A stretch of DNA of 32,486 nucleotides, taken from a virus. Taxonomy: Duplodnaviria > Caudoviricetes. The stretch's first letter is position 1. Every line of letters starts with the position of its first letter. The notes below the pieces were generated by a model. That model did no database searches. It was not told the DNA's origin and saw only the letters and a list, made by a program, of their open reading frames with translations. The stretch is from IMG/VR virus record IMGVR_UViG_3300042318_000332, positions 1 to 32,486 of that record, one strand, 5' to 3'. Positions 1 to 32,486 of the stretch are shown here, piece after piece. The position numbers and the translations under genes are program-made.

Positions 1-1
1 A

Positions 2-70
2 CAGCGTCTTAATGAAGAAGCGCTCAAGCTACAAGACAAGTTCCCAATCCGAATCCACTACACCAAGTAA
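2..70 (+). CDS. 3' end of an upstream virion/tail gene (partial)
   Basis: Open frame QRLNEEALKLQDKFPIRIHYTK* ending TAA 68-70, just before the tail-module ORF. Confidence 0.6.
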   Translation, partial: QRLNEEALKLQDKFPIRIHYTK

Positions 71-79
71 GGCAGACCA

Positions 80-880
80 ATGACACGTAGATACTCCTCA
101 ATCAGCGTAGAGACAACACTACAAACAACCGCTTCAATAGGTGCTACAACTCTTACACTACCTTCTTCAGGTGCTGTTACCGCGCTCCTTGGTGGAGCTG
201 CTCTTTCTGCAGGTAACGTGGATCAGTTCACTGTAGTGCTAGACCCAGATACAGCCAATGAAGAGATTGTATTTGTCACCGAAACATCTGGTGCAACATT
301 AAGAGTTGTACGAGGACGTGCTGGCACTGCAGATATTGAGCACCTTTCAGGTGCAGTCATCCGTCACTCATTGACTTCAGATGACTTGACTTACTACACA
401 ACAGGTGTGGACTCAGCAGCAACAGCAGCAGGAACCTTGACCTTTAGCAACAAGACTATTGCTTTAGGATCTAACACAGTATCAGGTACTACTGCTCAGT
501 TTAATACTGCGCTAACAGATGGTGATTTTGCTACCCTTGCTGGAACTAACACCCTGACTAACAAAACTCTGACTACACCTGTGGCTAGTATTGCAATCAA
601 TCCTCAGACAACTGCCTATACTTTGGTTGCAGGAGATAAGAGCAAGTTGGTAACAGTTACATCAGCTAGTACAGCTAACGTCACAGTCCCTGCAGCAACC
701 TTTGATGCTGGAGATATCATCTATGTATCTCGCAGTGGAACAGGTGCTGTTGGAATAGTGGGAGCTGGAGGAACTACAATTAACGCTACTCCAGGTACAA
801 CGCTACGTGCTCAGTACTCAGCTTGTGCAATAATCTGCACAGCATCAAATACATTTTTACTCGTTGGAGATCTTGCTTAA
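80..880 (+). CDS. tail fibre-like/virion structural protein
   Basis: 266 aa, Thr/Ala/Gly-rich; contains the TDGDFATLAGTNTLTNKTLT segment typical of phage tail fibres; lies in the tail module. Confidence 0.65.
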   Translation: MTRRYSSISVETTLQTTASIGATTLTLPSSGAVTALLGGAALSAGNVDQFTVVLDPDTANEEIVFVTETSGATLRVVRGRAGTADIEHLSGAVIRHSLTSDDLTYYTTGVDSAATAAGTLTFSNKTIALGSNTVSGTTAQFNTALTDGDFATLAGTNTLTNKTLTTPVASIAINPQTTAYTLVAGDKSKLVTVTSASTANVTVPAATFDAGDIIYVSRSGTGAVGIVGAGGTTINATPGTTLRAQYSACAIICTASNTFLLVGDLA

Positions 881-1197
881 TGTTAAACCTATTGGCTTTT
901 GTGTTAAAGGCTAGGACTGTTGGACCAACTCCAACACCTACTCCTACGCCGACCCCGACACCACCGCCTCCAACACCAACACCAACACCTACCCCGACTC
1001 CAACACCTACACCAACCCCTACGCCTACACCTACACCAACTCCTACGCCTACACCTACACCAAGTGTTACAACTTGGTACTGCACAACAGCATTTGGTGG
1101 ACGCTATACTTCTAGCACAGATGTATCTCGTGAAGGTGAGTGTGCAGAAACAGTTGCTTGTTCAACAAGCGGTTACCCTCCTAATCCTCCGTGCTAA
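880..1197 (+). CDS. Pro-Thr repeat (mucin/extensin-like) small protein with Cys-rich C-terminus
   Basis: ATG at 880 overlaps the upstream stop (TAATG); 105 aa: short hydrophobic N-terminus, 46-residue PT tract, C-terminal domain with 4 Cys. Confidence 0.75.
   Translation: MLNLLAFVLKARTVGPTPTPTPTPTPTPPPPTPTPTPTPTPTPTPTPTPTPTPTPTPTPTPSVTTWYCTTAFGGRYTSSTDVSREGECAETVACSTSGYPPNPPC
925..1062 (+). repeat. CCN-ACN hexamer repeat encoding (Pro-Thr)n
   Basis: 138 nt, 46 codons, with varied synonymous third positions. Confidence 0.95.
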
Positions 1198-1214
1198 TTT
1201 AACAAGGAGATTAA

Positions 1215-2303
1215 ATGTCAGAGGTCAAGCCTTGGGATATGTTTACAAGTATGCCAAGGGCATCTGAACAAGAGATAAGTCGCAGGATATCAATATGTCA
1301 GTCCTGTCATTTGTTTACAAAACTTCGTAGGTGTGAAGATTGTGGTTGCTTTATGGATGCCAAAAGTAAACTACAACCTGCTACCTGTCCGTTAGGTAAA
1401 TGGGAAACCATCTTTATTTCTATTGCCAGCTACAGAGATGGCGAACTGGTTAAGACAGTGCGTTCTGCTTGGGACAATGCAAGACACAAAGAGAGTTTAT
1501 TCTTTTCGATAGTATCTCAGGCAGAGGATGAAGAACATCCTGACCTGTCGTTTATACCGGACAACCAGATTCGTTATGTAAAGATACATTGGCAAGAGAC
1601 AAAGGGTGCTTGCTGGGCCAGAGAGATGGCCTCAAGGGACATCAACCAGAAGTACTTTTTCCAGATTGATTCTCATTCTAGGTTCAGGCCAGACTGGGAT
1701 CTAACTTTGGTTCAAGGGTATAAGAAACTGCAAGCCCATTGGGGCGACAGAATCGTAACAAGTAACTACCCAGACTCCTACATTCTTGATCTTGAGACTG
1801 GCGAAGATATATTTAATCAGTGGCCTGTGTTCTACAAACTAAGAGCTGAATGGGATGAAGGCTCAAGGATGGTTCAGGCTAGATGGGAAGAGTGTGAACC
1901 AGTTGATTCTGGTCACGAAGTATTCTTCGTATCTGGTAACAATCTATTCTGTGAGTCAGATTACATTAGAGAAGTTCCATACGATAACGAGTTGTACTTC
2001 ACAGGCGAAGAGCCATCACTGGCGCTTAGATTTTATACTCGTGGTATAAAGATTATCAATCCACCAATGCTGTATATGTATACAAACTACAGTCGTGAGA
2101 ATACTAAAAGACCGCTGCACTGGATAGACAATGGTGACTGGTGGAAGTTGAATAAGTCTTCCTACCAGAGACTAGCCAAGATAATGACAGGTGATACATC
2201 ACTTGGTATTTATGGTATCGGTTCTGTTGATCTATATAAAGAATATCAGGAAAGATCTAATGTCTATCTTGAAGATAAATACGAAATAATAAACAGCATA
2301 TAA
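1215..2303 (+). CDS. GT60-like polypeptide alpha-GlcNAc transferase (Skp1 Gnt1-like) with N-terminal Cys-rich (DUF6171-like) domain
   Basis: TIFISIASYRD, GACWAR, QIDSHSRF (DxH), YFTGEE motifs of the GT60 family; N-terminus CxxC...CxxCGC...CPLGKW; RBS AAGGAG. Confidence 0.8.
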   Translation: MSEVKPWDMFTSMPRASEQEISRRISICQSCHLFTKLRRCEDCGCFMDAKSKLQPATCPLGKWETIFISIASYRDGELVKTVRSAWDNARHKESLFFSIVSQAEDEEHPDLSFIPDNQIRYVKIHWQETKGACWAREMASRDINQKYFFQIDSHSRFRPDWDLTLVQGYKKLQAHWGDRIVTSNYPDSYILDLETGEDIFNQWPVFYKLRAEWDEGSRMVQARWEECEPVDSGHEVFFVSGNNLFCESDYIREVPYDNELYFTGEEPSLALRFYTRGIKIINPPMLYMYTNYSRENTKRPLHWIDNGDWWKLNKSSYQRLAKIMTGDTSLGIYGIGSVDLYKEYQERSNVYLEDKYEIINSI

Positions 2304-2312
2304 GGAGAACAA

Positions 2313-4253
2313 ATGGCAACCGAGTTCGACATTACGGATCCAATCCCATATCCATTATCGAACCCAGCAGGTGCTACGAACTTTTCAGCAACTGGTGTTG
2401 CATACGATGTAGCCTTTGCAAGCAATCCATTTTTTATCGGAGCATCCGATGAGACACCCTATCGTCGCGTAACAGCGCAGTATCGTAAGCAACAAATTGA
2501 CCAGTCCAGAGAACCAGGTGAGCAGACGCTTACCGGTTGGTGGACTCGTAGCCAGTCATCCTTTCATCAGGGAGCAGGCATCAAGTTTTTTGAGCCACAG
2601 CAAGATGAGTCCCTGCGATTTCAATTCACAGAGTCTAAGGGTGTAGATGTCTGGACTAAGGGACAGGTTAGCCTGCTCAACAGCACAGTTAGGGCTAGGG
2701 CTTCAGCATCAACTAACTTATACCTAGTTGGTGCTAGAGACAATACTAATAACGTAGATGCAATTGTCTTTACTGAAGGAGTTGATCTCAAGAAACTTAC
2801 TATGAGCGGTGATACACCTACCGTTACTCCTTATACTTTAACAGCAGCTCCACACACACTTGATTTTATGGCTTTAACCTCTGATGGAACCAGATACTTT
2901 GCTGCAGATAATGACAAACTTCATAGAGGTAATATCTTTGGCTCTACATCTGATGGTCATATCTACGATCTTGATGGTCCAGTTACCACAGTAGCACTGC
3001 GTTATGCAAAGCAACGTTTGTTAGCTGGCGTAGGTATAAAGTTATATGAATTAGATTCTAACAAGACACCCACTGCAGGTGGTCACGCTTTACCTACCGA
3101 ACTTTATACACACCCAAACCCATCGTGGATATGGACAACCATATCTGAAGGACCTGCTGCTTTCTATGTTGGTGGCTATGCTGGATCTCAATCATCTCTA
3201 TACAAGATTACATTAGATACTACTGCTACTAACTCTCTTGGATTCCCAGAACTTAATGCACCTACTGTTGTAGTTGATCTACCAGAGGGTGAAATAATCA
3301 ATGCCTTTGATGTATACCTTGGTACCTTTGGAGTTCTTTGCACCAACAAGGGTGTAAGAGTTGCGTTGGTATCTGCCGATGGTGACATCAGTTATGGACC
3401 ATTGCTAGTAGAGACAGAGTGCAAGAGCGTAACCTTCAAGGATAGATTTGCTTATGTAACAACCTTACAAGATACTGAGTCAGGTCTAATTCGTATTGAT
3501 CTATCACAGTCAGTAGTTTCTAATAGCCTTGTCTTTGCCTATGCTTGGGATATTTGTGCAATCGGTGAGACTGTTAACCCAGTATCTACAGACTTCCTTG
3601 GTTCTACCGATAGAGCTGTCTTTGCAGTACCAGGTGATGGAATATGGATTGAGTCATCAAGTATTAAGGTACCATCTGGGTACTTACGTACAGGTTTTGT
3701 GCGCTATAACACAACAGAGAATAAGATCTTTAAGATTATGCAAACACGTGCTGATAACACCTACGGTTCTGTATCTGTAGATTCTATTACAGAAGATGAC
3801 ACCTATTACCGCATTGGTTCCTTTGGACAAGGAGTTGCTATCAGCGATGTGAATATCAGCTTCCCAACTTCTGCTGTTGAGTTCCTAGGATTCCAGTTTA
3901 ACTTCACCCGTTCATCTACAGATACAACACAAGGTCCAGTCTTTACTGGATACCAGGTTAAGTCACTACCTGCAGTACCGCGTCAGCGATTGATTCAGTA
4001 CCCAGTGTTCTGCTATGACCACGAGAAGGACCACTATGGAGTTGAGGTGGGTTATGAAGGCTCAGCCTATGACCGCATCAGCCAGTTAGAAGCAATAGAG
4101 AATCTAGGCGACACCATCCGCGTCGAAGATTTTAGAACTGGGGAGTCATTCCTCGGTCTGATTGAAGAGATGGACTTCATCAACCGCACGCCAACAGATA
4201 AGAGATTCTCCGGATACGGTGGAACTTTGTTGGTCACTATACGTTCAGTCTAA
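2313..4253 (+). CDS. tail structural protein (tail tubular/nozzle-like, beta-rich)
   Basis: 646 aa beta-rich protein, last large gene before the lysis cassette; RBS AAGGAG. Confidence 0.6.
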   Translation: MATEFDITDPIPYPLSNPAGATNFSATGVAYDVAFASNPFFIGASDETPYRRVTAQYRKQQIDQSREPGEQTLTGWWTRSQSSFHQGAGIKFFEPQQDESLRFQFTESKGVDVWTKGQVSLLNSTVRARASASTNLYLVGARDNTNNVDAIVFTEGVDLKKLTMSGDTPTVTPYTLTAAPHTLDFMALTSDGTRYFAADNDKLHRGNIFGSTSDGHIYDLDGPVTTVALRYAKQRLLAGVGIKLYELDSNKTPTAGGHALPTELYTHPNPSWIWTTISEGPAAFYVGGYAGSQSSLYKITLDTTATNSLGFPELNAPTVVVDLPEGEIINAFDVYLGTFGVLCTNKGVRVALVSADGDISYGPLLVETECKSVTFKDRFAYVTTLQDTESGLIRIDLSQSVVSNSLVFAYAWDICAIGETVNPVSTDFLGSTDRAVFAVPGDGIWIESSSIKVPSGYLRTGFVRYNTTENKIFKIMQTRADNTYGSVSVDSITEDDTYYRIGSFGQGVAISDVNISFPTSAVEFLGFQFNFTRSSTDTTQGPVFTGYQVKSLPAVPRQRLIQYPVFCYDHEKDHYGVEVGYEGSAYDRISQLEAIENLGDTIRVEDFRTGESFLGLIEEMDFINRTPTDKRFSGYGGTLLVTIRSV

Positions 4254-4267
4254 GGAGACTACGATCA

Positions 4268-4462
4268 ATGAGCGCATCTGATTACGCAACCCTTACAGTT
4301 GCAGTAACCACAATACTAGGAGCTTTGTTTACAGCAATGCGTTGGCTAGTAAAGCATTACCTTAATGAACTTAAGCCCAATTCAGGAACCAGTTTGCGTG
4401 ACTCCTTGGACAGATTAGAAAAAAGAGTAGACGACCTGTTTAAGTTGATAGCAGAGAAATGA
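4268..4462 (+). CDS. small membrane protein (holin-like/lysis accessory)
   Basis: One TM helix followed by a coiled-coil; directly upstream of the endolysin. Confidence 0.6.
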   Translation: MSASDYATLTVAVTTILGALFTAMRWLVKHYLNELKPNSGTSLRDSLDRLEKRVDDLFKLIAEK

Positions 4463-4468
4463 GTAACG

Positions 4469-4933
4469 ATGAAGCCACTTGCAAGGAAAGCCACGCCTGC
4501 AGCCATTGCTGTCCTGCGCCAGGCCACAGCGATAGTTCCATTGCGTATGAAAGCATCCGATGGACTCCTACCGTCCAAAGCGCATATCCATCAGAATCCC
4601 AACTCTGACCACAACACAGGCTTTGCAGTTGATTTAACCCACGATCCCATAGCTGGTATTAACTGCAACGATATCTTTGACAAACTACAAGCAGACCCAC
4701 GAGTTGACTACCTGATATTTAAGGGAAAGATTTGGTCAAAGCAAAAGGGACTGCGTGTGTATAAGGGACCAAACCCACACACAAAACATCTTCACATCTC
4801 CATCAAACAAGGATGTGGAGACGACACCTCACCTTGGTTCCCTTGGCTGGGTACACCAAAGGTTGTCGCAAAGGTCAAGGCAGCAGTTAAGCCTTTACCT
4901 AAGAAGAAAGAACCAACAAGTCCAAAGGAGTAA
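4469..4933 (+). CDS. endolysin, Zn peptidase (M15-like)
   Basis: SDHNTGFAVD and HTKHLHIS metal-binding motifs, basic C-terminal tail, flanked by membrane-protein genes. Confidence 0.7.
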   Translation: MKPLARKATPAAIAVLRQATAIVPLRMKASDGLLPSKAHIHQNPNSDHNTGFAVDLTHDPIAGINCNDIFDKLQADPRVDYLIFKGKIWSKQKGLRVYKGPNPHTKHLHISIKQGCGDDTSPWFPWLGTPKVVAKVKAAVKPLPKKKEPTSPKE

Positions 4934-4935
4934 CA

Positions 4936-5127
4936 ATGGATAAGAACAAGTTAAAGGCAATGGCAGCTACGTACCTACGTGCTGGTATTGCATCAGTAAT
5001 TGCTTTATATCTTGCAGGCGTAACAGATCCAAAGGCTTTAGCAACAGCAGGTATCGCTGCTATTGCAGGTCCATTGCTTAAGGCATTAGATCCAAAAGCT
5101 GCAGAGTTCGGACGTGGGTCTAAGTAA
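4936..5127 (+). CDS. holin
   Basis: 63 aa, two TM helices, basic C-terminus, follows the endolysin; RBS AAGGAG. Confidence 0.7.
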   Translation: MDKNKLKAMAATYLRAGIASVIALYLAGVTDPKALATAGIAAIAGPLLKALDPKAAEFGRGSK

Positions 5128-5147
5128 CCCATCAGCGCGAGGCAAAG

Positions 5148-5182
5148 GCCCTCATCCCTTCGGGGATGGGGGTTCTTTTTTT
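5148..5182 (+). terminator. Rho-independent terminator ending the late/lysis operon
   Basis: CATCCC-TTCG-GGGATG stem with UUCG loop followed by T7, between convergent genes. Confidence 0.85.
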
Positions 5183-5429
5183 ATGCCATTTTGTCAACAG
5201 AGCAGGGAACTGTTACCAGATTGCCACAGTTAACACAGGTGGCATCAAGGAAATACCAGACCAGTTCATAATCTTCAAAGGCTGCCATAACATTAAATAC
5301 CTGGGAGCCACACATACACACGTGGATGGGTCCTAAACCCCGCAGATCGGCTCCAGTGACTTCTGGCAGGGTATTGTAGGAGCTTATACGCTCCCAGATT
5401 TTTGACAGGAGTGGGAAACGGAGTACCAT
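5181..5429 (-). CDS. small zinc-binding protein
   Basis: CMCGS...CVNCG motifs; has its own leftward promoter candidate and RBS AAGGAG. Confidence 0.7.
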   Translation of the reverse strand: MVLRFPLLSKIWERISSYNTLPEVTGADLRGLGPIHVCMCGSQVFNVMAAFEDYELVWYFLDATCVNCGNLVTVPCSVDKMA

Positions 5430-5521
5430 ATGCTCGGCACGGCTCCTTCCTGTGGTCAGTCGCCTCTCGGCCTTACGGCCTCGGCCCCGTAAGGGGCCAC
5501 TGTAAATTCGCTATCGCTCAT

Positions 5522-5577
5522 ATTGTACACATCAGGTAGCGTGTCTCAGGTACGACACGCCGTAGGTGTGTTACTCT
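5522..5577. promoter_or_regulatory. back-to-back promoters, each GACACGC-N11-TAnnnT
   Basis: Rightward: GACACGC 5554-5560 + TACTCT 5572-5577. Leftward: GACACGC 5545-5539 + TACAAT 5527-5522. Confidence 0.65.
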
Positions 5578-5582
5578 CAGGT

Positions 5583-6140
5583 ATGACAACCATCGCAGCT
5601 TTAGAAGGTATTGATTACGCGGTCTTCGTAGCTGACTCTCAGATAACTGAAGACAATCTCGTGACCTTAGCAACGAGCACGCCTAAAATCGTTGAGGTGG
5701 GTAAGTTCATCATCGGTATCTCAGGTGACACCAGACCAGGTGATATCCTTTCGTATAACTGGAAACCGCCACTCTATCGTGGCGAAGAACCGGTGCAGTT
5801 TATGGGACGTAAAGTAATCCCAAGCATTATGAGTACCTTTACAGATAATAACTACGAGTGGAACAAGGTGGACAAAGATGGTGGCTTCGATTATCTCATT
5901 GCTTTTAACGGCAATATCTTCCGTATTGCTTGTGATCTCTCTTTTTTCCAAGCAGATCACGGAACGTACGGCATTGGTTCTGGTGGGCAGCTCGCTCTTG
6001 GCTACCTGTATTCAGTTCGCAAACCTGATATGGAGTTAGCCTACGCCAAGCGACACGCCAAGAAAGCCGTAGAGATTGCATCAATGCTTGACGCTAATAC
6101 GGGTAAGCCTATACAGTTGGTAGTCCAAGAACGACTATAG
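5583..6140 (+). CDS. proteasome beta/HslV-like Ntn-hydrolase (Thr protease)
   Basis: Start MTTIAA exposes an N-terminal Thr; ADSQ, PKI and GIGSGG motifs; ATG is 5 nt after the -10, so probably leaderless. Confidence 0.8.
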   Translation: MTTIAALEGIDYAVFVADSQITEDNLVTLATSTPKIVEVGKFIIGISGDTRPGDILSYNWKPPLYRGEEPVQFMGRKVIPSIMSTFTDNNYEWNKVDKDGGFDYLIAFNGNIFRIACDLSFFQADHGTYGIGSGGQLALGYLYSVRKPDMELAYAKRHAKKAVEIASMLDANTGKPIQLVVQERL

Positions 6141-6149
6141 GAGGAAGTA

Positions 6150-6341
6150 ATGAGTACACAAAAAGAACGTTGGATAAAGACAGAAGAAGCAGCAGAATAT
6201 CTATCTGTAAGTTTAAGTTTCTTATATCAAAAGGGACCTGATGCTGGCATTCCACGAGTTAAGTTGAGTAATGGGTATCGTTATCGTATGTCAGATCTTG
6301 ATGCTTGGTTGTTAGGAAAATTAGATGCACAAGACTCTTGA
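6150..6341 (+). CDS. excisionase-like HTH DNA-binding protein
   Basis: WIKTEEAAEYLSVS...YRYRMSDLDAWL HTH_17 pattern; RBS AGGAGG. Confidence 0.8.
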   Translation: MSTQKERWIKTEEAAEYLSVSLSFLYQKGPDAGIPRVKLSNGYRYRMSDLDAWLLGKLDAQDS

Positions 6342-6453
6342 TTACGCTTTGAAAGAGGCGTATGAAACAGGCTTTGAAGATGGAGTTTCATCTGTTGTCA
6401 AAGCATCTGAAGAAGATATGAAACTGCTACTGAATCAGGTGAAGAATGGGTGA
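6325..6453 (+). CDS. hypothetical 42-aa protein
   Basis: MHKTLDYALKEAYETGFEDG...NG*; fills the operon gap; AGGA upstream. Confidence 0.55.
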   Translation: MHKTLDYALKEAYETGFEDGVSSVVKASEEDMKLLLNQVKNG

Positions 6454-6520
6454 GTGGCTTATTTACTGGGGAATTATTTTGTTCATCATTCTATTCTGGA
6501 ATCACACAAGATGTCAGTAA
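6446..6520 (+). CDS. 24-aa membrane peptide
   Basis: MGEWLIYWGIILFIILFWNHTRCQ*; overlaps both neighbours as expected for translational coupling. Confidence 0.45.
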   Translation: MGEWLIYWGIILFIILFWNHTRCQ

Positions 6521-7458
6521 CAGATCCTAAAGATTTACTACTGACTGCACTACGTGCAGGTGATGCTAAGCGTTCGCGCTCTACGCAGGTACAGATTGGT
6601 CCATCAGAGGTAGGCGGTTGCCGACGCAAGGTGTGGTACCGACTCAACAACCAACCTGAAACTAATGACAACGAATTAAAACTTGCTGCAATTATGGGTA
6701 CTGCTATTCACGCAGAGATTGAAAGAGCGTTAGTAGATAATCCAGATGTGCTGATTGAAACAGAAGTTGAATACAACGGGATGAAAGCACACATTGACTG
6801 TTTCGTACCAGGTACCGGTGATGTGATTGACTGGAAGACATCTAAGATTAAGAACCTTGGATACTTTCCATCAAAGCAACAACGGTGGCAGGTGCAGCTA
6901 TACGGCTACCTCCTAGCTAAGAACGGCTATGCGGTCAACCGAGTGTCACTGGTGGCAATTGCCAGGGACGGGGACGAAAGAGATGTCAAGGTTCACACCG
7001 AAGACTACGATGAGTCCATTGCTATCGAGGCACTCGGTTGGCTAGCGGCTGTCAAGGAGGCAGCAGAGGCACCTGCACCTGAACGCGACTCAAGTTACTG
7101 TCAGTTCTATTGCAAGTATTATGACGCAAGTGGGCAGATGGGATGCGTTGGTATAAAAAAAGAACTTACACCAGTCAGTGATGTCATCATTGATGATTTT
7201 GATGTTGACAGGAATGCACTGTTGTACTTACAGTTAGCAGCACAGATTAAAGAGTTAGAAAAGCATCAGGATTCTTTGAAGACATCCTTTGAAGGATTAC
7301 TAGGCACTACTAATTCAGGTATCGAAGTAAGTTGGACAACTGTTAAAGGACGTGAGTCAGTTGACAGTAGCGAGGTAGAAAAACTATTAGGGTTTGTCCC
7401 TAAGAAGGTAGGAGCTGAAAGCCAGCGACTATCTATAAAGCAAATCGGAGGTAAGTAA
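6511..7458 (+). CDS. Cas4-like PD-(D/E)XK exonuclease
   Basis: GPSEVGGCRR, GTAIH, HID, IDWKT, QVQLY and CQFYCKYY...C motifs; start taken as MSVTDP. Confidence 0.85.
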   Translation: MSVTDPKDLLLTALRAGDAKRSRSTQVQIGPSEVGGCRRKVWYRLNNQPETNDNELKLAAIMGTAIHAEIERALVDNPDVLIETEVEYNGMKAHIDCFVPGTGDVIDWKTSKIKNLGYFPSKQQRWQVQLYGYLLAKNGYAVNRVSLVAIARDGDERDVKVHTEDYDESIAIEALGWLAAVKEAAEAPAPERDSSYCQFYCKYYDASGQMGCVGIKKELTPVSDVIIDDFDVDRNALLYLQLAAQIKELEKHQDSLKTSFEGLLGTTNSGIEVSWTTVKGRESVDSSEVEKLLGFVPKKVGAESQRLSIKQIGGK

Positions 7459-7821
7459 ATGGCTACAGAAGGTACAAAGTTTCAGATCAACTACAAGTTG
7501 TCAGATGGAACACTCATCAATCTTTACGCAGCAAACGTTCAGGAACTAGAGACAGGTCTTAACGACCTAGGTATGGTTTCAACTTTGATTAAAGCAACAG
7601 GTGCAGAGTTCACAGGTGGACAACCAGCACCAACAGTTGCAGCAGTTGCTCAGGCATTTAATGCAACACCAGCACCAGCACCAACAGGTGGAGGCAACTC
7701 CTGTCGTCACGGTGTGATGGCATTTCGTGAAGGAACATCAAGCAAGGGACCTTGGAAGGGCTATATGTGTGCTGCACCAAAGGGTGCAACAGACAAGTGC
7801 GATACCATCTGGGTTAAATAA
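7459..7821 (+). CDS. hypothetical protein with C-terminal Zn-binding module (recombination/replication associated)
   Basis: CRHG...GPWKGYMC...KC after an Ala/Pro linker; lies between the nuclease and WhiB; RBS GGAGG. Confidence 0.6.
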   Translation: MATEGTKFQINYKLSDGTLINLYAANVQELETGLNDLGMVSTLIKATGAEFTGGQPAPTVAAVAQAFNATPAPAPTGGGNSCRHGVMAFREGTSSKGPWKGYMCAAPKGATDKCDTIWVK

Positions 7822-7824
7822 CAA

Positions 7825-8100
7825 ATGCGGGAGCCGAGGTTTTACGAAGCTCCTAGTTGTGCAACAGTAGGTGGAGACTTTTGGTTTCCAGATAATGAAT
7901 CAGGTGTACCTGGTGCATCCACAGTAGATTCTCTTTTTGCTAAGAGCATCTGTAATCGCTGTCCCCATAGAAGGGAATGCGCTGAGTGGGGTATCAAGTT
8001 TGAGACTCACGGCATCTGGGGCGGTCTAACACCAAGAGACCGTCAACGAATAAGACGTGAACGCGGTATCAAAGTAAATCAGGAGGATGACGTTGCTTAA
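7825..8100 (+). CDS. whiB: WhiB-family Fe-S transcription factor
   Basis: C...WFP...AKSICNRCPHRREC...GIWGG signature. Confidence 0.93.
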   Translation: MREPRFYEAPSCATVGGDFWFPDNESGVPGASTVDSLFAKSICNRCPHRRECAEWGIKFETHGIWGGLTPRDRQRIRRERGIKVNQEDDVA

Positions 8101-8944
8101 TCTGTCCCGTGCGTGGGGTGGTGTGCTTACCAAGGCAACACCACTACCTGACGTATGGACTGGCTTAGCTGCCAAGCAGATTAAGTTCAGGCGTGGGCAA
8201 GTATGTATGGTTGCAGCAGCACCTAATGCTGGTAAGTCAATGTTCGCATTGATCTATGCAATCAAAGCACAAGTGCCTACACTTTTCTTCTCTGCCGATA
8301 CTGATACAACTACCGTGATGATGAGAGCAGCTTCTCATACATCAGGTCACTCACAGGTTACTGTTGAGAACAACTTGGCTGGCGACAGTCATTACTACAA
8401 CCATCACTTCCAGAAGATTGACCACATCAAATGGGTCTTTGATTCATCACCTTCAATAGATGATCTTGAACTTGAGATAAGAGCGTACGTAGAACTCTAC
8501 GGAATCGCACCGGAACTTATCATCATAGATAACCTAATGAACGTAGCAGCAGAGACAGATAATGAGTGGTCAGGACTACGTGCAATTATGATGGAGTTGC
8601 ACGATATGGCACGTAAGACTGAGGCTTGTGTAATGGTGTTACACCACGTCTCTGAGCAATCAGAGTATGGGTCTACCACTAAGCCACCAGCTAGACGTTC
8701 CATCCACGGTAAGGTCAGTCAGTTACCTGCGCTGATCTTAACTTTAGGATATGACCCAGGACAAGCAACCTTATCTGTTGCTGCTGTGAAGAACCGCTTT
8801 GGTCCACACACAGCTGATGCTTCTGATTATGCACAACTGCTAGTAAACTATGCAGCGTGTCAGATCGGTGACCAGAATGAGCAGGGTTGGATGTATAGAA
8901 GAGATGCAATGGCAAATTACCAAGGAGGTTACATTGTCCAATAG
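8087..8944 (+). CDS. DnaB/RecA-fold replicative helicase
   Basis: Walker A AAPNAGKS, Walker B LIIIDNL, VLHH and VKNRFGP motifs. Confidence 0.85.
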   Translation: MTLLNLSRAWGGVLTKATPLPDVWTGLAAKQIKFRRGQVCMVAAAPNAGKSMFALIYAIKAQVPTLFFSADTDTTTVMMRAASHTSGHSQVTVENNLAGDSHYYNHHFQKIDHIKWVFDSSPSIDDLELEIRAYVELYGIAPELIIIDNLMNVAAETDNEWSGLRAIMMELHDMARKTEACVMVLHHVSEQSEYGSTTKPPARRSIHGKVSQLPALILTLGYDPGQATLSVAAVKNRFGPHTADASDYAQLLVNYAACQIGDQNEQGWMYRRDAMANYQGGYIVQ

Positions 8945-9602
8945 CAATTTAGTTATTCTGCCTTCACGTAGCAGACCAGATAACGTAGAGCGTTGTATCA
9001 ATGCGCTGAAAGAGAACTCAGTTATATCTGATTTCTGTGTAGCAATTGATGATGACCAATCAGATCTTTACCCACGACTAGATGGTGTTATCTATGAAGT
9101 CAATCCAAGACTTCGTATGAATGGCACACTCAACCTTGTGGCTAACAAATATGCGAGTAAGTACAAGACTATCTACTTCCTTGGTGATGACCACTTGGTC
9201 AAGACTAAGAGCTGGGATAGACACTTGGCTGAAGCAATCAACATCAAGGGCTACGGTCTTGCCTATGGCAACGACCTGTTGCAAGGTAAGAACCTTGCTA
9301 CTGCTGTGATGATGAGTACCAACATCATTGAGATACTAGGATTTATGGCACCGCCTAAGTTGATTCACCTGTTTATGGATAACTTCTGGATGACACTGGG
9401 CTTGAAGATTAACTCACTGTATTACTTTGATGATGTCATCATTGAACATCTACATCCATACGCAGGTAAAGCTGAGATGGATGCAGGCTATGCTGATGCA
9501 AACTCAGAAGAGGTAGGCAGTGCAGACCAGAAAGAGTTTGTGCGTTACCTGAGTGAAGAGTTCGAGGATGACCTGAAGAAAGTGATGAAGTTAATCGGAT
9601 GA
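8934..9602 (+). CDS. GT-A fold (GT2-like) glycosyltransferase
   Basis: TTG start after AGGAGG; VILPSRSRP, FLGDDH (DxD-like), HLFMDN and IEHLHP motifs. Confidence 0.75.
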   Translation: MSNSNLVILPSRSRPDNVERCINALKENSVISDFCVAIDDDQSDLYPRLDGVIYEVNPRLRMNGTLNLVANKYASKYKTIYFLGDDHLVKTKSWDRHLAEAINIKGYGLAYGNDLLQGKNLATAVMMSTNIIEILGFMAPPKLIHLFMDNFWMTLGLKINSLYYFDDVIIEHLHPYAGKAEMDAGYADANSEEVGSADQKEFVRYLSEEFEDDLKKVMKLIG

Positions 9603-10456
9603 GAGTTTTAATTACAGGTAACGAAGGCTTCGTCGGTAAGTACTTTCACAAGCGCTTAGGCCCTGACCACAATGTAACTGGTATTGATATCAAGAAAGGT
9701 ATTGATTGCAGAGACTTCTTCAAGCGTGATGACAAAGAGTATGATCTTGTTATCCATCTAGCTGCTATCGTAGGTGGACGTGAGTCCATTGAAGGTAGAC
9801 CAATGGCTGTTGCTGATAACTTCAGCATTGACTCTGAGTTCTTTCAGTGGTGCTTGAAGACTAAGCCTAAGAAGATTGTTTACTTCTCATCTAGTGCTGC
9901 ATATCCTACGCATTACCAGCAGGGTAGCGAGGCTAAGAGATTACAAGAGTGGATGATTACACCTTCATCACCTAACGGTCCTGATATGACTTACGGTATG
10001 GCTAAGGTAATCGGTGAGTATCTTGCATCATTTGTAGAGAACGTTCATATCTTCAGACCATTCTCAGGTTACTCATACCTACAAGATACAAGTTATCCGT
10101 TCCCTATGTACATCAGACGTGCTGTTAAGAAGTCAGATCCGTTTGAAGTCTGGGGTCCAGGTACACAGACACGAGACTTTATTCATATCGAAGATATTGT
10201 TAGTGCAGTACTAACTGCTGTTGAGCAGGGCATTACTGGACCAATCAACCTTGGTACAGGTAGGTCAACATCCTTTACAGAACTGGCACAGATGTCTATG
10301 GATGCAGTCGGTTACAAGGGTGAGATACTTACTCGACCTGATAAACCAGTTGGCTGTATGCACCGTGTATCTGATAACACAAAGCTGCTCAGTTTCTACA
10401 CACCAAAGATTACTTTGGAAGCAGGAATCATTGAGGCGGTAACAGCACTTGGCTAA
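9599..10456 (+). CDS. NAD-dependent NDP-sugar epimerase/dehydratase (extended SDR)
   Basis: LITGNEGFVG Rossmann motif, IHLAA, YFSSSAAY, YGMAK (YxxxK), QTRDFIHIED. Confidence 0.92.
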   Translation: MRVLITGNEGFVGKYFHKRLGPDHNVTGIDIKKGIDCRDFFKRDDKEYDLVIHLAAIVGGRESIEGRPMAVADNFSIDSEFFQWCLKTKPKKIVYFSSSAAYPTHYQQGSEAKRLQEWMITPSSPNGPDMTYGMAKVIGEYLASFVENVHIFRPFSGYSYLQDTSYPFPMYIRRAVKKSDPFEVWGPGTQTRDFIHIEDIVSAVLTAVEQGITGPINLGTGRSTSFTELAQMSMDAVGYKGEILTRPDKPVGCMHRVSDNTKLLSFYTPKITLEAGIIEAVTALG

Positions 10457-10799
10457 CAAGAATGGACGCAAGGGTTCTGCTTTTGAAACAGATGTAATGA
10501 AGTGGCTCCGTAAATCTGGTGTCATTGCAGAACGTCTGACAAAAGCAGGCGCAAAGGATGAGGGCGATATGGTTGTTATCATATCGGGAGAAACCTATAT
10601 CCTTGAACTCAAGAACAGGCAGACACTATCTCTGCCGGAGTTCTGGAGAGAAGCACAAGTTGAGGCGCTTAACTACGCCAAGGCACGTGGACTTGGGGAA
10701 GTCCCTATGTCTTATGTTGTAGTTAAGCGTCGCAACGCATCAATAGATCAAGCCTGGGTCATTCAAGACCTAGCACAATGGATTAAGGAGAAACAGTAA
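10449..10799 (+). CDS. Holliday junction resolvase (Hjc-type PD-(D/E)XK)
   Basis: RKGSAFE, DEGD and ILELKN motifs. Confidence 0.8.
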   Translation: MANKNGRKGSAFETDVMKWLRKSGVIAERLTKAGAKDEGDMVVIISGETYILELKNRQTLSLPEFWREAQVEALNYAKARGLGEVPMSYVVVKRRNASIDQAWVIQDLAQWIKEKQ

Positions 10800-10966
10800 T
10801 GCCAGTACCAGGTGGAGAAGTTAGTACATCACAGATTTGGATGACACAAGCAAGTTCAGCAGAAGAACTTGATGCAATCATTGACAAACTTATTGAAGAG
10901 TCAGATGCTGAAGAAGCAACAGAAGAATATGTAGAGGGAACAGATGATTTGCCAGAACTGTCTTAA
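10799..10966 (+). CDS. 55-aa highly acidic protein
   Basis: MPVPGGEVSTSQIWMTQASSAEELDAIIDKLIEESDAEEATEEYVEGTDDLPELS*; TAATG coupling; RBS AAGGAG. Confidence 0.7.
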   Translation: MPVPGGEVSTSQIWMTQASSAEELDAIIDKLIEESDAEEATEEYVEGTDDLPELS

Positions 10967-11123
10967 AGGTGGAGAAGAGAACCAACTCAGTCACCTTAAA
11001 AGGTCTGAGCATTGGCACGGTAAGTGCGATTACAAGGGGTGCGTATGTCAACACAAGACTGGTCCAGGTCACGCAAAGCTAAAGGATACAAAGGTTCCGT
11101 TGATGCAAACGCAATCCCCATAA
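10944..11123 (+). CDS. 59-aa Cys/His-rich protein
   Basis: MICQNC...HWHGKC...CVCQH; GAGGG upstream. Confidence 0.6.
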   Translation: MICQNCLKGGEENQLSHLKRSEHWHGKCDYKGCVCQHKTGPGHAKLKDTKVPLMQTQSP

Positions 11124-11422
11124 GTCCTATTGTAAGTTACTTCGGTGGGGAAGTACGAGAGGGTAGAGAGGTAGCTGTGCGTTGTGTGATGCACGCTGAC
11201 TCACGTAGGTCTGCCTCTATGAATACAGATAAGAACCTTTACTTTTGTCAGACCTGTGGCAGAGGTGGCAATGCAGTGAACATAGTCTGCATACTAGAGA
11301 ACTTGGAGTTTAACGATGGCCTCAAACGCGCAATCGAAATTGCTACTGGAAGCGGCGCAACAATACGCTCAGGCAATAAGTCCAGAGGCGCTAGGCGTGC
11401 TAGCAGAACGTGGGATATCTGA
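11045..11422 (+). CDS. DNA primase CHC2 zinc-finger subunit
   Basis: RCVMHADSRRSAS...YFCQTCGRGGN. Confidence 0.8.
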   Translation: MSTQDWSRSRKAKGYKGSVDANAIPISPIVSYFGGEVREGREVAVRCVMHADSRRSASMNTDKNLYFCQTCGRGGNAVNIVCILENLEFNDGLKRAIEIATGSGATIRSGNKSRGARRASRTWDI

Positions 11423-11969
11423 GGTTGTAGCCTCACAGTTTATGTTAGGTGTGGTTACAAAACCTCACAATGGACACGAGATGTATGAGGGTTGGCTGTC
11501 AATACCTTACATCACTGCCTCTGGTTCCTGTGTAGGTTTCAAGTTTCGCAGGCTAGATGATGGCAAGCCTAAGTATGGATCTCCTACTGGGCAGAAGGCA
11601 CACCTGTATAACGTATGTGATATTACCTTGCAGTCACCACACATTGTGGTCTGCGAAGGTGAGTTAGATGCAGTAGTTACCAGTGGAATGCTAGGTATCC
11701 CAGCAGTCGGTGTACCTGGAGTTGCATCGTGGAAGCCACACTTCCCGAAGTTATTTAGTGGCTATGACACTATCTACATTGTCGGAGATAATGACATCAA
11801 AGAAGATGGTTCTAACCCTGGAGCTGAGTTTGCTAAGCGTGTGGCTAACGAGGTAATGAACTCAGTTATTGTTACACTACCACCAGGTATGGACATCAAT
11901 GACTACTACCTAGCCAACGGTGCAGATGCAACCAAGGCTTTGCTAGTAGGTGAACCGAAGGGTGAGTAG
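11316..11969 (+). CDS. DNA primase TOPRIM subunit
   Basis: LSIPY, FKFRRL, PKY, VCEGELDA, VGDND and GMDIND motifs. Confidence 0.88.
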   Translation: MASNAQSKLLLEAAQQYAQAISPEALGVLAERGISEVVASQFMLGVVTKPHNGHEMYEGWLSIPYITASGSCVGFKFRRLDDGKPKYGSPTGQKAHLYNVCDITLQSPHIVVCEGELDAVVTSGMLGIPAVGVPGVASWKPHFPKLFSGYDTIYIVGDNDIKEDGSNPGAEFAKRVANEVMNSVIVTLPPGMDINDYYLANGADATKALLVGEPKGE

Positions 11970-12078
11970 AGACGAATGGCTACAGATGGTACAGATTTTG
12001 CAGCATATGGGCTTCCAGATCCTAGAGATCAATATGGAAACCGAGACTATACTGCTTCGTCCTACGCCGACAAGATAG
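11962..12078 (+). CDS. possible 38-aa overlapping protein
   Basis: GTG-SRDEWLQMVQILQHMGFQILEINMETETILLRPTPTR*; start overlaps the end of the primase gene. Confidence 0.4.
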   Translation: MSRDEWLQMVQILQHMGFQILEINMETETILLRPTPTR

Positions 12079-12371
12079 ATGCAGCTTTTATTGCAGATGT
12101 CTGGCGTATTATGGACCAAGCTGGCAATCTACTGGTGCGTAAGCACCACGACTACGGTCCAAAGAACATTGCTCACTCACCAGGTGGACCACTTAATGGT
12201 CTGCGTGTGAGGATTTGGGATAAAGTAGCGAGAATAAACAATCTCTTGGACAATGGTGTGCAACCATCTAATGAATCTTTAAGAGATAGTTTTCTTGACT
12301 TGTTAAATTATTCAGCAATAGCAATGCTGGTTTTAGATGATGCTTGGCCAGAGATATCGGACAAGAAATGA
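11976..12371 (+). CDS. nucleotide modification-associated domain 1 (DUF1599-like, all-alpha NTP-PPase-like)
   Basis: LLVRKHHDYG...RIWDKVARINNL...ESLRDSFLDLLNY signature. Confidence 0.75.
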   Translation: MATDGTDFAAYGLPDPRDQYGNRDYTASSYADKIDAAFIADVWRIMDQAGNLLVRKHHDYGPKNIAHSPGGPLNGLRVRIWDKVARINNLLDNGVQPSNESLRDSFLDLLNYSAIAMLVLDDAWPEISDKK

Positions 12372-12787
12372 GCGATGGTCTAACAAGACAACAGCGTTAT
12401 TATCTTAAACATAAGGAACGTTTAGTTCAGGAAGCACGCGATAAGCGTGCTAAAGATCCAGAGAAGCATAAGAGTTATGTTCGTAAATGGAAATCAAAAA
12501 ATCCTGACAGAGAACGAGTACGTAATCTAGCTCAGTTTGGTTTAACTATTGAACAATATGATGCTATGCACGAAGCGCAGGGTGGAGTTTGTGCTATCTG
12601 TAAACAACCAGAAACGTCCAGTCGTGGTGGAAAGTTATACCGATTAGCGGTAGATCATAATCATAATACAGGCGAGGTGCGTGGTCTCCTTTGTTTTAAG
12701 TGTAACTCAGCTATGGGTTCATTTGAAAAACGTGGAGTTCCTTTGGAGAATGTAATTCGTTTTCTCGAAAGGGATACCAATGAATGA
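12368..12787 (+). CDS. endonuclease VII-family (His-Me) nuclease, possibly a free-standing homing endonuclease
   Basis: QGGVCAICKQPE...LAVDHNHNTGEVRGLLCFKCNSAMG; ATGA overlap with the upstream gene. Confidence 0.88.
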   Translation: MSDGLTRQQRYYLKHKERLVQEARDKRAKDPEKHKSYVRKWKSKNPDRERVRNLAQFGLTIEQYDAMHEAQGGVCAICKQPETSSRGGKLYRLAVDHNHNTGEVRGLLCFKCNSAMGSFEKRGVPLENVIRFLERDTNE

Positions 12788-12935
12788 GTTTGAAAAACTT
12801 GTGAATGAACTTAAGGGAGATGCCCCCAGCGTGGATGCTAGTTATCGTGACCCAGATAAAGCGTATTTCATAACGGCCACTGATATAAAATTTAATGCAA
12901 TTATTTTGAACGAATATCTACGAGGCAGGTTATGA
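12780..12935 (+). CDS. hypothetical 51-aa protein
   Basis: MNEFEKLVNELKGD...YLRGRL*; overlaps neighbours at both ends. Confidence 0.55.
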   Translation: MNEFEKLVNELKGDAPSVDASYRDPDKAYFITATDIKFNAIILNEYLRGRL

Positions 12936-13564
12936 CTGAACTACATCCAGTCGTCTACGACTTAGCACCTTCGGTAGCAGGAACTATCTACCGCAGGTAC
13001 AAGAACTATGTCGAACGTGATGACATCAAGCAGGAGTGTATGGCTTGGGCTATAGGTCGCTCTGCCTACATCAATCAACAGATGTTAGAACCTGATGAGG
13101 ATAAGCGTAAGCACAATGAGTCTCGCATCGCCTATCAGATGAGGCGTGTAGCAGAACGCTATGCTCGTAAAGAGAAGGCGTTAAAGTCCGGCTATCAAAC
13201 AGCAGATGAGGTCTACTACGAGAGTGCAAAGCTGGGACAGTTACTTCCCTTTGTTATTGCATCGGTGGTAGATGGAACAGTATTAGAACAGATACAACAG
13301 ATGATTCAGGATGGACAGCCAAAGGGTAAGTCTAGTCCATCAGAAGGTGGCGGTCTGCTTGCTACCTTAATTGATATCAAGCGTTGCTTCTTAAAGTTAG
13401 ATGTGCAAGATCAAACACTGCTACGCCTACGCCACTTCGATAACTACACACTGCAACAGATAGCAGGACAGTTAGAGTGCGCCGTATCTACCGCTGATCG
13501 CAGGTGCAACAACTCTCTACGTAAACTCATTGAACTATTGGGAGGACCCAGCCCGTGGCAATGA
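12932..13564 (+). CDS. sigma-70-like factor (region 4 HTH)
   Basis: ERDDIKQE region-2-like segment and C-terminal LRLRHFDNYTLQQIAGQLECAVSTADRR HTH. Confidence 0.7.
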   Translation: MTELHPVVYDLAPSVAGTIYRRYKNYVERDDIKQECMAWAIGRSAYINQQMLEPDEDKRKHNESRIAYQMRRVAERYARKEKALKSGYQTADEVYYESAKLGQLLPFVIASVVDGTVLEQIQQMIQDGQPKGKSSPSEGGGLLATLIDIKRCFLKLDVQDQTLLRLRHFDNYTLQQIAGQLECAVSTADRRCNNSLRKLIELLGGPSPWQ

Positions 13565-13944
13565 AAGAGATAGAACTATTTGAGTACCTGAAAGAGAGTC
13601 TGTACCCAGACCTTACCAAATCTGAGGGTATCTACGATTCCTTTGATTGTATCTCTGCTACTGCCGGTCACTACATAGAACTCAAGTGTCGCTATACACA
13701 CTATGACACACTGCTAATTGAAGAGATGAAGTATCGCAAGCTGATAACGCAGGCTGCTGAACGAGATCTTATCCCGTTCTACATCAACTCGACTCCGAAG
13801 GGAGTCTTTTCTTTTGACCTGATGGATGTACCTGAACCTGAGTGGTCAGTTGGTTGGATGCCAGCTACTACAGAGTTTGCACGCAACCACAAGATGGAGA
13901 AGTTAGTAGGTTACCTGCCTATTGATGAAGCGGTGCAGTTATGA
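13561..13944 (+). CDS. PD-(D/E)XK nuclease-like protein
   Basis: SFDC...YIELKCR...LLIEEMKY motif. Confidence 0.6.
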   Translation: MKEIELFEYLKESLYPDLTKSEGIYDSFDCISATAGHYIELKCRYTHYDTLLIEEMKYRKLITQAAERDLIPFYINSTPKGVFSFDLMDVPEPEWSVGWMPATTEFARNHKMEKLVGYLPIDEAVQL

Positions 13945-14114
13945 AGTATGATTACAAGTGTCCACAGTGCGATAGTAAATTAACTATTGAGCGTAGCATC
14001 CACGAGGATGCCAAAGATCCTGGTTGTTTTGTGTGCCACATAACTATGTCCCGTGTCTATGACGCGCCGGGTATTCAGTTCAAGGGTAGAGGGTTTTACT
14101 CTACTGGTGGATAG
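13941..14114 (+). CDS. FmdB-family zinc-ribbon protein
   Basis: MKYDYKCPQC...CFVC...MSRVY...IQFKGRGFYSTG. Confidence 0.85.
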   Translation: MKYDYKCPQCDSKLTIERSIHEDAKDPGCFVCHITMSRVYDAPGIQFKGRGFYSTGG

Positions 14115-14123
14115 TGTTATGAT
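14095..14123 (+). promoter_or_regulatory. sigmaA-type promoter driving a putative small RNA
   Basis: TTTACT-N17-TATGAT with an extended TG; no downstream ORF before the terminator. Confidence 0.5.
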
Positions 14124-14159
14124 TTATGCACTGGCAGGCACCCGCCTGTTGAGTGCTAG

Positions 14160-14200
14160 CAAAATACCCTCCACCAAACGGTGAAGGGTATTTTGTTTTG
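14160..14200. terminator. bidirectional terminator between convergent operons
   Basis: CAAAATACCCT...AGGGTATTTTG inverted repeat with A/T tracts on both sides. Confidence 0.8.
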
Positions 14201-14228
14201 CTAGGAAAGGGTTAGAAACCCAGCAAGA

Positions 14229-14702
14229 TTATTCAGTTTTTAGAAATAAAACCCAGTGTGTACCCATACGCTTACCTGATGGGTGTCCAATCACAGGCTT
14301 TTGATCTGTTAATTTTAAGATTTCTTTAAGCGGGATAGATACTTCGTTCCACTTAAAGATTAGTGTGCCGTTTGGCTTCAAGACTCTGAAGCACTCAGCA
14401 AAACCTTTTGTAATATCATCACTCCAGGTTTCTTTATCTAACACTCCATACTTCTTTCGCATCCAAGACTTCTCAGATAGGTTAAGCATATGTGGCGGGT
14501 CAAACACTACTGCCTGGAAAGACTCATCAGGGTATGGTATGTCCCTGAAATCCATTACTTCATCTGGTTTAATTTTAATAGTCTGCCCGTTGGTTAATAG
14601 GTGAGTCTCATCCTCTCGAATGTCACCGAATAAGACTCGTTCATCTGTCTTATCAAAGTAGAAGGATCTCATTGATGATGCTGGGTCTAGTATAAGTTTC
14701 AT
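14229..14702 (-). CDS. class I SAM-dependent (probably DNA amino-) methyltransferase
   Basis: ILDPASSMRSFYFDK, VVFDPPH and ECFRVLKPNGTLIFKW motifs. Confidence 0.8.
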   Translation of the reverse strand: MKLILDPASSMRSFYFDKTDERVLFGDIREDETHLLTNGQTIKIKPDEVMDFRDIPYPDESFQAVVFDPPHMLNLSEKSWMRKKYGVLDKETWSDDITKGFAECFRVLKPNGTLIFKWNEVSIPLKEILKLTDQKPVIGHPSGKRMGTHWVLFLKTE

Positions 14703-15122
14703 TCAGTACCAGCCGACTCGGTCTGAGTGTCTTTTAGCGCCGCAGAAACTGCCTCGATAGCGATGTTCAACGTATCGTACACCGCGAAGGATTTGTAATT
14801 CAGGTTGGCTACTACGTTCTCCAAGGAGCTGAGCAATTCCGTAAGCTGTTGATCTTGGGTTGTCTGCGAGGTGGTCAAGCCTGCTCTCACGGGTCCATAA
14901 GGCGATAGCACACTTGATTTGGTTGTCGTTGTAACCGAGTGCGTTGAGGAAACTAACTGTAAGTGCCTTGTTCTCACGCTTTTCCTCCATTGTTGCCTTT
15001 GTTCTTGCGACTACGCTTAGGTCTTTTGGCAGCTCTACTACGCTTTGGTCCGGAGCGAACGCCCATAGTAACGCTAACACGGGTATTACTAGCAACCCAA
15101 TTCTTACCTTTTGTTTGGTCAT
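14703..15122 (-). CDS. membrane-anchored lytic transglycosylase-like (lysozyme fold) protein
   Basis: N-terminal TM/signal; LWTRES...NPRSTAYGIAQLL...YVEHRY. Confidence 0.75.
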   Translation of the reverse strand: MTKQKVRIGLLVIPVLALLWAFAPDQSVVELPKDLSVVARTKATMEEKRENKALTVSFLNALGYNDNQIKCAIALWTRESRLDHLADNPRSTAYGIAQLLGERSSQPELQILRGVRYVEHRYRGSFCGAKRHSDRVGWY

Positions 15123-15258
15123 TGTCCTTCTCCTCCGCTAGCAAGTCTCTATACACGTTCGGATAGAGGTGAGACAGGCGCACTAACGCACGGTCTCTTG
15201 CTCGCCTATAGTTTCGATAATGAACTGCTTGCTTACCGCTTACCTCTTTACTCTCCAT
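14974..15258 (-). CDS. basic hypothetical protein
   Basis: RNYRRARDRALVRLSHLYP helical N-terminus; RBS GGAGG; overlaps the downstream gene by 149 nt. Confidence 0.6.
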   Translation of the reverse strand: MESKEVSGKQAVHYRNYRRARDRALVRLSHLYPNVYRDLLAEEKDNDQTKGKNWVASNTRVSVTMGVRSGPKRSRAAKRPKRSRKNKGNNGGKA

Positions 15259-15331
15259 TGATCTTGTCCTCCCACACTATCAGTACGTATGCTACCAGCA
15301 TTACTGAGATTATCCCTAGCCAGTACATCAT
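15248..15331 (-). CDS. 27-aa membrane peptide
   Basis: MMYWLGIISVMLVAYVLIVWEDKINGE*; ATGA coupling. Confidence 0.55.
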   Translation of the reverse strand: MMYWLGIISVMLVAYVLIVWEDKINGE

Positions 15332-15570
15332 AGGCTCGCTGCCCTTACTATCTCCGTGATGTCTAGCGTCTGCCCTACCAGGTGAGCGTCCTCCTCATCA
15401 CTATCCCACGCACTCACAAGCACACGAGAGTTAGCTGGTGCAAGGCTAAGCCATTGGATACACTGCTCAGCACTAGCCCCGCCCCACGTGTTAGAGCCAT
15501 CAGGCTCGACCACTTCATAGAATAGGATCAGATCCGACTTAGGCGGGTGAATTGTGTATACGTTACTCAC
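15328..15570 (-). CDS. hypothetical protein
   Basis: GTG start after GGAGGAGG; part of the coupled small-gene array. Confidence 0.7.
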   Translation of the reverse strand: MSNVYTIHPPKSDLILFYEVVEPDGSNTWGGASAEQCIQWLSLAPANSRVLVSAWDSDEEDAHLVGQTLDITEIVRAASL

Positions 15571-15721
15571 TCTCGTCCTCCTCCAAATTAAAGATACGTG
15601 ATAGGGCAAGGTTCGCCCTCTCTAGGTTCTTGATAGCGTTCGCTATCTCCTGCTGTTGTATGTCTATCTCAGCTTGATTAAGGCATAGGTCTACCTTAGC
15701 CTTTAGGTACTCTCTATTCAT
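15563..15721 (-). CDS. hypothetical coiled-coil protein
   Basis: MNREYLKAKVDLC...; RBS GAGGAGG; TAATG coupling. Confidence 0.7.
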   Translation of the reverse strand: MNREYLKAKVDLCLNQAEIDIQQQEIANAIKNLERANLALSRIFNLEEDESE

Positions 15722-15822
15722 TACGCTACCTCCTCTAAGTGGCAAGGACAAGAGCAAGCGTAGGTATCTTGCACACTATCCTCACATAATTGGTGTCTAT
15801 CTTGTACGCAGCTGCTATTCAT
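15721..15822 (-). CDS. 33-aa Cys/His-rich protein
   Basis: MNSSCVQDRHQLC...CSCPCH; TAATG coupling at both ends. Confidence 0.6.
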   Translation of the reverse strand: MNSSCVQDRHQLCEDSVQDTYACSCPCHLEEVA

Positions 15823-15980
15823 TATTCTCTCCCCCGCTTGTAGCCCAGTAAATAGTTATAGGTAGCGCATACACAATGATCCTGTAAGTAGTCCTGCGCC
15901 TTGTCGTAGGCATTGCCAGTTAATAACACACCAGCTTTACCCATAATTTGCTCTAGGTCTTGCAACTCGCAACTAATCAT
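15822..15980 (-). CDS. hypothetical 52-aa protein
   Basis: MISCELQDLEQIMGKAG...; RBS GAGGGAG. Confidence 0.6.
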   Translation of the reverse strand: MISCELQDLEQIMGKAGVLLTGNAYDKAQDYLQDHCVCATYNYLLGYKRGRE

Positions 15981-16134
15981 CGCTCTCTCCCTCGCTTGCT
16001 CCTAGTGGACCAGGACATTCCTCGTCCACGTGCCAATCATATTTATCAGGGTGAAAGTACTCATTACACCCTGCACATCTCCAAAGCTCAGCCTCTCCCG
16101 CTATCGGGTCATCTAGTGGTGGTTCGTAACTCAT
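15973..16134 (-). CDS. 53-aa acidic Zn-binding-like protein
   Basis: MSYEPPLDDP...WRCAGC...H...C; TAATG coupling. Confidence 0.6.
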   Translation of the reverse strand: MSYEPPLDDPIAGEAELWRCAGCNEYFHPDKYDWHVDEECPGPLGASEGESDD

Positions 16135-16352
16135 TAGTCGCTCCAATCGTGTGTGTTTTTATAGGCGTTAGTTAAATCTACAATCTCTTTAATGGTCTCC
16201 AAGCACTCCTCGTCCGTCCACTCCTCGCCGTCTACCCCTGCCACGTCTATCACTAGGCTTAGTGATTGACCGTTGATAGTGTCCATTCCCTCTATAAAGG
16301 CGTTAAAGTTTTGAGTTGAATCTATAATTGAAAGTATCTCCTGCTTATTCAT
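16134..16352 (-). CDS. hypothetical acidic protein
   Basis: 72-aa ORF with RBS AGGAGG. Confidence 0.7.
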   Translation of the reverse strand: MNKQEILSIIDSTQNFNAFIEGMDTINGQSLSLVIDVAGVDGEEWTDEECLETIKEIVDLTNAYKNTHDWSD

Positions 16353-16489
16353 TTGCTCTCCTCCTTTGGGCAGTCCTCGTAAGGATTCTCCTGCCCTTCG
16401 TTGTCCTCACACATACAGAAGTTAAACTTCTCTACCTGCGTAGCGTGATTTAGTTCTGCCAGGTCGCTCCAATACATTACTTCATCCAT
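16349..16489 (-). CDS. hypothetical 46-aa protein
   Basis: MDEVMYWSDLAELNHATQVEKFNFCMCED...DCP; RBS GGAGG. Confidence 0.6.
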   Translation of the reverse strand: MDEVMYWSDLAELNHATQVEKFNFCMCEDNEGQENPYEDCPKEESK

Positions 16490-16638
16490 TACTTTGCCTC
16501 CTCCATTGTGTAACCTGTTATCCCCCACGCATCATTGAGTATGGCATCTTGCCATTGTCCACAGTGCTCGCAAGAATAATCAACATTGACGGTTGATAAT
16601 ACGAGTCCTCTTAGCCCACAAAACCTGCACTTATCCAT
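16489..16638 (-). CDS. small Zn-ribbon protein
   Basis: CRFCG...CEHCG; RBS AAGGAGG. Confidence 0.65.
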   Translation of the reverse strand: MDKCRFCGLRGLVLSTVNVDYSCEHCGQWQDAILNDAWGITGYTMEEAK

Positions 16639-16808
16639 TACTTTCCCTCCTTGTAGCACTCTACCATAGTCCCCCAACAGTAGCCGAGAAAGCTCCCGCT
16701 ATCTCCCACATACCATAAATTAGCTGACATCTGCCACATTGCCCACACTATGAGCAAGGTCGGGATAATTACCAGCACAACCCAGCCTCTTACAGTTAAG
16801 TTGTTCAT
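16638..16808 (-). CDS. 56-aa membrane protein
   Basis: MNNLTVRGWVVLVIIPTLLIVWAMW...YCWGTMVEC; RBS GGAGG. Confidence 0.65.
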   Translation of the reverse strand: MNNLTVRGWVVLVIIPTLLIVWAMWQMSANLWYVGDSGSFLGYCWGTMVECYKEGK

Positions 16809-16952
16809 TTACTTTTCCTCCCAGTCTTGTTGGTCTTGCTCGCTCCCGCACTTTGTGCAGGTGTAAGTCATTACATTACTTTCTTGTTGGTATTCTCCCT
16901 CAATGTCTAGTAAATCCACGTCACATTCTTGGCAAAATGTAGAGATAATCAT
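16809..16952 (-). CDS. 47-aa Zn-ribbon protein
   Basis: CQEC...CTKCG; acidic. Confidence 0.6.
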   Translation of the reverse strand: MIISTFCQECDVDLLDIEGEYQQESNVMTYTCTKCGSEQDQQDWEEK

Positions 16953-16963
16953 TCCCTGCCCCC

Positions 16964-17302
16964 TTACACAGCCACGCTGTGATAGTTGATAAATCCCTCG
17001 AACGAGTGTGTCCCGTCCACCGCTGTCACCGTCTGTTCTTGTAGGTCAATCAAAACCCACGCCTCATCCGTGCAAGGTTCGTTAGATACCCACAGCCCGA
17101 AGCCTGTCTCACTGTCCCATTGGTCACCGATTAGCTGACTGATGATGATGCGAGCACAATAGGAATCATCTCCCCATCTTGGGCGGGCTTTTGCTATTGC
17201 CCTGCCCGCATCCTCTAACGCTGTCGTCTCCCCCCAGTGTGAGTAAAGGCAGATGTAGTTTTCCTCGTCTTGCTTGATGTTAAAAATAACCCTTGCGCCC
17301 AT
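16964..17302 (-). CDS. hypothetical protein, first gene after the ribozyme
   Basis: MGARVIF...LYSHWG; RBS GAAAGGG. Confidence 0.8.
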   Translation of the reverse strand: MGARVIFNIKQDEENYICLYSHWGETTALEDAGRAIAKARPRWGDDSYCARIIISQLIGDQWDSETGFGLWVSNEPCTDEAWVLIDLQEQTVTAVDGTHSFEGFINYHSVAV

Positions 17303-17323
17303 CTTGTAACCCTTTCTCTATCT

Positions 17324-17375
17324 GACCTCGTCAGCACCCGCCTTACGGGTGGACACCCTTGCGGGTGTTTCGGTC
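17324..17375 (-). ncRNA. type II hammerhead ribozyme
   Basis: Minus strand GACC-GAAA-CACCC(GCAA)GGGUG-UC^-CACCCG(UAAGG)CGGGUG-CUGACGA-GGUC: complete core and three paired stems. Confidence 0.93.
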
Positions 17376-17386
17376 TGTTGCGTACT

Positions 17387-17641
17387 CTACCCTACTTTCT
17401 GCTCGTTTTGTCTCATCCACACCTTGTATTGCCCTAGTTGAAATTGTAAGCCTTTTGCCGTTGCGTTAGACTTTCGCCCGATAGTACGAGGAGAAAAGCT
17501 AGCCCACGACATTACATCTGTTAGGTGTAGCCCTTTCTCGTCTTGCATAATCGCATAGCGTTGGTCTAGCATCAGGAAATCGCGTTCGAAATACTTCTCA
17601 TCTATCCCCGCCTCTTTCGCCAATTCGCGTAGTGTTTTCAT
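17387..17641 (-). CDS. hypothetical protein
   Basis: MKTLRELAKEAG..., TAATG-coupled to the upstream gene. Confidence 0.7.
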   Translation of the reverse strand: MKTLRELAKEAGIDEKYFERDFLMLDQRYAIMQDEKGLHLTDVMSWASFSPRTIGRKSNATAKGLQFQLGQYKVWMRQNEQKVG

Positions 17642-17805
17642 TAGTTCACCCCACAAGCGGTAAGGAATCGGGCGCGGTCGAATCTAGGATTGTCCATTGA
17701 AAGGGAATCGGCTAGGTCTTGCGCGATTGTGTTGCGCTGTGTGTCGTCTAGATAGTAGGCTTGCTCAATGTTGCGAGCGATTAGTACATAATCTTTTCTA
17801 GTCAT
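17641..17805 (-). CDS. 54-aa small phage protein (MTRKDY...DNPRFD type)
   Basis: MTRKDYVLIARNIEQ...DNPRFDRARFLTACGVN*; RBS GAGGAG; first gene after the promoter. Confidence 0.75.
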   Translation of the reverse strand: MTRKDYVLIARNIEQAYYLDDTQRNTIAQDLADSLSMDNPRFDRARFLTACGVN

Positions 17806-17854
17806 TCTTTTATCTCCTCGTAGGTTAGTTCAAGCGGTTTGGCTTGATGAGAGA

Positions 17855-17883
17855 AATATATATGCGGGACTATACCGTGTCAA
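17855..17883 (-). promoter_or_regulatory. strong sigmaA promoter for the leftward (probably early) operon
   Basis: TTGACA (17883-17878)-N17-TATATT (17860-17855). Confidence 0.85.
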
Positions 17884-18016
17884 TAGATAACAAGCATTTA
17901 TAGGTCACAGTTTCATAACGATTGGCAGGGGATTTGCTGGGCGTTTCCTGAGAATGTAACAGGGTTACGGGTTGCAGATGGTTGAATGTTCAACTAGTTA
18001 CAGCCGATACAATAGC

Positions 18017-18030
18017 CGAACACCTGTTCG
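18017..18030. promoter_or_regulatory. LexA SOS box (Gram-positive/actinobacterial type)
   Basis: CGAAC-acct-GTTCG. Confidence 0.75.
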
Positions 18031-18090
18031 AATAGCGGTTACTTAATTGCTGAGGATTAAGTGAGAGGTCTGCCGTGGTGGTAGTCCGCC

Positions 18091-18104
18091 CGAACATCCG
18101 TTCG
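18091..18104. promoter_or_regulatory. second LexA SOS box
   Basis: CGAAC-atcc-GTTCG. Confidence 0.75.
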
Positions 18105-18110
18105 AAACAG

Positions 18111-18155
18111 TTATCCACAACCTTATCCACAGCCTGTGCATAGCCCTGTGGACAA
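18111..18155. promoter_or_regulatory. cluster of four DnaA boxes
   Basis: TTATCCACA 18111-18119 and 18123-18131; reverse CTATGCACA 18135-18143 (degenerate) and TTGTCCACA 18147-18155; 12-bp period. Confidence 0.85.
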
Positions 18156-18281
18156 CGGTCTGCCCCGCAAAACGGACCCCCGTATGCTTAATCCGCTGGC
18201 GTATATACCTGTACTCCCCAAATAAATATTTTTGCTAAAGTCAAAGCTACAAATATGGCCTCTGACCTGCGGTTTTACTAA

Positions 18282-18297
18282 TGTGATTAACATCACA
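18282..18297. promoter_or_regulatory. CRP/GlxR box
   Basis: Perfect TGTGA-N6-TCACA. Confidence 0.7.
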
Positions 18298-18342
18298 AAT
18301 AAAAAGCGGGAAACCGTTAAAATTTCCTGCCTTATATATAGT

Positions 18343-18477
18343 AGGGGAGCAAAGCGGGGGTAGTGTGCTTTGCGACCCGTGGCCGCCTCTTACGAGGCCC
18401 CTAGGCCGAGTACTGACTTACCCCTCAGTTCGCTGTGGCTCCCTCGGGCGCTAAGCCCGACGCTAGCGGCGCTTTTT
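18343..18477. ncRNA. candidate multi-stem structured element upstream of the terminase
   Basis: GC-rich island with at least five stems; function and strand not established. Confidence 0.5.
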
Positions 18478-18609
18478 AATCGGGATAGGTCTATCATTAA
18501 CCAGGTAATGATCATTTCCGAACCAGGTATAAATAAAATTCGATTCCGGCCCGTCCCCAAATTGTAAAAAAATTTTTAACGCGCTCATCGCGCTCTACAA
18601 GGAGGATAC

Positions 18610-20475
18610 GTGGCAGATAATTCAGCTGACATTGCCAAGCGTATTATCCTTGGCTGTGTAGCAGAGGGTATGACTATTGAGCAGGCTACCGCCTCTGCTG
18701 GCAAATCCATCAAGACCTACGAGTATTATCGTCGTACAGATAAGATCTTTGCAGATAAAGTAGACCGAACCCGCCTAGGTCTTAAGGACAAGCAGTTTGC
18801 CGGTGGCGATGTTCACGACATCTCATTCCAAGAGTTTCGCCAGCGATTCCTTCACAGCCGTACCTTCCCCCATCAGCAGAACATTGTAGATGTAATCGAA
18901 GGCCGTGAACCAGCTTGGCTACATCCTTCAATGAAGTTTGAAAAGGGTGTGGCAAATAACCGCATCCTAATCAATATCCCTCCCAACCACGCCAAGTCAA
19001 TCACTATTACAGTTGATTACGTTACCTGGATGGTTGCCCAGAATCCTAACTTTAGAGTATTGATTGTTTCCCAGACGCAGCGTTTAGCTGCCGACTTTCT
19101 CTACGCCATCAAGCAACGCCTGACTCATCCTATGTATGAAGACCTCCAGAGCGCTTATGCTGCTGGCGTAGGGTTTAACTCTAAGTCTGCTTCCTGGCAG
19201 GCTACCCGTGTCACCTTTGGTGATGAGCTACGTGAATCTAGCGAAAAAGATCCTAATATCGAAGCCGTCGGTATCGGAGGCCAGATCTACGGTAAGCGTG
19301 CTGATATGATTATTGTAGATGACGCGGTGACTTTATCTAACGCCAACGACTTTGAGCGACAGATTAAGTGGCTTACCCAGGATGTGCGTTCTCGTTTGAA
19401 CCCTACAGGTAAACTTATTATTATTGGAACCCGCGTTGCTTCCGTTGACTTGTACCGCGAGCTACGCCAAGAAGATAGATACCCAGGTGGATTAGTTCCT
19501 TGGACATATCTTGCTATGCCAGCGCTTTTAACAGCAGATGAGAACCCTGATAAGTGGGAAACCCTTTGGCCTTTATCAGATGCTCCCTTTGATGGACAAG
19601 AAGATTCAGATAAAAACGAAGAAGGACTCTACCCTCGCTGGTCTGGTCGTAACTTGTACAACGAACGCCAAGCAATGGACCCTTCTACCTGGGCTTTGGT
19701 TTATCAGCAACAGGATATATCTGAAAACTCAGCCTTTGACCCGGTATGTGTTCGCGGCTCCATTGATGGTATGCGAAAGTCTGGTGCATTAGTTGCAGGC
19801 CATCCCGGACACCCACGAGATTTATCAGGTTTCTCAATTATCTGCGGGCTAGACCCTGCAATGATTGGTGATACCGCAGCTGTTTGTTATGCGATAGATC
19901 GAAACTCGAACAAGAGGTACATAGTAGATGCTATTAAAATTAGTAGACCGTCTCCTGCCGACATTCGCGAGCTTATATTTAATTGGACTTCCCTATACGG
20001 CCCGTCAGAGTGGATCGTTGAACGTAATGCGTTCCAGTCTTTCCTCACACAAGACGAAGGAATCAAGCAACACCTTGCATCCAGAGGAGTAATCTTACGT
20101 GAACACCACACAGGAAACAACAAGTGGGACGCAGGATTCGGTGTTGCCAGTATGTCCACTTTGTTTGGAACGAAGCAGCACGATGGTAAGCACCATAGAG
20201 ACAACCTTATCCATCTTCCTAGCGATCAAACAGAAAATGTCAAGGCGCTCATCGAGCAGTTAATTACCTGGACCCCTACTACTAAGGGTAAGACCGATAT
20301 GGTAATGGCTCTTTGGTTCTGTGAGATCCGCGCAAGAGAGATGCTTAACTATGGTAAGTACGCATCCCACCATATGAAAAACCCATTCCTCTCACGAGGA
20401 GAACTCAGTAAGCGAGTAGTTGTCAATATAGATGAACTCATCGCACAAAACCAACAAAATCAACACTTCGTCTAA
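18610..20475 (+). CDS. terL: terminase large subunit with N-terminal HTH extension
   Basis: Walker A variant IPPNHAKS, Walker B MIIVDD, IIGTR coupling motif, nuclease GLDPA and TDMVMA; GTG start after AAGGAGG. Confidence 0.9.
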   Translation: MADNSADIAKRIILGCVAEGMTIEQATASAGKSIKTYEYYRRTDKIFADKVDRTRLGLKDKQFAGGDVHDISFQEFRQRFLHSRTFPHQQNIVDVIEGREPAWLHPSMKFEKGVANNRILINIPPNHAKSITITVDYVTWMVAQNPNFRVLIVSQTQRLAADFLYAIKQRLTHPMYEDLQSAYAAGVGFNSKSASWQATRVTFGDELRESSEKDPNIEAVGIGGQIYGKRADMIIVDDAVTLSNANDFERQIKWLTQDVRSRLNPTGKLIIIGTRVASVDLYRELRQEDRYPGGLVPWTYLAMPALLTADENPDKWETLWPLSDAPFDGQEDSDKNEEGLYPRWSGRNLYNERQAMDPSTWALVYQQQDISENSAFDPVCVRGSIDGMRKSGALVAGHPGHPRDLSGFSIICGLDPAMIGDTAAVCYAIDRNSNKRYIVDAIKISRPSPADIRELIFNWTSLYGPSEWIVERNAFQSFLTQDEGIKQHLASRGVILREHHTGNNKWDAGFGVASMSTLFGTKQHDGKHHRDNLIHLPSDQTENVKALIEQLITWTPTTKGKTDMVMALWFCEIRAREMLNYGKYASHHMKNPFLSRGELSKRVVVNIDELIAQNQQNQHFV

Positions 20476-20485
20476 GGAGACAACA

Positions 20486-20683
20486 ATGGCACAAATGAAG
20501 AAGCCTATGGCTAAGAAGCCAGCAGTTAAGCGTCCAGCATCTAAGCCAGCACCACTAACAGGACCTGCAGCAGTTAAAGCAATGCAAGATCGTGTATCAC
20601 CTGCCGGTGTTAAGAAGGCAGAAGCTGGTGCAAAGAAGGCCATTGACAAGAAGTACCCAGGATTATATAAAAAGAAGAAGTAA
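20486..20683 (+). CDS. small Lys/Ala/Pro-rich basic protein
   Basis: MAQMKKPMAKKPAVK...; RBS AAGGAG. Confidence 0.7.
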   Translation: MAQMKKPMAKKPAVKRPASKPAPLTGPAAVKAMQDRVSPAGVKKAEAGAKKAIDKKYPGLYKKKK

Positions 20684-20692
20684 GGAACCCCA

Positions 20693-22441
20693 GTGTTAAC
20701 AACTAAAGAGGTCATTGCGAAGGTAGGTCGCCTTCAGACCAAATTCGCAGCACGTGATCAGCGTATGCGCGACGTGCTCTCGGTACGCCAAGGAGACATC
20801 AGCAAGGTTTATCCTTCTATGTTCTCAGAGGATTATCCGAAGCCTCTCGTTGCTAACTTCGTTGACGTTGCAGCACGAGACTTAGCAGAGGTTATGGCAC
20901 CACTGCCATCATTTAACTGCGCTGCAGTCAATATGGTTTCAGATGCACAACGTAAAGCTGCAGATACTCGTACCCGTATTGCCAACTATTTTGTTACAGC
21001 ATCTGATCTACAGATTCAGATGTACCAAGGTGCAGACTGGTTCAATACTTACGGTATGTTGCCAGCATTAGTTGAGATGGATTACGAGACTAACTCTCCA
21101 CGTATCCGTTTGCTCAACCCATTTGGTACCTACCCTGAGATTGACCGCTTTGGTCGCACCATTTCACTATCTCAGGTAGTTGTAATGGATGCTGAAACAC
21201 TTGCATCACAGTATCCAGAGTTTGCACCACAGATTATGCCACGTAACAACTACGTACAAGGTTCACCTAACCTATCAGTAGTGCGTTACCACGACAAGGA
21301 TCAGGATTTAATCTTCATCCCAGAGCGTGATAACTTGATTCTTGCTAACCTACCTAACATAACTGGTAAGTGTTTAGCATCAGTTGCTATGCGATCATCC
21401 CTAGATGGCGAAGCACGTGGACAGTTTGATGATGTGCTATCTGTGCAACTTGCCCGTGCTCGTTTTGCAGTACTTCAGATCCAAGCAGCTGAGAAATCTA
21501 TCCAAGCACCTATTGCTATTCCACAAGATGTGCAAGAGTTGGCCCTTGGTCCTGATTCAATTATGCGTTCTGCTAACCCACAAGGTATTCGCCGTGTTCC
21601 TTTGGAACTACCACCTGGAGTCTTTACAGAGTCCGGTGTCCTAGAGCGTGAACTACGTCTTGGTGCTCGCTATCCTGAATCTCGTTCAGGTGATGTTAGC
21701 GCATCTGTTATTACAGGCCGTGGTGTACAAGCACTACAAGCAGGATTTGATACACAGATCAAAGCAGCACAAGCACAGTTTGCTCGTTTGTTTACAGACC
21801 TAGTATCTCTTTGCTTTGAGATTGATGAAAGAGTCTTTGGTTCTATGACCAAGGAGATTCGTGGCGTTGATGACGGTACTCCATACTCAATGAAGTACAT
21901 ACCATCACGTGATATCAAGGGTGAGTACGGTGTAGATGTACGTTACGGCATTATGTCTGGTATGGATCCTAACCGTGCCATCATTGCATTGCTTCAGATG
22001 CGTTCAGATAAGCTCGTATCACGTGACTATGTACGTCGTGAGATCCCTATGGAACTTAATGTAACTCAGGAGGAACAACGTGTTGATATTGAAGAGATGC
22101 GTGACTCTTTGCGTGTTGCTGTTGCACAGTATGCACAGGCAATCCCGGCTCTCGCGGCGCAAGGACAAGATCCAAGTCAGATCGTTAACCGTATCGCAGG
22201 TGTTATCCAGGGTCGTCAAAAAGGACTCTCACTAGAGTCTGTTATTGAAAAGGTCTTCGCACCTGAACCACAACCAGCACCAATGCCTAGTGCAGAACAA
22301 ATGATTCCAGCAGCAGGTGCGGCCACCGCTCCTGCCTCGCAGCTACCTCCACAAGAACAAGCTGGTATGGCCCCTGCTGCTGGTCCAACTCAACGTCCAG
22401 ACATTGCAGGTTTACTTGCATCCATCACAGGCGCAGCATAG
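20693..22441 (+). CDS. portal protein
   Basis: 582 aa, follows the terminase, helical, with an acidic/Pro-Gln-rich C-terminal tail typical of podovirus portals. Confidence 0.8.
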   Translation: MLTTKEVIAKVGRLQTKFAARDQRMRDVLSVRQGDISKVYPSMFSEDYPKPLVANFVDVAARDLAEVMAPLPSFNCAAVNMVSDAQRKAADTRTRIANYFVTASDLQIQMYQGADWFNTYGMLPALVEMDYETNSPRIRLLNPFGTYPEIDRFGRTISLSQVVVMDAETLASQYPEFAPQIMPRNNYVQGSPNLSVVRYHDKDQDLIFIPERDNLILANLPNITGKCLASVAMRSSLDGEARGQFDDVLSVQLARARFAVLQIQAAEKSIQAPIAIPQDVQELALGPDSIMRSANPQGIRRVPLELPPGVFTESGVLERELRLGARYPESRSGDVSASVITGRGVQALQAGFDTQIKAAQAQFARLFTDLVSLCFEIDERVFGSMTKEIRGVDDGTPYSMKYIPSRDIKGEYGVDVRYGIMSGMDPNRAIIALLQMRSDKLVSRDYVRREIPMELNVTQEEQRVDIEEMRDSLRVAVAQYAQAIPALAAQGQDPSQIVNRIAGVIQGRQKGLSLESVIEKVFAPEPQPAPMPSAEQMIPAAGAATAPASQLPPQEQAGMAPAAGPTQRPDIAGLLASITGAA

Positions 22442-22454
22442 GAGGAGGTGTAAA

Positions 22455-22601
22455 ATGAAAAAAGGAACATTCGCAAAGGCAATTATGGCTAAGGTCGTAG
22501 AAGGCAAGCGAGATACTTCAAAGCCAGCAGGTCCAGGCAAAGTATCTTTTGGTATCGTACCAGCAGGCCGTAAGGGTACAGCTGTTAAAAAGGGTAAGTA
22601 A
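22455..22601 (+). CDS. 48-aa basic protein
   Basis: MKKGTFAKAIMAKVVEG...; RBS GGAGGAGGT. Confidence 0.7.
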   Translation: MKKGTFAKAIMAKVVEGKRDTSKPAGPGKVSFGIVPAGRKGTAVKKGK

Positions 22602-22625
22602 TAATTCAAATGAGAGGCGTATTGG

Positions 22626-22847
22626 ATGAGAAATGAAGAAGAGTTTATACCTCGTCCAGTACGTCGCTCTGATTTTGGAGTGATCTTTGCAGGCTTGGTA
22701 CACAACCTAGCCTCAGCATTCCATTCATTTACAGAAGAGATATTAGAAATTTCTATCTATCACGCTAATCAAAAGACAAAAACAATGCAGGCTTGGGAAG
22801 ATATGAGCCAAGACTTAGAGAAAATTCAGGAGGAAACAGATGGCTAG
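22626..22847 (+). CDS. hypothetical protein
   Basis: 73-aa ORF in the structural operon; RBS GAGG. Confidence 0.65.
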   Translation: MRNEEEFIPRPVRRSDFGVIFAGLVHNLASAFHSFTEEILEISIYHANQKTKTMQAWEDMSQDLEKIQEETDG

Positions 22848-23205
22848 AGGTCCACTCGCCGGTGCTTCAGGTCCTGGTAAGTTTTCAAAGCGAACAGATT
22901 TACCTTCTGCCTATTACGGTGAAGGTGTAGAAACAGCAGCCATTAAATCAGGTGCGCCACTTGCAACAACTCCAGATGTGCGCCCATCACAGGCTCCAGC
23001 AATTACTCCACTATTTGCACCAACTCAACGTCCAGATGAACCTATCACTGCAGGTATTGCTAGTGGCGCAGGTCCTGGACCAGAGGCTTTAATGATGAAT
23101 AAGTCCATAGTTAAACTATCTGACACGTTAGCCGCTATGTTGCCTTACGATACTACTGGAGAAATAGCAGTTTTTTACCAAGAAGCATTATCACGAGGTA
23201 ACTAA
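22840..23205 (+). CDS. Pro/Gly-rich virion-associated protein
   Basis: SGPGKFSKRTD, PTQRPDEPITAG and GPGP motifs; RBS AGGAGG. Confidence 0.65.
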   Translation: MARGPLAGASGPGKFSKRTDLPSAYYGEGVETAAIKSGAPLATTPDVRPSQAPAITPLFAPTQRPDEPITAGIASGAGPGPEALMMNKSIVKLSDTLAAMLPYDTTGEIAVFYQEALSRGN

Positions 23206-26200
23206 TGGCTGATAATCTAAAAGCAGCCGCATATGCTGCTGGTTTAACGCCAGAGCAAAAACGTCAAATTGATATTCTTTCTAAAAAGGTAAGCAAAGAT
23301 AAAGAACTTAGCAGCCTTCCAACTGATATAGCGCAAAAGTCTTTTGACAAGATGCCACTAGATCAACAAGAAGATCAGATTAAAACTTTTGGCGAACAAG
23401 ATCTTGTTCAAAAGCCAAAACAAGGTTGGCGCTCAGCAGCTTTTAAGTACAATCCATTAACCTTAGCGTTTAAGGGTCTTATTGAAGTTGCTGATGCAAC
23501 CACTCGCACCTATCGTGCTCTTGCTATTCCGCTATCACAAGGCGACATTGGCTTTGCTTGGGATAAAGCAAACGATAAAGGCGACAAGGTTTACAACGAA
23601 GGCCGTATTGAAAAGGCGAAGGGCCTTTATGGTCAAGATGCAGTAGATATTGCTATGCGTATCAAGTCTGGTGAAAGTTTTGCTGATATTACAGCAAGTG
23701 CTACACCTGAGCAGATGAAATACATTGCCCTTGCTGATCCACAAAATAAAACTATTGCTGGCGTAATAGATGTAGAAAAAGAACGAGCATTATTTAATGA
23801 AACCCTTGGGGTTGTAGATAAGGCTAAGTTCTCACCAGGTCGCCAGATTGCTAACCTTATTCTACCTGAAGCACTTGAGAAGAATAAACTAGCTTACTCT
23901 CTTACCTCTGGTACTGTAGACACATTATTTAGATTTTTTGTAGATCCACTTGTTGTATCTTCCAAGATTCGTTCAATGTATGTAGTCGGTAAGTACTCAC
24001 TTGAGGCAGTTACAGGTGGCAAGAAAGTTGCAGAAACTTTTGCCAACCCAAAGGTAGCCTCATTCTGGGATACATACGGAGCGACATTAGATCGCTACAC
24101 CAAGGCACAGAGTCGTTCTCCTAAAGAGGCAGCAGCAATCAAGCGTGAGCTTGAGATCCTTGCACCTGAGTATGGCACAGAAGTTATCCGTTCTTTCCAA
24201 AAGAACCAGATAACTAATGCAGCCTCAGCAAAAGCATTCTTTGAGAACACAGAAGAAGCAGTTGCAGTCCTAGCAGGATCAGTAGGACGCAAGCGAGTTA
24301 TTATTCCACGCCTTGATGCAGCACGTCAGTTGCGTGTCAAAGTTATGACCGAAGCAGATAAAGTAATTAACATAGATAAAAACACACCTAGCTTCATTGC
24401 AAGTATGTTCGGAGATTTGCCAACAACAGATGGTGTCTCCAAGGCACTCATTGATGGGCAAGAGCAGATTGTTAATTTGGTTAAGGGTTCTGGAACTAAG
24501 TCAACCCTACGATTTTCTAGCGAATCACTAAGCCTTCGCCTGGATAAATTTAAGGCTAAGTTTAATATCGCTCCTATGTTCAAGAATGACCGATTTGATG
24601 TAACTGCAAAAGATGCTTCGCTACAAGTCTATCGTCTAGCACGAGTTGTATTTACCAAAGAAGATGCCAAGATGATTGGTGAAACATTTGAAGCGATTAC
24701 AGATATTGGTAAACGTAAAGAAATGTTTGCTGGACTATGGGGAAACATTGCCGAAATTCGTGGGTTAAACCTTACAGAAGCAGGTCAAAAACTTAATCTT
24801 CTTGCAACAGGAAAAACCAGTAAAAGGTTTGGTCTTGATGAAACAGGTGACTCAAGCATCGGAGCAATTGCCTCTGACTTTGATACAAGTATGGCAGCAC
24901 CTAGTCTGGTAGATATTGATCGTGCAGCATTCCGTTCTGGTTGGATCAACAAAGCATTAGGCACCGCCAACAAAGAGTGGGTTGATAAGATGACCGGATA
25001 CTGGTCATTCCTTACCCTTGCTGGTCCACGTTATGTTATTCGTAACGCTACAGAAGACCTTATGGTTCACCTTGCTATTGGTGGTTCACCTTGGGGACTA
25101 GCAAAAGGTCGTTATCTTTCAACACGTGTTAATACAGCCTTTGAAGCAGCGCGAAAGTCTAGTAACTTTACAGAAAGTCCACTGGGAAGTCTAATGCGCT
25201 ACCTTAATAAAAAAGAATCAGCCAAGTATGAGGCACAGATTGCTAAAATTGATACAGATATCTTAGAAGCACGCAAGTTAATGGATGTAAAAACCAAAGA
25301 ACTTAGTGCAGCAGTAGATGAAGTTGACAAGATACGCATCAGAGGTGAGATTGATGGGCTAAAAGCCGCATCTTCTCGCAATGTTGTAGAAGAAACACGC
25401 CGCATTATGGCTACTGCCTTTACATCTGGACGAATAAATCGCTACAGAGAGTATATTGGTCGTGGGCCAATGTTCGAAGATGAAGCAGAGATACTTGCAG
25501 AGCATTTAATCTATGGAAATCTTGATAACTCAGTATCTTTAGTTACTGAAAGTGCAATGAACTTTGCTTCATCAGGTGCTGACTACATTACAAGTGCTAT
25601 TTCATTTGCTAAGTCAAACGGTGTTCGTAACGAAAAACTTATCATTGAAGACCCTAGAGCAAAAAAGTATGCAAAGTCAAGAAACTTTACAAAAATTCCT
25701 ATTGGTCCTGAGAATGAGAAGTCAATGCTTAGCTGGCTTCAGCGTATCAGCTACTACGCCAATGATGAAGTAGGCGCTATTGCTGTAGCAAACCTTGGTA
25801 ATAAGGATGTTGCTATTCGTGAACTTCTTGAGTATATGGATAACAACCCAGAGTTCCGCAAGTTGGCACAGCTAGAAGCCCGTGGAAAAACAGATGCTGA
25901 GCACGCTAACATTATCTACACACGAGCACGTGAAATCTTTGAAACAAAGCGTATTGACAAAAACGGTGAAAAAGAACTTAACTTAGAGTTACTAAATAAG
26001 ATTCGATTTAGAAATGAACAGACTGGCAAGATGGGCATATCTGGTCAACTAGGTATGGATGATCTACCAAAGTTTATGGATGATGTACCTGAGTATGCAG
26101 TTGGACCTGAATTGGTACCAATAGCAGAGGCTGGCAATAACGCAGCATCTCTTATGACACACGGTTGGACGTGGCTTGGTATGGCTAACGGACGTATATC

Positions 26201-28004
26201 ACGTGAGCCTATGGTGTTTAACGAGATCATTGCTATCCGTAAGTCTATGAAGAAGTCTGGTATGGAAGCCGCTTACATTGAATCAGTAGTAAGCAAGGTA
26301 GATCCTACAGATGCTAAAAAAGTATTAGAAGCAACAGAACGCGCTAAGCGTCAGTTTGCTGAGATTGTAGAAGAACGTGCGGTATCTCAGATACTTCAGT
26401 ATGTGGATAATCCACTTGTACGTACACAGCTAGCATTTGGGGTACGTAACTTTTCTCGATTCTATCGTGCAACAGAAGACTTCTATCGCCGTGCATATCG
26501 TATGGTTCGATACAACCCTGCTTCTATTCGTAAGGCAGCATTAACATTTGACGGTATTAGCCACAACGGTTTCATCCAAGAGGATGACCAAGGCGAAAAG
26601 TACTTTGTATATCCACATTTAGAACCAGCCTATAGAGCAGTTCAAACTGCAATGGCAGCACTTGGCGTACCTGCTGAGTTTAAGGTACCAATGCCTATCC
26701 AATTTGGATCACAGGTAAAGATGCTTACGCCATCTTTGAACCAAGACTCAATTATTCCTACATTTAACGGTCCACTAGCAGGCGTATCTATTAAGACCCT
26801 GACTAACCTAGTAGACCTATTTGGTGCGCCAGGGGCAGCAGATACTATTACTGAATACGCATTGGGTAAGTACGCTGTAGATCAATCATTTGTATCTTCA
26901 TTCTTGCCAGCACACATCAATCGTTTATACGAAGCAATGGATAAAGATGAGCGTGACTCACAGTATGCCAGCGCTTGGCGCAAGGCAGTAACTTATCTTG
27001 AGGCAGCAGGTTACGGACTTAAGACAACTGAAGATGAGTTTGGAAATGTAATTCCCCCATCAATTCAGGAACAGGAAGAGTATCGTCAGCGTATTAAGAA
27101 CACTACGCTTTCTATTGTCGGCACACGCTTTGCGCTTGGATTCTTCTTGCCAGCAACACCACAGGTCCAGCTTAAGGCTGATATGGCTCAGTGGATTAGC
27201 GACAACGGTAACGCTAACTTCAAGCAGGCTTGGAATAAACTCCTAGATAAGTACCCTGGAGATTACGATACTGCTATGGCTAAATGGGTAGAACTATTCC
27301 CTAACCAGATACCTTTTACAGTCACTGAATCTGAAAGAAAAACAGTTGCTGTTATTAGATACGCAGAAGAAGCAGGCGAGTTCGTAGAAAAGAACGGCGA
27401 TCTATTCAGCAAGTATCCACAAGGTGCAGCATTTCTTATTCCTCACAAGTCAGGTTTCTCTTGGGATTCCTATACAACTATGAAGAATATGGGTCTAAAG
27501 TACAACAAGCGTGTAGATGACTTCCTCAAAGATATCCAAACAGCAGCAGACCTTCAAAAGTACTACTCAAAGAAAAACGAATATGAAGTCCAGCTAGAAG
27601 AAAGCATCACAGATGTTGAGCGGTCTATTGCTCGTACAGAGTTTCAGGAATGGTCTAAGGTCTTTAAGGCTGGTCGTCCGTTAGTTCAAGAAGAACTAGC
27701 AGAAGGTGGCAAGAAAGCAGTTGCACGTATTAACGCTATCAATGATCTACGTAATATGATTAACGACCCAAATGTCAAAGTTCGTGGACCACTACAAAAG
27801 CAACTCAAAGATATGCTTGATCTGTATGACTCATATAAGACAGATAAAGAAATCTTTTCAGAAATACCAGGTGGAACAAAAGTATCTTCCTTCCTTAAAG
27901 AAGAAACAATTATCAGGATGCGTGAACTTTCACGTTCAAATGAAAACACTATAAGCGCATATAACACATTATTTGCATCATTATTAGGAGATACAAGTGG
28001 CTAA
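23205..28004 (+). CDS. large internal virion/ejection protein
   Basis: 1599 aa, helical, between portal and scaffold; no enzymatic motif recognised. Confidence 0.6.
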   Translation: MADNLKAAAYAAGLTPEQKRQIDILSKKVSKDKELSSLPTDIAQKSFDKMPLDQQEDQIKTFGEQDLVQKPKQGWRSAAFKYNPLTLAFKGLIEVADATTRTYRALAIPLSQGDIGFAWDKANDKGDKVYNEGRIEKAKGLYGQDAVDIAMRIKSGESFADITASATPEQMKYIALADPQNKTIAGVIDVEKERALFNETLGVVDKAKFSPGRQIANLILPEALEKNKLAYSLTSGTVDTLFRFFVDPLVVSSKIRSMYVVGKYSLEAVTGGKKVAETFANPKVASFWDTYGATLDRYTKAQSRSPKEAAAIKRELEILAPEYGTEVIRSFQKNQITNAASAKAFFENTEEAVAVLAGSVGRKRVIIPRLDAARQLRVKVMTEADKVINIDKNTPSFIASMFGDLPTTDGVSKALIDGQEQIVNLVKGSGTKSTLRFSSESLSLRLDKFKAKFNIAPMFKNDRFDVTAKDASLQVYRLARVVFTKEDAKMIGETFEAITDIGKRKEMFAGLWGNIAEIRGLNLTEAGQKLNLLATGKTSKRFGLDETGDSSIGAIASDFDTSMAAPSLVDIDRAAFRSGWINKALGTANKEWVDKMTGYWSFLTLAGPRYVIRNATEDLMVHLAIGGSPWGLAKGRYLSTRVNTAFEAARKSSNFTESPLGSLMRYLNKKESAKYEAQIAKIDTDILEARKLMDVKTKELSAAVDEVDKIRIRGEIDGLKAASSRNVVEETRRIMATAFTSGRINRYREYIGRGPMFEDEAEILAEHLIYGNLDNSVSLVTESAMNFASSGADYITSAISFAKSNGVRNEKLIIEDPRAKKYAKSRNFTKIPIGPENEKSMLSWLQRISYYANDEVGAIAVANLGNKDVAIRELLEYMDNNPEFRKLAQLEARGKTDAEHANIIYTRAREIFETKRIDKNGEKELNLELLNKIRFRNEQTGKMGISGQLGMDDLPKFMDDVPEYAVGPELVPIAEAGNNAASLMTHGWTWLGMANGRISREPMVFNEIIAIRKSMKKSGMEAAYIESVVSKVDPTDAKKVLEATERAKRQFAEIVEERAVSQILQYVDNPLVRTQLAFGVRNFSRFYRATEDFYRRAYRMVRYNPASIRKAALTFDGISHNGFIQEDDQGEKYFVYPHLEPAYRAVQTAMAALGVPAEFKVPMPIQFGSQVKMLTPSLNQDSIIPTFNGPLAGVSIKTLTNLVDLFGAPGAADTITEYALGKYAVDQSFVSSFLPAHINRLYEAMDKDERDSQYASAWRKAVTYLEAAGYGLKTTEDEFGNVIPPSIQEQEEYRQRIKNTTLSIVGTRFALGFFLPATPQVQLKADMAQWISDNGNANFKQAWNKLLDKYPGDYDTAMAKWVELFPNQIPFTVTESERKTVAVIRYAEEAGEFVEKNGDLFSKYPQGAAFLIPHKSGFSWDSYTTMKNMGLKYNKRVDDFLKDIQTAADLQKYYSKKNEYEVQLEESITDVERSIARTEFQEWSKVFKAGRPLVQEELAEGGKKAVARINAINDLRNMINDPNVKVRGPLQKQLKDMLDLYDSYKTDKEIFSEIPGGTKVSSFLKEETIIRMRELSRSNENTISAYNTLFASLLGDTSG

Positions 28005-28590
28005 ACAGGACACGTCATTTACTGATTTTATCCAAGGCCTTAGTAAGGCAGATCGCGACACAATCGTAAAGATATCGCAACAACTTAAAGATGCTAAGTT
28101 GTATAAGGGTAAGATAACTGGCAAGTTTGATATCAATCTATACAATGCACTTATAGAAGCAAGCCAAGGATATAAAGGCGCAAACCTTTTTGCTGAGAAA
28201 TTTGGTACAACAAAAGTACAACCTCTCGATTACCTTCAACAAATTGGTATGGAAGGTGCTGAAACTGGTACCGGAGAAACTAAAACCACAGCATCTACCT
28301 ATGTAACTAGCCCATCTCAGACAGCTAAGTTGCTAGATACAGTTGCTGAAGATTTACTGGGACGTAAACTTACCAAGGAAGAAAAGAATAAGTACACAAA
28401 ACTTATTAACGCTCAGCAAAAGAATCAGCCATCTGTCACAACCGCTGGCAAGGGCTTCTCAACCACTCGTGGTGGTGTAGATGAACAACAGTTTATTACA
28501 GAGCAAATTGGTGCTACAGCTGAAGCTAAGACCAACCGTGCTACAGATGCTTATTCAGTTATGATGCAAGAACTTGGAGGCCTACAATAA
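27997..28590 (+). CDS. putative internal virion protein
   Basis: 197 aa, coupled within the structural operon. Confidence 0.55.
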   Translation: MAKQDTSFTDFIQGLSKADRDTIVKISQQLKDAKLYKGKITGKFDINLYNALIEASQGYKGANLFAEKFGTTKVQPLDYLQQIGMEGAETGTGETKTTASTYVTSPSQTAKLLDTVAEDLLGRKLTKEEKNKYTKLINAQQKNQPSVTTAGKGFSTTRGGVDEQQFITEQIGATAEAKTNRATDAYSVMMQELGGLQ

Positions 28591-30317
28591 TGGCAGATAC
28601 ATTTAAGCAATGGGCATCTAAGCAAATCCACCGTCCTGGAGACAAGATTACACCGGCTCAAAAAGTAACTGCTGGTTTTATTATTAACAAGTATAAAACT
28701 TGGGGAGAAGTCTACAAGGCTGCTGGTATTGATACACCAAGCATACCTGAAAAGGATCAGATTAAGCCAACGGGTCTTAAATCTAAGACTGTTTTATCTG
28801 AACTTAATCTATCAAAAAGAAGTATCCAATTACTTCAGGATGAGATTAACCGTGAAGAAACAGGAACTCCTGCGTATAAAAAACTAGTAGGAGAATTTAA
28901 CGCGCTGCAGATTAAGATAAGTAATCTTACTACTCAATATGAAGACCTCAATGCTATCGAAAAGAACATAGATAAAGTAGATGCTGCAAAGAAGAAGACT
29001 GGAACACTTAAGTCTCAAATTACATCTCTTGAGGAAGCAAAAAAGCGTACTGCTGATCTAGGTCAAGATACTAAAAGCATTGATTCGCAGATTGATAAAC
29101 TTAAAGGTCAACTTACAGAGACACGTACTGTCATTAAGAAAACAGATACAACCCCTAACTACGTCCCGCCAAAGGTAGACGCTGAAGGTAAAGTAATCAC
29201 ACCAAGGAAACCTGCTGGTGCAACCGCAAGCGGTGCAACAGCAAATGATTCTGATGGTGATGGAATACCAAACTCAATGGATGCAGAACCAAACAAGCCA
29301 AAAGAGTCACCTACACCTGCTCCAACGCCGACTCCTAGAGTACCTGGAACTCCAAAAGAAACTCCTTTAACAGATACACAGCAGCGTGAAGAAGCGTTAA
29401 ACTTAGCAGCAGGACAAGACTTTACATTACCTGAAACTATCTTCAATAACGTGCCTAGCCTTAAAGCAATACTTGAGCGCTATGTAAAAGAAGACTGGAC
29501 ACCAGATAAACTACGCAAGGCTATTCGTGATGATGTCTGGTATCGTCAAAATTCTGGTGCAATTAAACAACGTTATGTACAATTATTTAATTATCGTGAC
29601 CTAGTAAAAACAGGGCAAGCTCAAGGTACGACTCAATATGAGCAAGATATAGTAAAACTTGAGCGTCAAATTGCTGACAAGGCTCGTGCTGTAGGTTCAG
29701 GTATCGCATCAGATCCAGCAGCATTACGCAAGGCTGCAGAGAATATGTACATTACAAATGTAGGTATTGATGATGCAATGACAACAGACTTTATTGCTGC
29801 TGCTATTCGACCAATCGGTTCTACTATCGCTGGTCAACCTACACTTGGATACTCAGGACAAGCTCTTAAGGACTATCAGGAGTTGCAATCAGTTGCTCGT
29901 GCTAATGGATTCAAGATAAGTGACATTGTTCCAGGTGGACAAACAGAGCAGCAAGTACTTCAGGGTATTGCTACTGGAAGAATTGATGCTAACCGTATCG
30001 CTCAAGATGCTAGAAAACTAGCAGCCCAAGGCCGTCCACAGTATGTACGTGACCTTCTAGGTCAAGGCTATAACTTAGATCAGGTGTACTCACCATACCG
30101 TCAAACAATGGCTAATGTGTTAGAACTGAACGCAGATGAAATTGATCTTAACGACCCATCGTTAGGTATAGCAATTAACGACAAAGGCGATATGAATATA
30201 TCTGAGTTTAAGAGAGCATTACGTAAGGATTCTCGTTGGCAGTACACAGATCAAGCCAAAGAAGAAGTATCTAGTATAGCGCTTAAAGTCCTTCGTGACT
30301 TTGGATTCCAGGGGTAG
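28590..30317 (+). CDS. putative internal virion protein with coiled-coil and low-complexity linker
   Basis: 575 aa; coiled-coil, DSDGDGIPN motif, PT-rich linker. Confidence 0.55.
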   Translation: MADTFKQWASKQIHRPGDKITPAQKVTAGFIINKYKTWGEVYKAAGIDTPSIPEKDQIKPTGLKSKTVLSELNLSKRSIQLLQDEINREETGTPAYKKLVGEFNALQIKISNLTTQYEDLNAIEKNIDKVDAAKKKTGTLKSQITSLEEAKKRTADLGQDTKSIDSQIDKLKGQLTETRTVIKKTDTTPNYVPPKVDAEGKVITPRKPAGATASGATANDSDGDGIPNSMDAEPNKPKESPTPAPTPTPRVPGTPKETPLTDTQQREEALNLAAGQDFTLPETIFNNVPSLKAILERYVKEDWTPDKLRKAIRDDVWYRQNSGAIKQRYVQLFNYRDLVKTGQAQGTTQYEQDIVKLERQIADKARAVGSGIASDPAALRKAAENMYITNVGIDDAMTTDFIAAAIRPIGSTIAGQPTLGYSGQALKDYQELQSVARANGFKISDIVPGGQTEQQVLQGIATGRIDANRIAQDARKLAAQGRPQYVRDLLGQGYNLDQVYSPYRQTMANVLELNADEIDLNDPSLGIAINDKGDMNISEFKRALRKDSRWQYTDQAKEEVSSIALKVLRDFGFQG

Positions 30318-30320
30318 AAA

Positions 30321-31490
30321 ATGGCCGATGCAGCAACAGCAGTCAGAAAATTACAATCTGGTCAACCATTAACTGATGATGAAAAGAAAATACTTGGCAT
30401 ATCAGTATCTACTACAGAAACTACTGAAGCACCTGTAGTCTCAACTACTGAAGCGCCGATAGTTCCAACTACTGAAGCACCTGTTCGTAAGAAAGTTATC
30501 TCAACCTTTACTGACCCAGATACTGGTGACATCATTGATGTCTACGACGACAATACAGAAGCTGTACGTAGAAAAGGTACTAAGGCTGCAGATAAAGCAG
30601 CTGATGCTGCAGCAATTCTTGCAGATAAAAAAGCACGTGGTCAATCTGCCTTTGATTTCTTAAAACTTCAAATGACTGGATTGGGTATAGGAGATTTGGT
30701 TTCTCCGTTAGAAGATTTAATTGTAGAAGGAATGTCATCAGATGAGATGACTCTAAGACTAATGAATGACCCAAAGTATAACAAGGCATACAAGACCCGC
30801 TTTGCTGCAAACGATGCTCGTATCGCTGCAGGGCTTAGCGCTTTATCACCTGCAGATTATATTAGACTTGAGGACCAGTACCAAAACGTTATGCGTAACT
30901 ATGGACTACCTGCCTCTTACTACACAAAGGATTCTACAGGCAAGCAGGTAGGATTTGAAAAGTTTATAGCAGGAGATGTATCTGCAACTGAACTAGAAGA
31001 GCGCATTATGACAGCACAAAACCGTGTCATCAATGCTAACCCAGAAGTTGCTGATGCACTTAAGCAGTTCTACCCAGATATTACTAATGGCGATATCTTG
31101 GCGTACACACTAGATCCAACACAGGGACTTGAGGCTATCAAGCGCAAGGTAACTGCAGCTGAGATCGGTGGCGCTGCTATGGCTCAGAAACTAGGTACAT
31201 CAGTATCTCGTGCTGAAGAGTTAGCCAAGTATGGCGTAACCAAAGAAACAGCACAAAGAGGATTTGAAGTAGTAGCCCAGGCTGCACCACGTGGTGGACA
31301 GTTGGCTGCAATCTATGGTCAAGACCCATATACACAGCAAACTTCAGAAACAGAAATCTTTAATCTTGCAGGCTCAGCAGAAGCTGCTAAGAAACGCAAA
31401 AAAATATCAGGATTAGAAGAAGCCACTTTCGGTGGTCAATCTGGTCTAACACAAGGCGCACTATCACGAGATAGAGCTGGCGCTTACTAA
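30321..31490 (+). CDS. putative internal virion protein
   Basis: 389 aa, helical, TTEAP repeats near the N-terminus. Confidence 0.55.
   Translation: MADAATAVRKLQSGQPLTDDEKKILGISVSTTETTEAPVVSTTEAPIVPTTEAPVRKKVISTFTDPDTGDIIDVYDDNTEAVRRKGTKAADKAADAAAILADKKARGQSAFDFLKLQMTGLGIGDLVSPLEDLIVEGMSSDEMTLRLMNDPKYNKAYKTRFAANDARIAAGLSALSPADYIRLEDQYQNVMRNYGLPASYYTKDSTGKQVGFEKFIAGDVSATELEERIMTAQNRVINANPEVADALKQFYPDITNGDILAYTLDPTQGLEAIKRKVTAAEIGGAAMAQKLGTSVSRAEELAKYGVTKETAQRGFEVVAQAAPRGGQLAAIYGQDPYTQQTSETEIFNLAGSAEAAKKRKKISGLEEATFGGQSGLTQGALSRDRAGAY
30420..30485 (+). repeat. three 24-bp tandem repeats encoding TTEAP(V/I)xx
   Basis: ACTACTGAAGC at 30420, 30444 and 30468. Confidence 0.85.
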
Positions 31491-31503
31491 CAAACAAAGC
31501 CTG

Positions 31504-31588
31504 CCATTGGAACGACTGGCCCAATGGAGTGATAACAAGACCAGTAGTAGAAGCCATATGAGAAACCCCAAACTTATATGAGGTCTGC
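31504..31588 (+). ncRNA. candidate pseudoknotted leader RNA of the scaffold/capsid genes
   Basis: CCATTGG/CCAATGG stem; loop ACTGG complementary to downstream CCAGT; second stem CATATGAG/CTTATATG. Confidence 0.55.
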
Positions 31589-31617
31589 GCTAACAACTAA
31601 TAGGGAGAAGGACCACT

Positions 31618-32085
31618 ATGTCCAATTACGACTACGAGGACGACGACTCAGATCTAAATGATTTGGGTAATGATCTCGTCAAACAACTGCGTAAAACAAA
31701 TAAGCAAAAGGAAAAGGAACTAGCCGATCTAAAGGCACAGTTTGAAACCTTATCTAAAGCGCAAAGAGAACGAACAATCAAAGATGCCCTCGAACGTCGC
31801 GGGGTAAATCAGAAAATTGCTGCATTTATCCCACAGGATATAGACCCAACTGAAGAGTCTGTATCTAACTGGTTGACAACCTATGCCGATGTATTCGGAC
31901 TAGAACTTGCTCAACCAAACCAGACGCCTAATGTAGATCCAGCTCAAGCTGCTGCATACCAGAAGATGACCAATACCGTTGACCAAGCTGCAGCACCTGC
32001 ACCTACGGAAGATGTAATGCGTCGTCTAATGAATGCACACAGCAAAGAAGAGCTAGATGAAGTCATTAGGACATCTGGACTCTAA
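31618..32085 (+). CDS. capsid scaffolding protein
   Basis: Acidic N-terminus, coiled-coil, immediately before the capsid gene. Confidence 0.75.
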   Translation: MSNYDYEDDDSDLNDLGNDLVKQLRKTNKQKEKELADLKAQFETLSKAQRERTIKDALERRGVNQKIAAFIPQDIDPTEESVSNWLTTYADVFGLELAQPNQTPNVDPAQAAAYQKMTNTVDQAAAPAPTEDVMRRLMNAHSKEELDEVIRTSGL

Positions 32086-32122
32086 CATCCGATCCTAACA
32101 AAAACGAAAGGAAGGTGAAGAA

Positions 32123-32486
32123 ATGGCAACACCAGCCGGTAGCCCTACCACTGTAACGTCCATCTCCAACCTCGTCCAAACAGCGTACGATCAGTACGTT
32201 CGTATGGCACTTCGCTCCATTCCAGTAATGCGTGCGATTGCTGATGTCAAGCCAAATCAGCAAGCAATGCCAGGATCATCAGTTGTATTCTCAATCTATT
32301 CAGATCTTAGTGCAGCAACAACTACACTAACTGAAACTTCTGATGTATCTTCAATTGCTCTAGGCAACCCATCACAGGTAACTGTGACACTACAGGAATA
32401 CGGTTCAGCCGTAACCACAACAAAGAAGTTAAACCTAACTTCATTCAACGACGTAGATTCAGCACTAGCTGACATCATTGCTTACA
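32123..32486 (+). CDS. major capsid protein (5' part, truncated by window end)
   Basis: MATPAGSPTT...LVQTAYDQYVRMALRS...MPGSSVVF...VTVTLQEYG; N4-gp56-like HK97-fold N-terminus; follows the scaffold gene. Confidence 0.85.
   Translation, partial: MATPAGSPTTVTSISNLVQTAYDQYVRMALRSIPVMRAIADVKPNQQAMPGSSVVFSIYSDLSAATTTLTETSDVSSIALGNPSQVTVTLQEYGSAVTTTKKLNLTSFNDVDSALADIIAY

Follow-up and report, generated by a model that had tools for sequence, protein, structure and literature searches.

Predicted sites for several host regulators in a non-coding junction, likely a genome end, of a phage related to Planktophila and Streptomyces cluster BF phages

The window (the whole stretch of DNA analysed, 32,486 bp) is a contig that encodes WhiB, a sigma factor, a helicase and a primase of its own, a terminase, and a capsid protein. 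The terminase is 46% identical to that of the Planktophila phages E7/F5 and 42% to that of Streptomyces cluster BF phages, and by sequence the window is a phage that is kin to the Planktophila phages and the cluster BF podophages. The host of E7/F5 is 'Ca. Planktophila' LanE-43, and according to the accessible part of the source, its annotation contains DnaA, LexA, MtrA, and Crp (PMC10202952). The public sequencing runs that bear the stretch are lake metagenomes in nearly all cases. Hence, as the terminase kin E7/F5 infect LanE-43 and the runs come almost entirely from lakes, we infer a Nanopelagicales bacterium as the host of the window phage.

The original observation, that no integrase or repressor is visible, holds for the 39 ORFs scanned, which also lack an antirepressor, although at 32.5 kb the contig does not reach the length of complete relatives (39-40 kb). 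In related phage records, a family A polymerase was found in 0/10 and a family C polymerase in 0/9, and the annotation of WRightOn contains neither. The phage likely borrows the host replisome. Elsewhere in the window, an HslV/proteasome-family peptidase gene lies at 5523-6140, and a Pro/Thr-coding repeat with a 12-bp period lies at 924-1085 near tail-fibre and glycosyltransferase genes. A Hammerhead type II-like match (17316-17375, minus strand; 35.7 bits compared with a gathering score of 37, E 3.4e-5) sits just upstream of a 112-aa early gene.

The features of the junction are listed in Table 1. The site array lies between the opposed early (leftward) and putative late promoters, the latter being assigned by its position, as the consensus scan did not find it. 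Early-type promoters are present in 90 of 188 relatives compared with 15-24 in shuffles. The sites had been described as mostly lying apart from any evident promoter. This needs qualification because the stretch is not promoter-free: the 11/12 sigma-70-type promoter lies 20 bp from the MtrA-like site. Behind the array, the RNA-like element is predicted to form several stems. Its closing helix, AGGGG/CCCCU, is kept in 42-50 of 50 relatives' sequences, and the inner helices show mixed pair types among these 50 relatives. Rfam gave no match for this element, which may serve as a leader or as a small RNA of the packaging type.

Table 1 Features of the junction and its flanks (positions within the window)
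Feature	Position	Strand	Remark
Early promoter, sigma-70-type, TTGACA-17-TATATT	17855-17883	-	11/12 match; -35 at 17883, -10 ending 17855; faces leftward small genes
MtrA/GlnR-type direct repeat, 11-bp period	17904-17919	+	Likely activator site of the early promoter
TCCTGAGAAT element (CTGAGAA)	17946-17955	+	Formerly called MprA-like; kept in some relatives, mostly phased
GTAAC-N3-GTTAC palindrome	17956-17968		In 1/188 relatives
GTTGAA-N2-TTCAAC palindrome	17981-17994		Likely operator of a host MarR-family regulator
LexA (SOS) box 1	18017-18030		Motif match
ACTTAAT-N8-ATTAAGT palindrome	18041-18062		In 1/188 relatives
Inferred direct terminal repeat, about 130 bp	18084-18212		Boundary motifs homologous to those of BF repeats
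LexA (SOS) box 2	18091-18104		Motif match
DnaA boxes (four: two forward, two reverse)	18111-18155		Starts at 18111, 18123, 18135, 18147
18-bp oriC element	18260-18277	+	Identical to a host-like oriC segment
CRP/GlxR-type box	18282-18297		Single perfect copy in the window
Putative late promoter	18303-18342	+	Conserved block before the terminase; anchor for relatives
Structured RNA-like leader, conserved	18343-18480	+	Starts right after the putative late promoter; outside the site array
Terminase large subunit	18610-20475	+	phrog_38

Every motif that had been listed for 17900-18335 is present at its coordinates, and the array is far above the chance level, which was estimated from 100 shuffles of the window per motif. 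Beyond the two LexA boxes, the 32.5 kb contain none (shuffle mean 0.02), and two boxes were reached in 0/100 shuffles. The DnaA boxes follow an exact 12-bp period, with two mismatches in the box at 18135, and a tandem pair was likewise found in 0/100 shuffles. A perfect CRP box arose in 6/100 shuffles and is weak evidence when taken alone. Rfam gave nothing for the site array. Some of the initial assignments changed. The call of an MprA-like site at 17953-17937 is better read as the TCCTGAGAAT element, which also occurs in a host promoter. Three palindromes had been left unassigned: the one at 17981 matches a host operator, and those at 17956 and 18041, each private to the window phage, were rejected as likely due to chance.

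For comparison, relatives were collected by a terminase search (best 80 of 598) and by pattern searches (flanks for the first 80 of each). After removal of near-duplicates, 188 of 263 sufficiently flanked loci were left. Counts of the CRP box and of CTGACCTGC are inflated in sets with motif-fetched loci; hence, a second set of 143 of 191 loci is the non-redundant set minus those fetched by CRP or LexA patterns. Shuffled controls, run on a set of 102 relatives, gave means of 0.0-0.9 loci for the LexA, DnaA, CRP, MarR, and MtrA-type sites.

The MtrA-type site is found in 20 of the 143 relatives and lies 18-21 bp from the edge of the early -35 in all 13 measurable cases. Sites of this kind are present in 5/5 host-like genomes. 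The label is based on a 17-bp direct-repeat consensus in the accessible part of its source (PMC13189361), and it is uncertain whether the binder would be MtrA or a GlnR-type protein, as both use similar repeats.

The TCCTGAGAAT element occurs in 17/143 relatives, mostly 31, 41, 52, or 63 bp from the early -35, and is thus helically phased. Host genomes contain 3-6 copies compared with 0-1 for the control, several of them intragenic. In one host promoter, which precedes a likely lytic transglycosylase gene (named by eye), the element is joined with a CTGACC motif and a DnaA box. The early gene at 14703-15122 (minus strand) resembles a host gene of the lytic-transglycosylase type (L782 1611-2249) by eye, unaligned, and the promoter of that host gene has the same site modules as the phage array.

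The CRP-like box is the only one of these sites that is near-universal (135/143 relatives at ≤1 mismatch, 61 perfect). Its arms are almost invariant and its spacer is free. The distance to the late TATA is 35-36 or 50-51 bp in 172 of 185 cases. As the MtrA-like and CRP sites keep fixed distances to promoter elements, part of the array is probably ordinary promoter control. To this extent the original interpretation had to be narrowed, as it had for the rarity of the LexA boxes and the two private palindromes.

The LexA boxes behave differently from the sites at fixed spacing. They occur in only 5/143 relatives, at 36-285 bp from the early -35. Both are absent in the closest relatives (terminase identity 97-99%), which keep the DnaA array, and where box 2 lies, L003/L004, which have the DnaA array in common with the window, hold a 13-nt block instead. 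A promoter scan, which could miss a weak promoter, showed no overlap of the LexA boxes with a lytic or antirepressor promoter. A LexA-controlled lytic switch of the GIL01 or 186 type was considered and rejected: the SOS motif matches, but in the window the boxes are 133 and 207 bp away from the early -35, and this distance varies in relatives. The MarR-type palindrome is present in 10/143 relatives, and also in the cultured phages E7/F5, and its distance to the early -35 ranges from 58 to 122 bp.

DnaA boxes are found in 58/143 relatives, at two alternative places for the pair that are about 450 bp apart: the left place alone in 26, the right place alone in 30, both in 2, and neither in 85. 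Thus, 28/143 have them at the place of the array and 32/143 just before the first late gene. Box spacing is 12 bp in 45 of 72 pairs. In a clade that includes L022, L038, L049, and L059, the two boxes stand about 30 and 18 nt ahead of the first late gene, directly before the ribosome-binding site of this gene or of the terminase rather than within the inferred repeat. Where the boxes are absent, their slot is filled by TAGACA, GGCAGAC, or GGACA.

In a tree built from the conserved right part (167 rows), the LexA boxes are scattered, with 9 changes for 11 taxa (shuffled mean 10.8). Scattered, too, are the MarR-type (18 changes for 22 taxa) and MtrA-type sites (21 for 26). With 5 changes for 32 taxa, the DnaA pair at the downstream place is bound to clades, and the either/or site patterns follow them in part. 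One strain switches sequence at 18080, and the scatter could stem from recombination of the left module, not from independent gains. The expectation that relatives would shuffle the sites was borne out in that some sites are kept and others are gained or lost at variable places.

Beyond these relatives, LexA and DnaA boxes ≤30 bp apart were found together in 90 viral stretches that fall into 52 sequence clusters. Mixed LexA-DnaA(-CRP) arrays recur in these clusters, some with more than 10 sites, and some will be due to chance. From 30 of the 52 clusters, 96 flanking ORFs were scanned; most are unannotated, two loci adjoin a terminase, and one lies near a portal gene. Dense runs of LexA, DnaA, and CRP sites were seen in the viral contigs L264, L255, L207, L205, and L232, the first of which combines eight DnaA-like sites with five CRP-like and four LexA-like ones over about 260 bp.

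On the host side, we used complete 1.4-1.5-Mb rhodopsin-bearing genomes. These are called host-like, not proven host, because the LexA of genome G163 resembles that of LanE-43 (by eye). The array sites correspond to real host elements in the case of the SOS motif, the MarR-type operator, and the oriC segment. The SOS motif lies upstream of lexA in 7/7 freshwater actinobacterial loci (5/5 host-like and two other genomes), and a 14-mer identical to LexA box 1 is found in 3/5 host-like genomes. Each host genome has 4-5 perfect SOS, 8-15 perfect DnaA, and 0-1 perfect CRP sites, although the SOS counts do not always exceed the reversed control (4 vs 6 in G204).

The extended GTTGAA palindrome is present in 26/31 host-family genomes, with the control near 0. 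Its context was examined in one genome, G163, which has 14 TTGAA-N2-TTCAA sites; four of them are extended and lie at the starts of marR, pirin, ligB, and doxX, and the other ten lie inside ORFs. As the extended sites precede marR itself as well as the other three genes, GTTGAA-N2-TTCAAC is likely the operator of a MarR-family regulator. Genomes of the G001 genus, probably another lineage than that of the host, have the SOS box, and the MarR-type palindrome occurs in 2/21 of them. For the MarR-type site, a resemblance to the Corynebacterium RosR operator could not be corroborated.

The element at 18260-18277 matches the oriC of G224 exactly over 18 bp, and variants of it occur in 8/8 host-like oriCs; the element is present in 37/143 relatives. 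A second oriC motif, ATGTCCG (TGTCC), is present in 6/8 host-like oriCs. In the phages, the slot at 18260 holds a CTGACC-type element in 54 cases, TGTCC in 64, both in 0, and neither in 15 (n = 133). Exact phage-host oriC matches run to 18-30 nt. The host-like oriCs (L750, L752, L762-L767) carry CTGACC-type and ATGTCCG motifs in addition to their DnaA boxes and trios. In 31/31 genomes of the G163 family, the CRP core GTGA-N6-TCAC is rarer than its reversed control; hence, the phage CRP box would rank among the best sites in the cell.

The position of the array suggests a genome end. Exact terminal repeats are present in three BF records, with lengths of 264, 275, and 253 bp, and for a BF phage 253-bp repeats and podovirus morphology have been described (PMC9753666). 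The BF repeats open at GTCCC past a G-rich run and close about 40 nt beyond GACCC...TTAA, and in 3/3 BF phages a CRP-like box lies 28 bp beyond the repeat. As these landmarks recur in the window at 18084, 18175, and 18282, a terminal repeat with the extent given in Table 1 is predicted. With loose patterns, the left boundary motif was found in 132/188 and the right one in 116/188 relatives, and for the 64 relatives with both motifs, the predicted repeat has a median length of 130 (quartiles 128-132). The boundary motifs precede the terminase, as BF ends do, and the GC skew flips its sign at the predicted boundary across the 188 relatives.

Of the contig starts, 14/45 lie in a 46-nt interval near the left boundary (scan p = 0.0002, with the interval set post hoc and one contig outside it counted twice). 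In the new data alone, 3/17 fall there (p = 0.07), and there is also a cluster of right ends at an unrelated, non-terminal place. Assembled contigs aligned to the stretch had no ends at the predicted terminus, and the presence of other strains accounts equally well for depth steps near 18087-18170 in such contigs. When the early-promoter pattern was used to look for right genome ends, most of the contigs retrieved were unrelated, and none from the family ended nearby. Given the homology to BF ends, the tight repeat length, and the clustering of contig starts, we consider it likely that the array region is a phage genome terminus, in agreement with the original prediction.

These results can be combined as follows. 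The array lies in the non-coding junction between the opposed early and late gene blocks of a freshwater actinophage, and this junction likely holds a terminal repeat of about 130 bp. The MtrA-type, the phased TCCTGAGAAT, and the CRP sites probably feed the host state into early and late transcription. The floating DnaA, LexA, and MarR-type sites would work wherever they are placed; they need no geometry, which fits decoys or tethers. They could load host proteins onto the genome ends without firing an origin, and they could titrate host proteins once phage DNA exceeds the few host sites. With assumed copy numbers, some tens of phage genomes would outnumber the perfect sites of the host. A phage lacking its own polymerase might gain from less host re-initiation and from more SOS recombination and repair. 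Our leading explanation, in which we place about even confidence, is that the fixed sites regulate promoters and that the floating sites act as position-independent decoys or tethers. DnaA and LexA boxes are accessory, as most relatives manage without them. Titration cannot be the core function because LexA boxes and perfect DnaA boxes are missing in so many relatives, and a few sites per genome may not suffice for it.

A different role for the same sites would be mechanical. Host proteins bound at the physical ends may act on the DNA during entry or in its packaged state by tethering it, ratcheting it in, or shaping it, and titration would then be incidental. A model of this kind has been proposed for the DnaA boxes of T5. 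The geometry is consistent with this idea: the first DnaA box lies 15-20 bp past the left boundary motif in 32/34 relatives, the DnaA pairs are 3 bp apart as in T5, the CRP box mostly keeps 103-115 bp to the right boundary motif in both clades and follows the repeat by 28 bp in BF phages, and TAGACA, GGCAGAC, and GGACA take over the DnaA slot when the boxes are missing. However, in one clade the DnaA pair lies about 380 bp inside the end of the predicted repeat, before the first late gene, and the T5 model, too, was derived by comparing sequences and is a proposal. Since RecBCD-type nucleases displace bound proteins, a role as plain protection of the ends is unlikely. We regard such an end scaffold as possible but doubtful.

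The array might also consist of two ordinary promoters with passengers. Here, only the MtrA-type and CRP sites would act, and the LexA, MarR, and DnaA sites would be captured host fragments that drift in a recombination-prone spacer. The patchy distribution in relatives and the strain swaps at the boundary fit with drift, and the length of the exact host-oriC matches suggests capture. Drifting fragments, however, would not explain why the LexA boxes of 11 lineages have perfect arms and differing spacers, nor why mixed arrays recur across the viral clusters, and the flanks of the LexA and MarR sites are unlike host flanks (by eye). We consider passengers unlikely for these reasons.

A DnaA-dependent phage origin assembled from host oriC parts was also weighed, since the window combines an AT-rich tract and two oriC motifs with clustered DnaA boxes, related phages show no family A or C polymerase, and the cumulative GC skew reaches a local minimum close to 17500. 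The pattern of the DnaA trio was read off host loci. A trio run follows a box in 0/188 phage regions compared with 8/8 host oriCs, and these missing unwinding trios argue against an origin. Furthermore, an origin should be kept in all relatives, and 85/143 have no perfect DnaA box, the skew tracks gene direction, and the phage encodes its own helicase and primase. The reading is thus highly improbable, and an ordinary origin does not explain the array. That phage proteins (terminase N-terminus, WhiB, or sigma) bind the CRP-like palindrome and the CTGACC/TGTCC slot, as conservation next to the terminus from lake to Streptomyces phages and the near absence of perfect CRP sites in host-like genomes might suggest, is likewise highly improbable, given that depletion of the CRP core is expected if a host protein binds it tightly and that both slot motifs occur in host oriC.

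Our preferred reading, promoter control by the fixed sites with decoys or tethers at floating sites, can be carried further, albeit tentatively. The genome ends might be a swappable decoy bank that combines a disarmed copy of the host origin with LexA, MarR, and Crp operators. Amplified DNA of this kind would reprogram a tiny, low-copy host without any phage protein, with initiation blocked and the SOS and redox regulons switched on, and unrelated phage families would have converged on it. We think that this wider version is rather unlikely. Five or more types of host sites, origin fragments among them, swapped among lineages at phage ends would amount to a protein-free layer of takeover or sensing, in phages of a numerically dominant freshwater bacterial order. 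Cultured material exists with LanE-43, with E7/F5, which have CRP and MarR-type sites, and with the BF phages, which have CRP boxes. The comparison also yields cis-elements of streamlined host bacteria: two oriC motifs that are conserved among them and what is likely a MarR operator.

Among known systems, datA and similar titration loci are clusters of DnaA boxes without an unwinding element that reside in single copy on the chromosome. The window array, in contrast, lies on an amplifying phage genome, and its titration effect is putative. The BF podophages share with the window the terminase-first order, the boundary motifs, CRP-like boxes inside the left end, and leftward genes at the right end. 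They differ in that their repeats measure 253-275 bp and their ends have no perfect DnaA or LexA box, whereas the window has both; their announcement does not discuss these motifs (PMC9753666).

The injection-stop region of T5, in the part of the preprint that is available, has DnaA boxes in non-coding terminal-repeat DNA (10.1101/866236). T5 and the window are alike in the 3-bp distance within DnaA pairs, in the location in terminal-repeat DNA (predicted for the window), and in that a role other than an origin is argued for. As far as this source describes T5, it has about eight boxes in paired inverted repeats that are kept in all members, a large repeat, and two-step injection with the genes A1/A2. 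The window has four boxes and a small predicted repeat, its boxes are patchy and present in under half of the relatives, unlike in T5 members, and the DnaA sites are mixed with LexA, CRP, MarR-type, and MtrA-type sites and oriC motifs.

Host-regulator sites have also been described singly in other phages. In the accessible part of the respective report, CtrA sites in Alphaproteobacteria phages are linked to "lytic deferment," with promoter tuning proposed for Caulobacter phages, and LexA control in GIL01, 186, and CTX and Spo0A in phi29 are cited (PMC9437464); the DnaA boxes of T5 are a further case (10.1101/866236). In a literature search with most subscription papers outside its scope, the mixed array and the TGACCTGC motif were not found described. 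The CtrA phages resemble the window in having sites for a host master regulator in terminal repeats or intergenic gaps and in having oligotrophic hosts. As described there, they use one regulator each and tie it to promoters, whereas the window combines at least five types of sites, several of which are promoter-free and swapped among lineages. Thus, host-regulator sites in phage terminal DNA have been described before, and a swappable multi-regulator mosaic with origin fragments did not turn up in the literature searched.
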